DNA of 64,000 nucleotides from a virus. The translations under genes were made by a program, and so were the position numbers. Below the pieces are notes generated by a model that saw only the letters and a list, made by a program, of their open reading frames with translations, ran no database searches and was not told the DNA's origin. The first letter of the stretch is position 1, and each line of letters begins with the position of its first letter. The stretch is from IMG/VR virus record IMGVR_UViG_3300037311_000293; one strand, 5' to 3'. Positions 1 through 64,000 of the stretch are shown piece after piece.

Positions 1-2
1 TC

Positions 3-59
3 GAGATGACCATCATCAACGCCAACGAGCTCTTCGGGCCGCCCGAGAGCGAAGGATGA
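3..59 (+). CDS. C-terminal fragment of an upstream gene (partial)
   Basis: Open frame EMTIINANELFGPPESEG* ends just before a terminator hairpin. Confidence 0.4.
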   Translation, partial: EMTIINANELFGPPESEG

Positions 60-63
60 AGCC

Positions 64-95
64 AGAAGAGGGGGGGGGCGCCCCTCTTCTTTTGC
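64..95. terminator. Intrinsic terminator between convergent genes
   Basis: AGAAGAGGGG/CCCCTCTTCT stem followed by TTTGC. Confidence 0.75.
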
Positions 96-959
96 TCATG
101 TGGCGAAGCGGTCGATCCCGCGTTCGAGAGCTCGCTTGGACGCTGCGACTACGGGACCGACACCGGGTACGGGCACGGCAGCAAGGGGGATTTGTTCGGG
201 GTTACGGATCAACATGCGACCGGCCTTTCGGACCAGCTTCTTTGGTCCCGGAGACCACGACGCCGTTGATGTGTTCAGCTTCCGCTCAAGAGGCGCCTCG
301 ACCTTGCGTACTGCGCGAGTGACGCCTTTCTCGAGTTGTGCGAGCTCTTGTGGGCTCCTGGACTTCATGAAGAGCGTGGGGGTCTTCTTGACGAAACGCC
401 GAACACCCGGGAGCTGCTCGACAGGCGTGGCCCCGAGTCGAACCAAACGCTCGATCAACGCCTGCTTGATGGCGCTGAGCTTCTCGGACTCCTTTTCCGG
501 AAGCGGCGGCCTGGCATAGGCGGCGCGTGGCGGACGGTCTACGCGAGGCCGACTCATGAACGTCCTATACTCATCATCTTCCGATGCCGCGTGTTCGAGC
601 ACACGTTCGGCGAAAGCACGGAACATGTGCTTGTCGGCTTCTGCCGTCTTTTCCCTGATCAGCTTCGGCAGAGACGGCACGACGTCTTGGATGAAGTGCT
701 GCATCACGGAATGCTCCGGGCTCACCTTGTCTCTGTGATCGATGACGTACTTGCCCTCTGGAGTCACGTAGAGATGGGCAGAGTCGTGTGTGATGTCCTG
801 GCGGTACTGCAACACCGCCCCATGCCGCGGCGCGCCCTTGGTACGGATGAACTCCATACCACGGATACGAACGCGCTCCGGCGGCTCCTCCAGGGAACCA
901 GGAAACTTGCCTCGAAGCGGCTTGTCCAGCCAGTTCACCGCAGACTTGTGCATGATCAA
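96..959 (-). CDS. Hypothetical basic protein, possibly virion-associated
   Basis: 287 aa ORF at the end of the structural operon, overlapping the upstream stop. Confidence 0.7.
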   Translation of the reverse strand: MIMHKSAVNWLDKPLRGKFPGSLEEPPERVRIRGMEFIRTKGAPRHGAVLQYRQDITHDSAHLYVTPEGKYVIDHRDKVSPEHSVMQHFIQDVVPSLPKLIREKTAEADKHMFRAFAERVLEHAASEDDEYRTFMSRPRVDRPPRAAYARPPLPEKESEKLSAIKQALIERLVRLGATPVEQLPGVRRFVKKTPTLFMKSRSPQELAQLEKGVTRAVRKVEAPLERKLNTSTASWSPGPKKLVRKAGRMLIRNPEQIPLAAVPVPGVGPVVAASKRALERGIDRFAT

Positions 960-1912
960 CTCGTACGAATGGCGAAATCGATGTTGGGTTCTTGGATCCC
1001 GAACTCGTCTTCCGTCACCAATGCGGGGTCAAGAAGATCCACCACATCTCCGGTGGTCGGGATTGAGATGCGACGCACGAAATCAGTCCCGTCTACGGCG
1101 AGGTCGACGGCGATACCGCGAAGCAGACGGATCTCAGCGTACCCGTTCCGATCCGTGATCATCTCGGCGTAGTGCCTGAACACGCCCCAAGAGCGCCCAG
1201 AAGCCGACACCCGATTGGGGACGAAGATGTTGTGAATGGTCAGCCGCCGCCCTGAGATCGGGCTACCGGACATGTCAGTCAGCCGGACGAAGCACGTGAT
1301 GGTCTGCGACTTCGGTACCGCCTGGGCCCGGCTTGCCGGAAACGGAACGCCAAGACCCGTCGTAGCTGCCGTTGCCGTGTTGATGAACTCGACACGATAC
1401 CAAAACTCCTCCGCAGAGTTTTGATCGGTGTAGAAGTACTCATGCGTCCCGGCCACGAGGGTCGTATCGGTATCTAGGCCCACTGCGGCGTCGCCCTCTG
1501 TGAACCCCAGGAACGGGTTCGCGTCGCCATCGAGGATCTCGATACTTGCAGCGCTACCGGTGGCCGCCGTAGTGAGCCGGAGGCGCCCGGCATCGTCGCT
1601 GGCAACGACTAGCGCCGTGGCCCCTGCGATCGCCGCAATCGTAGAAGCCAGGTCATCGGCAAGAAGCGTGAGGTCGACTTGAGTGACTCCGTTGACGCGA
1701 AAGCTGAATACGCGCCCGGTGACGTCGTGCGGGGTCTCATCGGTGCCCCGCAGCGACGCCGACGCCGCAGCAGGGGCTGTAGCGGCTTCGTAGAGCCCAT
1801 ATTGCCCCGTACGGCTACGCCACCACCGCAAGCGGTTATAGGAAGCCACCGCACCCGTGATGTCGGCGACAAAGTAGCTGTGCTGAATGGGCTCGTTGGT
1901 GACGACGGGCAT
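956..1912 (-). CDS. Putative tail/baseplate structural protein
   Basis: 318 aa, beta-rich Thr/Ala/Gly composition, located in the tail operon. Confidence 0.6.
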   Translation of the reverse strand: MPVVTNEPIQHSYFVADITGAVASYNRLRWWRSRTGQYGLYEAATAPAAASASLRGTDETPHDVTGRVFSFRVNGVTQVDLTLLADDLASTIAAIAGATALVVASDDAGRLRLTTAATGSAASIEILDGDANPFLGFTEGDAAVGLDTDTTLVAGTHEYFYTDQNSAEEFWYRVEFINTATAATTGLGVPFPASRAQAVPKSQTITCFVRLTDMSGSPISGRRLTIHNIFVPNRVSASGRSWGVFRHYAEMITDRNGYAEIRLLRGIAVDLAVDGTDFVRRISIPTTGDVVDLLDPALVTEDEFGIQEPNIDFAIRTS

Positions 1913-1922
1913 GGCCGGAGTA

Positions 1923-3722
1923 TCAGCGGTCGGGACGGAACTGTCTAGGCGGGTCGGGTTGCGGTTCTACGCCCGCGTTATCCGTAGGACGGACAGTACG
2001 TCCCAGGGCCTCACGCGGACGAAAGGCCGAGACTTCAGGGCTGAAGCGGTATCGGATCTCGACGACAGGAGTACCGAAGCTCTCAGAGCTGTCGATACCA
2101 TCGTTGATCCGTACAACTAACTCGAGCTCAGGTGTACCAAACGCTTCAGCACTATCGATCGATACTGGCCTAAGAACTAGGCCGACGACAGGCGTGCCAA
2201 ACGCCTCCGCACTGTCGATCTCTGGAACAACGACGTAGGACTGACTCGCCAGCGTCGGTACACCAAAGGCCTCAGCACTATCGATCCCAGCGGGTTGTAC
2301 TCTGACTTCTCCGACAGCGACCTGTGGCGCGCCAAAGATCTCTGCGCTCGGTATGTCTGCGGGACTTACGTACAGCTCAACCCTAGGCGTGCCAAAGGCT
2401 TCTGCCGAATCGATCGATTGTAGCTCTACATCACGCTGAGCGCTGATCACCGGCGTGCCGAAGGCTTCAGCACTTCCAATCGCCGGCACCTGAAGTACAG
2501 CAACAACGTTCGGCGTACCAAAAGCCTCAATGCTGTCGATCGATCCAGGCTGTAGGGCAACACCGCCGCCGCCTACCACGGCGGTACCAAACGCCTCAGC
2601 GCTATCAATCGAAGCAGGCACCACTACCGCAGCGCCCACCACAACAACAGGCGCGCCGAGTGCCTCAGCAGAAGCGATATCGCCGGGCTCTACCGACAAC
2701 GACAAGGAGGGCGCGCCAAATGCCTCAGCAGAAGCGATCTCCGCAGGGGAAACTACAACGGCGCCAACAGCTACGACGGGAGTACCAAACGCCTCTTCAG
2801 AGTCTACAGATCCAGTAGTGACAGAGATTGATAGCGCAGGAGTACCAAACGCTTCATCTGAATCGATCGATACCGGAACTACGATGTCCTCGGTATCAAT
2901 AATTGCAACACCGAACGCCTCGGCGCTGTCGATCGAATCGGGCTGGATAGTGAGACCACCGGCGTCGATCGTTGGAACCCCAAATGCTTCTTCTGAAGCA
3001 ACGGGATCTGGCGCTACGACAACGGCGCCACGAAGTACTACAGGACTTCCGAACGCCTCGGCACTATCGATCGTGTCACAGAGAACGTTACGAGATACCG
3101 AAGGTGTACCGAATGCTTCGGCACTATCGATCGCTACTGAAGAAACGAAGAGTACGATCGATGCTGTGCCAAACGCTTCGGCGCTGTCGATCGATACCGG
3201 AGAGACGAATAGTACGACCGTTGCTGTGCCGAATGCTTCTTCAGAGGCAATCTCACCGGGCTGAACAAGCTGACCGCCTTGTACAACCTCCGGAGAACCA
3301 AAGGTCTCTTCGGACGCAATGCCGTAGTCGAGCTCAGTGCCGGCGTTGACAGCAGAAGCGTTGATGTCGAAGGAGTTGATCGCTCCAAACGAAGTAGACA
3401 GCGTAATGAACTGCGAACTCGAGGTGTCTACCTCTACAACAGGCGTACCAAAGGCTTCGACGCTATCGATCGCATCGACCGAAATGACAGCAGTTAGTAC
3501 CGGCGTACCAAACGCCTCAGCGGAAGCGATTCCGCCGTCTTGCGTCCCTTGCTGTCCACTACCAATCGCTGCCGTGTTGACCGCAAACGAGTTGACCGCA
3601 CCGGAGCCGGTCTCTCCGTTGAGATCGATGAACTGTTCGGGGCCCGGAGGCGCCCCAACGTCTTCGAGCTCGAGCAATCCGAGTTCGTCCAACGCGCCGT
3701 CGAATAGAAGACGGCGGGCCAT
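1923..3722 (-). CDS. Repeat-rich virion fibre/spike-like protein
   Basis: 599 aa with 22 copies of (I/V)xSxE(A/T/S/I)FG(T/S/V/A)(P/A), one with LG instead of FG; very acidic. Confidence 0.75.
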   Translation of the reverse strand: MARRLLFDGALDELGLLELEDVGAPPGPEQFIDLNGETGSGAVNSFAVNTAAIGSGQQGTQDGGIASAEAFGTPVLTAVISVDAIDSVEAFGTPVVEVDTSSSQFITLSTSFGAINSFDINASAVNAGTELDYGIASEETFGSPEVVQGGQLVQPGEIASEEAFGTATVVLFVSPVSIDSAEAFGTASIVLFVSSVAIDSAEAFGTPSVSRNVLCDTIDSAEAFGSPVVLRGAVVVAPDPVASEEAFGVPTIDAGGLTIQPDSIDSAEAFGVAIIDTEDIVVPVSIDSDEAFGTPALSISVTTGSVDSEEAFGTPVVAVGAVVVSPAEIASAEAFGAPSLSLSVEPGDIASAEALGAPVVVVGAAVVVPASIDSAEAFGTAVVGGGGVALQPGSIDSIEAFGTPNVVAVLQVPAIGSAEAFGTPVISAQRDVELQSIDSAEAFGTPRVELYVSPADIPSAEIFGAPQVAVGEVRVQPAGIDSAEAFGVPTLASQSYVVVPEIDSAEAFGTPVVGLVLRPVSIDSAEAFGTPELELVVRINDGIDSSESFGTPVVEIRYRFSPEVSAFRPREALGRTVRPTDNAGVEPQPDPPRQFRPDR

Positions 3723-4531
3723 CAGAACTCATCCACCAGCAAGGCGCCAGACGCCTGCGCGTTACCGCCAGCCATGATTGCGATCGGGAACAAGCAGGCA
3801 TCCGTGGGAACCACGGGTACACCACCAAACGTATTGCCCGTAATGAAGCCCGCAGCGGAAAGCACACTGCTGCTGTCGGACACAGCGATCACATACAGAG
3901 GCTTGAACAGCGTGACGCCGAAGTTTCCTACGGTTCCGGTGGATGCCGTCGTCGTGACCGACTCGACGGAAAGAACCCCGAGATCACCCCCTTGGTACGG
4001 CAGGATGAACATCCGATGGAGTTCGCGGAAACCGGTTCCACCAAAGACGAGCGGCGGCGTCACGCGCCCGCTGTTGCCCAGATGGTCCGTGTACGATGCA
4101 CTGATCGTAGACCCAGTGGCTCCTACGGCTGTGTAGACCGTAATGCCGATCATTACACCAATACCGTCAGTAGAACGGGTCAACGCCGGGGTCGGTAGAT
4201 TCGCTATCTGAGCGCCAATCGCGGCTCCGCTGAGACCACCGCTGTGGGCAAGTCGATCAGCAATGATGTAGCTACCAGGCACCACGCTGTTCAAACGGGC
4301 GCCAACGATTCCTGTCTCCAACCCACCGCTGGCGTTGAACTTCACCAGCGCTGCGTCATTGGTGATCGTGGGTACCACGGCCGCAGTTGGTGTGTCCCCG
4401 ACAGGAGCGAGTGTCTTCCAGCAATCGTACGTGCGGCCTTGGATCGCGACAGTACTGCCGATGTTCACGGGGGCGAACTGCCGCTGATCCTGTAGTGCCT
4501 GCTTGTAGGCGTCGAGATCAACTAGCGGCAT
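3722..4531 (-). CDS. Putative virion structural protein, paralogue of 4533-5369
   Basis: Start re-called at MPLVDLD; shares DRLxHxGGLSG and STGTxGxFGVT motifs with its neighbour. Confidence 0.7.
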   Translation of the reverse strand: MPLVDLDAYKQALQDQRQFAPVNIGSTVAIQGRTYDCWKTLAPVGDTPTAAVVPTITNDAALVKFNASGGLETGIVGARLNSVVPGSYIIADRLAHSGGLSGAAIGAQIANLPTPALTRSTDGIGVMIGITVYTAVGATGSTISASYTDHLGNSGRVTPPLVFGGTGFRELHRMFILPYQGGDLGVLSVESVTTTASTGTVGNFGVTLFKPLYVIAVSDSSSVLSAAGFITGNTFGGVPVVPTDACLFPIAIMAGGNAQASGALLVDEF

Positions 4532-4532
4532 G

Positions 4533-5369
4533 TCACTTCTCCACGAGCGAGATGCCACCAAACACATCGGGCGCCACGGTCGACGACGGTACCCAAAGAA
4601 ACGAGATACAGGCGTCACTATCGATCGTGGGGATACCGGGGAGCCCGGTTACGTAGTCTCGCCACCCAGGAGCACCGCCGGTTCCGACGCCGATGTATCC
4701 CAAGACCTTTCCGACGGTGACACCAAACGAACCCGCCGTTCCCGTCGAAACGCCAAGGTCTACGTCGGTGACGCCCTGGACACCGCTATCCCCGGAAGCC
4801 AGCGGCAGGAAGATGGCTCGGGTGGCTTCACGGTTGTTGGTGCCGCCAAAGGCAACCGCAGGAGTGACTGCGGGATTGCCGGCTTGGTTGGTGTAGTTCG
4901 CGATGATTGTAGTCGCCGTTGTGCCGATCTGCGTGTAGATCTCGACGAACATGAAGTTGCCGAGCCCGCCGGTGTTGCGCGTCAGCGTGCCGCCCACCGT
5001 CTGCGCAGTGGCAACGGTGCCACTGAGGCCACCGTTGTGAAGAAGCCGGTCATAGACGATCAGTGTTCCACCGACCAGTGCGGTACCCCAGGCCTGGATC
5101 AGATGGAGCTCGCGCCCACCGCCGGGGTTCGTGAACGGCAGAGCACCTGCGGTCGCTGAAGTCGGCACCGCTGCGGCACCCGGAACCACTCCGGCTGTGC
5201 ACGGAGCACCGTCGTAGCGCCACAGCGAGATAGGCCGGCCCAAAATGGTAGCTGGAGCTGCGGCTCCGCCGACGCGTGAGGTCTTCATAAAGAAGTGCGT
5301 CTGCGGCGCCGCGGCCCCACCGCCCGTGGCCAGATTGATCAGGTCAGAGAGGTCTGTGAGCGCCGCCAT
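4533..5369 (-). CDS. Putative virion structural protein
   Basis: 278 aa Gly/Thr/Ala-rich; tandem paralogue of the downstream gene. Confidence 0.7.
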   Translation of the reverse strand: MAALTDLSDLINLATGGGAAAPQTHFFMKTSRVGGAAAPATILGRPISLWRYDGAPCTAGVVPGAAAVPTSATAGALPFTNPGGGRELHLIQAWGTALVGGTLIVYDRLLHNGGLSGTVATAQTVGGTLTRNTGGLGNFMFVEIYTQIGTTATTIIANYTNQAGNPAVTPAVAFGGTNNREATRAIFLPLASGDSGVQGVTDVDLGVSTGTAGSFGVTVGKVLGYIGVGTGGAPGWRDYVTGLPGIPTIDSDACISFLWVPSSTVAPDVFGGISLVEK

Positions 5370-5370
5370 G

Positions 5371-7272
5371 TCACCACCGAATCGGTACGGCGAGCTCGGT
5401 CAGCGTTGCAGCGCTACCGGTACGCACGAGGTTGTTGGCACCGTCGACGGGAGTCCATGCGCCGCCATTCGGGTTCGAGCCGGCTACGACGGCCCAGGCT
5501 TCTTGCGAAGCCGGCATCTGCGGGTCTGGAACGAAGCGGCCGGCGTCGAGGCATGCCCGATACCAAGCCAACGCCAAGTCGTTGCTCATGGTGTCCAGGT
5601 GAAAGGCAGCGCCATAGATCAAAGATTCCTCTGCGGCATTACTGGCGCCGGCTCCACCAACCGAGCCGCCAACAGCAAAGCCAGTACCCGACGTGTACGC
5701 ACCGGTTGCGTGTGTTGCCGTGTCACCAAAGGTACCCGCGACCCACAATGTTCCAACGCCGTCGTTGAAGTGGGCGATTGCGTGAATCACACGCGCGGCT
5801 TGTTCTTGCGGAACAACCGTTAGTTGTCGCAATACCGCACCGCTGTCGACCCAGTAGAACGTCACCGAGATCCCGTCGTATGCGATTGCTGCACCGCCGG
5901 TCAAAAACTCACCAGCCGTGCTCACTATGCGGCGAAGGTCGCCGTGTTCGACCCGAGTGCCGAAGGCTGCGGAGAGCGTCCATTGTGTCTGGCTTGCCAG
6001 AGGATCACCGCCGCTGCGCTCGTAGTAGTCGCGATCGCCTGCGGCCGCTCCCGTAGCAAAGTTCGTCAGGCCTGTGATGCGCCTCGGAAAGCCGACAATG
6101 GTAGCCCCGTCTCTCGCGAAGAGCTCGGTATCGCGGATGGCGCCATAGGTCAGCAGCGTCGGACCGCTGGTCTCTCGAGCACCACGAATGTCGGGAGAAG
6201 TGGTACTCCCACCAATCTGACCGCCGACCTTCACCGAGGTAGCTGCGGGATCGCCATTCAGCACCAGCCCGGCGTAGCGGTCATCTACGACACTCAGCGA
6301 CCCCACGAGCGTGAGGTCGTTAGATCCGATGGCATCCTCGAGCGTGGAGGAGACGGCGCCCAGAGACAGGTCAGCAAAACTCCAACGCGAGGTGAACGAG
6401 CTGTCAGGAAGATCACCTTGAGCCAAGAACGTGCGAAGGATCTCTTCATGCTCGGAGTCGGAAAGAACGCCATCGGTTTTGGCTGCCAGACCAACAAGCG
6501 TCGCCGTTTCCATTCCGCCGCTTGTCGCCGAACCACCAGGACGTCCGACGCGGAACGGATTGGTGCTCGGGGTGTAACCCGTCATTGCTGCCGAAAACAA
6601 CGTCTGGCCGCCGAGCTTCAAAAATCGAGTGGTCCCGTTGAACCCCATCGAAATCGGAATCAGCCCTTTCTTGAAGGTCACCCCAAGCAACCACTCCTGC
6701 ACGAAGTTGCTGAGGAAGTTGCTACTTCCGTCCGTGATCGTGTGCTTGGGGCGCGTGCCCTCGAACCAGAGGTGATAGCCCGGACCCACGAACTCCGCCG
6801 CAGTCGACGCGATGTACCCAGACACCACGAGGGCGCCTCGATTGATGTCGTCAACGATCACAACACCGTAGATCTCAAAGCCTGGCGTGGCATTGCCATC
6901 CAGGTCTCCGCCAGCAGCGCGCTCCAAGTAGTTGGATAGTGAGAAGCCTCGGATGCCTCGGATGCCTCGGCTCGCCTCGAAGCGCGTCAGGGTTCCTGCC
7001 GTAAGGCGGAGTTGAACTGGCGTCCCGGCGGCGAAGCCAGCGGCAACGGTTCCCTGCTGACCGCGCACGATCGTGAGGACGTCACCACTACGCGCGGTGA
7101 CACGTACGATCTCGACGTTTACGCCGTCGTCCAATGTGATGTGGAAGTAGTCACCGCCGGAGGGCGCCGGGAACAACGCGCCCTCACCTGTCGCTACGGT
7201 GAGAGACAGGTCTCCGGCAAGAATGCTCGAGTCCAGCGTCGAAGACGCGTTGTTCGCGAAAAGTTCCGGCAT
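5371..7272 (-). CDS. Tail fibre / receptor-binding protein
   Basis: N-terminal FANNASSTL...EIVRVTARSGDVLTIVRGQQGT phage fibre anchor, followed by two related lectin-like beta domains. Confidence 0.75.
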   Translation of the reverse strand: MPELFANNASSTLDSSILAGDLSLTVATGEGALFPAPSGGDYFHITLDDGVNVEIVRVTARSGDVLTIVRGQQGTVAAGFAAGTPVQLRLTAGTLTRFEASRGIRGIRGFSLSNYLERAAGGDLDGNATPGFEIYGVVIVDDINRGALVVSGYIASTAAEFVGPGYHLWFEGTRPKHTITDGSSNFLSNFVQEWLLGVTFKKGLIPISMGFNGTTRFLKLGGQTLFSAAMTGYTPSTNPFRVGRPGGSATSGGMETATLVGLAAKTDGVLSDSEHEEILRTFLAQGDLPDSSFTSRWSFADLSLGAVSSTLEDAIGSNDLTLVGSLSVVDDRYAGLVLNGDPAATSVKVGGQIGGSTTSPDIRGARETSGPTLLTYGAIRDTELFARDGATIVGFPRRITGLTNFATGAAAGDRDYYERSGGDPLASQTQWTLSAAFGTRVEHGDLRRIVSTAGEFLTGGAAIAYDGISVTFYWVDSGAVLRQLTVVPQEQAARVIHAIAHFNDGVGTLWVAGTFGDTATHATGAYTSGTGFAVGGSVGGAGASNAAEESLIYGAAFHLDTMSNDLALAWYRACLDAGRFVPDPQMPASQEAWAVVAGSNPNGGAWTPVDGANNLVRTGSAATLTELAVPIRW

Positions 7273-7278
7273 AACGCC

Positions 7279-7686
7279 TCACAGACGGAAGATGCGGTTT
7301 GCTCCAGCGGACCACTGGACCGTGATGTCACCACCATTCGGCGTGACCGGTAGCCCAGTCGCCGTGTCGATGTATGCGATCAACCGACTGGTCGCCGCAA
7401 CACCGGTGTCTTGGTACAACACCACGGCTTCCACTGTGGCACCGGATACCGTGGGGAACGTGACATCTGCGGCGTCAGCGACACCGTCGGTTGTCGTCTT
7501 GGATGCCAGGTTCGCTGATGTCGCGACGATCGCGCCACCTGGAATGTCGTCAAGGAACTGATCGGTGTCGAGGTTGACGGTGTAGAGAGCCGTATCGACG
7601 AGGATCGCCTTGATGTCGTCCGTGTTCCAAGAGATCTCTCCGCGAAGGAAAGACTCTCGTCCGTTGTCGTAAAGTGCATTGGCCAT
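7279..7686 (-). CDS. Small phage tail-associated protein
   Basis: MANALYDNG...DDIKAILVD...TPNGGDITVQW, a pattern recalled from phage tail proteins; SD present. Confidence 0.7.
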   Translation of the reverse strand: MANALYDNGRESFLRGEISWNTDDIKAILVDTALYTVNLDTDQFLDDIPGGAIVATSANLASKTTTDGVADAADVTFPTVSGATVEAVVLYQDTGVAATSRLIAYIDTATGLPVTPNGGDITVQWSAGANRIFRL

Positions 7687-7714
7687 GGGTGTCTCCTACT
7701 GGATGATAGAACGT

Positions 7715-8539
7715 TCACAGGCTCTTCAGGAACCGCGAGGCGTAACCGTTCTTGCGGATGCCGAACACCCACTTCGAAGACCAGAAACGAATCTCGACGG
7801 GGCGATACTCCAGTGCAGCGGCAAACGCGATCTCCATGGCCTTCTCCGGACGGTGCCCCGGCCAGCTCTGATCGTAAGCCGCAAGCCCACACGCCAGCTT
7901 GACGTCACGCCCAGAAGCCTTGACGAGCGCCGACGCTCGATCGAGAGTCAGGCGCTGCATACCCCCGGGACCGTACTTGCTGTTCCATGGGATCTGGCCG
8001 TTGGTGCGGTTCCGTACACTGTAGGCCTGCGGAAGAACGCGGTGCATGTGACTGGCGACGTCGTTCTCCCTGCTGTTTTCGACGTGGTAGGGATACGTCG
8101 TGAGCTCTGACCGGCAGTCGATCGTGGTGCTCAGCTTCTTGACCAACTCGACGAGACGGTCGCCGGCCTTGTCGAGGTTCTTGAAGCCGCGAACCTTCTT
8201 CGGCAGCCAGTTGCCTTCGGCGTCGAACTCCAAGGCACTGGCACCGGCCGCGATGAGGTAGTCCTCGATGTTGGCCTCGAAGCTGGCCATGTATTCGATG
8301 TCGGGCTCCGGCCACACCGTCAAAACGACCTCGACATCAGCCTTCATGGCATAGGTGCGGAAGCGATAGAGCTGGTCGATCTGATAACGAGGATCGAAGC
8401 GACCACCAATGGGCTCCAACATCAGAGCGACTGTCTTGATCTTATGATCGACGATCTTGTCCCAGAACGCCGGTTTCAGCACGTCGCTCAACGGATCATC
8501 GACCCAAATACCGATTCGAGTGTTCATCACGATCTCCAT
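7715..8539 (-). CDS. Hypothetical TIM-barrel glycoside hydrolase-like protein (lysin candidate)
   Basis: 274 aa with alternating beta/alpha pattern and LEFDAEG (DxE) motif. Confidence 0.4.
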   Translation of the reverse strand: MEIVMNTRIGIWVDDPLSDVLKPAFWDKIVDHKIKTVALMLEPIGGRFDPRYQIDQLYRFRTYAMKADVEVVLTVWPEPDIEYMASFEANIEDYLIAAGASALEFDAEGNWLPKKVRGFKNLDKAGDRLVELVKKLSTTIDCRSELTTYPYHVENSRENDVASHMHRVLPQAYSVRNRTNGQIPWNSKYGPGGMQRLTLDRASALVKASGRDVKLACGLAAYDQSWPGHRPEKAMEIAFAAALEYRPVEIRFWSSKWVFGIRKNGYASRFLKSL

Positions 8540-8554
8540 GCAAAAGAAGAGGCC

Positions 8555-8788
8555 CTAGGCCCCTTCTCCCGTGAGGAAGCTCTGGATGTCGTCGATGACG
8601 AGCACCCGGGCTTCGGCTGTGTTGCTTCTTGCGAGTCTCTCGGACCCCGTTCGGCCGCGCAAAACCGACTTCATGAAGTCGATCTCGTTTTGGACCTTCT
8701 CCTCTTCCTGATCCGCCCATTCGTCGAGAGCTTCCTTGAGCTCGTCGAGGATTTCATTGCGGCGCTCGGTATCGGATTGCGCGGTCAT
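8555..8788 (-). CDS. Hypothetical coiled-coil protein
   Basis: 77 aa, tightly packed in the operon. Confidence 0.7.
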   Translation of the reverse strand: MTAQSDTERRNEILDELKEALDEWADQEEEKVQNEIDFMKSVLRGRTGSERLARSNTAEARVLVIDDIQSFLTGEGA

Positions 8789-8789
8789 C

Positions 8790-9605
8790 TCAGCGTCCCT
8801 TGATGATCGGAGCCAGCTTGTTCTCGACGAGGCGCTTGATACGGTAGGCCTTGTGCTCCGGCATGTTCAGCTTCTTCGCGATGGCCGCCACGCTCATCTG
8901 ACGCTCGCCTTCCTCGGGGTAGTGCAGTCGAGCGAACTCCTGCTGCTCCGGCGTGAGCTGCGACTTCATCAACATGAACGCTGAACGTGCCTGTTGAAGC
9001 GGTGACTCCGCTGAGATGTCGTGCTCCAGATCGGCCCCCATGTCAGTGAAGACCTCGGCCCCGAACCCGCGCTGCATCTTCTTGATCGAGCGCGCGCCCC
9101 AGCCGAGCTGCTGTTGCAGCTCCTGTGTCGTCGGCTCGCGGCCGTGTGTCTCCTTGAACTCGGCAACCGCGTTCTGGAAGGCGCCGTACCGCTCTACGTC
9201 GGCCTTCGGCATGTACTTGGTGTTGCGGTTCTGCGCGACGAAGTCGGTGACACGCATGAAGTTGTTGACCACGTGAGTCTGAAGCTGTGTGCCGCGTTCC
9301 GGCTTGTAGGTCTCCAGCGCTCGGGTGGCGGCGAGTCGGAGCTGCTGCGTGAGCGCTGGTTTTGAGATCGACCCACCAAGACCAGTAAGCCTCTTGCGTG
9401 CCTCGGCACGGACCAATGGATCCAGGCTCTTGAGCAACGGCCCCAAGAGCTCGGGCTTTCGTCCGGAGCGCTCCCACGCCTCCCAGAGCTGAACCTCCTT
9501 GCCACGCCGACCACGATACTCGTCGTACCGCTGAGCCGACAGCTCGTCCTTGGCGAGCGCGAAGTTGGCTTCCTTCGTGAACTCCTCGACGTCTTTCTTC
9601 TTCAT
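8790..9605 (-). CDS. Phage RNA polymerase sigma factor (sigma70 family, FliA/WhiG-like)
   Basis: Region 2 (LQTHVVNNF), region 3 (HGREPTTQELQQQLG) and region 4 HTH (MSVAAIAKKLNM); start re-called at 9605 behind GGAGG. Confidence 0.85.
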   Translation of the reverse strand: MKKKDVEEFTKEANFALAKDELSAQRYDEYRGRRGKEVQLWEAWERSGRKPELLGPLLKSLDPLVRAEARKRLTGLGGSISKPALTQQLRLAATRALETYKPERGTQLQTHVVNNFMRVTDFVAQNRNTKYMPKADVERYGAFQNAVAEFKETHGREPTTQELQQQLGWGARSIKKMQRGFGAEVFTDMGADLEHDISAESPLQQARSAFMLMKSQLTPEQQEFARLHYPEEGERQMSVAAIAKKLNMPEHKAYRIKRLVENKLAPIIKGR

Positions 9606-9620
9606 CGGTTCCTCCACGAA

Positions 9621-9628
9621 CTGATAGG
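9621..9628 (-). promoter_or_regulatory. CCTATCAG motif upstream of the sigma gene SD
   Basis: CCTATCAG-ttcgtg-GAGGA-accg-ATG. Confidence 0.6.
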
Positions 9629-9631
9629 AGG

Positions 9632-10189
9632 TCACACCCGAGTTTTCAGGGTGTTGGCTACGCTGAGTCGAGGATTGATCACGTGACGACTTGCTGCCGG
9701 TCCCGGAGGCTTCAGGAAGTTCTGAGACGCCATGCCGCGGAACTTCCCCACACTCTGTGCCGCAGATCGAACCTGGCCCGGCCCCGGTAGGGCATAGGCG
9801 AGCTTGGAGAAGAGCTCGGCAAGCGCGCTCTCCTTCTCGCGCTGGTAGGTATCGAACACGTTCTTCTGCGTGCCGGGTTGCTCGACCTGATCTCCGAAGG
9901 CCTTCTTGAAGTCCTTGAGGATCCTGCGTCTCCGAAGAAAGGAAGCCACGCCCGCTTTCTTGTCTCGCTCACGCTTCTCCTTGAGCTTCTCGGGATGATC
10001 CCGGAAGTATTGCATGTCCCCGCTTGCCTTCTTGGACAGCAGAGTGGGCTTGCCTTTCTCCGCAGGCGCGCGTTCGGGCAGTCGAGCGAAGTCGGTCTTC
10101 TTCGCCCACTCCTTGGCCTTGGTCTTCGAGATGCCCGGGATGTGACCGCCGAAGGCCGCGCGCTGCTGGCGTTTGGATTCGAAGGGCAT
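9632..10189 (-). CDS. Basic hypothetical protein, possibly virion internal
   Basis: 185 aa Lys/Arg-rich, starting MPFESKRQQR, with several KxA motifs. Confidence 0.7.
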   Translation of the reverse strand: MPFESKRQQRAAFGGHIPGISKTKAKEWAKKTDFARLPERAPAEKGKPTLLSKKASGDMQYFRDHPEKLKEKRERDKKAGVASFLRRRRILKDFKKAFGDQVEQPGTQKNVFDTYQREKESALAELFSKLAYALPGPGQVRSAAQSVGKFRGMASQNFLKPPGPAASRHVINPRLSVANTLKTRV

Positions 10190-10782
10190 CAGATCTCCTC
10201 CGCGGGCCGTGGGTCATACTGCCAGGCGTCCTGGGGCCTGCGGCGCGGGATGCCGCGGCTCTGCGGCGCCGGCTCGACGCCGGCTTGCTTCTTGTGCTGC
10301 TCGATGAAGGTGTTGACGGTGCGCTTCGCCCGGCCGAGCTCCACGCCTTCTCGCGATGCCTGAATGACACCACCACCAAGAGCGCCTCGGGCGACATCGC
10401 GGGCGATGGAGGGCTTGGTGAACGTCTTCTTGACGGCGTCCACAGCACCTCGTCTGACGCCCTTGGTCGCTGCGGCCTCGGCAAAGTTGCCGCCAAGCGT
10501 CACCACGGGCGCCAAGGCCCCGCCAATGGCAGCCGTAGCGCCGTAGCGCCGTGCTCGGCCCTTGCTGCCGTAAGTCAGCTTCTTCGCGGCCTCGAGAGCT
10601 TCTTCTTCGTCGACAGCACGTTTCACCTCCTCTACGAAGGCGGACATTTTGGTCGACTCGATCAAGCGTTGAAGCCCGATCGAAGGCGACCCCTTGCGGG
10701 TCTTGCCGAGCCCGCGGCTGAGTGTCTTGGATACTCGGTGCAGCACGTGCGGAGTGTACGACGACCGCCGTGTTCTAGCCAA
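10189..10782 (-). CDS. Basic hypothetical protein
   Basis: 197 aa, TTG start after GGAG, Gly/Ala-rich helices. Confidence 0.65.
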   Translation of the reverse strand: MARTRRSSYTPHVLHRVSKTLSRGLGKTRKGSPSIGLQRLIESTKMSAFVEEVKRAVDEEEALEAAKKLTYGSKGRARRYGATAAIGGALAPVVTLGGNFAEAAATKGVRRGAVDAVKKTFTKPSIARDVARGALGGGVIQASREGVELGRAKRTVNTFIEQHKKQAGVEPAPQSRGIPRRRPQDAWQYDPRPAEEI

Positions 10783-13700
10783 GGACTCCGCAGGAAGATC
10801 CCAAGGAGTACAAGTACTTCAACACGGCGATGCGCTTCTCCCGCCGGGTATCGAGGCGAGCTGAGATGTTGGCGTCGCGGTCTTCTCGGCTGCCATCACC
10901 CGTTTCGTCGGGGTCTCGTGTCGTAAGACCCAGGATGGTTTGGGGACGGCTGCCGTCGGTGTTGCTGACGAGTTGACGGAGATCGTCGAAGTCTCCGAAG
11001 GCTCTGCTGTGGAAGCCCTCGCGCCCGCGTACCACCTCGCCGTCATCATTGATCTTGAGATTCGCGGTACCGAAAAGGTCCACCATGGAAGCGATCGGAC
11101 GCCAGGTGTATGCCTTGATGAAAGCGTGGGTGTCGAAGTTCCGGAGCTTCACCTGACTGTAGGTCCGTACGATCTCTTCTGTAGCCTCGGCAATCGGCGA
11201 TCGGGCACGGATAGAACCAATGACCCCATCGACCTCAGAGGCCTCGCCTGGCGGACCGGCGAGTTCGCCGTCAGACAGATTCGGGCCCGAGCTCCCACCA
11301 GCCGGCGGGCCGGCGTCGGGGCCACCGAGATTCTCTCGGAGAATGTCGCCGAACCGTCGGATGTACTCGAGGGCGAGAGTACGCCGCTGCTGATCCGGGT
11401 CCGGCGGCGTCGTCGCAGCCACAACCTGCGCGGGATCAGTACCGGGCTCCGTGACGTACAACGGATCGGTGATGGCTCCGGTACCGAAGAAGTAGGAGTA
11501 GAGCCCACCGATCTTGTTGGTGCGATAGTGCTCTCCATACCACGGCGGGAACGTGAGATCCTCTGGGGCGAGTTCTACGTCCTCTGTGGTGTAGGCGCCG
11601 ATCTCCTCTACGATCCGATACGCCTTGAAAGTGACCAAGATCTCTCGGTCCGTTGTTGTAGCGGCATCGAAAGCCCCACCGGAACCGACAAGGGCCACGA
11701 CCTCGGGACCGTACGTGGCCGCCGGCTGTTCGACGCCGACACGTACGCGGGTGCCGCGGCGCCGACGACCGGTGAAGCGGCGGTCAGCGATGAACAGCGG
11801 AAGCGTGGTCTGCGAGGATCGCGTATCACCAGGAGACAGTGTGCCCTGCGTCGGTTGTGACCGAGTAGTACGCCGCGGCTGCCGACGCGTGAACTGGTCT
11901 GTGATCTCCTGTACTTCTACGATCTTGCCTCCGTAGTATCCGGTAGATCCGATCTGAGGAGACACGAAGCCCGCAACCTCCGTGGTGCGGCGGACATTAC
12001 GAGTACGGCGAGCCCGGCCTGCCTTCGCAGTGTTGTCGCCGAGGAACTCCGTCTTTTCGTTCGTCGTCCTCGCATACTCCATCTGAACCATCGTGTTGCC
12101 GCCGGCACTGGCATCGAGGGTGTGCGTAATCGCCGCAGGCGTACCGATGTAGTGGGTGTTCGGTCTCCCCGCGATGAGCTCGGACTGCACCTCGGCTACA
12201 CGGGCGTTGTTGGCTTCGCGGATGCGAAGGCGCTCGTCTTCCGGCACAGCACCGAACTCGCCTTCACCCTCTCGAGTGGCTTCGGCAAGACGTGCTGCAA
12301 GAGCGGCATCGTAGGATCCTTCCCGAAGCATGTCTTGGGGAAGGTACTTGTCGATCACCAGTGACGGGAACCCAAGGACGGCGTAGGGGTTGAACTTGCC
12401 GGAGAGCATCAACTGCCGACTGCGGAAGCGGTACTGGAAGAAGATGTGGTTGCAAGCCAACTGGGCATAGCCAACCCGGACACCATTGACGTTGATCGAT
12501 CCGCCACGAAGCGCATGGAGGTTGAGATCACTCATCCGCTCGAACGAAGGGATGATGCCGGTGAAGAGCTCGTGCTCTAGCATGTCGCGAACCACCCACG
12601 CCGGTGCATCGCTCAGATCAGGCGGGTCGACGTTCACACGTCCTCGAGCGGGAGACCGATTCGTGCGTTGCCCCAGCAGTCTCGAGGGCGCCATGTAGAA
12701 GCCGTCGAACAAGATGTCGCTGCCGAAGAACGCGCTGTGGGTGCGCAGCAGCAGACGGGTGACCTCCTGCTGGAAGTTCCGGCTGTAGCTGAACTGGCTG
12801 TAGAGCTCGGGGAAGAAGACGTTGCAGCGCGGCGGCGCCACCATCCAGACATCAGGGCGATAGATCTGAGTGAGCAGACGCGGCGGCGGGTCGGGCTGCG
12901 AAGTCCGGCGCTGGATACGTCGGTTGTGCCGCGAACCGAGAACCTGGTTCATCAGATCGATGACCTGGTCCATCAGGCGGTTGACCTCTGAGGCACTGCG
13001 CGTATCCGGTGGATAGAACGTAGGCGTCGTCGTGTCCGTGCGCTGACCACGACGTGTGGCGTCGAGGAGCTGAGTGAAGTTGTTGCCAGCGACGACGAAG
13101 GCGCGGCTCACCTCGGGGATACCGAAGAAGTCAGCAAGTCTGGTGTAGCGCCCGCCTTGAAGACCGACCTGACGAGCTCGGCGAGCTGCCTGATCACATG
13201 CCCGCGCGAGCTGTCGCATTTCGGACTGCAACCCGCCACGACGGTCACTCTGCCGTCGAGCCGTTCGGCTGTCCGTGCTGGCGGCCTGCCGTTCCTTCAG
13301 CTCTTCCGCGCGCGACTTGAACGTGCGCGCAGCACGGGCGAGAGGACGCGTCTCTTCATCCTCTTCGATTCCAAGAGTCTCGTATCGCGGCAGTGCGGGG
13401 TCGTAGAGCGGCGGAATGTATCTCGGAGCATTGATCGGAATGATCTCGTGAAAGATGTACCGTTGTAGCGCGAGGAGGACCGCGCGGACCGTAACGAGTC
13501 GACCAAGTCCTGCAAGGCTTCGGCGGAACAGACTACCGAAGCCACGGGCCCGTAGTAGACGGAGCTCGTCGCGTTCTGGGAAGGGGTTTGCTCCGACCAT
13601 CTGGGTGAGGTGGAGTCGCATCTCGGCAAGGCTGAAGAAATCATTGACGCCACGTACCGCCCTTCTCCCGAAATAGATCCCACCGATGGCCTCGATGATG

Positions 13701-14344
13701 TGTGTGATCGCCCCAAGGAGGGTGCCCTTGAGCGACGGATACGAACGCGGCGGGGTCTCCATGAGCCGCGTAACGATGTCGGCAGTGCCATCGAGAAAGT
13801 CGTTGAACACCGAAGTTGCTGCGCCTGTGAAAGCTGCGCGGATACCGCCGCCACCAAGGCTGAACCCGCTGACCTGGTATTGATACGCGATGTCCCAGTA
13901 GCTGCTCCAGTCCAAGCACTGGAGGACGATTCCGCGGCTCTGCGGCTGCTTGGAATACGCCAGCCCGACGATCTCACCACCAAAGATCAACTTGTAGTTC
14001 TCGTTCTCGAGGTCTACAAGATCTTGTTCAGGAGACGACTCGAAGCGCTCTGCGGGAAAGATGCCCTCGAGCTCGGGGTCGATACCATCGTCGCGATCGA
14101 CGACGCGCACACCAGGTCCACCAACAGAGACCTGGGCCTCCGGCGGCTCGCCGTTGTAGATGTCGTACATGAAGAGGTGGACCAAGGTGCGTGGCTTCAG
14201 ATCCATTGCGAAGTCGTTCGCCGGGATCTGAATGCTGCAGGCCACTGGCGCGTTCTTCTGCGACTGGATCGTCGCCGAGACCACCGGGACTTCTACGCCC
14301 TCGAGGAACAAACGCAGCTTGAGCCGCTGACCTACACCAGCCAT
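10775..14344 (-). CDS. Large virion protein, putative baseplate hub
   Basis: 1189 aa; N-terminal beta-strand pattern LFLEGVEVPVVSATIQ; lies next to another baseplate-like gene. Confidence 0.55.
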   Translation of the reverse strand: MAGVGQRLKLRLFLEGVEVPVVSATIQSQKNAPVACSIQIPANDFAMDLKPRTLVHLFMYDIYNGEPPEAQVSVGGPGVRVVDRDDGIDPELEGIFPAERFESSPEQDLVDLENENYKLIFGGEIVGLAYSKQPQSRGIVLQCLDWSSYWDIAYQYQVSGFSLGGGGIRAAFTGAATSVFNDFLDGTADIVTRLMETPPRSYPSLKGTLLGAITHIIEAIGGIYFGRRAVRGVNDFFSLAEMRLHLTQMVGANPFPERDELRLLRARGFGSLFRRSLAGLGRLVTVRAVLLALQRYIFHEIIPINAPRYIPPLYDPALPRYETLGIEEDEETRPLARAARTFKSRAEELKERQAASTDSRTARRQSDRRGGLQSEMRQLARACDQAARRARQVGLQGGRYTRLADFFGIPEVSRAFVVAGNNFTQLLDATRRGQRTDTTTPTFYPPDTRSASEVNRLMDQVIDLMNQVLGSRHNRRIQRRTSQPDPPPRLLTQIYRPDVWMVAPPRCNVFFPELYSQFSYSRNFQQEVTRLLLRTHSAFFGSDILFDGFYMAPSRLLGQRTNRSPARGRVNVDPPDLSDAPAWVVRDMLEHELFTGIIPSFERMSDLNLHALRGGSINVNGVRVGYAQLACNHIFFQYRFRSRQLMLSGKFNPYAVLGFPSLVIDKYLPQDMLREGSYDAALAARLAEATREGEGEFGAVPEDERLRIREANNARVAEVQSELIAGRPNTHYIGTPAAITHTLDASAGGNTMVQMEYARTTNEKTEFLGDNTAKAGRARRTRNVRRTTEVAGFVSPQIGSTGYYGGKIVEVQEITDQFTRRQPRRTTRSQPTQGTLSPGDTRSSQTTLPLFIADRRFTGRRRRGTRVRVGVEQPAATYGPEVVALVGSGGAFDAATTTDREILVTFKAYRIVEEIGAYTTEDVELAPEDLTFPPWYGEHYRTNKIGGLYSYFFGTGAITDPLYVTEPGTDPAQVVAATTPPDPDQQRRTLALEYIRRFGDILRENLGGPDAGPPAGGSSGPNLSDGELAGPPGEASEVDGVIGSIRARSPIAEATEEIVRTYSQVKLRNFDTHAFIKAYTWRPIASMVDLFGTANLKINDDGEVVRGREGFHSRAFGDFDDLRQLVSNTDGSRPQTILGLTTRDPDETGDGSREDRDANISARLDTRREKRIAVLKYLYSLGSSCGVLG

Positions 14345-14356
14345 TCCGGAACCCTA
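14345..14356 (-). promoter_or_regulatory. Putative leaderless -10 promoter
   Basis: TAGGGT-N6-ATG, no SD. Confidence 0.5.
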
Positions 14357-14386
14357 GCGTAAAACCAGCTACGAGCGATAGCCCTC

Positions 14387-15568
14387 TCAGGTGATCAAAT
14401 CGATGCCTTCGAGCAGCAGGTTCCCGTCGGCCTGTCGAATACCGAAGGCCCCCATGTACTGCGTTGCTGCGAAGGCTCCGCGGCCAAGCAGCAAATAGCT
14501 GGTCTCGCGGCGTGTGGTGTCGATGCCGTACTTCCTGAGTTCGGCGCGTGCGCGGCGTTCGAGCTCCTCTGGAGTGCGTAGCGACTGCTCGGACTTGATG
14601 CGGGCGATCTCAGCGTCGTCGAACTTCGGCTTCCTGGGATCCCGTACGACGTACTCATCATCCATCGTGTGAATGGGTTGATTGATCGGCGCCGGCTGGA
14701 AGCTCGCTTGGTTCGTCAGCGGCGGCGTATACACCGCAGAACCCAAACCTTCAGGCACCACGATGCGTCGACCGTAGAACGTGTTCTTGATGGTCTCAAG
14801 CGTGTTCTGGATGCTGAAGGTCGCGTTCTGATACAGCGCGCCGGCACTGGCCAAGAAGCCGTTCAGACCACCACTACTGCCCTGCCGTGCGGCCTTCGCC
14901 GCAGTATCAGCGCCGGTCTCCAGCTTCTCGGGCCCGACACCTTGTGATAGCGTCGCCTCCGCTTCCTGCTGAAAAAACACAGATCCAACGGTCGACAAGA
15001 TCGCGTAGTTGCAGACGTACATCACGAACTGGAACGGGATGTGGTAGGGCTTGTCGACCTCTTGGGATGTCGCGGCCTGAACGATGTAGCCCTCGACGAC
15101 GATGTCGTCGAAGTACAGATACAGCCGGGCGTTCTGCTCGACGAGCCGCGTACCGCGGAGGTAGCGCTCGTAGTTCTCCCAGAACTCGGACTTCCAGTTG
15201 AAGTCCTTCGTGTTGAGCAGCAGGCCACTGATGTTGAGGAAGCGCGGGCGCTCGCCGAAGAAGAAGATGTAGTCCTCACCGAAGGTCTCTACGATCTGTT
15301 GCTTCTCGACACGCTGCTCCTGCACTGACTGCAAGATGAAGTTGGCGTAATGCGTGCCCTTGCCGATGCCGGCCTCGACGGTGGGGCTGCTGCTATCGAA
15401 CACCGGAATGGGATCTCCAGTTGCCGATAGCACGCGTAGCACGGCATAGGTGTCCTCCTTGATCGTGATGCCTCGAAGAGGACGGCGAACGTTGATCTGC
15501 GGCTGACGCTCACGCGTCCCCTCGAGCTCGGCGAAGGGATCTGTCGTTACGCTGATGAAGACGGCCAT
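14387..15568 (-). CDS. Putative baseplate/tail-initiation protein
   Basis: 393 aa with QIVETFGEDYIFFFGERPRFLNISG segment; heads the structural operon. Confidence 0.5.
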   Translation of the reverse strand: MAVFISVTTDPFAELEGTRERQPQINVRRPLRGITIKEDTYAVLRVLSATGDPIPVFDSSSPTVEAGIGKGTHYANFILQSVQEQRVEKQQIVETFGEDYIFFFGERPRFLNISGLLLNTKDFNWKSEFWENYERYLRGTRLVEQNARLYLYFDDIVVEGYIVQAATSQEVDKPYHIPFQFVMYVCNYAILSTVGSVFFQQEAEATLSQGVGPEKLETGADTAAKAARQGSSGGLNGFLASAGALYQNATFSIQNTLETIKNTFYGRRIVVPEGLGSAVYTPPLTNQASFQPAPINQPIHTMDDEYVVRDPRKPKFDDAEIARIKSEQSLRTPEELERRARAELRKYGIDTTRRETSYLLLGRGAFAATQYMGAFGIRQADGNLLLEGIDLIT

Positions 15569-15583
15569 GGAAATAGCCTATCA
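15569..15583 (-). promoter_or_regulatory. Putative leaderless extended -10 promoter
   Basis: TGa-TAGGCT-N6-ATG. Confidence 0.55.
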
Positions 15584-15602
15584 GCGAGCGAAGAAGACCA
15601 CC

Positions 15603-16334
15603 ATGCCGAAGCATCCCGAAAACCACAGGAAGCACTGGTCCGAGACCGACGACGACTATCTCCAGTACTACTGGGGCGAGCAATCTGTTGTAGCGATCGC
15701 AGCCCACCTCAAGCGTACGCCGTGGAGCGTGCTGATTCGAGGCGCCAAGCACCTCAAACTCGGACCGATGTACCGCGGTAGCTGGTCGCTGCGCGCGCTG
15801 GCTAAGCACAGCGGTTTCAGCATCGAGAAGGTGAACAGCGCGATCAAGAAGCTCGGCATGGTAGTTCGCCGCTCCCACGCCGGTGTCGAGGCCCTGAAGG
15901 GCAAGAAGCGCTCCCGCCGAAGGGCACTGACTGATGACCAAGTCGATACGTTGATCAACTACATGCTTGAGCATCCACAGATCTATGGCGACGAACCCGG
16001 AGCAAAGCGAACCACCAATGGGGCCTGGGGAGTAGGCACTAAGCCGCCGAGCTGCGTGAAGTGCGACGGTACCGAGCGTCCCCATGAGGCCCGCGGTCTG
16101 TGTACGCGCTGCTACATGGCGCCGTACCGCAAAACCCATGTGAAGAGTTCTGGTCCCCGTGGGGGTGGAAAACGCCTCACCGACGACGAAGTCCGTCAAA
16201 TCCGCCAACTACGCCACGACACCAAGATGCCGCTCGACAAGATTGCGGCCCAGTTCGGCGTCACCAGACAAGCCATCGGTTACATCGTCAACGGCCGCTT
16301 CCGGCTCGACGCCGGAGGGCCCATCGAGGAGTGA
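15603..16334 (+). CDS. DNA-binding protein (Myb-like + Cys/His zinc finger + C-terminal HTH)
   Basis: HWSETDDDYL; CVKC...H...GLCTRCY; LTDDEVRQIR...IAAQFGVTRQAIGYI. Confidence 0.7.
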   Translation: MPKHPENHRKHWSETDDDYLQYYWGEQSVVAIAAHLKRTPWSVLIRGAKHLKLGPMYRGSWSLRALAKHSGFSIEKVNSAIKKLGMVVRRSHAGVEALKGKKRSRRRALTDDQVDTLINYMLEHPQIYGDEPGAKRTTNGAWGVGTKPPSCVKCDGTERPHEARGLCTRCYMAPYRKTHVKSSGPRGGGKRLTDDEVRQIRQLRHDTKMPLDKIAAQFGVTRQAIGYIVNGRFRLDAGGPIEE

Positions 16335-16337
16335 GAG

Positions 16338-17178
16338 ATGCGATACGACATCAAGAGAAAGCAAAACGGATCGGGGGTTCACCGTCATCCAAGACGGCCG
16401 GGCCCTGGGCACCTTCGAGCAGTGGGACGACGCTGTCCTCGGCGTCAGGATCCACGAGTGGTGCCGGAAGGACAAAGTGGATCAGTTTCAAGGACTTTTC
16501 CGCTTCCTGTCGAACTTCTGGGTCTCGGGATCTGGGCACTCCGTCGAACCCCACTACCAGGCGAGCAAAACAACGGATCGCGAACTGCGTCAACAGATTC
16601 TCAGCGCGACACCCGGAGAGGCCAAGAAGCTCGGAAAGAAGCTCAAGATCGACGTACCCGACTGGGAGACCTCGCGCGTCGGCGTCATGGAGTTCCTGCT
16701 TGAGGAAAAGTTCGTCGAGGAGCCTCTGCGCACCTGGTTGCGCTTCACCGGGGATGCCGAGCTCGTGGAAGGCAACAAGTGGGGTGACCGCTTCTGGGGC
16801 GTCGACCTTGCCACCGGTGAAGGGGAGAACACCCTCGGACGCCTTCTCATGGGGATTCGAGAGAAGATCACGAGCGACTGGGTGCTCAATACCTACTGTG
16901 CCGGGGACTACGTCAAGACCCCCTACGGTACGAAGGAATACATCACCGAGATCAAGACGAACCCCGTATGCGTGATGACGGAAGACGGGCCCGGCGAGAT
17001 CGAGAGATCGCTGAGCTGGATCCGTGATTGTGGCCTCGTGGGCTGCCTCCTGCCCAACACCGCAGAGAACGTCTGGGGCGGAAGCCCGACGGTGCTCATC
17101 GAAGCATCGAACGTGTACGTCTCCGACATCCCGGCGTTGACGAGCTTTCTCCAACGCTGGGAAGAGCTCTGGGGCTGA
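16338..17178 (+). CDS. NADAR (YbiA/DUF1768) family protein with extensions; +1 break in the N-terminal part, or GTG start at 16477
   Basis: FRFLSNFW, EHYQ-like PHYQASK, TGDAELVEGNKWGDRFWG and GENTLGRLLM motifs. Confidence 0.85.
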
Positions 17179-17182
17179 GCAC

Positions 17183-17208
17183 AGAGAAGGCGTTGCCTTC
17201 TCTTTTGC
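17183..17208. terminator. Intrinsic terminator between convergent genes
   Basis: AGAGAAGGC-GTT-GCCTTCTCT-TTTGC. Confidence 0.8.
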
Positions 17209-17415
17209 CTAGATGAACAGGTTGGTTCGGATCATGAAGTCTTTGACCTCACGTGGAATCGGCATGGTCAGGTCTTCGCCTGTTGCATAGCGATGAAGCA
17301 CGCTGCGGAACAGGTTGTCGAAGCAGTCCTCGGGCCCGACGGCGTCGTACGCCTTCACCGTCACCGAACGCTGTCCGACCTGAAATGTGAGCTCGATCTC
17401 CTGTCGCGTAGTCAT
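17209..17415 (-). CDS. Hypothetical protein
   Basis: 68 aa, ATGA overlap with the tape measure stop. Confidence 0.6.
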   Translation of the reverse strand: MTTRQEIELTFQVGQRSVTVKAYDAVGPEDCFDNLFRSVLHRYATGEDLTMPIPREVKDFMIRTNLFI

Positions 17416-20400
17416 GCGGGTTCTCCAGGTGCCTGACCTTCAGGCTTCTGTCCGCTACGGATGGCGTCGCGGATCTGAGTGAGTAGATCGTTACGTTGGG
17501 TGTCCAACGGGTTCTGTGCGCGCTGGGCCTGTTCGAGCCCGCGCTCCCGGATGGCCCGGAGCTTGGCACCGGCTTCGCCGGTCTCGGTCAGTCGGATGAG
17601 CTCGTCGGCGTTGTCGATGCCACGGCCTCGACCAGAGACGCCCATGGTCAGGGACTGCACCAAGTTGCCGGCATCGCCTTCGCTGAGACCCTGGGCCTCG
17701 AGTTGGGCCTGGAGCTGTTGCTGGACGTCGGCGGCACCGCGACCACCACGGCTGAGAGCGCCACTGAGAACACGATGGATGTCACGACGCGACCCGTCGA
17801 TCTCGCGGCCATTGATGTTGAACGACATGCTGCCAATCGACCCACCGGTGACCATTCCGAAAGCGGTCTCGATGGCCTGATCTCTGCCGCGGCGTCCGCG
17901 GCCCGAGAGCGCTCGACGTAGCTGCCGTTCCTGCGCCACACCAGCAAGGATTCCTGTACCGCCTTCACGCTGGGAGATTGCACGTGCCATCTGGCGGTAC
18001 TCATCGGACATCGGATCCATACGAGCGAGCTCGGAGCGCGCCTGTGCCATGGTGTCGTTGGCACTCTGAAGGTTGTCTTCTCGGTCACCCTCGGAGCTCG
18101 TCATCAAGTCACCGGCACGAGTGAACAACGCGGCAACACCGGAACCTCCGCCGACATCGGAAAGACCGCGGCCCAAGCTGCGGAGCTGCGCGCCTTGCTG
18201 ACCGAGCTGCATCTCGAGCTCACGGGCCCGTTGTCGTTGCTCCCGTGTCAGCGCCGGACTGAACTCCCGGCCGACGGAACCGTCGCGCCGAACGTTCTCC
18301 GACATCTGTTCGATCATACTGAGTGCGGCACGCTGCTGTCCCGGATCCTCGAGCATGGCGGCTTGACGACGAAGAAGACCAATCTGATCGTTGAGACCTT
18401 CGCGGTCCCCAGACATGCCCTGCATCGTACGGAGCGCAGAGCTGAACTGCTCGGACTGCATCACGGCAGCGACGCTGCTTTCATCGACGCTGAGGTTCTC
18501 TGCGATGCGTCGGGCGCCGTCGACGCCGCCACCAAGACCAGCGAGCGTGGTGCCCCGCGTCGACCCAGAACGCGAAAGAGCTCGGCCAAGATGACCGCCG
18601 CTCGAGATGAAGGCGAGACGCCGATTGGTGCCTTGGTCTTCCATCGCGTTGAGCGTTGACAGGCCATCCCCGAACAGCGCACCGATGCCCTGGGTCGCCA
18701 AGCGCCCGATGTCACGAGCCACCATGCCGGCGTTGATTCTTCCGCCGCCGCGACCAGCCATCATCATGTCGGCTTCGGAAGGCATGATCCCTCGATTGAC
18801 GAAACCGTTTTGCGCCATAAAGGCATCCGCCGCATTCGCGGAGACGCCACCACCCATGTAGCGGTAGAAGTCTCCGGACTCGCCGGCTTGTAGCTGCGCA
18901 CGTTGGATCATACGAAGAGAAACATCGACGTTGCCGTTGAGGCGCCCAAGCATGTCGGCGTCAGCGCCTGAGACCAGTCCGCGACGTGCATCCATCGCCT
19001 GCTGCACAAGATCCTGCGCCCGCGCCGCGCCCATGCGGCGGAACCCAGAAACTCCCCGAGCTTCCATGGCTTGAGCAACGGTCGGCTGCGAATGAGCACC
19101 GATACCGCCAAGGACTCGTTGAGCAAGAGAAGACTGATCGAACAGTCCTGCGGCTCCGGTACCCGAACTGGCCTCTGCGAGACGGCGGATGTCGTCAGAT
19201 CCTGCGCGACCCAGCATCAGGTTGTTGAGGGACCGGCGATCCTGCTGCGTCACCTGCGATTCCACAGTACCCAGGATGTCGTTCATCGCGCGCTCAGCAA
19301 GCGTGCTGATGCGAGTCATGAACTTGCGACCCATCTCACGCACAGAGGCGACGCCAGTCCCTTCTTCGAGCCCGTGCTGGAGGTGGCGCATGAAGCCGTC
19401 GAAGCTGCGATTCTCCGTGATCTCGCGGCGGACGATACCTTCTCGACGAGACTCTCCGCGACTGAACGCTTCTTCCTGCGCGATGGATCCTTGATTGCGC
19501 ATGAGATTGACCATCATCTCGGACTCCGGGCGGTTCATCCGGAACCGGCGCTGGAGTACAAGACTCGCGAGATCATCGCCTTGGTCGAGAACACGATCAC
19601 CGACCATGAGGCGCATCATGCCGATCTGAGCCGACATGCCGCCTTCCTCCATCAACGCGCCCCGAAGCATGCCTTCGCGGTTCAGAGCCCGGGCACGGCC
19701 CATGCGGTTGACGTTGCGGTGTGCCGTGCGCGACACCTCGCCTGTTGTGAGATCTCCGGCGCGAAAACGCTCCAACATGTCGGCGTCCAGGCCGTTGCCT
19801 TCGTTGTTCGACAACGCGAAGAGGCTGAAACGGCCCATGGCCCTGCGGCTGAACGCGCCGGTGCGCTGCATCATGTTCGTCGTGAATGCCTGAAGAGCTG
19901 CGTCGCCCGTGAGACCGCCCGTGGCCTCGCTGAGGGCTTCCTGGTTCACGACACCGGCCTGAACCGCTGCTCCAAGCTGCTGGACGCCGCGAAGAGCTCC
20001 CATGGCGCCCTGACGACCCACACCACCGTACGCCCGGCTAATCTGGGCGCCTTGAGCCGACAGCGCGATGAGCTGGTTGCGGTCCATGCCGGTGACGGCC
20101 TCGGCGCTTCGCACCTCAGCGGCGAAGTTGACCTGGTCGGCCTGACGAAAGATACCGGCCTGTTGTGATCCTCTGACGAACTGAAGTGCATCGGTGAGAG
20201 TGCCGCCGAGCTCTCGCTGCACCTCTTTGAGGGTGTTCAGCATCTTGCGGAAGTTCTGCGTGAACTGCTGGACGTCGCGGACCCCGCTGAACTGCCCCAT
20301 CTCGGCACCACCAGCGATGAGCTGGTTCATCTCCGAGGTCGAGGTGAACGGGTTGCTACGGACCTCACTGCTGATCATCTGACCGATCTGACCCATCTGG

Positions 20401-20960
20401 GCCTGACCGAAGCCGCGACCGAAGGCGCCTTGGCCACCGTGGAACTGGAAGTTGTTCCGCAGCGTAGAGTTCAGCGACGCCTGATCAGTCATACCGCCGG
20501 TAAAAGCGCCGGCGTATACCGACCCGATCTTGCCTGCGGCGTAGAACGGTAGTGCTGCGGCTCCCGCAGCAAGACCACCGACGGCAAGACCGCCGATGCC
20601 ACCACCAGCGGCAGCGAAGCCCATGCGGCCGGCACCCAGAGCAGCGCTGAAGGGATCTAGCGGTATCCCGGACATCGCGCCCATCAGCCCGAGGCCGGCG
20701 GCGCCCATGCCCATCGCAGTGGTGCCCGCATTCGCCATCCGCATCGCGAGCTGTTCGCCGTAGACGCCCCCGCTTCCTCGAGCCGCGGCGCCCATCATGG
20801 TCATCTGCGGCATCATCATCGCAGGCGGCGGCATCATGCCGGGGTACATTGCCTGCTGCATCGGGTAGCCGAGCTGCTGGGCGTATCCCATTTGCCCCGA
20901 GAACATGCCGAGCTGCTGCCCGATGGCCCCGGAGATCATGTGCGAGGTGTAGATCGTCAT
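17412..20960 (-). CDS. Tail tape measure protein
   Basis: 1182 aa, Gly/Ala/Met/Gln-rich helical composition with hydrophobic Gly-Ala stretches. Confidence 0.75.
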   Translation of the reverse strand: MTIYTSHMISGAIGQQLGMFSGQMGYAQQLGYPMQQAMYPGMMPPPAMMMPQMTMMGAAARGSGGVYGEQLAMRMANAGTTAMGMGAAGLGLMGAMSGIPLDPFSAALGAGRMGFAAAGGGIGGLAVGGLAAGAAALPFYAAGKIGSVYAGAFTGGMTDQASLNSTLRNNFQFHGGQGAFGRGFGQAQMGQIGQMISSEVRSNPFTSTSEMNQLIAGGAEMGQFSGVRDVQQFTQNFRKMLNTLKEVQRELGGTLTDALQFVRGSQQAGIFRQADQVNFAAEVRSAEAVTGMDRNQLIALSAQGAQISRAYGGVGRQGAMGALRGVQQLGAAVQAGVVNQEALSEATGGLTGDAALQAFTTNMMQRTGAFSRRAMGRFSLFALSNNEGNGLDADMLERFRAGDLTTGEVSRTAHRNVNRMGRARALNREGMLRGALMEEGGMSAQIGMMRLMVGDRVLDQGDDLASLVLQRRFRMNRPESEMMVNLMRNQGSIAQEEAFSRGESRREGIVRREITENRSFDGFMRHLQHGLEEGTGVASVREMGRKFMTRISTLAERAMNDILGTVESQVTQQDRRSLNNLMLGRAGSDDIRRLAEASSGTGAAGLFDQSSLAQRVLGGIGAHSQPTVAQAMEARGVSGFRRMGAARAQDLVQQAMDARRGLVSGADADMLGRLNGNVDVSLRMIQRAQLQAGESGDFYRYMGGGVSANAADAFMAQNGFVNRGIMPSEADMMMAGRGGGRINAGMVARDIGRLATQGIGALFGDGLSTLNAMEDQGTNRRLAFISSGGHLGRALSRSGSTRGTTLAGLGGGVDGARRIAENLSVDESSVAAVMQSEQFSSALRTMQGMSGDREGLNDQIGLLRRQAAMLEDPGQQRAALSMIEQMSENVRRDGSVGREFSPALTREQRQRARELEMQLGQQGAQLRSLGRGLSDVGGGSGVAALFTRAGDLMTSSEGDREDNLQSANDTMAQARSELARMDPMSDEYRQMARAISQREGGTGILAGVAQERQLRRALSGRGRRGRDQAIETAFGMVTGGSIGSMSFNINGREIDGSRRDIHRVLSGALSRGGRGAADVQQQLQAQLEAQGLSEGDAGNLVQSLTMGVSGRGRGIDNADELIRLTETGEAGAKLRAIRERGLEQAQRAQNPLDTQRNDLLTQIRDAIRSGQKPEGQAPGEPA

Positions 20961-21016
20961 GGCGTTGTCGTAGTCTACCGGAACACAGCCCAGCCGCCTA
21001 GGTAGCGAAGGAACCT

Positions 21017-21340
21017 ATGCCCGACCAACCCATCAAGAAGCCCATCCTGATTCCTCGACTCGGAAACCTTCAAGCCGTCATCGAGCAACGCGGTACAGGC
21101 GTCTCTGCGCGGCCCGTCGCGCGCTTCGCCAAGCTCGTACCTCCGAACGCCGAATCCGACGCCCATCAGGTCTACGAGCTCGAGGAAGTCGCGCTGTTGA
21201 AAGAGCTGTGCGAGCGGATCCTCAGCGACGCGTACCGGATGCAGACGCTCGTGGTGCCGGATGCTTCGATCGAGGTACCCGACCCCCACACTGCAATCGA
21301 CAGATCAGCCAAAACCAAGCCGCGCAAGAGCAAAAAATGA
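21017..21340 (+). CDS. Hypothetical protein
   Basis: 107 aa, SD GAAGGA, coupled to the kinase gene. Confidence 0.65.
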   Translation: MPDQPIKKPILIPRLGNLQAVIEQRGTGVSARPVARFAKLVPPNAESDAHQVYELEEVALLKELCERILSDAYRMQTLVVPDASIEVPDPHTAIDRSAKTKPRKSKK

Positions 21341-21981
21341 TCATCGTACTGGGTGGAGTTCGAGGCTCCGGCAAAGACACCGTAGGTGCTCTGCTGGTCA
21401 ACTACTACGGGTTCAAGAAGGAGGCATTCGCGAATCCTCTGAAGGAGATGGTACGTCACGCCTTTCCGGCGTTCACCGACGAAGATCTCTACGGTCCCAG
21501 CAAGAACCGCGAGAACAGATACAAGCAGTATCCCTTCAGCGGGATCTGCGTGGCTTGTGGCTCTACGTGTAAGGACTACCTCGATCACTGGAAGTGCATG
21601 AGCTGTGGGGCGTCGTATCCTGATCACGTCAACCCGCGCATCGCCCTACAGACACTGGGTACCGAGTGGGGCCGGCGACTCACCCCAGATGTCTGGGTCA
21701 ACGCTGCGTTCCACCGCATCGCGCAGGACCCCGGATCCAACTACGTCATCACGGATTGCCGATTCCACAACGAGGTTGCCGTGTCGCACGATCACGATGC
21801 CTTCGTGGTCAAGCTGACCCGAGGACTCAAGAGCTCGAGCGACACGCATCCATCAGAAGCTGAGTTCGGCACGATTCCCGAGCACCTGTTCGACTACGTT
21901 CTCGACAACGCCGAGCTCGACCTCGCTGCGCTGCCGGATGCTGTCGAGCACATGATGCACGCAGCAAAGTGCTCGGTATAA
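21337..21981 (+). CDS. Deoxynucleoside monophosphate kinase with zinc-ribbon insert
   Basis: P-loop GGVRGSGKDT, FANPLKEM, R..LQTLGTEWGR and VITDCRFHNE motifs. Confidence 0.9.
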   Translation: MIIVLGGVRGSGKDTVGALLVNYYGFKKEAFANPLKEMVRHAFPAFTDEDLYGPSKNRENRYKQYPFSGICVACGSTCKDYLDHWKCMSCGASYPDHVNPRIALQTLGTEWGRRLTPDVWVNAAFHRIAQDPGSNYVITDCRFHNEVAVSHDHDAFVVKLTRGLKSSSDTHPSEAEFGTIPEHLFDYVLDNAELDLAALPDAVEHMMHAAKCSV

Positions 21982-22002
21982 CGGCTATCAGAACAAGAAA
22001 GG

Positions 22003-22036
22003 GGCGCCTGGGTCTACGGATCCGGGCGTTTTCTTT
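22003..22036 (+). terminator. Intrinsic terminator
   Basis: GGCGCCTGGGTC-TACG-GATCCGGGCGTT followed by TTCTTT. Confidence 0.6.
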
Positions 22037-22044
22037 GGGTCAAC

Positions 22045-22401
22045 ATGAAGATCTATTTTCGGCTTAGAGACCAAAGGGCAGCAGACAGGTACAACGATGC
22101 ATACAGATCCCTTCGGCGTCGCATAACCACCGTGGCACTGGCCGCGGCCAGCGCGAGCATCATCCTGGTGTCGGGAGTCATAGCCGAGAGGGTGTGGGCG
22201 ATCTGGATCGGTAGTATCCAGTTGTTCGTAGTGCATCTGATCTGCTGGTACGGATCCCACAAGATCGTAGAACCTCTACACCTCGTCTACTTCGACGAGG
22301 TGTTCATGCGAAAGCAGACAGAAGAAGCACTGCTCATCGCACTCGCAGATAACAAGGCGCTGCGCGAAGCTATCGACGAGGAGATCAGAAATGAAGTCTG
22401 A
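22045..22401 (+). CDS. Hypothetical membrane protein
   Basis: 118 aa with two hydrophobic segments. Confidence 0.6.
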   Translation: MKIYFRLRDQRAADRYNDAYRSLRRRITTVALAAASASIILVSGVIAERVWAIWIGSIQLFVVHLICWYGSHKIVEPLHLVYFDEVFMRKQTEEALLIALADNKALREAIDEEIRNEV

Positions 22402-22933
22402 GTATCGCATCGTCATCGACCGTGATGATGATCCACAGAACCCGCGTACGGAGTACGAACACATCACTCACATGGTGTGCTTTCACCGCAAGTACGATCT
22501 CGGAGACAAGCAAACCGAGTTCCGTAAGGACGACTTCGCCGGCTGGGACGCGCTCAAGAAGGCAATCCACAAGGCCCACGACGTCTATGTGATCAGCCCT
22601 GTGTATCTCCTGGATCACGGCAACCTGGTACTTTCTCTGACGGATTTCAATGATCCCTGGGACTCTGGACAGGTTGGATTCATCTGGATCAACAAAGACT
22701 TTCTGCTGGTCGAAGGAAAGAAAAGAATCTCGACCAAGCGGTGGAAAAGGGCGGCTCAGGACGCCATGAGCGTCGACCTCCAGGAGTACAACGCCTACCT
22801 CAGAGGCGACGTCTGGTGCTTCGAGATCTTCAACCAAAAGGGCGTCTCACTCTCGAGTTGCGGAGGATTCTACGGCTACCAAACGGCCGTAGAAGAAGCG
22901 GCTTCAGCGTTCTCCTCGGTCGCGGAGTACTGA
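22391..22933 (+). CDS. Hypothetical phage protein
   Basis: 180 aa, WDSGQVGFIW and SCGGFYG motifs, overlapping both neighbours. Confidence 0.75.
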   Translation: MKSEYRIVIDRDDDPQNPRTEYEHITHMVCFHRKYDLGDKQTEFRKDDFAGWDALKKAIHKAHDVYVISPVYLLDHGNLVLSLTDFNDPWDSGQVGFIWINKDFLLVEGKKRISTKRWKRAAQDAMSVDLQEYNAYLRGDVWCFEIFNQKGVSLSSCGGFYGYQTAVEEAASAFSSVAEY

Positions 22934-23406
22934 TGATCATCACTGGACGACGGTGGTACGGCCGTTACGGCGAACAACACGCCCGTGGTCGCTTCCTCAT
23001 GGTCTTCAACAACTACACCACCGGAACACCTTGAGAGCTCCGAGCCGCCGTACGCCACGTCCATCTCCGGCAGTCCGGGCACTTCATGACGGGCTTCTGC
23101 GTCCTGACGCTTCGCCGCGGACAAGACTGGATCGAAAACGGGTACACACCCAGAGCCTCGCAGCGCGTATTCGTTTCCGGCACCTACGGCCACGACGGTC
23201 TTCCGATCGACGTCGACGCGTCCTACGTCCCAGGCTTCTGGGAAGCGCTAGTACCACTGCCGCCTGAGCTGGTCGAGAAGTTCTGGTCCGGCGGTGGTCA
23301 CAACTCCGCGGGCACCGAAGCCATGGACATGTTCACGTGGGCCCAGGGGCCCGAGCTCAAGAAACCACTGATCACACGAGAACCCAGCCCAAGAAAGCAA
23401 TCATGA
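22933..23406 (+). pseudogene. Hypothetical gene interrupted by in-frame TGA at 23032-23034
   Basis: TGATG-coupled start; reading continues in the same frame after the stop (GTP*ELRAAVRHVHLRQ). Confidence 0.65.
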
Positions 23407-23663
23407 GCCGCATCAATCTGGTTCCGGCGTACGGCCGAGACTACAAGTCGAAGAAGGAGATCATCGCCGATCTCATCGCCGACAAGGACTTCACCATCGC
23501 CGACATGTCCAATCCCTTCGACGGCAGGTACATCAACCTCAGCCAGATCAGGGAGACGCCGTACAAGAACTTCCAAGTCCGCTACGGCAAGTTGCGGAAA
23601 ATCACCACCATCACCCTCGCCGAGATCGACAAAGCCGCTGAAGCCAAGAAGGAAAGCGCATGA
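23403..23663 (+). CDS. Hypothetical phage protein
   Basis: 86 aa with LVPAYGRDYKSK motif; ATGA overlaps. Confidence 0.75.
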   Translation: MSRINLVPAYGRDYKSKKEIIADLIADKDFTIADMSNPFDGRYINLSQIRETPYKNFQVRYGKLRKITTITLAEIDKAAEAKKESA

Positions 23664-24040
23664 CCGCCGCAGAACTCGAAGACCTCGCCCGTCGCATCGC
23701 TGGGCTCTACAACAACAGCCTCGTCGCCCCGGCCGCGCTGATGTTCGGCAACGCCGGCCCTCCCAAGCTGGGGATCGACTCGGCGGCTCACTACGCTTAC
23801 GAGGCGTTGAGCAACGGTACCCTGCATCTCGACTACCTCCGCGGACACCTAATGAAGGTGTCGATCATCCGGGGAAAGTTCGATTCCTTCATGCTGTACG
23901 ACCGTGATAACGGCAAGGGCGCTGCGCAGCGTGCGATGGAGGACGGGCTCACCGATCCTGCCTACAACGCCGACTGGGAAGCCCTACTCGCCGAGCTCGA
24001 CAAAGAGAAGGCAGCGAAGATGGCGGAGGCCGCAAGATGA
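23660..24040 (+). CDS. Hypothetical protein
   Basis: 126 aa, coupled to neighbours. Confidence 0.7.
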   Translation: MTAAELEDLARRIAGLYNNSLVAPAALMFGNAGPPKLGIDSAAHYAYEALSNGTLHLDYLRGHLMKVSIIRGKFDSFMLYDRDNGKGAAQRAMEDGLTDPAYNADWEALLAELDKEKAAKMAEAAR

Positions 24041-24540
24041 TGGCGGCAAAGGGGCTCGCCAAGCTCATCGAAGAGTGCGGCGAGCTCATCCAGGCCGCGG
24101 GCAAACGCCTGGCCTACTACACGACAGAGACGCACCCCGATGGTGGCCCGCCGCTGACTAAGCGGCTCAAGGAAGAGATCGGCGATGTAATCGCCGCCTG
24201 TAACCTCGTGATCAAGCTCAACAACCTCGATGAGCGCGCGGTCCACAGCCGGGCGCTACAAAAGCTCGATCTGTTCCTCAAATGGCACTTCGAGGAAGAG
24301 GCCAGCTACAGCATCGACGCCATACAGAAACGCGCGCTCGAGCTCAAAACCTTCGTCGACAAGGTCGAGCTCATGGCCCGGGATCTCGGGAAAATCGTGG
24401 ACTCCCCGAAGCCGGCGCAAGAGACCTGCTACGCAGCGTCGGACGGCGAATGCAACTGGAAGCCGTGCCCTCAGCTCCGCGACAACGAACCGGCCACCAG
24501 CGGTAGGCATTGCCCACTGGATGTCGACCGCGACGACTGA
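24037..24540 (+). CDS. MazG-like NTP pyrophosphohydrolase
   Basis: LIEECGELIQA...LKEEIGDV acidic motifs. Confidence 0.75.
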   Translation: MMAAKGLAKLIEECGELIQAAGKRLAYYTTETHPDGGPPLTKRLKEEIGDVIAACNLVIKLNNLDERAVHSRALQKLDLFLKWHFEEEASYSIDAIQKRALELKTFVDKVELMARDLGKIVDSPKPAQETCYAASDGECNWKPCPQLRDNEPATSGRHCPLDVDRDD

Positions 24541-24551
24541 ACAGGAGAAGC

Positions 24552-24869
24552 ATGAAGCGCCTAGTCATCGATGACGGACAGATCATCAAGCTGACGCTCG
24601 TCGACGTGCCCAGTATTTACCGGGTGCGCGCCGAAAAGGTCCCCTTGGATGCCGATCAGTGCTCTGCGGGAATCCACAACGAGTGCAACCTTCACGAGCA
24701 TCCCGAGATCTTGGAGTGCGTCGTACACGAGACCTTCCGCTGCAACAGGTGTGAGAAGATCCACTCCTGGGATTTCGGAATGGCCGATGATGCCCCGGGT
24801 CTCTGCGACGACTGCTGGGCCGTCTACTTCGGCAACAACGACGCAGCACCAGCTCAGGAGGCGCCGTGA
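24552..24869 (+). CDS. Cys-rich hypothetical protein
   Basis: SD AGGAG; CNRC...CDDC. Confidence 0.65.
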   Translation: MKRLVIDDGQIIKLTLVDVPSIYRVRAEKVPLDADQCSAGIHNECNLHEHPEILECVVHETFRCNRCEKIHSWDFGMADDAPGLCDDCWAVYFGNNDAAPAQEAP

Positions 24870-25054
24870 CCGTCTACCGTGTCGCTGTCCTCAAGACCTC
24901 TTGGGCGCTGGTCGCGGCCGAAAGCGCAAAGGAGGCACTCGAGATAGTGGAGAACGCCATCACGGACTCCGTCCAGGGTCCGAATGGCTTCGTCACCGAG
25001 ATCGAAGAGAACGCCACGAGCTGGGTCACTGACTTCGCGGACAAAGAGCCATGA
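24866..25054 (+). CDS. Hypothetical protein
   Basis: 62 aa, GTGA overlap. Confidence 0.6.
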   Translation: MTVYRVAVLKTSWALVAAESAKEALEIVENAITDSVQGPNGFVTEIEENATSWVTDFADKEP

Positions 25055-25425
25055 CGCGCGAAGAGCAGTTCGAAGCTCTCAAGATCTGGCTGAGTCAGTT
25101 CGAGAAGGTACAAGAGGCAGCGAACACACTGATCTCGATCCTGGAGACGGCAGGTGACGCGCTACCCCTCATACCTGTGGTATCGACGGACAACGATCCA
25201 GAGACAGAGATCAGCCTCGCCGGGGCCGAGCTCTCAGCGATGTGGAACGTCCCGCACGTCTACCTGCACCTCAACCTCAAGGGCGCAGAGTTCTACGAGT
25301 GGTTCGGGATCGACACCCGCGAGACCGTGGCGCCACACGAATCCTACGGCAAAGCAGATGTGAATACGATCGTCGCAGAGCTCAAGCCCTGGTTCGCTCG
25401 CATCTCCGAGGTGATCAAGAAGTAA
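25051..25425 (+). CDS. Hypothetical protein
   Basis: 124 aa, ends at the terminator. Confidence 0.7.
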   Translation: MTREEQFEALKIWLSQFEKVQEAANTLISILETAGDALPLIPVVSTDNDPETEISLAGAELSAMWNVPHVYLHLNLKGAEFYEWFGIDTRETVAPHESYGKADVNTIVAELKPWFARISEVIKK

Positions 25426-25453
25426 GAGAAACGGCTTCGGCCGTTTCTTTTGC
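25424..25453. terminator. Bidirectional intrinsic terminator
   Basis: AGAAACGGC-TTCG-GCCGTTTCT-TTTGC. Confidence 0.85.
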
Positions 25454-25735
25454 TTACTCTTCGATGTCGATCTCGGAACCCCGAAGCGCCGACTGATGCT
25501 TCGGCTGCTTAGCGGCGTGCGTGATGTAGCGCTCGACGATGGTCGTGCAGACGCCGCAGAGGAAGTCGAACTCCGCAACAACCTTGCCGCCCATGCTGAC
25601 GGCGAGGGCTGGAGGCGCCTTCTGTTTCTTTGCCTCCGGAGACGCCATGCGCACAGCATCCTCTGCTGTGATTTCCGTCTGTTCGACTCGAGGGCAACGC
25701 GAGCACTTCCGGTTGACCGTGATGCTGTAGCTCAT
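25454..25735 (-). CDS. Zinc-binding hypothetical protein
   Basis: 93 aa with CSRC...CGVC. Confidence 0.7.
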   Translation of the reverse strand: MSYSITVNRKCSRCPRVEQTEITAEDAVRMASPEAKKQKAPPALAVSMGGKVVAEFDFLCGVCTTIVERYITHAAKQPKHQSALRGSEIDIEE

Positions 25736-25947
25736 GTCTTGTCCTTCTGGGCGGCGTACATGATGTATGCCTTGACGATGCCGCGTTCGGCCGCGATGAG
25801 CGGACCGGCGTACTCGGCACCGCGGTCACGCTGGCGCTGCATGAACCACTTCTCGAAGCCCGAGATCTCGCCGTCCAGAAGCTCATCCAGCTTTTGAGGA
25901 TCCGTCGTTTCCAGGGGTCGGATCTTGATGTCCACGTGCAGTTCCAC
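25732..25947 (-). CDS. Hypothetical protein
   Basis: GTG start, 71 aa, coupled. Confidence 0.6.
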   Translation of the reverse strand: MELHVDIKIRPLETTDPQKLDELLDGEISGFEKWFMQRQRDRGAEYAGPLIAAERGIVKAYIMYAAQKDKT

Positions 25948-26278
25948 TGGGAGCCTCCTTCTTTCGCTTCTTCTCGGGCTCGGGCTTCTCCTTGGCCTCT
26001 GCCTTCTTTGGTACCGGAATCTCGACCGAGAGATTCTCCCACTCGTCGAGCTGAGCACGAAGATCGTCGATGTAGTCGACGTAGTCCGTGATGCTCATCT
26101 CGATGTGATCCGCAGGTACCACGGCAAAATCCGCGCGAGTGACCCGCATCTCGGCCTCTACGCTGTCCGTCGGCAGGTAGTTGGTCTTGAGATACAGGAC
26201 CACGGCCTCCGTAACCGCGATCTTGGAGCGAAGTTTGGAAATCTTCTCGCTGATCTGAGCTACGGTGGCCATGGTCAT
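25883..26278 (-). CDS. Hypothetical coiled-coil protein
   Basis: ATGA-coupled start MTMATVAQ. Confidence 0.7.
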   Translation of the reverse strand: MTMATVAQISEKISKLRSKIAVTEAVVLYLKTNYLPTDSVEAEMRVTRADFAVVPADHIEMSITDYVDYIDDLRAQLDEWENLSVEIPVPKKAEAKEKPEPEKKRKKEAPSGTARGHQDPTPGNDGSSKAG

Positions 26279-26967
26279 GCACTCAAAAATGCCCGAATAT
26301 GCCCCGCCAGCGAAGCGCCTGCTGCGGTGTCTCGGAGGATGTTTCGAAGAGGGTAGATCGTCCACTCCCGTTCTACACGAACTTTCAGCAGCTTCTCGCC
26401 ACCGAACCGCGTAGTGCTCTGCTCATCCTCCGTGGCGCGTCTGAGGTCGCCCTTGAGCATCCCGATGCGGATGTCGGCGTTGCTTCCGAGTTGCAGCCAG
26501 GTCTTGGTGATGAGCTTCGTCCAGTTCTGGACTGTCAGCTTGGCGAGAATCTGCCCCGTGAGCTCTTTGGGATCCACGGCGTTCCGGCACACCGGGCAGA
26601 CCGCCGCGCGTTTGTGGATCCACTTGAGGTCGAGCGGGCTCCCACACATCCGGGTCTCGCCCTTCTTCTCGACGGCCGCCGAACAGAAGTAGACCACCTC
26701 GTCGCCACCACCGTGGGCATAGCCGCCGTTGGTCCACATTGAAATCACGCCGGAGAAGGGACGATGTACCGAGCGGTCCTCGGTGAACGCGACCTCGAGC
26801 TTGTACTGCGCCTTTTCGTTCTCTGCGAGCTCACCGCTGAGAATCGAGTCCAGGCGCTTCTGAATCTCGAGGTCCAGGACGACGTTCTCGGCCCCAATGG
26901 CGTGATCCACGATTCCTTCCGGAACCGCCGATGTGCCGTCTGCCTTCACGAACCCGCGCATGATCAC
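26275..26967 (-). CDS. Hypothetical zinc-ribbon protein
   Basis: 230 aa with CG...CPVC. Confidence 0.7.
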   Translation of the reverse strand: MIMRGFVKADGTSAVPEGIVDHAIGAENVVLDLEIQKRLDSILSGELAENEKAQYKLEVAFTEDRSVHRPFSGVISMWTNGGYAHGGGDEVVYFCSAAVEKKGETRMCGSPLDLKWIHKRAAVCPVCRNAVDPKELTGQILAKLTVQNWTKLITKTWLQLGSNADIRIGMLKGDLRRATEDEQSTTRFGGEKLLKVRVEREWTIYPLRNILRDTAAGASLAGHIRAFLSA

Positions 26968-27389
26968 CTACCCGTAGCTTGAGAAATGAGACTCGCGGCG
27001 GTGCTGAGCTCATGTGCCCCGGCCAGCTTGCCCTTCGCGACGTCGATCACGTAGTTCTTGCGTCCCACGAGAGGCATCGACGTGATCTCCACTGAGGCAG
27101 CGAGAGCCCGGATGCATGCGTTACCGAGAGCCTCGGCGGCTTGCGAGATCTTGCCGGACAAGATGACGCGCCACAGGAAACGGATGCTCCCTGTGCCTTC
27201 ATCGTAGTAGTAGGTCTTCGAGACGTCCGCCGACCAGCTCGTCTGTTTGGTCGACAAGAACTCCATCAGAACCGAAGACCACGCTGCTTTTTGCGAAACG
27301 CGCAGCAGCAGAATCATGGATCCATCGGGGCGCTTGTCGTACTTGACGACGGAGACCCCTGCTTTGCCAAGTGCATGATCGAGGCGCAT
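26964..27389 (-). CDS. Hypothetical protein
   Basis: 141 aa, coupled. Confidence 0.7.
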   Translation of the reverse strand: MRLDHALGKAGVSVVKYDKRPDGSMILLLRVSQKAAWSSVLMEFLSTKQTSWSADVSKTYYYDEGTGSIRFLWRVILSGKISQAAEALGNACIRALAASVEITSMPLVGRKNYVIDVAKGKLAGAHELSTAASLISQATGR

Positions 27390-27390
27390 G

Positions 27391-27933
27391 TCAGACTCCG
27401 ATGTCGATGATGATACCAGCCGTGGCGTCGCTGACGTACGACGTCGGCCCGCCCACCACGAGCAGCTTCATGGGGTAACGCTCGTCGTGATGAAAGATCA
27501 CGGGGATGCCCATGAAGTGCGTGATTCCGGGATTCTCGTCGAGACCGAAGTACGCCTCGAGCGCCTCAGACGTCGGAGCAAACAACGCCGAGACGATCAG
27601 CCGTTGAGTAGCGATGTGCTGCGTTGCTTGTACGAGGGCGATGTAGGGGTGGGTGTCTGGGCTGAAGGGCACTTCCTCGAGCACGCGCAAACGGGTGAGC
27701 AAGAAATCGAAGTCGATCTCCACAGCGGTGTCGGCTTCCGGAATGACGGCGGCCTCCGCAGGGTCCAGGAGTCGCGTAACCTCGAACGTGGTGGGAGTGA
27801 TACGGATCTCCTGAACGCGAGGAAGCTGGAGTACCCGCTTGACCAGCGCGACGACTTTCTCGCTGCTGGCTGGCAGCGGCTCGGAGTGCGTTTTGCGCAC
27901 CGGACGATCGTCAGCTTCCATGCCCCGCTCCAT
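27391..27933 (-). CDS. Hypothetical protein
   Basis: 180 aa, coupled. Confidence 0.7.
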   Translation of the reverse strand: MERGMEADDRPVRKTHSEPLPASSEKVVALVKRVLQLPRVQEIRITPTTFEVTRLLDPAEAAVIPEADTAVEIDFDFLLTRLRVLEEVPFSPDTHPYIALVQATQHIATQRLIVSALFAPTSEALEAYFGLDENPGITHFMGIPVIFHHDERYPMKLLVVGGPTSYVSDATAGIIIDIGV

Positions 27934-28099
27934 ACCGTCGCTCCTTCTCCTGCACGTGTGCCTTGTAGAGTTCGACGGCGTCGTTGATCACACCGCTCTG
28001 ACCATCAGGATGCGACTCGGCATAGGCCTTCACGAACTCGTGGAGGTCATGCTTGAACCGCACAGTGGTCGGCGGCGTTTTCTTCGCCCGTCTCGGCAC
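27911..28099 (-). CDS. Ribbon-helix-helix (Arc/CopG-like) DNA-binding protein
   Basis: PTTVRFKHDLHEFVKAYAE...QSGVINDAVELY. Confidence 0.75.
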   Translation of the reverse strand: MPRRAKKTPPTTVRFKHDLHEFVKAYAESHPDGQSGVINDAVELYKAHVQEKERRYGAGHGS

Positions 28100-28135
28100 C
28101 TATGCAGAATACGTAGAATACAACGGCAACGTCAA
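28100..28135 (-). promoter_or_regulatory. Sigma70-type promoter, leaderless
   Basis: TTGACG-N18-TATTCT-N6-GTG. Confidence 0.7.
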
Positions 28136-28392
28136 GACGGCTCTTGAACCGCGGAGAGGCCCCAGAGGTAGGACCCGAGGCCCGGAAGGCCGCTGAAGCG
28201 CTCCTGGAGCCGTCTGGCGACGAAGAGATGGAGCCTGTCGAGGTCGGCTTCGCTCGTGGTGATGCCTTGGAGAAGGCAGACGTCACGGAGCTCTTCTTCG
28301 ATGCGCTTCAGCGCTGGGTTGACGGCGAGCCAAAACGGCAGCCAGGTCCAGCGGATCGCAAGGGCGTTGTCTTGGATGTGGACGAGTCGCAT
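28132..28392 (-). CDS. Hypothetical protein
   Basis: 86 aa. Confidence 0.6.
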   Translation of the reverse strand: MRLVHIQDNALAIRWTWLPFWLAVNPALKRIEEELRDVCLLQGITTSEADLDRLHLFVARRLQERFSGLPGLGSYLWGLSAVQEPS

Positions 28393-28393
28393 G

Positions 28394-28747
28394 TCACTTC
28401 ATCTGGTTCGTGGCTCGACAGCCGTCGCATATCGGAAACGGCATCAAGCCCCTAACGGTGCTTTCGTAGCATTCCATGCCGCAGCTAACACAGCGGTAGT
28501 GATGGCTGACCCATTCTTTCTCGGCTGCGTCCTCGATGGATGGTGCCTGCACGCCGCAGCAGAAGGTACAGGCCGTCACCGTGCGCTCGGCGGCATCGAG
28601 TAGATCGCAGGTACATTCCTCAGCGGATGCCTTGGCCATCTCGTTGATGTACAGGACTGATCCCAGAATGTCGACCTCCTCTGCGGTGAGACGCACGCCG
28701 CGTCCGTCACGGATCGCACGAGCCAACACGATCCAGGGGTTGCGCAT
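28394..28747 (-). CDS. Cys-rich zinc-binding hypothetical protein
   Basis: CTC, CTFC, CVSC and CDGC motifs. Confidence 0.65.
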   Translation of the reverse strand: MRNPWIVLARAIRDGRGVRLTAEEVDILGSVLYINEMAKASAEECTCDLLDAAERTVTACTFCCGVQAPSIEDAAEKEWVSHHYRCVSCGMECYESTVRGLMPFPICDGCRATNQMK

Positions 28748-28875
28748 CAGAACACCGCAGGCCTATCGCGCTCACGGCGCTTGGTCTTCACGACGTCACA
28801 GACGAAGAAGGGTACCCACAGCGGCGCAGTCACCGCTGCGCCGAACCAATGCCAGAACCAGATCGGTAGTTTCAT
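28747..28875 (-). CDS. Small membrane peptide (42 aa)
   Basis: MKLPIWFWHWFGAAVTAPLWVPFFV..., overlapping both neighbours. Confidence 0.5.
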   Translation of the reverse strand: MKLPIWFWHWFGAAVTAPLWVPFFVCDVVKTKRRERDRPAVF

Positions 28876-30539
28876 CGCGTCCTCACCGTTCCGTAGAGCA
28901 AGTGAACCGTGGCGTCGAGTAGGTCGTCACCGCTGTCCCAGACGCGCTCGAGCGTCAGCCAGAACGGCGCGTTCGCCGTCAGACCGGTGAGGTCGAAGGC
29001 CTGCTCGAACACCGCATTGGCGGCGACGAAGTTCACCGTTGCTTCCACCGAACCCGGGGGCTCGGCGTACGGCGAAGCAGTACCGCTGCCGTAGCGGAGC
29101 CGGAAGCGCGCGGTCTTGGTCGGGCTCGAGTTCGCGTCTGCGACGAAGTAGAGACGCACGACGGGATCAGAGACCTGGGTGTAACTGGCCCATTGCGGCC
29201 GGATGAAGCGGCCACCGGCACTGACGACGGCGTTGCGGAGGTATCCGATCAGACCGCCGTTGGCGTTGACGTCGCCGAAGCGCATCGTCATGTCGACTGC
29301 TGCGGCGCTGCCGAAGAGCCCGTAATAGATGCCTGTGGTGCGAAGCCCGATGCCGCTTCCCCAGACGGCCTCGACGGCGTTGGCGTTGTCGTCGGCGCCT
29401 GCGGCTTCGATCCAACCTGGTGCAAGGACATCGCCAAACGGCTGGACATCCACGGTACCGTCGAGACGCACCGCGCTGAGCTCACCGTCGGCGTAGGCCA
29501 TGCGAACGCCGGCGTACGGGAACATGAGTCCGAGGGAGTAGCGGCCATCGAGTTGGATTCCGTCTCCTGGGCTTCCTCCGGTGATGGGGGTGTTGTCGTC
29601 GCGGATCACCATGTAGGCGTGCATCTGAGACGCCGCGGAGCCCAGCACAAGAGTCTGATCCCAGTACGACGGCAGCGCGTTGGTCGTCGCCATGCGAAGG
29701 ACCCCGCCTTCGACAAGCTGGAAGTCTCCGGGAACACCGGAGCCCCCATGAGTGAAGCCCTGAGCTCCAGGCAGCGACCCCTTTCGGGCGTCGTACTCCA
29801 GGACACCGAGGCAGCGATCGAAGGGCACCGAGAGCCGTGACCCGCTTGCGGGCTGTCCAGCGGGGTTCGACGCCGCACCACCAAACAGCCAGGAGCGCGG
29901 TGCTCCGTTCAAGTCGGCATCCGACGGCATCAACATCATGGGCTCAGCCTCCAGGTAGATCGTTACGAGGGCAGTGGTATGACCGCTACAGCGATCGACG
30001 AGATACACGGTGTAGTCCCCGGAGACCGCCACCTCGGGGAGCTCGGCGCACAGTAGCGTATCCGCCAGCGAAGCTCCCGGAGGCGGTGTATCGATGACGA
30101 TCGGCGGATACGGCGCAACTACGGCCGCAGGAACTCCAGAAGCCAACGAGAGCTCCGCAGAGAACGTATCGGCGCCGACGAACTCGAGGGCGTAACACGT
30201 GGCCGGGCGTTGAACATCCGCGGCTACGACGCAGAGCAACCCGTTCGTGACGTAGCTACCGATGGCTGTGATCCCGCCAAGGCGCTTCGAGCTACGAAGA
30301 CGCCCGCAACTCTCACACAGCGTTTCGAGCGCCGCCGCCCGATAGGTGGCTTCGAAGAGCCCCCACGAACCCGCAGGACCAGTACCGAAGTACGTACCAA
30401 ACGGCGTGGAGCCAAGACCACCGCCACCGCTCGTACTGAGCAGCATCCAGCGCTCGACGGTTTGTGTCGTTGACACCCTGCGATCGCGGAAGCGTGTATA
30501 TCCGCAGGTGCACTTCCGGTTTCGGTACTGGGCGGTCAC
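28872..30539 (-). CDS. Putative virion structural protein; possible internal start at 29939
   Basis: 555 aa; N-terminal Cys motifs and a beta-rich C-terminal part. Confidence 0.65.
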   Translation of the reverse strand: MTAQYRNRKCTCGYTRFRDRRVSTTQTVERWMLLSTSGGGGLGSTPFGTYFGTGPAGSWGLFEATYRAAALETLCESCGRLRSSKRLGGITAIGSYVTNGLLCVVAADVQRPATCYALEFVGADTFSAELSLASGVPAAVVAPYPPIVIDTPPPGASLADTLLCAELPEVAVSGDYTVYLVDRCSGHTTALVTIYLEAEPMMLMPSDADLNGAPRSWLFGGAASNPAGQPASGSRLSVPFDRCLGVLEYDARKGSLPGAQGFTHGGSGVPGDFQLVEGGVLRMATTNALPSYWDQTLVLGSAASQMHAYMVIRDDNTPITGGSPGDGIQLDGRYSLGLMFPYAGVRMAYADGELSAVRLDGTVDVQPFGDVLAPGWIEAAGADDNANAVEAVWGSGIGLRTTGIYYGLFGSAAAVDMTMRFGDVNANGGLIGYLRNAVVSAGGRFIRPQWASYTQVSDPVVRLYFVADANSSPTKTARFRLRYGSGTASPYAEPPGSVEATVNFVAANAVFEQAFDLTGLTANAPFWLTLERVWDSGDDLLDATVHLLYGTVRTR

Positions 30540-30554
30540 GGCCCGAGCGTACCA
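30540..30554 (-). promoter_or_regulatory. Putative leaderless extended -10 promoter
   Basis: TGg-TACGCT-N6-GTG. Confidence 0.5.
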
Positions 30555-30570
30555 GAACTCGTCGAACCGG

Positions 30571-30972
30571 TCAGCCTGCGGCGCGGATCAGATTGATGAG
30601 ACCGATGATGAGGCTCGACAGCGCTGTGACGATCGCGACGACGATGGGTGCCGTGGCCTTCCACTTCTCGACTGCGATCTTCTTCTCTTCCACAGCGATC
30701 TTCTTGTCGTCCTTCTTGGTCTCGATGACTTCTTCGACTTGCTTCTCGAAGCGGCCGGTCTGGTCGGCTTGGCGCTCCTTGACATTGTTCAGTCGTTCCT
30801 CAAGACGTGCGAAGTCGGTCTGGAGAGCCGTGACCTTCTCGTTCATCTTCTCCATGGCGTCGCCGAACTTGGCCTGCTGCGTAGCCCGCTCCTCGAGCAT
30901 CACACGCATGGCGGCAAAGCCGCGGGCAACGGCGACCTTCAGATCATCCATGGACTCTCGGTCTTCACTCAC
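30571..30972 (-). CDS. Coiled-coil protein with C-terminal TM helix (holin-like)
   Basis: 133 aa ending KWKATAPIVVAIVTALSSLIIGLINLIRAAG. Confidence 0.55.
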   Translation of the reverse strand: MSEDRESMDDLKVAVARGFAAMRVMLEERATQQAKFGDAMEKMNEKVTALQTDFARLEERLNNVKERQADQTGRFEKQVEEVIETKKDDKKIAVEEKKIAVEKWKATAPIVVAIVTALSSLIIGLINLIRAAG

Positions 30973-31754
30973 GGCTCTCCTCCAAGGCTCTGGAGTACTT
31001 CGAGGAGCTCCTGCTCCGGATCAGTGGGTCTCGGTGCCTCTTCACTGGCCGCCCGGATGGCTTCGAGGGCGCGATCAGAGATCTTGACGGTACGACGCGT
31101 ATGGACGTTCTTGTCCATCCGAAGAAGAGTACGTAGGTCTTGGATTGCGGTGTAGAAGTCGTTGTTCGACAAGATGTGTTCGATGTCGTCCGCGATGGCG
31201 GGGTAGTTCTTCTGGATGTACAGACGGATCTGCGTGACCGTCTCGTCGATCTTGTTGACGTGCTCCGAGGCCATCCCGCTGATCGATGGCGGTGGCGTAG
31301 AGCCTGGCTTGCTGTCCAGTGTGAGCGTCTCGAGGCTCTTCGCCATCAGCGCCTTTGACGTCGCCGAGCGTCGCGCCCGCTCCAAGGCGTAGAGGATCTC
31401 GCGTTCGAGCTCATCAGACGTCAGCTCAGACCGCTTCACGATGAAGTTGTCAGCACCGGCCTCCATGGAGCGCGTCGCAACGTTCAGGTCTTCCTGACCG
31501 CTGAGAACGATGATCGGTGTATTCGGCGCCTCTCGACGGACAGCGATCACGGTATCGATGCCATGACTATCCGGAAGAGACAGGTCGAGGAAGATGAGGT
31601 CGACCCTCCTGTTCTTCAGGATCATGAGCGCGGTACTCAGCCACTCGGCATGCTCGACGGCGCAGCGAACGCGGGACGCAGATGCCAGACGCCTCATGAC
31701 GAGCTTGGCATCTGACGGATTGTCTTCGACGAGCAGGATGTGTACGGGGATCAT
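30969..31754 (-). CDS. Response regulator (REC + unknown helical C-terminal domain)
   Basis: ILLVEDN, IFLDLSLPD (phospho-Asp), IIVLSG and FIVK motifs; ATGA-coupled start. Confidence 0.9.
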   Translation of the reverse strand: MIPVHILLVEDNPSDAKLVMRRLASASRVRCAVEHAEWLSTALMILKNRRVDLIFLDLSLPDSHGIDTVIAVRREAPNTPIIVLSGQEDLNVATRSMEAGADNFIVKRSELTSDELEREILYALERARRSATSKALMAKSLETLTLDSKPGSTPPPSISGMASEHVNKIDETVTQIRLYIQKNYPAIADDIEHILSNNDFYTAIQDLRTLLRMDKNVHTRRTVKISDRALEAIRAASEEAPRPTDPEQELLEVLQSLGGEP

Positions 31755-32185
31755 ACGCGCCTCGGTAACCTGCACTGCACGAACCAGAAGTCCTCGAGGG
31801 AACGGACGAAACTATCGAGTGCTTCGGGGCTTCCTGGCTTCACGGCATACGCATTTGCGCCTAAAGCGTAGCACCGCTCGATGTCAGCCGGCGCGTCGGA
31901 GCCCGTCAGTACGATGACGGGCACGTCCTTGAGCCCAGGATCTGTCTTGACGGACTCGAGCACATCGTACCCCGAAACCTTCGGGAGATTGAGATCAAGA
32001 AGTACGACGCTTGGGCGCGGGACGGTCGCGTAGGGAACCGCCTGCCGCAAGAAGAGCAGTGCTTCCAAGCCGTCGGATACTGTGTGAATCCGATGCGGCA
32101 TTCTCATGCGTGCCAGCACCCGGTGCATCGCTCGGACGTCCGGTAGATGGTCTTCGACGAGAAGTATCTGCGGTCTGTTCGGCAT
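31751..32185 (-). CDS. Single-domain response regulator, Rcp1-like
   Basis: ILLVEDH, VLLDLNLPKVSG, VIVLTGS, GANAYAVKP and FW tail. Confidence 0.92.
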   Translation of the reverse strand: MPNRPQILLVEDHLPDVRAMHRVLARMRMPHRIHTVSDGLEALLFLRQAVPYATVPRPSVVLLDLNLPKVSGYDVLESVKTDPGLKDVPVIVLTGSDAPADIERCYALGANAYAVKPGSPEALDSFVRSLEDFWFVQCRLPRRV

Positions 32186-33254
32186 GACGTCGTGCCACCA
32201 CGAAGCGGACTGTAGCACCACCCCCAGGTGTGGACTCAATCCAAATCCGACCACGATGAATCTGAATGATCTTGTTGCAGATAGCGAGGCCGATACCAGT
32301 CCCGGGCTTCGAAGTGTCGAGCCGCTTGAAGACACCGAAGACCTGTTGGGTATAGACGGGGTCGATACCGATGCCGTGATCGACGACGGAGAACAACCAG
32401 CCCTCTTCTGTCTCTTCCCCGGTGAGGTGAACTACGGGAGCCACTCCGGGACGGGCGAACTTCACGGCGTTCGACAACAGATTGCTAAGGAGCAACCGCA
32501 TCAAGCTCTCATCGGCCCATGTGATGGGCAACGGGTCCCTAGTGATCTTTGCTCCGGTCTCGCGTACACGAAACTCGTTGTCCAGCACGGCGTTATCGGC
32601 GGTGGTATTCATGTCCACCCACTTCATGTCGACAGCACGCCCGACGCGACTGAGCTTCAGCAAATCACTGACGAGCTCACGACCACGCGCGGCGGCGTCA
32701 ACGATGTAGCCGAGCTGCTCAAGGCCTTCCGGAGGCAAGAGGTTACCGAAGTCTTCCTTGATGAAGGCGGCCCAGTTGGCGATGGTACGAAGAGGCTCCT
32801 GGAGATCATGTGACGCGGCGTATGCCAACGTCTCTGCCTCTTCCTTGGCACGCTTGTAATCATCGGCGGTGTGGGTGAGATCGATGACGTACTTTCCGAT
32901 CTGGTTTTCGATGACCTTCTCGCTCGTGATGTCCTTGGCGCAGCAGTGGATGCTTCCGTCGGCATCTACATCAGGATGACATCGCCAACGCATCCAGACG
33001 ATCTTACCTGCCTTGGTGATGAAGCGGTTCTCGAAGACACCGGTACAGGAGGCACTGGCACAGGCGTCGAAAGACGCCACTACCTCATCCCGATCTGCCA
33101 TGTGCGACAGCTCAACAAGATCCCTAGAAGCCAACTCGCCCCTGGTGTAGCCGAGAAGATCACAGAATGCGTCGTTGGCTTCGACCACGACCCCTCGACG
33201 CAAAACACACATCGCATCGAAGGCGGCCTCGAAGAAACGCTTGTAGTACGGCAT
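31995..33254 (-). CDS. Cytoplasmic PAS-domain sensor histidine kinase (Cph1/BphP-type kinase core)
   Basis: PAS/PAC; H-box ASHDLQEPLR; N-box NLLSNAVKF; G1 DHGIGI; F-box VFGVF; G2 GTGIGLAIC. Confidence 0.93.
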   Translation of the reverse strand: MPYYKRFFEAAFDAMCVLRRGVVVEANDAFCDLLGYTRGELASRDLVELSHMADRDEVVASFDACASASCTGVFENRFITKAGKIVWMRWRCHPDVDADGSIHCCAKDITSEKVIENQIGKYVIDLTHTADDYKRAKEEAETLAYAASHDLQEPLRTIANWAAFIKEDFGNLLPPEGLEQLGYIVDAAARGRELVSDLLKLSRVGRAVDMKWVDMNTTADNAVLDNEFRVRETGAKITRDPLPITWADESLMRLLLSNLLSNAVKFARPGVAPVVHLTGEETEEGWLFSVVDHGIGIDPVYTQQVFGVFKRLDTSKPGTGIGLAICNKIIQIHRGRIWIESTPGGGATVRFVVARRHAEQTADTSRRRPSTGRPSDAPGAGTHENAASDSHSIRRLGSTALLAAGGSLRDRPAPKRRTS

Positions 33255-33258
33255 GTGA

Positions 33259-34509
33259 TCACAAGTACGTTGGGAAGTCCATATTCCAGAGATCCCAGAC
33301 CTCTGTCCGGAGTGTCGCGTTGTGGGCAACGGGATACAGCGCCAGCCTTGAGATCGACGCATCTGCGAAGCTACTGAGCGACGTGAGGGCCGCCAACATC
33401 GCACTGCCGCCGACAGCCCGTGGGGTGTATGCCTGATCACTACCGATCTGGGTGCGTCCACGGAAGAGCCGACAGAGGTTGGCGCTCCCGTCGAGTACCC
33501 ACGTCAGTACCTGAGCATCAGCGAGCGACGCCCCAAACGTTCGCCAAGCCCCATCGAAAAGTGAAACATTGTCACCCTCCGCGATCGAGCTCAGCATGAA
33601 CCGCAGAGGCCCGGTCTCGACGTCGAGGATACAGGCATCACCTGTACCAGCGTTGTCGTAAAGGGCCACGTAGAGCGTCCAGTTCGTAGAGGCATTGACG
33701 AGCCCGGAGATCGCCATGCGCTGTTCGCTTGAAGCGAGGAAGTCAACCGTAGGGTACCCGTCGATGCCGCCGACAGCTAAGTAGAGTGGCTTGTTGAACG
33801 CTGCGGACTCTTCGGCATCAGTTCCTGCGGTTCCCTGGTCTTCCCAGATCTCCACATAGTCCAGATTCTCCACGGGATCACCAGGAGCCTCAAGGACTCC
33901 AATCGCAGCGTCAAATAGGATCAATGGGTCACCGAGGACATCATCCGAGGTCACTGCGATTCCGTTCGTCACGACCTCAGTAGCGCTGACAGCTTGCCCG
34001 AATGTGACACCACGAATCGCGCATGTGATCGTCGTTCCGGCGTCGGCGATCTGTGCCTGGTATGCCTGGTTCGTGGCACCTGCGATGTCGACACCATTTC
34101 TGCGCCACTGGTACCTGTACTCCTCGATCGGCAACTCTTGGCCCGCGCTATTGGTCGCCAGTACCCAGCCACCTTCGGCTGCGGTGAACGTGGTCCCGAC
34201 AACTGCGGGTTCGGCGTCACCCACAATGGAAGGCTCAATGATCCCGGGTGTTGGTGCTCCAGGTAGTTCGGTAGCAAACGTACCGGCGACACGAGAAGCC
34301 AGCGCCAACGCATCTGATCGACGGACAACTTGGACATCACCAAGAAGAGTAGCTGCACCCGAAATGGGATCCGGCAACGCCGGCATGCTTACGCGCGTAG
34401 AATCCGGATCATCCGTGACCCAGACAACGTAGCCGTAATCGACCGGGAACGGCGCATCTCCAATGAGCGTGGAGTACGAGATGTAGAGCTGTCGGTTGAG
34501 TACCGGCAT
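33259..34509 (-). CDS. Virion adhesin/fibre with Ig-like and lectin-like domains
   Basis: YRYQWRRNGVDIAGAT Ig-like segment; WEDQ...GIDGYPTVDF domain. Confidence 0.65.
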   Translation of the reverse strand: MPVLNRQLYISYSTLIGDAPFPVDYGYVVWVTDDPDSTRVSMPALPDPISGAATLLGDVQVVRRSDALALASRVAGTFATELPGAPTPGIIEPSIVGDAEPAVVGTTFTAAEGGWVLATNSAGQELPIEEYRYQWRRNGVDIAGATNQAYQAQIADAGTTITCAIRGVTFGQAVSATEVVTNGIAVTSDDVLGDPLILFDAAIGVLEAPGDPVENLDYVEIWEDQGTAGTDAEESAAFNKPLYLAVGGIDGYPTVDFLASSEQRMAISGLVNASTNWTLYVALYDNAGTGDACILDVETGPLRFMLSSIAEGDNVSLFDGAWRTFGASLADAQVLTWVLDGSANLCRLFRGRTQIGSDQAYTPRAVGGSAMLAALTSLSSFADASISRLALYPVAHNATLRTEVWDLWNMDFPTYL

Positions 34510-34510
34510 C

Positions 34511-35704
34511 TCAGATCACCGAGTAGTTGGAGGTGTCGACACCGAACGTGCCGGGACCGTCGTACTGCGCTCCTGTGGGATCAGCACCGTTTGTCGTGAC
34601 CCATACATGCCAGCCGCCGGCGACGGTATCCCAAACACGGTTGCGCGTCTCTGAGCTCGGGGCTGGTGGTCCGTTGTCGGGAAGCGCGAGCTCGACACGG
34701 GCTTCTGCGACAGGCTCATCTGCAATGGGCCATCCACCTGTCCATGCAACAGGCCATCCTGCGGTGCCGTAGAACGCGTGGGCTCCGTAGTCCGTACCGG
34801 TGCCCGTAGTGACACCGTGGGGCCACGGAAAGAAGTAGTTGCCCCACCGGATGAAGCTACGTCCTTCGGTGGCGTTGTTGATTGTGTCGTTCGCCGCAGG
34901 CGTAGCCGTCGGGAAATAGGCGAAGGAGGTGCCAAGGCCTTTTCGGATTTCACGACCGCCAGTGTTCTCGCCGATGAACGCGGGCTGGATGTCGTACTGC
35001 CCGGAATACGGATTGGTCTGCACGCCCGTTGTGTACGGCGCGCCGTTTGTGATCTGAAACGCAATGGCTTCGATCTGTCCCGAAAGACCCAGCAGACCCG
35101 ATGCCGAGCTGGTCGCACGAAGGCAAATCCAAGGCTCGTAGTCCACGTTCCCGTTGTCGCCGTTTGCGACTGTACTCAGCGCAAACAGCCCTACTGCTGT
35201 CTGAACAGTGGTTCCGGCGATCAACTGGATGACGAAGTAGAACTCATAGACATCGCCGGTCTGGCCGCGCCCGACTTGAGCAGCGGCGACGTGGTACTCG
35301 TAGGATGCGAAGCTCGAAGGGATGAATGCCGTGTCATACGCACCCGACGTACCTACAAGCTGCACGCGCGTCAGAGATCCAGTAGGCGCTGTGGTGGCCG
35401 TTCCTCCTGAGAAGATGTCGCCGTACTGACCGAGATACCAACGCCACGACCGATTGGTCGTACCGCGCTGCATCGTGAAGTCACGGTTACCTGCGGGATC
35501 GCGCCAATGCTCCCAGGAGTCAGCGTTGCTCCATCGCGTAGCGTCGTTGCGTGTGGACGCCGACGTCGAAGACCCGTTGCTGGACCGGACAATCACCCAT
35601 CCCGCGGCCGCAAGACGATCACCGAACGCGATGATCGGGGCGATCTCCGAAGCCAGGGCCTCGTTGACGTCAAACCGCCAGTTGTCTGAGAGATGTAGCG
35701 TCAT
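34511..35704 (-). CDS. Putative virion structural protein
   Basis: 397 aa, paralogue of 35704-36624. Confidence 0.65.
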   Translation of the reverse strand: MTLHLSDNWRFDVNEALASEIAPIIAFGDRLAAAGWVIVRSSNGSSTSASTRNDATRWSNADSWEHWRDPAGNRDFTMQRGTTNRSWRWYLGQYGDIFSGGTATTAPTGSLTRVQLVGTSGAYDTAFIPSSFASYEYHVAAAQVGRGQTGDVYEFYFVIQLIAGTTVQTAVGLFALSTVANGDNGNVDYEPWICLRATSSASGLLGLSGQIEAIAFQITNGAPYTTGVQTNPYSGQYDIQPAFIGENTGGREIRKGLGTSFAYFPTATPAANDTINNATEGRSFIRWGNYFFPWPHGVTTGTGTDYGAHAFYGTAGWPVAWTGGWPIADEPVAEARVELALPDNGPPAPSSETRNRVWDTVAGGWHVWVTTNGADPTGAQYDGPGTFGVDTSNYSVI

Positions 35705-36624
35705 CAGAACCCGAAGCTCACGTTATGGGGCCACGGAATCGTCCAGACTCCAAGGTTGAGGCGACACTCCCCCCCGGTCATCGGAGACAGCACCGCGAGG
35801 TTCCCTCGGATCGCGGAGTCTCCGGTTACGTTGTCAAAGATGCCCTTGCGCTGCTCACGCCCGCCAGTCGTTTCGCCAACGAACAGCGGAGGCAGGTCAT
35901 CGAACAGCGTCAGGGGGTTCCGGCCGGTCCAGGTGCTGGGCTCAGAAGCCTGTAGTGTGGTCGTCTGTAGTTCCCCGGAGAGCCCAGCCTTGTACCAGCC
36001 ACGAAGGCCGCTCAGGGAGTTCTGCGACGATGCTGAAGCCCAGGGCTCGTTGTCGGGGTCGCCGACAACACCGTCTGCGGTGCTGGTGAGCGAATCCACG
36101 AACATGAAACCTTGCGGAGCTGAAGCTGAGTTCGTGGGTTGGATCAGAATCCAGAACGGATAGACATCACCGCTGACACCGCTGGCAACACCTGCGGCGC
36201 CGAAGTGGAACCTGAAGTTCGAGATCGTGGAGGTACCGAAGAAGTTGGACGCCGCCGCGCCTCCAGTACCGACAAGCTGTATGCGGCCCGCAGAGCTCGG
36301 AAGCACGGTGGCGCTGCCACCGGTCATCGGCTCTCCGGCCTTGCCCTGGTAGAACAACAAGTTCTGGGCCGACGACGGTCGCTGGAACGCGATGTCGCGA
36401 CCGGATGCGCCACCGGGATCACGGAGATGGACCCATGCGTTGCTGTTGTTCCACTGCGAAGCCGTGGGCACCACCGATGCCGTCACCGCGCTGCCATCGC
36501 TCGACTGTACCGCGGTCCATCCGGCGGCAAGGAAGACGTTGACCCAGGCGGCGTAGGCGTCGCCATGTGTGGCGTAGCCTTCGTTGACGTTGTAGTGCCA
36601 GTTGTTCGAAATGTGGATCGTCAC
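35704..36624 (-). CDS. Putative virion structural protein
   Basis: 306 aa; MTIHISNNW and GETTGGREQRKG match the neighbour. Confidence 0.65.
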   Translation of the reverse strand: MTIHISNNWHYNVNEGYATHGDAYAAWVNVFLAAGWTAVQSSDGSAVTASVVPTASQWNNSNAWVHLRDPGGASGRDIAFQRPSSAQNLLFYQGKAGEPMTGGSATVLPSSAGRIQLVGTGGAAASNFFGTSTISNFRFHFGAAGVASGVSGDVYPFWILIQPTNSASAPQGFMFVDSLTSTADGVVGDPDNEPWASASSQNSLSGLRGWYKAGLSGELQTTTLQASEPSTWTGRNPLTLFDDLPPLFVGETTGGREQRKGIFDNVTGDSAIRGNLAVLSPMTGGECRLNLGVWTIPWPHNVSFGF

Positions 36625-37868
36625 AGCGAGCCTCCAACGCGGATCCCGGCGTACAGGACATGAAGAAGATCACCGGGGCTACCGGATTCCAAGATGATGC
36701 GAACCTCGTACATCGAGACGTTGTCGAGAATCTCGTTGAGGTCCACTCCAGGAGTCGCAGACAGCGTCAGCGGCTGAATCGGGTTCACCGGAACCCCGTC
36801 ATCTGCGGCATCGATGTAGAGACGGCATCGCCGTACCGGGACGATCGGACTGCCCGGGGGACCGAGATCGTAGAGATCGATATACCCACTGGCGGTCGAC
36901 GAGAACATCGTGGCGAGTGTGCGGAACTCGTAGGTCAACGTGGCGTAGTCGTATTCATCGGGATCGAAAACGAATCCACCAAGCACGAAGGCTACATCCG
37001 GGGTATCGGCTGTGACATTCGTACCCGCGGCGAGCTCGTGTACGGCAGCGATGGGGTAGCCGGTCGGACTCTGGTTTTCGTAGCGGTTGTTGGCCGCCAC
37101 CCAAGTGAGTACCTGACCGTCGGTCGGCGCTGCGCTGTGGACGTCCCAGCCACGAATCCGAACCACCGAGCTCGCCGCAACGGTACCGGTGACGTCTCCG
37201 GCAATAGCAAGCGTTGCCGGGGCGTAGCGGTTGTTGACAGCATCCCAGGACAACACCTGATTCGCCGTAGGCGCCGTGGTGTGGACGGCGTAACCCCTGA
37301 TGCGCTCGACTACCGTCGTGCCCGAAGGCCCGGTGACGTCTCCGGCGAGCGTGACTGACGCAGATCCCGCGATGGACTCCACGGCCCCGACGAGCTCATA
37401 GACCCACTCGGCCCATGCGCGCCAGTTTTGCTCCGCAGAACCAAGACCCGCGCGATCGGCGTACAACGCGTTGTCTTCGGACTCGTCGGGATCGTTGCTG
37501 GCAAGAGTCGCCGTAGCCGGTGCTGTTTCCCCGAAGGTCGGAATCCGAAGACCCGTCAGAGGTGCACGCACACTGAACGGTCTTGTAGTCGTGGTGATCG
37601 TACCGTTGTCGTCAACGGTCAAGCGGACTCGGAAAGAACACGGCTCTGTGATCTGCCCACTGGGCCCCACGGTGACCACTGCGCCTGTAGATCCCGACAA
37701 TGCAGCCGTAGAGCCGACCTTGTCCAAGATCTCCCAGGTATACGTTACGCCCGGCCCCGTCGGCGCCGTGGCGGTCAACGTGATGATTTCCCCGGGTACG
37801 AGGTCATGCCTGGCTCGGCCGGCGACGCCGACTCCAGGGGTAGCTTGGTCGATCCGGAACTCAGCCAT
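36621..37868 (-). CDS. Tail fibre protein with PKD/Ig-like N-terminus
   Basis: YTWEIL...FRVRLTVDD; two copies of AGDVTG...RIRG..V..APT..QVL.W. Confidence 0.7.
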   Translation of the reverse strand: MAEFRIDQATPGVGVAGRARHDLVPGEIITLTATAPTGPGVTYTWEILDKVGSTAALSGSTGAVVTVGPSGQITEPCSFRVRLTVDDNGTITTTTRPFSVRAPLTGLRIPTFGETAPATATLASNDPDESEDNALYADRAGLGSAEQNWRAWAEWVYELVGAVESIAGSASVTLAGDVTGPSGTTVVERIRGYAVHTTAPTANQVLSWDAVNNRYAPATLAIAGDVTGTVAASSVVRIRGWDVHSAAPTDGQVLTWVAANNRYENQSPTGYPIAAVHELAAGTNVTADTPDVAFVLGGFVFDPDEYDYATLTYEFRTLATMFSSTASGYIDLYDLGPPGSPIVPVRRCRLYIDAADDGVPVNPIQPLTLSATPGVDLNEILDNVSMYEVRIILESGSPGDLLHVLYAGIRVGGSL

Positions 37869-37883
37869 GTCGCGAGGATAGCA
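37869..37883 (-). promoter_or_regulatory. Putative leaderless extended -10 promoter
   Basis: TGc-TATCCT-N6-ATG. Confidence 0.55.
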
Positions 37884-37906
37884 TCGTCGACTCGCTTCCA
37901 GAAACT

Positions 37907-37915
37907 CCTATCAGG
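37907..37915 (+). promoter_or_regulatory. CCTATCAGG motif upstream of SD
   Basis: CCTATCAG-gacgtg-GAGGA-atac-ATG at the head of a plus-strand block. Confidence 0.6.
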
Positions 37916-38107
37916 ACGTGGAGGAATACATGGACACAGTTCTAACGAAGCGACTCACAGCGCACTACCCGCACCCATGCGGTCCCGGCTGCCCGTGTGG
38001 ACGGCCATGGGAACGGCCGCAACGCGCTTCGTCAAGTACGACAAGCGAGGGAGCGTGACCGATCCTTATCGCGACTCAGATCACAACCGCTACTGCAAGG
38101 ACAACGA

Positions 38108-38320
38108 ATGAGTAATGAATCGTCCTCCGAACTGACACATGGAGTACGTCTAGATCTCGCTCTTGAGATCATCGCAGTTCGAGGCCCCGCAGACCATCCC
38201 GGCCCCGAGGGCTGGTACGCCGTGGAAGACGCCGGCCTCGGTATCGTCGCCTACTTTCTCAAAGAGACCGACGCGCTTCGCTATCGACTCGATCTCGCAA
38301 ACCGAATGGTGAATCCGTGA
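38108..38320 (+). CDS. Hypothetical protein
   Basis: 70 aa starting MSNESS. Confidence 0.55.
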   Translation: MSNESSSELTHGVRLDLALEIIAVRGPADHPGPEGWYAVEDAGLGIVAYFLKETDALRYRLDLANRMVNP

Positions 38321-38556
38321 GCAACGAGGATGTCTTCAAGTCGATCCTAGTCGTGTTCCTCGTAGAAGCGATTGGACTGATCGCCTACGTACTCTTACGG
38401 CCCAACGACAAACCGCTCGATACCCAGACCGATGCTGTCTTCTGTCTCGAGCAGTGCCACGCCATCGGATGTGGTGCGTGGATCAACGCCCGCTACCCCA
38501 ACAGCAACGAGACAGGCTGTATCTGCGCCTGCGAAGGACCAGGAGATCCGGAATGA
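38317..38556 (+). CDS. Small membrane-anchored Cys-rich protein
   Basis: N-terminal TM; CLEQC, CG and CICAC. Confidence 0.6.
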   Translation: MSNEDVFKSILVVFLVEAIGLIAYVLLRPNDKPLDTQTDAVFCLEQCHAIGCGAWINARYPNSNETGCICACEGPGDPE

Positions 38557-38988
38557 ACTACTCCGACGAGATGGATCGGATCATGTCTATCGTGCTCTAC
38601 AGAGAAGACGAGGTGAAAGACTTGAAAGACGAAGAGGTGCCCCAGGGCTGCGTTTTCGTCCGCGGCCTCGCCCACAACTTCGGGTTCCATCCCGGGCGTC
38701 TACTCGACTCGGCGGAAGACGTCAGGAAGATCTTGGGTGCCGTGGTCACCGACGAGTTCATGGGGGGCCGAGGGTGGCTGGAGCTTCCTGAATCTCGTCG
38801 TCGGACGCAACGGCGAAATCTGGGGCAACCAGGTCGACGCCGAAGGTCTGATGTGCCTGGCGCTGGGTCTCGGGTGGGCCGAGATCCTGGTACCGCGCTC
38901 GATGTGGCAGATGATGCCCGGCGGCGTGCCTTACGTGCGCTTCAACTTCACCGGTGAGCCAAAGCTCACATCCGCCGAACAAGACTGA
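38553..38988 (+). pseudogene. Hypothetical phage gene with +1 frameshift in a G6 run (38762-38767)
   Basis: Removing one G gives continuous ...DEFMGAEGGWSFLNLVVGRNGEIWG... Confidence 0.75.
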
Positions 38989-39017
38989 TCACAGACTCAA
39001 GCAGAGATAGAACAGCA

Positions 39018-41072
39018 ATGAGCAACTTCAACGCATTCGCCCTCGCAGTCCACAACTCGTTCCAGAACATCGTCAAGTCCGGAGCCGCCCGCGCCGTTGT
39101 CGTCGACATCGAACCCGACGATCTCTGGCACAAGTACCTGGCCGCGTTCCCGGAAGGATCGAATCCGGTCTTCCGCGTCCGCACCGAGCACGACTGCGCG
39201 TGCTGCAAGCAGTTCATTCGACGAGCCGGCGTCGTGGTCGGTCTCCTCGGCGATAGCGTCCTGACGGTCTGGGACGAAGCCGCAAAGCAGGACGGTACCT
39301 ACGGCATCGTGGCGCGGGCTCTTCAGGCCGCCGTCAAGGACGCCTCCATCAAGGACACCTTCGTCGTCTCTCGCAACGAGACAGGCTTCGGAGCCAAGCA
39401 GTCGCGATCGCTTGACAAGGCCACTCAACGCGCCGTGACCTGGAATCATCTGTACACCGGGGAGATCCCCGTAGCGCTGCGCAGCGCTTCACCCGGCGAG
39501 CAGCGCGGCGACGCCCGGACTGCGGTTCAGGTCTTCACGCGTGGTCTCCTTGAGCTCAGCGAAGATGCTGTCTCCACCGTTCTCGGACTCATCGACAACA
39601 ACGCGTTGTACCGTGGTCAGGAGCATCGCCGTGCCGTCGTCGAGTTCCAGAAGATGCAGAAGGCATTCCTCGGGCTTGGCAGCCACCGGGATCGTCACTT
39701 CTTCGTCTGGAAGAACTACACCCATCCGGTCTCTCGTTTCCGCAACACCGTGATCGGAACATTGGTCCAGGATCTCTCCGAGGGCCAAGAGCTCGAACGA
39801 GCAGTCAGCAGCTTCGAAACCAAGGTGGCGCCGCAGAACTACAAGCGCACCACCGCGCTCATCACCCCCATGATGGCAAAGAAGGCGCTTGAGACCATCG
39901 AGACCCTCGGCCTTGAGCCCGCGCTTGAGCGACGTCTCGCCGTTCTCAGCGACGTCTCCGTCAACGACGTCCTGTGGGTCAGCAACGCCGCCAAGCCGCT
40001 CATGAAGGACGGTGTGGCCGGAATGCTGTCGTCGCTGGCCAAGACGGAATCGAAGACCAAGATCGCCGCTGAAGACATCAGCCTCGACGACTTCATGTCC
40101 CGCGTGCTGCCGGAAGTCACGGAGCTCGAGCTGTTCTTCAGCGGTGCCCACCTCGGCAACCTGATGGCGCTGACGGCCCCGGTTCATCCGGAACCCAAGC
40201 AGCTCTTCCGCTGGGACAACGACTTCGCTTGGTCCTACGCCGGCAACATCACGGACTCCATCGCTGAGCGCGTCCGCAAGGCCGGCGGCAAGGTCGATGG
40301 TGCCGTGATGCGGGTGTCGCTGTCGTGGTTCAACTACGACGATCTCGACCTCCACATCCACGAGCCCGAGCGCGGAGCACGAAGCGTCAACAGCCACATC
40401 TTCTACGGCAGCAAGATCGGGTGGACCGGAGGGCGGCTCGACGTCGACATGAACGTGGGACCGAACGGCAGTCGGCAAGCAGTCGAGAACGTCGTGTGGT
40501 CCTCGAAGCCGGCGGACGGCGACTACAAGGTCGTGGTCCACAACTTCACACACCGCGAGACTTCAGATCCTGGCTTCGTCATCGAGGTCGAGAACGCCGG
40601 CAAGCTCTTGCACTTCTCGTACAACAAGCAAGTCCGACAGAGCCAGTTCATCGAGGTCGCCGTCTTGACCGTGAAGGACGGCGTGATCACTGGTGTGAAG
40701 CCCGGAAACGGAATCACGGCCAGCAACATCTCCCAGGAGCGCTGGGGTCTCACCACAGAGCGCTACATCCCGGTCACCACGGTGATGCTGAGCCCCAACT
40801 ACTGGGGCACCAACGCAGTCGGCAACAAGCACGTGTTCTTCGTTCTCGAAGGCGCCCGCGCCGACGAGGAGTTGCGCGGCATCTACAACGAGTTCCTTCA
40901 CCCCCGCCTCGAGGCACACCGCAAGGTGTTCGAGGTCATCGGAGATCGCACCAAGTGCAAGACCAGCCCGGACCACATGGCCGGGCTGGGCTTCTCCAGC
41001 ACCAAGCACACCACCTTCTCGGTGCGTGCTCAGCAAGGCTCGCGCAAGCGCGTCTTCAACATCCATGTCTGA
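39018..41072 (+). CDS. Large phage protein with YfaP/DUF2135-like domain
   Basis: VSLSWFNYDDLDLHIHEP...GGRLDVDMN...AVENVVW; N-terminal HDCACC. Confidence 0.7.
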   Translation: MSNFNAFALAVHNSFQNIVKSGAARAVVVDIEPDDLWHKYLAAFPEGSNPVFRVRTEHDCACCKQFIRRAGVVVGLLGDSVLTVWDEAAKQDGTYGIVARALQAAVKDASIKDTFVVSRNETGFGAKQSRSLDKATQRAVTWNHLYTGEIPVALRSASPGEQRGDARTAVQVFTRGLLELSEDAVSTVLGLIDNNALYRGQEHRRAVVEFQKMQKAFLGLGSHRDRHFFVWKNYTHPVSRFRNTVIGTLVQDLSEGQELERAVSSFETKVAPQNYKRTTALITPMMAKKALETIETLGLEPALERRLAVLSDVSVNDVLWVSNAAKPLMKDGVAGMLSSLAKTESKTKIAAEDISLDDFMSRVLPEVTELELFFSGAHLGNLMALTAPVHPEPKQLFRWDNDFAWSYAGNITDSIAERVRKAGGKVDGAVMRVSLSWFNYDDLDLHIHEPERGARSVNSHIFYGSKIGWTGGRLDVDMNVGPNGSRQAVENVVWSSKPADGDYKVVVHNFTHRETSDPGFVIEVENAGKLLHFSYNKQVRQSQFIEVAVLTVKDGVITGVKPGNGITASNISQERWGLTTERYIPVTTVMLSPNYWGTNAVGNKHVFFVLEGARADEELRGIYNEFLHPRLEAHRKVFEVIGDRTKCKTSPDHMAGLGFSSTKHTTFSVRAQQGSRKRVFNIHV

Positions 41073-41084
41073 ACAGGAGAGAAC

Positions 41085-41495
41085 ATGAGCGACGACAGCA
41101 TCTTCCAGTACGCAACGCGCAACAAGCTCCGCTTCCCTTCCGGCCGCGGAGAGCTCACGGTCGAGCAGCTCTGGGACGTGCCGCTGCGTTCCAGCAACGA
41201 CTTCAACCTCGACGTGATCGCCAAGACCATCAACAAGGCCCTCAAGGAGGCCTCCGAGGAGAGCTTCGTCAACAGCACGCGCTCGCCGGCACAGACGCGT
41301 CTTGAGATCATGCTTCAGATCGCGAAGCACGTGATCATCACCAAGCTGGAAGAGGAGCGCCTGGCCGAGAAGCGCGCCGCGAACAAGAAGGAGCGTGAGA
41401 AGCTGCTCGAGATCTTGGCCGAGAAGCAGGAGGGCAAGCTCTCCAAGCTCAGCGAGACCGAGCTGCGCCGCCGCATCGAAGCGCTCGAGGTCTGA
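41085..41495 (+). CDS. Coiled-coil phage protein
   Basis: ATRNKLRFPSGRGELTVEQLWDVPL; SD AGGAG. Confidence 0.75.
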   Translation: MSDDSIFQYATRNKLRFPSGRGELTVEQLWDVPLRSSNDFNLDVIAKTINKALKEASEESFVNSTRSPAQTRLEIMLQIAKHVIITKLEEERLAEKRAANKKEREKLLEILAEKQEGKLSKLSETELRRRIEALEV

Positions 41496-41507
41496 GGACA
41501 GAACGCA

Positions 41508-41547
41508 AGCAAAAGAAGAGGGGATCACTCCCCTCTTCTTCTTTGCT
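41508..41547. terminator. Bidirectional intrinsic terminator
   Basis: AGCAAA-AGAAGAGGGGA-TCAC-TCCCCTCTTCT-TCTTTGCT. Confidence 0.85.
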
Positions 41548-41870
41548 CAGATTCTGAAGTACACGACGCCAAACACGGGCTCCGAGACTTCCATTGCTTG
41601 CTTGCCGAAGAACGCGAGCTTTGTCTTCTCGATGTCCTCGTCCGTAAGCCCTTCGCCGTTGACGTTGGCCAAGCTGATCTGCACGGATTCCGAAGCACTA
41701 AGAAAGACGACGCGCAATGCATCCTTCGTGAACGACTGCGCGAAACCGCGTTCCGAGACGATGTACCTGACGCCCTCCGGACTCTGCCAACCCTTCGGTG
41801 CCCGCTTCGGCAACAACAACGCGAGGCGTTTGTAACGCGCCGACTCCTCTGCGGTGTACTTGCGCTTCAT
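41547..41870 (-). CDS. Hypothetical protein
   Basis: 107 aa. Confidence 0.65.
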   Translation of the reverse strand: MKRKYTAEESARYKRLALLLPKRAPKGWQSPEGVRYIVSERGFAQSFTKDALRVVFLSASESVQISLANVNGEGLTDEDIEKTKLAFFGKQAMEVSEPVFGVVYFRI

Positions 41871-42241
41871 GCCAAGACTCGATCGATGTCTTCGGGATCG
41901 AAGACCACGATGACACTGGATTCCTTGATCTTGACGAGGTCGAAGCGGACGAAGAACTGACGGTTTGTCTCCTGCTCCTTGAGGAACCGGATGAACGCCA
42001 CCTTGTCTCCGACCTTGAGCCCGCCAATCGGCGGACGCGGGCGTGACTTCGTGTTGGCGAAGCCGTAGGCGACGACCGTGCCCGTGGCCAGGATGCCGGC
42101 GTCCCCTCGATCCCCAGCGGTGTCCGGAATGTGGATGCCGCCAGAGGTCGTTTCTCGGAGCTCATCCATCTTCACGAGGATGTCGTCTCCGAGGATCTTG
42201 AGAAGACGACCATCGGCCAACTTGTATTCGTTGTGGTTCAT
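41867..42241 (-). CDS. groES: Co-chaperonin GroES (Cpn10)-like
   Basis: ILGDDILVK...ETTSGGIHIPDTA...GTVVAYG...LKVGDKV. Confidence 0.85.
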   Translation of the reverse strand: MNHNEYKLADGRLLKILGDDILVKMDELRETTSGGIHIPDTAGDRGDAGILATGTVVAYGFANTKSRPRPPIGGLKVGDKVAFIRFLKEQETNRQFFVRFDLVKIKESSVIVVFDPEDIDRVLA

Positions 42242-42633
42242 TCGACTTTCGTGAGGCGAGAGGTTTCGATCCATTCCTTGTGGTCGCCGAAGTCGACGAG
42301 CACGTGGTCTTCGCCGTCGTGGTTGACGTCGACCACGCGTCCCTCGAGCTGGCTGGCGGTCTTTCCGTCGGCGACGACTCGAACGCGATCCTTGGGGAAG
42401 TAGGTATTGGCGTGCTTGAACATGGTGTTGCCTTGTGCAGTACGGTACGGGCCGTGTGATGGCGGACTGGATGCCCAGATCCACTTCTCTACATTATCAC
42501 ACCACGAACATCCAGGATCGCAGCGCTTTGTATTGAAGTCAGGGCCCGGAAGGGGATACAGGCACGCCAACCTATGGAGTAGATCGACGTGCCTGTACAA
42601 CAGGGCCCAGATCAGTACGTAGGCCAGCATCAC
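42238..42633 (-). CDS. Hypothetical protein with C-terminal SH3-like domain (alternative start 42423)
   Basis: FPKDRVRVV...GRVVDV...VLVDFG. Confidence 0.55.
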   Translation of the reverse strand: MMLAYVLIWALLYRHVDLLHRLACLYPLPGPDFNTKRCDPGCSWCDNVEKWIWASSPPSHGPYRTAQGNTMFKHANTYFPKDRVRVVADGKTASQLEGRVVDVNHDGEDHVLVDFGDHKEWIETSRLTKVE

Positions 42634-43019
42634 TTGTCGTCGCCGACCTCGATCTCCATGATGTCGAGCTCCTTGACGCCGGGCGGAGCATCCATCGTGC
42701 CGACGTCGACACCCGTGACACCCGAAGGTACCTCGCCGAGCTCACCGCTGTGAGCCGCGAGGAACGCACGAACCCCCTGCTTGATCGTGGGATTCGCGAC
42801 ACGAAGCTGATTCTTCATGTCTTCGGCGTCGGCGAGGATGAACACGCCGGGCTTGCCGTCCGTGTTGTCCTTGCCGAACTGAAGCGCCAGGCACATCGAG
42901 CGGCGACCGTCGCTGTCGGTCCATGCCACTGCGAACAGCTTGGCCTCGGTCACACCCTCGACAGCGTTGATCTTCTTGCTGAACTCCGGCGCTGCGGTGG
43001 GTTGAATCACACGTCCCAT
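42630..43019 (-). CDS. Hypothetical protein
   Basis: 129 aa, SD GAGGA. Confidence 0.7.
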   Translation of the reverse strand: MGRVIQPTAAPEFSKKINAVEGVTEAKLFAVAWTDSDGRRSMCLALQFGKDNTDGKPGVFILADAEDMKNQLRVANPTIKQGVRAFLAAHSGELGEVPSGVTGVDVGTMDAPPGVKELDIMEIEVGDDK

Positions 43020-43028
43020 GTCGTCCTC

Positions 43029-43337
43029 CTAAACCAGAAGGTCCTTGTGGTCCTTCTCTCCTGACAAGATCTCAGAAACCGTCTGACCGCTCACCACCAT
43101 GGGAGCGCCATCACCGACGCGCATCTTGACCACGGAGGCCTTGTGCGCACGAATCATGTCGATGCAGAACTGTAGCAGACCCGAACGATCAAGTGGTGGA
43201 CTGCTACTCAGCAGCTTGAGGTTGCCGTCGCGTTCTTCGTAGGCCGCGACATCGACGGCCTCCACTGCGGCGAGTTCCCCAGCAGAGTCGCAGGCGTTGC
43301 CCAGCCTGTATTGAATCACCAATACAGTCATCGGCAT
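43029..43337 (-). CDS. Hypothetical protein
   Basis: 102 aa. Confidence 0.65.
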   Translation of the reverse strand: MPMTVLVIQYRLGNACDSAGELAAVEAVDVAAYEERDGNLKLLSSSPPLDRSGLLQFCIDMIRAHKASVVKMRVGDGAPMVVSGQTVSEILSGEKDHKDLLV

Positions 43338-43927
43338 CAGCCCTGCTGGAAACCGTCTTCATCGACGTCACCCACGACGTCCTGAAGCGTTCTCGCGGCC
43401 TGTGGCGCCGTCTGCGGTACCTCGGGATAGCCCATCTCGTCTGCGGACACCCGCCGAGGCGGAACCTGTCGGGCTCGCCGCTTCATGTCTTCCTTCTGGG
43501 CGTGCCGTAGCCGAAGAGCCTCGGTTTGCTTCGCCTTGATCTGCGCCTTTCGCGTCTCCTGCGCCGTGGGCTCGTGCTCTTGTTCCGGAGGCGTGAACGC
43601 GTCCTCCGGGAAGGAGGCGAAGGGAGAAGGGGGATCGGAGACAACACCCTCGTCTTCGTCTTCGAGATCGGGGAACGTCTCTACCACCTCGTCTTGTACT
43701 TCATCCCTGGATTCGATCCATCCAGCCGAGTGAACCATGCCAAGTGCGCCGCCCACGACTTGGAAGTCACCATGAACTGCCGAGGCGACGACAGCGGCGA
43801 CGTCTTCTTCGGCGCACTGCACCTCGAACTCTCGGTCAGCGATCCGGATGACCAAGCAGTTGTGCTGCTCACGGGTATCGGGATCCCATTCCTGGCGAAC
43901 GCGCACCAGGTCGACGACGATCTTCAT
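43337..43927 (-). CDS. Acidic hypothetical protein
   Basis: 196 aa. Confidence 0.7.
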   Translation of the reverse strand: MKIVVDLVRVRQEWDPDTREQHNCLVIRIADREFEVQCAEEDVAAVVASAVHGDFQVVGGALGMVHSAGWIESRDEVQDEVVETFPDLEDEDEGVVSDPPSPFASFPEDAFTPPEQEHEPTAQETRKAQIKAKQTEALRLRHAQKEDMKRRARQVPPRRVSADEMGYPEVPQTAPQAARTLQDVVGDVDEDGFQQG

Positions 43928-44250
43928 GAGCGTCCTCCAAAGGGATTGGGAGGCGGGGGCGGTGTGCGGGGGTCATCCATCTTCTTCGCCAGGCGGATGA
44001 CGGCGAGCGCGCCAGAACCAATCTGGCCCGCGTACTTCAGGATCAAACACTTGTTCGGTGTATCCAGAACCAGACCGTTCTCGTCGAGGCCTTCTTCGGC
44101 GTTGAAGGCCATGCAGTCCGGACCGCAGACGCGATCACGGTCGTGCCAGCACAGCGCGCCGTTTCGTACGTCCTGTGTATCGGGACGCTCGATGTACGGG
44201 CTGTCCTTGAGATCTTCGACCAACGAGTCGAGCTCGTCATCACGATTCAT
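43924..44250 (-). CDS. Cys-containing hypothetical protein
   Basis: CW...CGPDCMAF. Confidence 0.7.
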   Translation of the reverse strand: MNRDDELDSLVEDLKDSPYIERPDTQDVRNGALCWHDRDRVCGPDCMAFNAEEGLDENGLVLDTPNKCLILKYAGQIGSGALAVIRLAKKMDDPRTPPPPPNPFGGRS

Positions 44251-44777
44251 CGCTTCCTCTTCTTCTTTCCCGGCGAGCGAGTACGTACCGTAGGCGTGTT
44301 GTCGGGATCCACGAACACGGGATGGAGTGGTAGGTTGTTCTCCACGGCGAACATGCGGTGCTGTACTTCGGCTTCTTCGAAGGCAGCGGTAACCGCGGCT
44401 CCGCAGATCTTCTGCATCACGGCGTCACGAGCTGCTTGAGCCAGACGATTGTGACGACGCGCTTTCTCGACTGCCTCATCGTCGCCTTCCGGTACCTCGA
44501 CCATCTTGGGTAGCAGACCGATGAACTCGAGCGACTGCACCAGCGGCCCGGCACCATGAACGGCGAGCGTGCGGATCAGTACGGTACCGATACGCTCGAT
44601 ATCCCAGACCTGCTCTGAGGTCACGAACCCTACAGTATCGGCTAGCCGACCCTCCCACCCGCAGTTCGGGCACTGAGCTGTCGACGTCGATGACCCTTCG
44701 GCGTCTCTGAGCTCTGAACGGGTGATCTTCAAATCGATTCCACCACAATCCGGGCATGTGTGTCGTGCGTCAGCCAT
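44247..44777 (-). CDS. Zinc-ribbon hypothetical protein
   Basis: CPDC...CPNC; SD AGGAG. Confidence 0.7.
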   Translation of the reverse strand: MADARHTCPDCGGIDLKITRSELRDAEGSSTSTAQCPNCGWEGRLADTVGFVTSEQVWDIERIGTVLIRTLAVHGAGPLVQSLEFIGLLPKMVEVPEGDDEAVEKARRHNRLAQAARDAVMQKICGAAVTAAFEEAEVQHRMFAVENNLPLHPVFVDPDNTPTVRTRSPGKKKRKR

Positions 44778-44804
44778 GTGATCTCCTGAAAGGACTGGAG
44801 CATA

Positions 44805-44822
44805 CCCGCCCCGAAGGGCGGG
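44805..44822 (-). terminator. UUCG-capped hairpin (terminator or stabiliser)
   Basis: CCCGCCC-TTCG-GGGCGGG, intergenic, only a weak U tract. Confidence 0.5.
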
Positions 44823-44828
44823 TCCTAG

Positions 44829-45230
44829 TCACTTCTTTCGCTTCTTCTTGGCGCGGTACTTCGCCTCTTCCTTGAAAGTGTCGTACAGATCTTGCTCCGC
44901 CGACGAGTCCATGCAGATCACCCCGAACATGTCAGGCACCGTCGATGACCGAAGATGCTTGCGGTCGATCTTGCATTGCAGCTCGTTGTGCAGGTACTGG
45001 TAATCCGAGGACAGCTCGAGGTAGGCAGCCCTGCGCGCCTTGAGAATGTCGACGAAATCCGAGTCCGCTTGCTTGGATGCCAGATGCCTGGCGATCTTGC
45101 GCTCCATCTGTTCAGCCGACTTGTCCATCGCCTTCGAAAGACGGAGGTACTTACGGCTGAGCTCTTGTATCGGCTTGATGGCTTCGGCGAGGTCACGAGC
45201 CACGCGCCGCGAGAGGTCGGGCATCTTCAT
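44829..45230 (-). CDS. Hypothetical helical protein
   Basis: 133 aa. Confidence 0.65.
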   Translation of the reverse strand: MKMPDLSRRVARDLAEAIKPIQELSRKYLRLSKAMDKSAEQMERKIARHLASKQADSDFVDILKARRAAYLELSSDYQYLHNELQCKIDRKHLRSSTVPDMFGVICMDSSAEQDLYDTFKEEAKYRAKKKRKK

Positions 45231-45885
45231 CGGTAGACCCGCTTCAGGATCTTGACATCATGATCCGAAATCCATGGAGGGAGCTGCCCCATGGGCGTTG
45301 GTGTTTGAATCGGCCGCATGATGCTCTGTTCGTAGTCGTCGTGGGCAAGCCCGAGACAGTGACCGAGCTCGTGCAGGAGCACGTGACCCTCCATCTCGGT
45401 ATCGCCCGTGTTCGACGTCCGAATGGTGCAGTAAACGTCGAGGTCGCCGGGATCGTACTCCATCACCCAGTGACGTGCATCACCAGCGCTGTCCATCCAA
45501 TCTGGATCTCGGGCTTGTTCGGGGTGGTAGCAGATCATCGAGCCGTCGAGACACAGGCCGTCTTCCAAGTCATCGGCAAGGATGAGAAGCCCGAAGCCAA
45601 CACGGCTGTTCACGTGACCCACTGCGTCTTCGAGAATCGCCGTGTAGTCCATGGCGTAGACACGGTCCTCGAGGAAGATATCGATCTCGATCGGTGACTG
45701 ACGCAGCATGACGTCGAAGCATGACGTCGAAGCAATCCCCGGTGTAGTCGTAGCGATCGTCCGTCGTACGGCAGGCGCGCATCAGACCGGGCTCATCGTG
45801 GGTGAGGACCCCCGACAAGTACGAGTACGAGAGCAGTGACAGTCAGCGCCGCCACGATCCCGAGCATGATGTAGTTCCGCTTCAT
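45227..45885 (-). pseudogene. Membrane-anchored matrixin-like (M10) zinc metalloprotease with two frame disruptions
   Basis: HELGHCLGLAH plus Met-turn SIM; N-terminal TM; extra base in a G5 run (45809-45813) and a 13-bp tandem duplication (45706-45731). Confidence 0.8.
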
Positions 45886-46481
45886 GAACCTTCTCCCATG
45901 ACCCTCACGGGCCACGCATCGATCAGCAACTCCCTGTGCATACCATAGTTGCTGGTCCGCTCATAGACATCGATTTTGGACTCGTCGAGCTCCAAGATCT
46001 TTTCGTCCACTTGGCCCTTGCGGATCAGGTAGGCGAGCCAGGCCTGTGGGTTCTTCGGTATCCGAGGCGCGTTGATGGTGGTCTTGGCGACGCTGAACCT
46101 CTGCGGCCGGTGACCAATCCTGGGGTCCGGGCTGTTCACCACGAGAGCGGTGAGGCCGTCGATCAGCCCGGAGCCGAACAAGATCGTGGCTACATCATCG
46201 GGTCTCACCTGTACCACCACCGCGGTCTCGTCTCGGATGAAGAACAAGGAGCTTGAGCCGGGGTCGTATTCGAGACCGGCTCCTGCCTTGCCGACCAGAA
46301 GAGAGTGCATGTAGATCGTGTTGATCTCGAAGCGCATGATGCGCTTGCGTGACCGCGCACAGGTGATCTCCCAGCCACGTTCCCGAGTCTCACCCTTGAA
46401 CGCCTCGTGAAAGACCAGAATCTCGATGTCGGTCTGAATCTTGGTCTTGATCTTGATACCATCGCGTCGTAGCTGCTTCAC
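45882..46481 (-). CDS. Hypothetical protein
   Basis: GTG start, 199 aa. Confidence 0.6.
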   Translation of the reverse strand: MKQLRRDGIKIKTKIQTDIEILVFHEAFKGETRERGWEITCARSRKRIMRFEINTIYMHSLLVGKAGAGLEYDPGSSSLFFIRDETAVVVQVRPDDVATILFGSGLIDGLTALVVNSPDPRIGHRPQRFSVAKTTINAPRIPKNPQAWLAYLIRKGQVDEKILELDESKIDVYERTSNYGMHRELLIDAWPVRVMGEGS

Positions 46482-46485
46482 TGGT

Positions 46486-47160
46486 CTACTCCTCGTGCTT
46501 GATGCGCCGTACACCGGCCATCTGGAAAAGCGCTTCCTCAAGCTCAGCGATTCTGTCGTGAAGAGCCTGCACAGCACCGAGATGCTCGATCTCGGAGAGG
46601 AGCTGGCCGATGGCCCAGTCCTCGGTGCCCTCCATGAGAGACTCCTCTGCGGTACGGGTCCGGTACGTCCTGGCGATCTCCTGAATCGTCTCCGGAGACG
46701 GCCGAGGCGGCAGGGTCGGCGGGCCGCCGTCCCCGGGAAGCCATCGCTTGTTCCACGGTCTGAACTTCAGGATCCACTCAGGCGACGGAAATGCGCCGGT
46801 GAAGTGGTAGCCTCGATCGTCGATGTACAGCACCGACGGTGGCTTCTCGGTAGGCCACTTGATCTTGAAGTACTCGCGCTGTGCCGCTTCCCAGGCATCG
46901 ACAGGCTCGAAGCCCGCGGCGAGCATGAACTTCTTGAGATGACTGCGCATCCATTCCTTCATCGCCTGGATACCTCCTGGCGCCGAGGAACGGCTTGAGT
47001 GGATGTGGAGCACGAGCTCGGGATGACTGACGACCTCGACAACCCAGGCCATCGCGCCGGGAACAGGACCGTCGTGGATCTCCACCGCAGTCGTCCACGG
47101 AGAGTCGTAGGCGTGAAGAACACCATCGAAGTCGCAGCACACGTTGTATTTCTTGCTCAT
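46486..47160 (-). CDS. HAD-superfamily phosphatase-like protein
   Basis: DFDGVL motif I; YIDDR motif IV. Confidence 0.8.
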   Translation of the reverse strand: MSKKYNVCCDFDGVLHAYDSPWTTAVEIHDGPVPGAMAWVVEVVSHPELVLHIHSSRSSAPGGIQAMKEWMRSHLKKFMLAAGFEPVDAWEAAQREYFKIKWPTEKPPSVLYIDDRGYHFTGAFPSPEWILKFRPWNKRWLPGDGGPPTLPPRPSPETIQEIARTYRTRTAEESLMEGTEDWAIGQLLSEIEHLGAVQALHDRIAELEEALFQMAGVRRIKHEE

Positions 47161-48131
47161 CGTTTCCTCTTGGGCTTCTTGCCTCGGATCGACTCGACTG
47201 CTTTGATCAGCAGCTTCTTGTCCTTCTCTTCTTTGCGGATGACCTTCTGCACCAACGTGTCATCGATGAGCTCGTCGAGCCTGTCTTCGATGAGGCTACG
47301 AAGAACCTGCGGCGGCAGCGCGTCGACCTCCCATGACGAGTCGCCGTGCTGCTCGACGTACTTCGCCGCGCGACTATCGGTGAGCTTCGCCGGGTTCGGT
47401 GGAGGATCATACTGCTCGATCTGACTCATCGTGAGCGCCAGCTTCTCCACGCGGACCTTGAGCCCAGGAAGCCGGAGCTTGCGCTCCTCCGCGGTCTCCT
47501 GTTCGAAGTCGTCATCGATGAGCCAGCCGTTGTTGACGTACTCGTAGAGCCGCTCGTCGATGTCACGGACCATGTCCTCACCGCTGGGATCGTGATCTCC
47601 GAGGTACAGGATGACGGCGGAGTCGGCACCGATGGCGTCGCAGCTCTCTCGAACCCGTGTTCCGGCTTCCTTCATCGCTGAGGTCGAGCTGTAGCCCCGA
47701 TTGACCATCAACGTGATGTGGTACTCCCTGGCGATGGGCGCCAAGACACCGGCAAGGGCGTCCTTCTCGACCCAGAGCTCGACGTAGGCGTCCTGGCCGA
47801 CAAGTCGAGGAAGCCGGTAGCTGTACAGCGCGGCGTCGAGGAGCTGGTTGAGGTCGTCGTACTGCGGCGGTTGCTGGGGCCGGCGAACACGGTCCTCCAC
47901 AGCATCCCAGCGGATCCAGCCACCCCGACGAGCTCGACTGACGATCTCTCCGATTCGCTTGTACGAGTTCTCGGTGTTTGGGATCAGATCCCTGGCAACG
48001 AGCTGGTAGTACAACTGACGAAGCGTGAGCCGAAGGTTCTGCTCGGCATAGCTATCGATGATCCCGATGATAACGTGAAGCAGCGCTCGCGTCGCCTTGG
48101 TCGGGCTGTAGCGCTCATAGATCTCCCTCAT
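47157..48131 (-). CDS. Topoisomerase VI subunit A/Spo11-like Toprim protein
   Basis: LRQLYYQL (CAP-domain Tyr), WVEKDAL, GYSS, YLGDHDPSG and WEVDAL motifs. Confidence 0.8.
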   Translation of the reverse strand: MREIYERYSPTKATRALLHVIIGIIDSYAEQNLRLTLRQLYYQLVARDLIPNTENSYKRIGEIVSRARRGGWIRWDAVEDRVRRPQQPPQYDDLNQLLDAALYSYRLPRLVGQDAYVELWVEKDALAGVLAPIAREYHITLMVNRGYSSTSAMKEAGTRVRESCDAIGADSAVILYLGDHDPSGEDMVRDIDERLYEYVNNGWLIDDDFEQETAEERKLRLPGLKVRVEKLALTMSQIEQYDPPPNPAKLTDSRAAKYVEQHGDSSWEVDALPPQVLRSLIEDRLDELIDDTLVQKVIRKEEKDKKLLIKAVESIRGKKPKRKR

Positions 48132-48357
48132 CTTGCACCCACACTTTCTCCTGAGCCGTTCTGTGGTAGCCCGACAGCACCAAGGCGATCAGCGGCATGA
48201 GCTCGCCGCGCCGATTCAGAGCGCTGAGTGCGTCGGCATAGAAGACCGGACGCACTTGCCGCTTCTCCACGATCTGGATCATCTCAGATCTGACATAGCC
48301 TTTCGCGCACAACGCCGTCAGGGCAACGTGGGCGAAGTAACGCTCGAGCTCCTTCAT
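48115..48357 (-). CDS. Hypothetical protein
   Basis: 80 aa from MKELERY. Confidence 0.5.
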   Translation of the reverse strand: MKELERYFAHVALTALCAKGYVRSEMIQIVEKRQVRPVFYADALSALNRRGELMPLIALVLSGYHRTAQEKVWVQDEGDL

Positions 48358-48427
48358 CGCCGCCGCCGTCGGAATACGCCACAGGGCCAGAGCACGAACG
48401 CGATCATGGTGTAGAGATACGTCGTCT

Positions 48428-48850
48428 TCACTTGAACCTCTTGTACATGTTGACGCTTCCAGCGATCTCGGCGGTGAGAGACTCACACCCGCAGTCGTCT
48501 TCGCAGACAAATCCAAGACTGCGAAGTAGAGGGATCATATGGATGTTGACCACCTCGGCGTGTACTTCGATCCCGACCTCTTCGGCCTCGTCTACCACGG
48601 CTTCGCAGAGTGCTCTCGCAACGCCTTGTCTACGAAACCTTGAATCGACCACAACAGAGAGGGTGATGCAGAGGCTGTCGGCATTGACAGCGACCGCCCC
48701 TATGACATCCCTATCGCCGTCAACCGCTAGATATCGGATCTCTTGATTGCGGTAGAGGTAGAGACCGGCTTCGTTGAAGAGATCGTAGCCCTCGTCGACA
48801 TCAACGTCATCGTCATCGGCCCCGACGATCTCGTACTCCACTTCGGACAT
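48428..48850 (-). CDS. GNAT-family acetyltransferase
   Basis: VVDSRFRRQGVARAL motif A; LLRSLGF. Confidence 0.85.
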   Translation of the reverse strand: MSEVEYEIVGADDDDVDVDEGYDLFNEAGLYLYRNQEIRYLAVDGDRDVIGAVAVNADSLCITLSVVVDSRFRRQGVARALCEAVVDEAEEVGIEVHAEVVNIHMIPLLRSLGFVCEDDCGCESLTAEIAGSVNMYKRFK

Positions 48851-48867
48851 GAATAGTCTCCTCGAGC

Positions 48868-48876
48868 CCTGATAGG
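48868..48876 (-). promoter_or_regulatory. CCTATCAGG motif upstream of SD
   Basis: CCTATCAG-ggctc-GAGGAG...ATG. Confidence 0.6.
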
Positions 48877-48923
48877 CAAAAGAGCAGAAGGACTAGCCCC
48901 GGCGAACCGGGGCTGTCCTCTGC
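48877..48923 (-). terminator. Intrinsic terminator
   Basis: AGCCCCGG-TTCG-CCGGGGCT extended stem followed by CTCTTTTGC. Confidence 0.8.
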
Positions 48924-48939
48924 ATCAGAGACCCTACAG

Positions 48940-49128
48940 CTAGAAACGCCACCGCCCCGTCCTGATGTAGTAACCCGCTACCTGTGTAGGGTTAGGAACG
49001 ATCAAACTATTGGCCGCCGAAACTCCACCAAGTTTGATCATGTAGTTGATACGGTAAGGCATCTCCTGAGCGATACGACGCGTCGCTTCTCGAAGGATCC
49101 GTCGGCGCTTTCTACTCACGGCACTCAT
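48940..49128 (-). CDS. Basic hypothetical protein
   Basis: 62 aa. Confidence 0.55.
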   Translation of the reverse strand: MSAVSRKRRRILREATRRIAQEMPYRINYMIKLGGVSAANSLIVPNPTQVAGYYIRTGRWRF

Positions 49129-49478
49129 TGCGATTGCTCGAGCGCTAGGCGCATTGCGGTTCCACGGAGCCAGCCTTCGAAGTGTGCTTGCTCCAGCGGG
49201 CCGCAGGGCCCTCCCGAAGCGGACTCAGGAACAACGAGCCGTGGCCCTTTGGGCCCCAAGCTGACGTAGGTCGGCCCGTAGACCTTCCTCCACTCACGGA
49301 GGCACGGGCTCATCCAGAGGGCGAAGCCTACGGCCGCGCTGCCTTCAGCCTGTGCTTTGTCGATGAGCTTCTGTGGCGTGGTGCCATGAGCAACGGCGTA
49401 CGACACGTAGTAGGGGTTCCAGCCCGTTGCGTGTTTCGTCTCTTCGGCGCCGGGTGGCACGATCACGATCACTTCCAT
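49125..49478 (-). CDS. Hypothetical protein
   Basis: Start MEVIVIV, coupled. Confidence 0.6.
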   Translation of the reverse strand: MEVIVIVPPGAEETKHATGWNPYYVSYAVAHGTTPQKLIDKAQAEGSAAVGFALWMSPCLREWRKVYGPTYVSLGPKGPRLVVPESASGGPCGPLEQAHFEGWLRGTAMRLALEQSQ

Positions 49479-49681
49479 CAGTCGACCTCTTGCGGGTCTG
49501 GGTTTCGCTCCATGTCGCAAGCGAAACAGGTACACAGCTCTCCACGAGCCCTTTCTGCCTGCCGTTCAGGATGATCGTGCTTGAGGCGGGGATTGAGCCA
49601 CATGCCGCCGACTACCTTTCCGTCCCTGACAACCTCGGCGTCGGGCTCTCCCATGAACCTCTTTGGGGTGTTGTTAGTCAT
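49478..49681 (-). CDS. Hypothetical protein
   Basis: Start MTNNTPK. Confidence 0.55.
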   Translation of the reverse strand: MTNNTPKRFMGEPDAEVVRDGKVVGGMWLNPRLKHDHPERQAERARGELCTCFACDMERNPDPQEVD

Positions 49682-49865
49682 CAGTCGACCCCTTCTCCAG
49701 CTTGCTGAGTACCTGATGCTGTTTGGCGACGAGACGTTTGAGCTCGCGGATCTCACGATCTTTCTCGGCGAGCAGCTTGATGAAGTACGAAGAAGGCGCC
49801 ACGCGCCGTGCGCCGAGCCGGTAGGCCACGACGCACAGCGCTAGTGTGATCGAGATGTAGAGCAC
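49674..49865 (-). CDS. Small membrane-anchored coiled-coil protein
   Basis: 63 aa with N-terminal TM. Confidence 0.6.
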   Translation of the reverse strand: MLYISITLALCVVAYRLGARRVAPSSYFIKLLAEKDREIRELKRLVAKQHQVLSKLEKGSTDD

Positions 49866-49868
49866 GGT

Positions 49869-50861
49869 TCACCCGTCGATCTCTTCCCAGATCTCCTTGA
49901 CGCATTCGTAGACCATACGCCCGTACGTCAGTCCGGGACGCATCTTCACTCCGAGGAAGTGGAGAACAACGCGCATCTCGCTCAGTTCGGGCGGTTTGCC
50001 GCGCCGTTCGCCGCCAGCCAGAGCCATCATCATGCTCTGCGCCCAATAGCCGCCCCGATCGCCGTACACCAGGCGACAGAACCAGTGAGGGAGCTTGGTG
50101 CCGGGCTCGTCGAGTGCGGCAAACCGCGTGAGCTCATTGATCGAGGCCACCAGATCCTTGTCCGAGGCCTCGATTTCGGCGATGCGCCGTCTGATGGTGT
50201 TGTTCGTTCGCTTCTGGTTCGACTTCAGGCGGAGGTAGAAGGCGCCATCTTGTAACGACCTCAACATGGGAGCCGGCAACATCCTGGACCTGTCGCTCGC
50301 GAAGATCTCGTCGATGCGCGCGACAACGCGCTTCGCCGGCAACTCGCTGTTCTGAATCATGGGTGTGTACTCCATGATCTGACACGCCTCGATGCACAGC
50401 TTCTCTAGAGCCTCGACGAGGGCGTCGAGGGTGTTGGACACGAAGGTGTCCTTCGGCGTCGGCACAGCCGTTTCCGGCGGCAGCTTCTTCACCTCCCACG
50501 AAGAAGCGAAGAGGCGGCTGTGACCAACGGCGAGACGGAGCTTCTTCTCCGCCATCTGCCGAGATGGATGCACCGCAGTGACGTGTACCGGCTGCCTGGT
50601 GGCGCCGTGGATCGACAGAGAGACCCCGTAGATCTTCTCGCCGTGTACGACGAACTCCCCGATGGCGTCGTACATCCGCTGCCAGTCGGTGTCGCTGATT
50701 CGACAGACCTCACGGCGCTGGCCGAACACCGGATTGCAGGTCGGGCAGTACGGCCGCTCGGTGTCCATGAGGCGATTGCACGTCTCGCAGCGCACCGGAT
50801 TGATCGTGATGTCGGCTTGAGGAACCTTGTCCATGAGCACTTCGTCCGAGAGATACATCAT
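49869..50861 (-). CDS. Zinc-ribbon hypothetical protein
   Basis: Start re-called at MMYLSD; CETC...CPTC. Confidence 0.65.
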   Translation of the reverse strand: MMYLSDEVLMDKVPQADITINPVRCETCNRLMDTERPYCPTCNPVFGQRREVCRISDTDWQRMYDAIGEFVVHGEKIYGVSLSIHGATRQPVHVTAVHPSRQMAEKKLRLAVGHSRLFASSWEVKKLPPETAVPTPKDTFVSNTLDALVEALEKLCIEACQIMEYTPMIQNSELPAKRVVARIDEIFASDRSRMLPAPMLRSLQDGAFYLRLKSNQKRTNNTIRRRIAEIEASDKDLVASINELTRFAALDEPGTKLPHWFCRLVYGDRGGYWAQSMMMALAGGERRGKPPELSEMRVVLHFLGVKMRPGLTYGRMVYECVKEIWEEIDG

Positions 50862-51106
50862 CTCTTTCCTTTCCATGCGTTGTTGCGCATGCGCGATCGG
50901 GATGCTTGCTTTCTTGAGACCCCGAGAAACTTGGCTTCGGTTTTGTTCCACCAGTTGACCGTTTTGGACCTGAGCTTTGGAGAGGACCAGAGCCAGCCCT
51001 TGAACGTACGGTCCGGCCACCGCGGCAGGCTGACACCGTACTGGCGCAGACGACGTAGCCTGTTGTAGGCGATGCGCTCAAGGCGCATTCGTCGTTTTGT
51101 CGCCAT
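50858..51106 (-). CDS. Basic Trp-rich hypothetical protein
   Basis: 82 aa, ATGA overlap with the next gene. Confidence 0.55.
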   Translation of the reverse strand: MATKRRMRLERIAYNRLRRLRQYGVSLPRWPDRTFKGWLWSSPKLRSKTVNWWNKTEAKFLGVSRKQASRSRMRNNAWKGKR

Positions 51107-51108
51107 GA

Positions 51109-51528
51109 TCAGACCTCTCGGATCCCGCTGTAGTCAGGGCGCTCACTCTTGTACAGAGAAGTGTGGTAGCGCCGGACCTGTTGAGTGAGCTCACGTCGGA
51201 TGTGTTTCCGGAAGAGCTTTGTCGCGCGTTGCAACGTGGTTCGCATCTTATCCTTCGAGACCAGGCCGCTGATCTTGAACTTCTTGAGGAACCACGCGGT
51301 TCCAAGATCGATGTCGAAGCCGGTCTTCGGGATGTGAAGAACCCCGACGCTGGCGTACGTCGTGTTGATGCTGGTACTGATGGCAACGACACAAGCGAAC
51401 TCGCCGGCCCTGCCGATGTAGCCGTACTTCAAGCCGTACTCACCCGAAGGCGCGCTGGTATCGAGATCACAGATGTCTTCGGCGCCGAACGTACGGAGCT
51501 GCGTCGCTGTCTTGTAGACCCACTTCAT
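51109..51528 (-). CDS. Hypothetical protein
   Basis: Start MKWVYK after GGAGG. Confidence 0.65.
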   Translation of the reverse strand: MKWVYKTATQLRTFGAEDICDLDTSAPSGEYGLKYGYIGRAGEFACVVAISTSINTTYASVGVLHIPKTGFDIDLGTAWFLKKFKISGLVSKDKMRTTLQRATKLFRKHIRRELTQQVRRYHTSLYKSERPDYSGIREV

Positions 51529-51917
51529 CAATCCTCCATCAAGAGCGCTAGGGCTCTGTTCACCGTTATCTCGGTCACGCGAAGCTCGTTGAGCCGCTTC
51601 ACCGCAGTACTCATGCGGATGTTGTCCCGTGCACCCGGACAACCCATCCATGCCTGTGCGGCATCAAGCACCTCGCGTTCTGCTTCGATCAAAGCCTTAG
51701 TGATCTCCGCTTTACTGCTTATAGCGGCATTCAGCTCGGCTTTGCGCGCCTCGGCCCGCTGCATCTCTGGCTCGGTGGCGTGGAGCTCGTGCTCTTGTAC
51801 GACGGTGTCGGTACCGCCGGGTAGAACAACGATCCAAGTATTAGGGCCCAGTCGACAGTAGACTTCTACCTGACCGAGCCCCGCTACCCAGCGCGTCTGG
51901 TTCTCTTCTACGCTCAT
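51528..51917 (-). CDS. Hypothetical protein
   Basis: 129 aa. Confidence 0.6.
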   Translation of the reverse strand: MSVEENQTRWVAGLGQVEVYCRLGPNTWIVVLPGGTDTVVQEHELHATEPEMQRAEARKAELNAAISSKAEITKALIEAEREVLDAAQAWMGCPGARDNIRMSTAVKRLNELRVTEITVNRALALLMED

Positions 51918-52423
51918 CCTTCACGCGACTCCCAGAGGTCGGTTTTGTACAGCGCCGTGATCCACTCGAAGTTCTGAATACTCAATCGCTCGCGGAAGGC
52001 GACGCGCTCTTCTCTTCTGGTGTAAGCGACTCCGATCACCGATACACGATCGGCCGTCTTGGTAGATACACGAGCACGAAGACCACCTGTCGAGTGCCTC
52101 GACTCCCAACGCATCACACCGATGTCGGCGCGTAGACGTTGTCGTGCCAAGTCGACCCCTGGTGTGGACGTTGCCCAGGAATCGATCTCACGAAGCAACA
52201 TCTCGACAAGAGCGTGAACCTGCTCATCACTACGAGCGAAACGAGCAAGTGCCCAAACACGCCACTCCTCTCGAGTATTTTTCCAGATATCCTCGAACAT
52301 CTGGTCTGCTGAAGCGTCGAACCGCCAGTTCCATCCGACCTCCGAAATGGCCGCTTTGCACGCATGAGATCTTCTCAAGTTGTGCATCAACATCTTGAAG
52401 GCCTGAGCGAGCTCACTAGACAA
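51914..52423 (-). CDS. Hypothetical protein
   Basis: 169 aa. Confidence 0.6.
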   Translation of the reverse strand: MSSELAQAFKMLMHNLRRSHACKAAISEVGWNWRFDASADQMFEDIWKNTREEWRVWALARFARSDEQVHALVEMLLREIDSWATSTPGVDLARQRLRADIGVMRWESRHSTGGLRARVSTKTADRVSVIGVAYTRREERVAFRERLSIQNFEWITALYKTDLWESREG

Positions 52424-52727
52424 TGCCGGCCTCCTCCCTGGCTAGCAGACAGATCTCATAACCCGGTACCACGAGCTCCTTGCACGTCGCCGGTCGATTG
52501 GCGTAGATCGAACAACGAACACGGCCGCCGACAACACCGTCCAGCGCGATGCAGACCTGGACGCCTTGCTTGTTGGTCTTCGTTCGCAGAGGGATCAAGC
52601 CGTGGGAGGCTTTCTTGTGGAGCATCTCTTCTGGGATCAAGACTGACTCCTGCGGCGTGGCGTCGACGTGGGCATCGATGCCCCGCTCCGTGGTGCAGCA
52701 GGCGCCGCAGCGCTGGCAGTCCATCAC
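52416..52727 (-). CDS. YkgJ family (CxxCxxCC) putative Fe-S/zinc protein
   Basis: DCQRCGACC...CIAL...CSIYANRPATC. Confidence 0.85.
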   Translation of the reverse strand: MMDCQRCGACCTTERGIDAHVDATPQESVLIPEEMLHKKASHGLIPLRTKTNKQGVQVCIALDGVVGGRVRCSIYANRPATCKELVVPGYEICLLAREEAGIV

Positions 52728-53143
52728 CGTAGCAGCCTCTTCAAGTCGACGTCACGCCCATCGCGCCGGGCGTACTGAAGGCTTTCGTAGACATGCATCC
52801 AGATACGACCGATGTGATGACCCACGACGTCTCGTGTATCCGAGAGATCTTGGATTGCCTCGGCGTAGCGTCCGCTCAGCGCGTGCTCGTGGGCACGATA
52901 GACCTTCGCCAGCGGATGGAGCTCGGCGACATCAGCCACTGGCACCACCCAGATGTGGTACTTCGAGCCATCTTCGTAGGTGCCCTCGAACTCGAAGGCA
53001 TCGACCGAACATGCACACGCCGCAGCAGCATCGCTGTCGTAGACCTTGTTGGTGTCGTCTCGCTGGACTTCGACGAAGCCTTCGGGGATTCCGGTCTTCT
53101 TGTTGTGCTCTTCGTTCACCAGAAGTGCGCCGTGCATCAGCAT
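52724..53143 (-). CDS. Hypothetical protein
   Basis: 139 aa. Confidence 0.65.
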   Translation of the reverse strand: MLMHGALLVNEEHNKKTGIPEGFVEVQRDDTNKVYDSDAAAACACSVDAFEFEGTYEDGSKYHIWVVPVADVAELHPLAKVYRAHEHALSGRYAEAIQDLSDTRDVVGHHIGRIWMHVYESLQYARRDGRDVDLKRLLR

Positions 53144-53152
53144 GATTGCTCC

Positions 53153-53584
53153 TCAGTATCTCAGGGCGCCGGTGTGCCAGCCTTCGATGAGTTGATCGAA
53201 GATGGCGTTCCAGCGCGCGGTTTCATTGCTGATGTCCTCGAGGTCGAACTCGATCTCAGCCTTCTTGGTCAACTTGGGCTTGGCCTCGACACGCCGCACA
53301 ACCGATGCGACGTGCATGTAGGTCACCGGCTCGCTGTACGTCGAGCCTTCCTCAATCCAGGTGTGGAGCTCCTCGAGCCTGTCTTCCTCAAGATCTTCGA
53401 CGGGGATGTAGTCGACGCCGATGTATATCAAGCAGTGACTCGGAGTCGTCTCGGCGCAGTACGTGTACTCCGCTGCGTCGTAAGCGTATACCCCGTAGAT
53501 CTCTTGTGTCAGCGATTTGACCTCGTCAGACCAGTGCTCGCGTTCCGGCAGTTTGATCAGATGGTAGTTGTGGTCCATCATCAA
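53153..53584 (-). CDS. Acidic hypothetical protein
   Basis: 143 aa. Confidence 0.65.
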   Translation of the reverse strand: MMMDHNYHLIKLPEREHWSDEVKSLTQEIYGVYAYDAAEYTYCAETTPSHCLIYIGVDYIPVEDLEEDRLEELHTWIEEGSTYSEPVTYMHVASVVRRVEAKPKLTKKAEIEFDLEDISNETARWNAIFDQLIEGWHTGALRY

Positions 53585-53835
53585 GCCTCAATGTCAGCGA
53601 TCGTCACGCGGACGCTGCTCGGGTCGTGTAACGAGCGGATGACATCGACTCTGTTGATGACAAAGCCGTACTCCCTGAGACGGTCGCTCTCGCGTTCGAA
53701 TGCGTAGCGCATCTTGGTCAGTACTCCCGGCGAGGCTGGCAAGCCCAAGTATTGCTCTGCGATCTTTACATACCTTTCTCTTACGTGGCCTTCGATCAGT
53801 GAATACACGAACTCGTAGATGATGGTCTTGAGCAT
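53581..53835 (-). CDS. Hypothetical protein whose ATG overlaps the tRNA CCA
   Basis: 84 aa from MLKTIIYEF. Confidence 0.55.
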   Translation of the reverse strand: MLKTIIYEFVYSLIEGHVRERYVKIAEQYLGLPASPGVLTKMRYAFERESDRLREYGFVINRVDVIRSLHDPSSVRVTIADIEA

Positions 53836-53909
53836 GGTAGGACCAGTCGGGATCGAACCGACGACAGCCGCCTTGTAAGGGCGGTGCTCTACCGCTGAGC
53901 TATGGTCCC
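53835..53909 (-). tRNA. trnV: tRNA-Val(UAC) with encoded CCA
   Basis: GGGACCATAGCTCAGCGGTAGAGCA-CCGCC-CTTACAA-GGCGG-CTGTCGTCGGTTCGATCCCGACTGGTCCTACCA forms a cloverleaf. Confidence 0.95.
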
Positions 53910-54032
53910 AGATTCCCGCAGTACATCCTTTAGGGCGGGATCTCTTGTTTCCGGTGACGTGCTGTGTTGTTCCCTGAGTACCGTCAAGCGCACAGCAGAT
54001 CATGCTCACCAGCTACACGGGTCGTACTTGGT

Positions 54033-54230
54033 TCACGTGACGACCGAACGCCCGGATTCAAAGGGCACCAGATGCTTCCACCGCCGAGCCCGCAGGGCAA
54101 CGAAGAAGCCCTGACGTAGCTGCGCCGACACAGTGGGGGAGACGACCTCCGCCTTAGTGACGACTTGTCCCAGCAGCCATGGGACGGGCAGGAGCACTGG
54201 GACCAGTCCCAGTACTAGAAGGTGGATCAT
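54033..54230 (-). CDS. Small membrane protein
   Basis: 65 aa with hydrophobic N-terminus. Confidence 0.5.
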   Translation of the reverse strand: MIHLLVLGLVPVLLPVPWLLGQVVTKAEVVSPTVSAQLRQGFFVALRARRWKHLVPFESGRSVVT

Positions 54231-54258
54231 CCGTTCCCCGGCACCTTGCTACTGATGT

Positions 54259-54528
54259 TCATATGACCTTGGGGATGTCGTAGCCCAGCTTTGCGCCGAG
54301 CATCAAGACGATAGCTAGAGGTAGCTCGAAGCGGTCGTACTGGCCGTAGATGCCATCCTTGACCACGTTGCGCGCGAACACGATCCCAGGCGAGTACGCC
54401 ACAACATCGTAGTCATCGAAGATCTTGCGCGCCAAAGCGATGATCGGATCCCAAGCAGCGAAGAACAGGGCTTCGTCACGGGTCGCGTTTCCGCTTGGAA
54501 GACGTAGTGCCGGTGTTAGCTCACGCAT
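54259..54528 (-). CDS. Hypothetical protein
   Basis: Start MRELTP. Confidence 0.6.
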   Translation of the reverse strand: MRELTPALRLPSGNATRDEALFFAAWDPIIALARKIFDDYDVVAYSPGIVFARNVVKDGIYGQYDRFELPLAIVLMLGAKLGYDIPKVI

Positions 54529-54817
54529 TGCTGAAGGCTCCAACCTCATCGACGATCATGATCGTACGACGCATGTAGTCATCGAACTTGGGGTGTTGCA
54601 GCGTCAGGCCCTTCACGCGAGCCAGATGACGCCAATGCAACCACGTAACCCACGGATGATACGGATACGACAACGGCCGCAGAGCAAGCTCCTGGCGACG
54701 CATGAGGCGGCGCGTCGACTTCTGCTGACCGTCTGCCGAGCGATTCTTGTTGTGTAGACGCTTCTGCGCCTTGCGGTGCCGCTTGAGCGCGGCGCGTTGT
54801 TGCGGTGTCAGCTTCAC
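54521..54817 (-). CDS. Basic hypothetical protein
   Basis: 98 aa, coupled. Confidence 0.55.
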   Translation of the reverse strand: MKLTPQQRAALKRHRKAQKRLHNKNRSADGQQKSTRRLMRRQELALRPLSYPYHPWVTWLHWRHLARVKGLTLQHPKFDDYMRRTIMIVDEVGAFSNA

Positions 54818-55185
54818 GCCCGGCTCCCAAGAATGGTGTTGAAGAACGCGACGTCACGACGGGCTTCCTCGAGCGCGCCAGCGATCGCCTGCTTGACGAT
54901 CCTAGATCCGACGTAGGGCTTGGTATCGCATCGCAGACTGTCGGACTCAAGTAGTGCAACCGTCTTGAGTGCGTTGTCCCGGCATGCTGTGATCCGACAC
55001 GGCAACGGGCGCTTGTCATCCACTGGCTTGAGCTCGTGACTACCAACCCAAACGAGTGAGTCCTTGAACTGCAACAGCGCGTCGCATGAGCCGAGAGGAC
55101 CGTAGGGCTCCCATTTCACGACGACACCGAGCTCACCACGGAATATGACCTCACGCCCGATCATGGGCGTAATGATAGGATCCAT
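54814..55185 (-). CDS. Hypothetical protein
   Basis: 123 aa. Confidence 0.6.
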   Translation of the reverse strand: MDPIITPMIGREVIFRGELGVVVKWEPYGPLGSCDALLQFKDSLVWVGSHELKPVDDKRPLPCRITACRDNALKTVALLESDSLRCDTKPYVGSRIVKQAIAGALEEARRDVAFFNTILGSRA

Positions 55186-55792
55186 CTGACCTCGTGAAAG
55201 CGCTGATGATCTTGCTCACCGGAACGTGAACATGCACGATGTCTGCGGCGTGCTGAAGTTGCGCGTTGAACTTTGGCAGAAACACGGCGTTGTAGAAGGC
55301 CGGGTCGGCCTTGCGGCCAGGCAAGTCGTCGAGCACCAGAGCATGAGCCCAGCAGGTGACGGCCACGGAGCACGCGACGCCAGAATGCCGACCCGCGAAT
55401 GAATCGGCAGCGAGAATCACCGCCTTGTGTGCGTAGAAGTGCGGGGACCATGAAAGATCGAGGTAGCTGGTCTTCACCAGACGATGCAGATCGTCGCGGT
55501 TATAGTTCCCCGTCATCCAGCGACGAAAGGCCCCGAGCAACTCCTCGGCGTAGGGCTCGAGGCGATCTTCGAGCTCACCGAGCAACTCAGAAAGAGCTGC
55601 GGCGCGGGGAAGGTCGATCTCAGCCTGCCGTGCAAGCCACATCAACCAGTCACCCCTGGGGCATGTTTCCCACACGCCGGCAAGGGTGATGTTGTCGTCT
55701 TGCTGCTTGACCCACATCAGGGCTTCGTTGCATGCGTGTATTCTGATCAAGAGCTCGATCAGTTCGTCGCGCTTACCGAGAATGGCAGTCAT
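55151..55792 (-). CDS. Hypothetical phage protein
   Basis: ACNEALMWV...WETCPRGDWLMWL motif. Confidence 0.7.
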   Translation of the reverse strand: MTAILGKRDELIELLIRIHACNEALMWVKQQDDNITLAGVWETCPRGDWLMWLARQAEIDLPRAAALSELLGELEDRLEPYAEELLGAFRRWMTGNYNRDDLHRLVKTSYLDLSWSPHFYAHKAVILAADSFAGRHSGVACSVAVTCWAHALVLDDLPGRKADPAFYNAVFLPKFNAQLQHAADIVHVHVPVSKIISAFTRSDGSYHYAHDRA

Positions 55793-56427
55793 GTCTCGAT
55801 GTCCTTTCGGATCTCACCTGTGATGAGGTCGTAGATCGGGTTCTTCTTGAGGTGCTCGGCGATGGCCTTGTCCTCCCAGAGATGGCGACGCGCCATCAGA
55901 TCGGCGTAGTCCTTCCTGATCTTCTTGTCTTCATCAGTCTCCGGGTACTTGTCCGAGAACGTTTGCGTCCCTGCCCAGTTCTTGGCGTTCTTCACAGCAC
56001 GGGCGCGCAACGCCGGAAGACCCTCGATGCTGAAGCGCAGCTTCATTCTGATCCGCTTGTTCGACGGCCGCTCCACTGCGCTGCGCCTCAGGTGCTTGGC
56101 GTACCAGTGGGTGTTGATCACCTTCCTAGACACCCGAATCACATCTCGGGCACTCCAGGTGGCACCAGTCAACACGCTCCAAGGATCCACTGCGTCAAGA
56201 ACAGCAGGTGACTTGTGAGCGATGAGCCCGGTTTCGACGTGAAGAATGATCGCGAGATTCGGAAGGCTCACTGGGACTGTGGTGTGCGACAGCCCATGAT
56301 GGCTGTCGGTGGCCTCGATCAGCTTCCAATGCAGCGGTGTGGCCGAGAACCGTTGCGCGTCGGCGTGAAGCGCAGCGTTGATTTCCAGTGCCGTGAGGCA
56401 CTTGGCATAGAGCTTTGCTGTAGACAT
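55789..56427 (-). CDS. Hypothetical protein
   Basis: 212 aa, SD GGAGG. Confidence 0.7.
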   Translation of the reverse strand: MSTAKLYAKCLTALEINAALHADAQRFSATPLHWKLIEATDSHHGLSHTTVPVSLPNLAIILHVETGLIAHKSPAVLDAVDPWSVLTGATWSARDVIRVSRKVINTHWYAKHLRRSAVERPSNKRIRMKLRFSIEGLPALRARAVKNAKNWAGTQTFSDKYPETDEDKKIRKDYADLMARRHLWEDKAIAEHLKKNPIYDLITGEIRKDIET

Positions 56428-56439
56428 GATCCTCCACAG

Positions 56440-56448
56440 CCTGATAGG
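56440..56448 (-). promoter_or_regulatory. CCTATCAGG motif upstream of SD
   Basis: CCTATCAG-gctgtg-GAGGA-tc-ATG. Confidence 0.6.
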
Positions 56449-56457
56449 CCAGGATTC

Positions 56458-56949
56458 CTAGGACTTTGCCCGGTCAGGCGTCATCAGTTCGTAGGGCAGA
56501 TACAACGGGTGCCGGGGCTCGCCGTCTTTCGTACGCGCCAAGGCATACGTAGCGCTGCCGCATCCCAGTGTATCGATCATCTCGTTGATCTCTCTGCTGC
56601 GCCCGAGGAAGCTACCATGAGCTCCCCATGCCAAGACAGTGTGGTGGCAGGCGCCGAGCGTCCACGAGATCCAGGCGTCGTTGTCGGGACCGATGGGTTC
56701 CGGGCTGCGCTTGAGGTCTTTGGGATCTGTGGCGCGGAAGGCGAAGAGGTTGGCCACAGCAATGCCGCCGTAGCCACCACGGCGGGCAAATCCCATGCAC
56801 TTGCCGATGGTGGGGTCGTCGACCTCAGCATCTGCCGTGCTGGGGTTCAGCATGATCCACCCGAGTTGGGGAAGCGTCCCATCCCACACACGGGTGAGGC
56901 TGTAGCGGTACATGCCCGTAGGTGAGAGATGGGCCGTCTTCTTGATCAT
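56458..56949 (-). CDS. DUF1643 domain protein
   Basis: YRYSLTRVW, IMLNPSTAD..DDPTI, NLFAFRATDP, LAWG and PRHPLY motifs. Confidence 0.9.
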   Translation of the reverse strand: MIKKTAHLSPTGMYRYSLTRVWDGTLPQLGWIMLNPSTADAEVDDPTIGKCMGFARRGGYGGIAVANLFAFRATDPKDLKRSPEPIGPDNDAWISWTLGACHHTVLAWGAHGSFLGRSREINEMIDTLGCGSATYALARTKDGEPRHPLYLPYELMTPDRAKS

Positions 56950-57371
56950 ACCGTTCCTGGTAGTTTGGGTTGGAGCTTGAACCGCTTGAGCGTCGCCATC
57001 TTCTTGGCGTGCTCTGCCTGCTGCTTGTACACCGGATTGAGATTGATGCGCGCCGGACGCTTGACGAACTCGGCAAGGCGCTTCCTGGCTTCCTCGGATT
57101 CGTTATCGATCGCACGATCCAAGAACGGCATCATCTTGTCGCAGAACTCCTGGTAGGCCGCGATGGCCGGATCCTGCGTCGCCTTCTCCTCGTGCAGACC
57201 AACGATGCTTTGCACCAGAGCTCGAGTACTGAGGATCTCGGCTTGTGTGCGCTGGAGGCGGACCAAAACGAAGAGGGTCTCCAATGGGCTACCGCGACGA
57301 GGGATGCCTTGGTACTTGTCGTACCACATCGACGACAGCCCCCAGCCCATCGGAGACCTCATCCATTTTTT
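56946..57371 (-). CDS. Tail assembly chaperone T-like segment (-1 frame extension; own ATG at 57362)
   Basis: In the -1 frame relative to the upstream gene at the A-AAA-AAT slippery heptamer. Confidence 0.6.
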   Translation of the reverse strand, partial: KKWMRSPMGWGLSSMWYDKYQGIPRRGSPLETLFVLVRLQRTQAEILSTRALVQSIVGLHEEKATQDPAIAAYQEFCDKMMPFLDRAIDNESEEARKRLAEFVKRPARINLNPVYKQQAEHAKKMATLKRFKLQPKLPGTV

Positions 57372-58252
57372 ACGAAGTCTGCCGTGAACATCTTGCGGAC
57401 GCGCATGTCGAACCAGCCGGCATGCACGCTGATCGCATGGATGAGCGGCATCGGCATCAGCCGGAAGATCTCGTACTTCTTCTGGAACACGGCCTCGTTG
57501 AACTCACGGTCGTAGCCTTCACCGATGAGATGCGCCGGCTGCTTGGTCTGGTTGATCTGAGCGACCGCGGCGACCACGGTGGCGATGCCGTAGATCTCCG
57601 ACGCCAGACGGTCGATGCGCGGGTCCTTCTGCGCCATATTGAAGATCCAGAGCCGGATGGCCTGGTGCTCCAAGCTGTTGATGGTGCGGAACTGGACCTT
57701 CAAGCGACCAGGGATGATGTCCACCCACTGGGTGAACTCGCTGTTCGCCATACCGTCGGCGAAGTCGATCTCCGATGCTCGGGCTTCTGCGGCAGCGCGC
57801 TCCTTGTCGTTGTTGATCACGTCGTTCTGAACGCTGCGCATCAGGCGCTCGAGCTCGAAGTCGTCGAGACGATCGATGTCTTCTTCGAGCTTCTTCTTGG
57901 GCTCGGGCTTGTCTTCCTTCTCAGTGGTCTCCACGACTGGCTCCTTCTTCAGTTGCTCACGGCTGGCTTCAGCCGTGGCGCGTAGCACTTCGATGGTCTG
58001 CGGACTCAGGGCGGCGGGGGCTGCTGCATCGGGCTGCGACGTCGCTACCCGCTGGGCCTCCGCAATCTGGGCGATGGTCATAGGACGGTCCTTGCCGGGC
58101 TTGTAGGCCTCGTTGGCGGCCAGGAGGTCCCCAATGGGCGCCTTGGCCTTCCTGGAGGCCTCAGCACGCGCCTTGATGCCGTCGCTGTACTTCTTGAGCT
58201 CAGGGTCCGTGCTGGGGTCGATTCCACCGACTCCGATAGGATCTTTCTTCAT
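57359..58252 (-). CDS. Putative tail assembly chaperone (gpG-like)
   Basis: Start MKKDPIG; ends GTA AAA AAT GGA TGA. Confidence 0.6.
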   Translation of the reverse strand: MKKDPIGVGGIDPSTDPELKKYSDGIKARAEASRKAKAPIGDLLAANEAYKPGKDRPMTIAQIAEAQRVATSQPDAAAPAALSPQTIEVLRATAEASREQLKKEPVVETTEKEDKPEPKKKLEEDIDRLDDFELERLMRSVQNDVINNDKERAAAEARASEIDFADGMANSEFTQWVDIIPGRLKVQFRTINSLEHQAIRLWIFNMAQKDPRIDRLASEIYGIATVVAAVAQINQTKQPAHLIGEGYDREFNEAVFQKKYEIFRLMPMPLIHAISVHAGWFDMRVRKMFTADFVKNG

Positions 58253-58288
58253 GCGTAGGAGAATACATAGAGAATACAAAGCCGTCAA
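58253..58288 (-). promoter_or_regulatory. Sigma70-type promoter, leaderless
   Basis: TTGACG-N17-TATTCT-N7-ATG. Confidence 0.75.
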
Positions 58289-58297
58289 CGCAGCAAA

Positions 58298-58320
58298 GGA
58301 ATAGGTACGTTACCTATTCC
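58298..58320. terminator. Perfect 10-bp inverted repeat (minus-strand terminator or operator)
   Basis: GGAATAGGTA-CGT-TACCTATTCC, followed by TTTGC on the minus strand. Confidence 0.6.
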
Positions 58321-58325
58321 AGTGA

Positions 58326-58484
58326 TCAGCCCTTGACGACTTCCGCCATCGTCTTCTTGATCTCTGTTCCGTTCAGCCATGTCCAGCAGAACTCGCAGCG
58401 CCTACTACACACCGGCATGCTGGTGCTGTGCACTGGATACAGCACGACCGCACCGCACTTACGGCACAGCGGATGCAGCGTCAC
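58326..58484 (-). CDS. Small zinc-finger protein
   Basis: CRKC...CRRC, GTGA-coupled. Confidence 0.55.
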   Translation of the reverse strand: MTLHPLCRKCGAVVLYPVHSTSMPVCSRRCEFCWTWLNGTEIKKTMAEVVKG

Positions 58485-58941
58485 GGCTTCAGGCTCTCGA
58501 TGTAGTCCCAGAGGCCAGCGCTGAAGCCACTGATGCCTTCTGCCCAGGACGAAGACATATCGGCTTCGTAGTCGGCGACGATTTCGGCGGTGACGTCGTT
58601 ACCACCGGCGTCCAAGAAGGTGACGACGTACGAGCGGTCTTCGGCGAGCGCTGCGGTGAAGATCACTAGCGACCGGTTGCCCCGTGCGTAGGTCCAGGCA
58701 CTGTATGCGCAAACACCGTAGACCTCCATGTCCTTCAGCCTATCGGCGTATCTCATGGCGACGTGCAACGGGGCGTCGAGGGTATCCCCGCTGTCGTCAG
58801 CATGAGCACGTCTTGGTTGCCGCGACGACCATAGATCTCAACTATGCGGTCGCCGTGTTGAATGATGCGCTGCGCGGCTTTGGCATCGGGTTTCGCAGAG
58901 TCGAAGGCTCTACGCCACTCCGGCAACACCACATCCGTCAT
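58481..58941 (-). pseudogene. Paralogue of 58938-59411, split by a -1 frameshift near 58795
   Basis: The joined frames align with the neighbour (G.R...DV...P...M...L..E...LAEDRSY). Confidence 0.7.
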
Positions 58942-59411
58942 CCTGCCCTCCGCTTCTCGACCAGATCCCAGAACGTATCGCCAGTGCTTTTGGCTCCCCT
59001 GTCCCAGGGAATCCCGGTGTCTGCTTCGAACGCCGCCGCGACCTCAGCAGTGATGTCCTTCCCCTTGAAGTCTCGGAGCACGGCGCGGTACGACCTGTCC
59101 TCGGCGAGACCAGCGATGGAGAGCACCATGTCGCTTCCACCGCCATCTTGCCTGCGGACGCGTGCGCAGTGGTACACCGCAGTGATTTCGACGCCGCTAA
59201 GATCTGCCTTGGTCGTCATGAGGTCCATGATCGGACCCGCCATCCCAGGTGCCGCCGACGCCGTGGCTACCGACACATCGGCGCCTTTTCTGAGTCCGAG
59301 GAACTGAGTCGTATAGACCGCCAGGTTGGGGATCTTCCGCAACAGCACCTCTTCCAGCGTGCCGAAGTACAGGCGCCACGGTATCGGCAACACCGCCACC
59401 ACGACGTTCAT
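58938..59411 (-). CDS. Hypothetical protein (LAEDRSY family)
   Basis: Start MNVVV; tandem paralogue. Confidence 0.7.
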   Translation of the reverse strand: MNVVVAVLPIPWRLYFGTLEEVLLRKIPNLAVYTTQFLGLRKGADVSVATASAAPGMAGPIMDLMTTKADLSGVEITAVYHCARVRRQDGGGSDMVLSIAGLAEDRSYRAVLRDFKGKDITAEVAAAFEADTGIPWDRGAKSTGDTFWDLVEKRRAG

Positions 59412-59854
59412 CGGTAGCCTTCGGGAAGGAAGACGGCGTCGCCATCGCAGGGCAGGCGAAGAAGCCTGACGATGCGACCGGCTTCGATCTCGGCGACGAC
59501 GGCTTGGCCGACACCATCGCTGAGCCGCGTGACTCCGAGGAAGCGGTGGAGGTCGACCAAGCACTTGGCAAGCCGACCCTCCGGCACAACGTGGTCTTGT
59601 GCCGACATCAGCGCCTTCCCCGTCAGCAGGTACATCACAACGCTTTGGTTCAGGCCGCCGCCGTAGTACAGAGCGATCTCGAGAGCCATGTGGTTCTCGG
59701 AAAACGACAGATCGATGGCCTTGATTCGCCCGATTCGTGATTCAGACATATCTCTCCAGGTGTTGCAGACCAAACACCCCAGGACTCCCCTGGGGTGATG
59801 GATGTGGTCAGTGACTTCGCGGCATCTGGGACACCGCTCTTTGTGTGCGATCAT
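59408..59854 (-). CDS. Zinc-ribbon hypothetical protein
   Basis: CPRC...CLVC. Confidence 0.6.
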   Translation of the reverse strand: MIAHKERCPRCREVTDHIHHPRGVLGCLVCNTWRDMSESRIGRIKAIDLSFSENHMALEIALYYGGGLNQSVVMYLLTGKALMSAQDHVVPEGRLAKCLVDLHRFLGVTRLSDGVGQAVVAEIEAGRIVRLLRLPCDGDAVFLPEGYR

Positions 59855-60222
59855 TTCGTACCCGGCCACTGACCGGTCTCGATGTAGACCTGCGCAGCCG
59901 TGGTCCACGAGCTCGGCATGAAGTACTTGTTGATGTAGCGGTAGACCATCAAGGCGTCGTACAGCTCCTTGGTCTCGTGCATCAGGAACAGCAGTTCCCG
60001 GCACGGCTGTGCGCGATGGACACCGTAGATCGCGGCACCACGCAACGCGGCATCGACGGAGGACCCGCCGTACGACGCGACTACGACCTGGAACTCCGGG
60101 CCCAGTGTCGTCGGACTCGGCTCGGTGTAGAGGCCGACACGAATGATCTTGGCATCCGGCATGTGGCCGATGCAGTAGCCCATGAACACGCCGCGCTCGG
60201 GGCGTCCTTTCTTCTGCTTCAT
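59851..60222 (-). CDS. Hypothetical protein
   Basis: Start MKQKKG. Confidence 0.6.
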   Translation of the reverse strand: MKQKKGRPERGVFMGYCIGHMPDAKIIRVGLYTEPSPTTLGPEFQVVVASYGGSSVDAALRGAAIYGVHRAQPCRELLFLMHETKELYDALMVYRYINKYFMPSSWTTAAQVYIETGQWPGTK

Positions 60223-60389
60223 CCGGCCTCCGGCTTGACTACCTCGTGGGTGAACAGCGCGTTGGCGACATCCCATGCGGTGTCGGCGTTCCATTCGGTC
60301 GTGGGACCGTCGGCGAAGACGATGCCAACGACCGCCTCCAGTGCGGCGCGGAGCTCGTCGACGTCCATCTCAGGGATCCGATTCTTCAT
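60219..60389 (-). CDS. Hypothetical protein
   Basis: Start MKNRIP after AAGGAG. Confidence 0.55.
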   Translation of the reverse strand: MKNRIPEMDVDELRAALEAVVGIVFADGPTTEWNADTAWDVANALFTHEVVKPEAG

Positions 60390-60618
60390 ATGACTCCTTG
60401 AGCCTCGACAGATCGACGCGGTACAGCATCTCGCCGCACTCGACACCTTCGGGCTGCGGTTCTCCACCGGCTTGATGGAAGAAGATGTGGAGGTTGCAGT
60501 CACAGCCGAAGTTGCCTTCGGTGAACAAGTACTCAGCGGTGTCGTAATCGTCGTAGGCCTACGGCAGCTCACGGCGAACACCGTCAGCGACGCGCTCGAT
60601 GATCACGATACCCTTCAT
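60370..60618 (-). pseudogene. Cys-motif phage gene interrupted by in-frame TAG at 60559-60561
   Basis: MKGIVIIERVADGVRRELP*AYDDYDTAEYLFTEGNFGCDCN... Confidence 0.7.
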
Positions 60619-60762
60619 TCGTCCTCTGCGTTCTGGTCTTCGCGAAGACCGTCGAGCTCCATCTCGAGCAAGGTCTGTAGGTTCTCGAGGAACTCGATGG
60701 TCCATCAGGGGGTGGCGCCGGATACCATCCATCACGACTTCGGCTTCGCGTTCGGGTTTCAC
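60615..60762 (-). pseudogene. Small gene broken near a C5 run (60708-60712)
   Basis: GTGA start overlap and ATGA end overlap; 148 nt = 3n+1. Confidence 0.45.
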
Positions 60763-60956
60763 TTCTGTCTCCTCTGCCACACGACCTCATCGGCGAGCTC
60801 GAGTGCGGTGACCAAGTCACTGCTGAAGGCGACCTCGCCTTCCCAGACGTCGACGGCGCCGGGATCTCTCAGCGCCTTGACCAACGCCTTGAGGGCGTCA
60901 AGCGGTTCGGTGGCTGCGGCCTTGGCCTTCAGCAGCTCCTGTGCTTTCTTGCTCAT
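60759..60956 (-). CDS. Hypothetical protein
   Basis: 65 aa. Confidence 0.6.
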   Translation of the reverse strand: MSKKAQELLKAKAAATEPLDALKALVKALRDPGAVDVWEGEVAFSSDLVTALELADEVVWQRRQK

Positions 60957-61294
60957 TGCTTTGCCGCCCGTGCCATGGACAACAACTTCTCGGCGACGAT
61001 CTGAAGACTATCCACAGTCCTCTGATCCAGGTCACCCCAGCCACTGTGAATCGAAATCTCGGAGTTGCTGCCCAGGTGCTCGATCATCAAGTCGAACAGC
61101 GCACGGGCCTCGGAGACCTCTTCGAGCGAGTTCTCGAGTGCCCGGATGACCTGAACGGTCTCTTCGACGGTGTAGAGCTCTTTGTCGAGGTCACGCTGCT
61201 CGATGTTCAGCATCACGCCGTCTACCGTGACGTGGCCGGTACACCAGAACGTCGACGCGTTGTTCAGCGCGTCTTTCTTGATCCGCTTCAACAT
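60953..61294 (-). CDS. Hypothetical protein
   Basis: Start MLKRIKK after GGAGG. Confidence 0.6.
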   Translation of the reverse strand: MLKRIKKDALNNASTFWCTGHVTVDGVMLNIEQRDLDKELYTVEETVQVIRALENSLEEVSEARALFDLMIEHLGSNSEISIHSGWGDLDQRTVDSLQIVAEKLLSMARAAKQ

Positions 61295-61854
61295 CAGTCC
61301 TCCTCGTAGTTGTCGTAGTCCGGCGCGATGTATTGCAGCAGCGACGCCAACGTGAGCCCCACTGTTGTCGTGCCCCGGCTCGTGGTTTCCGACACCTGGA
61401 CATCGTGCGGCGACGTCATCACGACGTCGCTGCCTCGGCGGATCATGCGCCAAGCAATGTAGGGCTCGTAGTTCTGGTACATGTCGTTGTCGAACTGGAC
61501 GTAGACGTCCTGGTACCACTCCGGGAAGCCAGGCTTGATCTCCGCGGTGTCGGCAACGACATAGAAACCGTGATGCCCCAATGCCTCAGCGGTGGTCAGC
61601 CGAATGCGTCCAGCCATTGGCTGCGACAGAACCGAGTGAGCCATGAGCACGCGTTCTTCGTGATCGATGCTGCTCTGCGCAGGACGCCGGTGCTTGACGT
61701 TGACCCCGAGCAACCAGAGCTCGACGTTGCCGTCTTTCTCCGCAGCGGGGTCGTAAGCGTAGACTGCCTCGGCGACCGTGATGATATCGATGTACCTGTC
61801 GCCCAGTGCGCCGGTTTCGTCAATGCAAACTATTCGGATCTTTCTTGCCATCAA
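61294..61854 (-). CDS. Hypothetical protein
   Basis: 186 aa. Confidence 0.65.
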   Translation of the reverse strand: MMARKIRIVCIDETGALGDRYIDIITVAEAVYAYDPAAEKDGNVELWLLGVNVKHRRPAQSSIDHEERVLMAHSVLSQPMAGRIRLTTAEALGHHGFYVVADTAEIKPGFPEWYQDVYVQFDNDMYQNYEPYIAWRMIRRGSDVVMTSPHDVQVSETTSRGTTTVGLTLASLLQYIAPDYDNYEED

Positions 61855-62710
61855 TACGCTCCTTGAACAATCGGCGAAGCGACGAGAACCATGCGTCGCC
61901 CTCGGGATACGTGGCAGCCGTCGTGGTGTAGACGCAGATGCGGTCCTTGTGCTTGGGCATCACCACGGCTGCCGCGATGATCTCCCCTGAATCCTTGAGA
62001 GCGTCGATGAGCTCGAGCGCCGACGAAACAGACCCCAAGGATTCCGCAGTCCGGTAGGCATGATGGGTTCCGTAGCGCTGCCTCACGACGACGTGGATGA
62101 GCTCGGCGTTGTCGTGCATCAGGTTACGGACGGACTTCAGCCCTTCTTCGATCACGCCGCGCACGACGTTGTCGATGTCTGCCGACAGATCATTGGCTGG
62201 CAGGTAGAACGATGCAGTGCCCTTGGGTACTGCGACGTGGGACGAGGTCAGGAGCTCTTGCATCACGGTGTCCAGATTGGTGAACGCCGTACCGAACAGG
62301 CTGACGCCGTACTTGGCCACTTCCTCGACGTACTCCGTGGTGATGTCGTTGCCGCTGGCGTCGACGACACGGGCGAAGAGCGGGGCACTACGCCGGATCA
62401 CCAAGATGAGCAAGGCATCGTTCTTGGTCGAATCGGCCCTCCTGATCATCGGCGCCAGCCAACAGATGGCATCCAGCGTGGGGTCTTTCTCGAGAAAGCA
62501 GACCTCGAGGTGCATCTCGGCCATCTCGAGAGCCAGATTCTTCGGCGCCCAGGCGACATCATCGGTATAGGAGACCGTGTGACCCTGGCGCTGCGTGATG
62601 TAGGCCGCGCATTGCGTCGATGCGATCAGCTTCTTGGCGTTCTGCACCGCAGACTTCGTGAGGCCATCGATGACGTCTTCTACTGTGCCTTGTGCTGTGT
62701 GTCGTTTCAT
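61820..62710 (-). CDS. Hypothetical protein with a domain related to 58481/58938
   Basis: VVDASGNDITTE motif. Confidence 0.65.
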   Translation of the reverse strand: MKRHTAQGTVEDVIDGLTKSAVQNAKKLIASTQCAAYITQRQGHTVSYTDDVAWAPKNLALEMAEMHLEVCFLEKDPTLDAICWLAPMIRRADSTKNDALLILVIRRSAPLFARVVDASGNDITTEYVEEVAKYGVSLFGTAFTNLDTVMQELLTSSHVAVPKGTASFYLPANDLSADIDNVVRGVIEEGLKSVRNLMHDNAELIHVVVRQRYGTHHAYRTAESLGSVSSALELIDALKDSGEIIAAAVVMPKHKDRICVYTTTAATYPEGDAWFSSLRRLFKERIDGKKDPNSLH

Positions 62711-63318
62711 CGGCTTCTGTGGTGGGATTTGTTTGGGACACCGCTGCCTTTCCATTGCGGCGGCTTCCACGTCGGTTTGAGATCAGGAGTCAACAACCCG
62801 AGCCGCACGGCTCGGTGTTCGGCTTCCTTGTACCAGCCCTCATCGCGCATGTACGACTTGAAGTTGGTATCGAACGGCCCGTTGGGTCCGATAAACGAGA
62901 TCGTCGTGGCCTCTTGGTAGTAGTCGGCGGCATCCAAGAACTTCTTCCTCGCCTCTGGAACATGCGGACCTTCCTCGACCAACTTGCACACCACACGCCA
63001 CTCAAAGGGCAACAGGATGTAGCCCTCACAGACATGGAACGACTTTTCTCCGAGCGTCACGTGTATGACCTCGTGGATGAGCTGTGCAGCATCCATGGCG
63101 CCCAGAATCAAGCGCCCTGCCGTGATCGTTCGTAGTTCCCGTCTGCCTTCGAGGTAGTGGTCGAAATCTGACTTCAGCCCGTTCTTCACGTGCTTCCTGA
63201 ACCAGCGCACGCCGTACTTCAGACAGACCCGGCGGACGCACCAGACGTAGAATGCTGTGTTGCGATCTTTCTCCGTCTGCATCATGCGGATGTCGTCGAC
63301 CCATTCAGTATCGATCAT
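62707..63318 (-). CDS. Hypothetical protein with an HExxH-like motif
   Basis: LIHEVIHV; start MIDTEW. Confidence 0.6.
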   Translation of the reverse strand: MIDTEWVDDIRMMQTEKDRNTAFYVWCVRRVCLKYGVRWFRKHVKNGLKSDFDHYLEGRRELRTITAGRLILGAMDAAQLIHEVIHVTLGEKSFHVCEGYILLPFEWRVVCKLVEEGPHVPEARKKFLDAADYYQEATTISFIGPNGPFDTNFKSYMRDEGWYKEAEHRAVRLGLLTPDLKPTWKPPQWKGSGVPNKSHHRSR

Positions 63319-63667
63319 CTTTGCCGGCCCACCAGATGACTCTGTACCCCGCCACATTGGTGAGGCTTTCGAACCACTTCTGACCTTCTGTCATGTAATG
63401 CCTCCAGTGATCGAAGTCTTCGTCACTGGTACGGGCAACCACCCAGTCGGGGACGCTAACGGCATGGCGTTCCCAGGTGCCGTTTTCGAAGAACACGGCG
63501 ACGTCGACACTCACGTACTTCGGCATTCGCCTTTCGATGCTGGCGCTGGTCTCGATGACGTAGCTGCCCGGTAGCTTCGAGACATACTCGATGATGGCCT
63601 CAGCGAGCTCTGCTGTGCTGCCATAGCAGGCCACACGAAGGCGAATGATGGCCTTGTAGGTATTCAC
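63305..63667 (-). CDS. Hypothetical protein
   Basis: GTG start MNTYKAII. Confidence 0.55.
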   Translation of the reverse strand: MNTYKAIIRLRVACYGSTAELAEAIIEYVSKLPGSYVIETSASIERRMPKYVSVDVAVFFENGTWERHAVSVPDWVVARTSDEDFDHWRHYMTEGQKWFESLTNVAGYRVIWWAGKDDRY

Positions 63668-63669
63668 GA

Positions 63670-63930
63670 TCAGAATCCCTTTGGTCTGTTTTCTTTGATC
63701 CGCTGGATCGTGTCTTCGTAGATGTAGAGGAGGTAGTCCTTCCTGAACGGAAAGAACTCTTTGACCATCACTCGACAAGCGTTCTTCTTTTCGTAGTCTT
63801 GCATGAACGGCCAGATCGGGATCTCGATGACCATGCCGAGCAAGACTACGAGCCACAGGAACATCAGGACGAGATAGACGCTCAGCGAGTTAGCTATCAC
63901 TGTGCCAACAACTAGCACGCGATAGATCAT
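63670..63930 (-). CDS. Membrane protein
   Basis: 86 aa with a long hydrophobic segment. Confidence 0.6.
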   Translation of the reverse strand: MIYRVLVVGTVIANSLSVYLVLMFLWLVVLLGMVIEIPIWPFMQDYEKKNACRVMVKEFFPFRKDYLLYIYEDTIQRIKENRPKGF

Positions 63931-64000
63931 ACGGGCTCCGGATCGAACTCGAACCCCGAGCGCTTTACCGCAGTACTGGCTTCGCCGAGTGCCAGCTTGA

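Follow-up and report, generated by a model that had tools for sequence, protein, structure and literature searches.

The locus lies in a 64,000-nt stretch of DNA (the window) from a 177,453-bp uncultured phage genome in IMG/VR (record IMGVR_UViG_3300037311_000293, CheckV 100%). Tail and tail-fiber PHROGs give this genome a phage signature, and it also has a weak match to a major head protein and a 2077-aa RNA polymerase beta-like gene. The whole 177 kb encodes one histidine kinase and two receivers, and these lie together on the minus strand within four consecutive genes. In the order of transcription the four are a 419-aa PAS-HisKA-HATPase kinase (HK, 31995..33254), recognized by Pfam and an alignment of 25 homologues; a 144-aa single-domain receiver of the Rcp1/RcpA type (RR1, 31751..32185), recognized by Pfam and by alignment with RcpA; a 261-aa protein (RR2, 30969..31754) in which Pfam detects only a receiver and an AlphaFold model adds a helical C-terminal domain; and a 133-aa coiled-coil protein with a C-terminal membrane anchor (the TM protein, 30571..30972), described by hydropathy and a family alignment. 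The first-pass annotation had already placed the three signaling proteins here, and their positions, strand, Pfam domains and catalytic residues were confirmed. It had also described the genes as coupled. This holds for the 4-nt gap between the stop codon of the upstream gene (33259-33261) and the HK ATG at 33254, for the ATGA at 31751-31754, which contains the RR1 stop and the RR2 start, and for the GTGA at 30969-30972, which does the same for RR2 and the TM gene. The HK and RR1 genes, however, are not joined by a stop/start overlap but share 191 nt out of frame (31995..32185). From 28.0 to 38.5 kb no terminator-like site was predicted on this strand, which would fit co-transcription of the genes.

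Two further minus-strand genes border the module. Upstream is a fiber-like or virion-associated gene of 416 aa with an Ig-like segment (33259..34509); its PHROG matches, to virion structural, Hoc-like and tail proteins, are weak (4e-7 to 2e-3), and Pfam gives no match. Downstream, a 555-aa gene (28872..30539) has an N-terminal Cys-rich, zinc-ribbon-like segment and matches nothing in Pfam, PHROG or PADLOC; tblastn finds it, full length and at 36-37% identity, behind the module in three related contigs. The earlier view that virion genes flank the module is plausible but weakly shown, with 4e-7 the best PHROG value on one side and no family match on the other.

Pfam identifies PAS_3 (1e-13), HisKA (1.2e-6) and HATPase_c (7.9e-24) in HK. 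The PAS domain, matched by PAS_3, PAS and PAS_9, occupies residues 4-110 (nt 32925-33245), the phospho-acceptor His149 lies within the HisKA H-box SHDLQEPLR (codon 32808-32810) and HATPase_c spans residues 248-353 (nt 32196-32513). Invariant among the 25 homologues are H149, N258/N262, D292/G294/G296, F306/F309 and G318/G320/G322. With the HisKA H-box and the N, G1, F and G2 boxes all in place, HK would be a class I (HisKA) histidine kinase. RR1 (Response_reg, 5.9e-18) possesses the acidic pocket E11/D12, the phospho-acceptor D64, T94, K116 and a C-terminal FW that includes W134, all six residues being invariant in 9 sequences. Residues 6-141 align end to end with residues 4-139 of RcpA (PDB 1k68; E 1e-31). 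Judged from these residues, from the lack of an output domain and from the FW extension, RR1 is a receiver of the Rcp1/RcpA type.

These data bear out the likeness to Cph1-Rcp1 that was pointed out initially. As in the Cph1-Rcp1/RcpA systems (PDB 1k68, 1i3c, 6xvu, 8avv), a kinase with the H-box SHDLQEPLR and a HisKA/HATPase core, whose best matches of solved structure include bacteriophytochrome kinases, is encoded immediately ahead of a receiver with a C-terminal FW extension. Unlike those systems, HK has no Pfam match to a GAF or PHY domain, and a single PAS precedes HisKA. Only the kinase core is phytochrome-like, and HK would not be a photoreceptor of the Cph1/bacteriophytochrome kind, which is defined by a PAS-GAF-PHY photosensory module. 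Further differences are that the present module is encoded by phages and that it has two additional components, a membrane-anchored partner and a second receiver whose output domain is novel.

RR2 matches Response_reg at 1e-20. Its receiver resembles those of PleD and NtrX, with E10, D11, D57 and K107 invariant in 38 sequences and a long alpha-5 helix at residues 113-145. The remainder (residues ~131-261, nt 30972-31364) is an acidic, helical domain of about 140 aa in which Pfam detects nothing meaningful even at E 10. An AlphaFold model of the full protein has a pLDDT of 82.5, and the Foldseek and VIA-align matches to it cover the receiver only. Modeled by itself, the C-terminal domain gave a pLDDT of 58, too poor for a fold search, and the ESM Atlas returned no usable match. 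A profile of this domain retrieved 60 proteins among 1.84 billion, almost all of them 245-300 aa long with the domain at about 115-260; none was found in 401 Actinomycetota genomes, and 401 Cyanobacteriota genomes gave one weak, probably spurious match. On this profile evidence the domain is restricted almost wholly to this receiver architecture. A metagenome scan with the RR2 homologue P0136 returned unrelated receivers only. Being acidic, helical and lacking a structural match, the domain could also bind a partner other than the TM protein.

The membrane anchor of the TM protein is located by hydropathy at residues ~108-130 (nt 30583-30651). A Lys-rich juxtamembrane segment lies on its N-terminal side, so that the coiled coil is predicted to be cytoplasmic. 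The family alignment shows the motifs RGxSA and DxTGK and a W before the TM segment. In every copy of the module this gene directly follows that of RR2 and overlaps it by stop and start; it belongs to the module as its constant fourth gene, whereas the first-pass annotation had treated it as an appendage. The protein diverges faster than its partners, with 63% identity to the closest relative compared with 87-90% for HK and RR2, and a word search retrieved only two close homologues. Such divergence would also fit a role at the host interface that has nothing to do with RR2.

Several observations bear on whether this protein serves lysis, as its first description as holin-like would suggest. 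Neither Pfam nor PHROG gave it a holin, XhlA or DUF2951 match, and PF10779 and PF11166 match nothing in the genome even at E 10; an Atlas look-alike to DUF2951, with a feature score of 0.92, is a lead only. The genes adjacent to the TM gene have no Pfam match. The endolysin families Amidase_2, Phage_lysozyme, SLT, GH25, M23 and M15_4 are without a match in the 177-kb genome, and the phage may use an endolysin of another family. Because none of these six families was found, a link between the module and lysis timing is a guess.

The first-pass annotation regarded the module as a complete two-component set that belongs to the phage, and related large phages corroborate this. The order HK-RR1-RR2-TM recurs in nine other IMG/VR contigs. 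Three of these relatives (L002, L136 and L137; 169-196 kb, from three other samples) are syntenic across both borders of the module, which sits in the same place next to fiber-like genes. For L136 and L137 the dN/dS values of the four genes are 0.115, 0.113, 0.086 and 0.143, and for L003 and L004 they range from 0.21 to 0.42; these ratios indicate that the module is under purifying selection. The 24 closest homologues of HK lie on contigs from Logan, JGI or NCBI that reach 186 kb in length. The best matches in GTDB species genomes are scattered over many phyla, with 29-44% identity in the best segment, and in a clustering 18 of the 23 kinases from such modules stand apart from most bacterial kinases. 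Megablast against INPHARED and single-protein pattern scans of IMG/VR gave no match, and the open-access literature that we searched contains no description of such a phage module. It seems probable that the module is functional, phage-owned and vertically inherited, a judgment made jointly with the explanation proposed below. The wiring into a tail-fiber region that was claimed at first holds for this genome and its syntenic relatives but is not general, since the module adjoins a Nudix gene in L141 and lies among replication genes in the Microcoleus phage My-WqHQDG.

This last phage (GenBank OR578706.1, 88856-91946) carries a kinase, an Rcp1-like receiver, a second receiver and a coiled-coil TM protein in the same gene order and with overlapping ends. 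In contrast to the present module, its second receiver comprises just 171 aa, the C-terminal domain of RR2 being absent, its kinase bears TM segments and a more extended input region, and the neighboring genes encode a primase and a helicase. The four genes are annotated as hypothetical, and the preprint describing the phage does not discuss them.

A sister family was found on huge-phage contigs (L011, L012, L019, L023, L024/L033, L028, L030 and L032), in which a receiver of the RR2 type (hhalign probability 99.8%, 33% identity to RR2) forms a fusion protein with a helical stalk and, at the C terminus, a TM anchor. This family shares the kinase type, an Rcp1-type second receiver, the membrane anchor and the absence of a DNA-binding output. 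It differs in that receiver, stalk and anchor form one polypeptide encoded upstream of the kinase, whereas here they correspond to two genes downstream of RR1, and in that RR2 has its own domain of ~140 aa. The fused form points to an output that is directed to the membrane and is non-transcriptional. This comparison of split and fused forms is one of architecture, because the RR2 domain has no detectable homology to the stalk and the match between the TM regions of the TM protein and the sister family is weak (profile probability 10.6%).

As a whole, these results lead us to favor, on balance, the explanation that the four genes form a functional phospho-switch of a membrane event with a non-transcriptional output. 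The soluble kinase would sense a cytoplasmic cue through its single PAS domain, autophosphorylate on His149 and pass the phosphate to both of the receivers encoded directly downstream. RR1 would most likely be a phosphate buffer or sink that sets a threshold, by analogy with the proposal for DtcB in the Detocs defense system. RR2 would be the output arm: once phosphorylated at D57, it would act by way of the alpha-5 helix and the novel helical domain, and its target would be the tail-anchored coiled-coil protein, co-translated with it and located on the inner side of the cytoplasmic membrane. Since the module lies within the tail and fiber block and is coupled to it, it probably operates late in infection; given its position among replication genes in My-WqHQDG, late timing would be clade-specific at best. 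Candidate outputs are the timing of lysis, the exclusion of superinfecting phage and the control of a host membrane function.

The analogy with Detocs also supplies an alternative. Detocs comprises a kinase (DtcA), a stand-alone receiver (DtcB) and a receiver-effector (DtcC); mutation of the DtcB aspartate renders the system toxic, DtcB has been proposed to be a phosphate buffer or sink, and a minority of the effectors are transmembrane (bioRxiv 10.1101/2023.01.24.525353). The phage module has the same order and gene logic, with a kinase, a receiver-only protein and a receiver whose output would not bind DNA. It might therefore be a conflict system, in which HK detects a rival phage or mobile element, leaky signals are buffered by RR1, and RR2, once phosphorylated, causes the membrane protein to depolarize or kill the cell or to keep DNA from entering. 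The purpose would then be exclusion of one phage by another and not a lysis clock of the phage's own. Besides the transmembrane effectors of some Detocs systems and the rapid evolution of the TM protein, the kinase inputs argue for this: they vary from one module to another (a single PAS, a long N-terminal region with PAS, TM segments with PAS, or none), while the RR1/RR2/TM output behind them stays the same. Varied inputs before a constant output are typical of conflict systems. However, there is no recognizable PNP or nuclease effector or other toxic enzyme, the output is split between RR2 and a separate membrane protein, and the large phages that carry the module, apparently virulent ones, have it among structural genes and not in a bacterial defense island. 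The position of the module is stable over long divergence, unlike that of typical mobile defense cargo. In a PADLOC scan HK matched no defense model, and the receivers were weakly similar to the candidate families PDC-M60B/C; the release used possibly lacked Detocs models. We regard this alternative as unlikely, if worth keeping in mind.

A less probable possibility is that RR2 binds nucleic acid, as an ANTAR-like antiterminator or another transcription factor of late phage genes, and that the TM protein is an unrelated neighbor. The best Foldseek match to the full RR2 model is in fact the ANTAR regulator EutV (6wsh; E 2.6e-9 over 217 columns), and both proteins consist of a receiver, a long helix and a helical bundle. 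The two structures, however, superpose with an rmsd of 14.7 A, the fit being due to the receiver, and the VIA-align matches extend over residues 1-153 only. Pfam detects neither ANTAR nor HTH at E 10, and the C-terminal domain is acidic. The overlap of the TM gene with that of RR2 in every module copy and the fusion of the sister-family receiver to a membrane anchor likewise count against this possibility and for a link of RR2 to the membrane.

Equally improbable is a scheme in which the module communicates with host signaling, either because HK phosphorylates host regulators or because RR1 and RR2 draw phosphate from Cph1-type kinases of the host. Pairs of the Cph1/Rcp1 type are widespread in bacteria, and the kinase core and RR1 resemble them closely. 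Homologues of RR1 from bacteria, with 44-50% identity, are as close as the phage copies are to one another, so that cross-recognition is conceivable. But a complete cognate set that is kept together and co-evolves under purifying selection speaks for a self-contained pathway. As for a chimeric assembly, or host DNA that was captured recently and has no function, the GC3 of HK (0.63) is somewhat below that of most neighboring genes, but this explanation is effectively refuted by a composition that is uniform overall, by both borders recurring in three independent assemblies, by dN/dS of 0.09-0.14, by the absence of a close bacterial donor and by the 25-38 homologues that large contigs carry.

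Bacteria rely on two-component systems as their main sensory devices; when such genes turn up in phages, they are usually written off as stray host DNA. In this case several lineages of large phages have retained a complete set over a long evolutionary time, under strong purifying selection and always with its membrane partner, which would imply that these viruses themselves take a decision at the host membrane that depends on a signal. The phospho-switch that we favor would also link the split form seen here with the fused, membrane-tethered receivers of huge phages and with the logic of Detocs defense. The four proteins are a small, defined set with which this idea can be tested.

The overlap of HK with RR1 was overlooked in the first reading of the sequence; we examined it in the sequence, in the homologues and by simulation. 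The HK frame has no stop at the start of RR1, which is in the +1 frame relative to HK, and runs on into it for 63 codons. The resulting tail (residues 357-419, nt 31998-32186) is rich in Arg, Gly, Ser and Pro. It is present in 25/25 homologues of 38-87% identity, with a length of 63-102 residues, and contains the conserved motif A-L-L-A-x-G-G-x-L-R-D-R-P. We rejected a sequencing error at the HK stop, since the 25 homologues stem from different data sets and each of them has the tail. A programmed frameshift to a kinase-receiver fusion was likewise rejected: RR1 is in the +1 frame, a conserved slip site is lacking because homologues differ in the length and sequence of the stretch just ahead of RR1, and a shift further inside RR1 would yield a fusion that misses the first half of the receiver. 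The overlap is possibly a natural example of a long, selected gene overlap and, if the dual coding is true, one between a kinase and its own substrate. In its fullest form our interpretation is only tentative. It holds that large phages possess a self-contained phospho-switch, built from a kinase, a buffering receiver and an output receiver whose extra domain is virus-specific, through which the physiology of the infected cell gates a membrane-anchored coiled-coil device, setting the time of lysis or shutting the membrane to competitors, and that in this subfamily the HK tail with its LLAxGGxLRDRP motif is a functional peptide encoded by a selected, dual-coding segment inside the gene of the kinase's own receiver.

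Four genes form a head-to-tail array on the minus strand from 33254 to 30571. The first, HK (31995-33254, -), encodes a 419-aa histidine kinase in which Pfam recognizes one PAS domain (PAS_3, 1e-13), HisKA (1e-6) and HATPase_c (8e-24). RR1 (31751-32185, -; 144 aa) consists of a receiver domain alone (Pfam, 6e-18), whereas RR2 (30969-31754, -; 261 aa) has a receiver (Pfam, 1e-20) and then about 140 residues without any match. The TM gene (30571-30972, -) encodes a 133-aa protein with a predicted coiled coil and a single C-terminal hydrophobic helix (residues ~108-130). The junctions are as given in the first-pass annotation: a 4-nt gap after the fibre-like 416-aa gene (33259-34509, -), ATGA at 31751-31754 and GTGA at 30969-30972. 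Its claim of intact active sites is also borne out by alignment. H149 (within SHDLQEPLR) and the N, G1, F and G2 residues are invariant in 25 kinase homologues (38-87% identity), as are E10, D11, D57 and K107 in 38 RR2 sequences. In nine RR1 sequences, E11, D12, D64, T94, K116 and W134 of the C-terminal FW motif do not vary. An end-to-end alignment was obtained between RR1 and RcpA, a phytochrome response regulator (1k68; E 1e-31); Rcp1 aligns as well, and bacteriophytochrome kinases are among the best solved-structure matches of the HK core. The label "Cph1-Rcp1 type" therefore suits RR1 and the kinase core, but HK has no GAF/PHY photosensory module.

The window is the terminal part of a 177,453-bp IMG/VR record with a CheckV completeness of 100%. 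This record carries minor tail and tail-fibre PHROGs, a weak major-head-protein match and a 684-aa protein common to many phages. Outside the window (G000:C1:45527-51760, G000 being the whole record) there is a single 2077-aa ORF with several RNA polymerase beta-subunit PHROG matches, which resembles the fused multisubunit-type polymerase gene of some large phages. Composition is uniform across the record, the only tRNA is Val-TAC (53835-53909), and one histidine kinase and exactly two receivers are encoded. At 21208-21981 (+) a deoxynucleotide monophosphate kinase gene (Pfam DNMK, 1e-13) occupies the opposite strand inside an otherwise minus-strand block and is kept in the viral contigs L002, L136 and L137.

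Were the cassette passenger host DNA, dN/dS near 1 and absence from relatives would be expected. Nine other viral contigs proved to carry these four genes in identical order (profile scans of IMG/VR, then ORF and HMM analysis). Nei-Gojobori dN/dS values are 0.115 for HK, 0.113 for RR1, 0.086 for RR2 and 0.143 for the TM gene between L136 and L137, and 0.32, 0.21, 0.42 and 0.37, respectively, between contigs L003 and L004; because these values are low, the genes are not decaying passengers. Among GTDB genomes (one per species), the best kinase matches have only 29-44% identity over their best segment and come from many different phyla. When the kinase core was placed in a FastTree, one cluster, separate from the bulk of bacterial sequences, took in 18 of the 23 module kinases; the cluster includes two bacterial MAG sequences, three long-branched module lineages lie outside it, and a single origin does not follow from this quick tree. 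A chimeric join at the cassette borders is excluded, since both flanks are syntenic in L002, L136 and L137, which come from three other samples.

In these related large phages (168,874, 195,355 and 195,774 bp, respectively) the shared order is a 415-aa gene, variable fibre-like genes, HK, RR1, RR2, the TM gene, a 555-aa gene, several small genes and a 1182-aa gene. The upstream neighbour of the module in L137 is a 768-aa tail-fibre protein (PHROG 8e-26). In the window clade the genes lie in a tail/fibre block, in keeping with the proposed wiring into the tail-fibre module; the settings elsewhere differ. In contig L022 a tail-fibre PHROG (4e-62) and a virion protein come after the module, in contig L141 a Nudix gene precedes it, L003 and L004 have almost no neighbours in common with the window, and in Microcoleus phage My-WqHQDG (GenBank OR578706.1, 88856-91946; L162 in our set) a reduced module is flanked by primase and helicase genes. 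Because the surroundings change in this way, the constant unit is the four genes and not the tail-fibre link. The My-WqHQDG version has a kinase, an Rcp1-like receiver, a second receiver that is short and a TM-containing coiled-coil protein. All carry the annotation hypothetical except one "response regulator receiver domain protein", and the preprint describing the phage does not mention them.

The kinase input also differs between copies, while the three downstream genes are constant. It comprises one PAS domain in the window family and L022, an extra N-terminal region of ~250 aa plus PAS in L002, L136 and L137, a TM segment plus PAS in L138, and almost nothing in L003, L004 and L141. In L138/L144, where the kinase starts with the TM segment, an additional 97-aa hydrophobic ORF (9661-9954) lies between RR1 and RR2. 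In two further IMG/VR contigs, L017 and L018, two receivers come after a kinase that belongs to one clade with the My-WqHQDG kinase. A third arrangement occurs in L006, L007, L013 and L016 (viral contigs of 219-548 kb), where the kinase is 2-4 kb from a pair of short RR2-type and RR1-type receivers, on opposite strands.

The receiver of RR2 resembles PleD, NtrX and DgcR-type regulators, which signal via an extended alpha-5 helix. An AlphaFold model (pLDDT 82.5) has the receiver, a long helix (113-145) and helices at 158-183, 185-197 and 200-210 (pLDDT 80-90), with a less confident C-terminal part; folded by itself, the C-terminal domain gave a poor model. Fold searches matched the receiver part alone, and the top Foldseek match, the ANTAR regulator EutV, superposes with an rmsd of 14.7 A. 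The domain has no Pfam match even at E 10 and no Atlas look-alike. When a profile of it was run against 1.84 billion representative proteins, 60 were retrieved, and almost all of these are 245-300 aa long with the domain at ~115-260, which is the RR2 architecture. No copy was found in 401 sampled Actinomycetota genomes, and 401 sampled Cyanobacteriota yielded only one weak match, within an 1834-aa ORF. It is a rare output domain, seemingly restricted to the module.

In every copy of the module the TM gene comes directly after RR2 and its start overlaps the RR2 stop; its product belongs to the signalling system. A Lys-rich stretch lies N-terminal of the hydrophobic helix and just 3-5 residues lie beyond it, so that a cytoplasmic coiled coil held by a C-terminal anchor is predicted. 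A TM segment is predicted for the supposed "holin-like" gene, but there is no match to a holin, XhlA or DUF2951 family. The TM proteins have low identity, yet they can be aligned and share three motifs: RGxSA close to the N terminus, a central DxTGK and a W ahead of the helix. The TM protein of the window diverges much faster than its neighbours: in the closest relative the TM protein is 63% identical, compared with 87% for the kinase and 90% for RR2. The module is related to a fused receiver form in other large viral contigs (L011, L012, L019, L023, L024/L033, L028, L030 and L032; 113-452 kb), where the order is a 293-350-aa protein, kinase and Rcp1-type receiver. The protein at the head of this order fuses an RR2-type receiver (hhalign probability 99.8%, 33% identity) to a helical stalk and a C-terminal TM anchor. 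The window seems to carry a split version of this protein, on architectural grounds only; the stalk could not be aligned with the C-terminal domain of RR2, and the TM-region profiles match weakly (probability 10.6%).

The module is a two-component system that is specific to large phages and has a new output domain and a membrane partner. We found no description of such a phage module in the open literature; a 2026 preprint on phages of ammonia oxidisers says no more than that its phage genomes are rich in two-component proteins. A kinase, a stand-alone receiver and a second receiver whose output does not bind DNA follow the logic of the bacterial defence system Detocs, which needs the aspartate of its stand-alone receiver DtcB to avoid toxicity and has a minority of transmembrane effectors (bioRxiv 10.1101/2023.01.24.525353). 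By analogy, the PAS kinase would sense a cytoplasmic cue, RR1 would buffer the signal, and phosphorylated RR2 would target the tethered coiled-coil protein at the membrane. The kinase matches no PADLOC defence model, and six common endolysin Pfam families have no match in the record. The event under control may be lysis timing, the exclusion of other phages or another process. Late co-expression in the window clade is suggested by the position of the genes in the tail/fibre block and by the lack of a predicted terminator on their strand.

The HK frame has no stop at the RR1 start and continues 63 codons into RR1, ending at 31995, so that the two genes overlap by 191 nt (31995-32185, -) with RR1 in the +1 frame. 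A tail of 63-102 residues in which G, R, S, A and P abound is present in 25 of 25 kinase homologues (38-87% identity); the more distant L136, L003 and L004 have ordinary 4-nt overlaps instead. A frameshifted HK-RR1 fusion is unlikely, the junction being variable and without a conserved slip site, and a sequencing error at the HK stop is rejected by the tail in all 25 homologues. We simulated the overlap by randomising RR1 synonymous codons with the RR1 protein fixed, assuming saturation and using the RR1 of the window alone. In 33% of trials no stop interrupted the 63 codons of the tail frame (the median open length was 37 codons), and overall tail identity was near expectation (0.35 observed, 0.37 simulated). 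A 13-residue motif, ALLAAGGSLRDRP (LLAxGGxLRDRP), had a mean of 9.8/13 matches in 24 homologues compared with 5.0 expected, and at least 10 matches arose with P = 0.004 per trial. This excess over what RR1 constraint alone predicts hints at a second, unproven constraint on the motif stretch, acting on peptide or RNA.

Two tandem paralogues (34511-36624, -; 397 and 306 aa) with similar N-termini, MT(L/I)H(L/I)S(D/N)NW, separate the conserved 415-aa gene from the 416-aa gene; gene content here varies among L002, L136 and L137, as expected of a receptor-binding hot spot. The 555-aa protein (28872-30539, -) is Cys-rich near its N terminus (C-x-C ... C-x-x-C) and matches no family; throughout the syntenic clade its gene comes after the module, with 36-37% identity.
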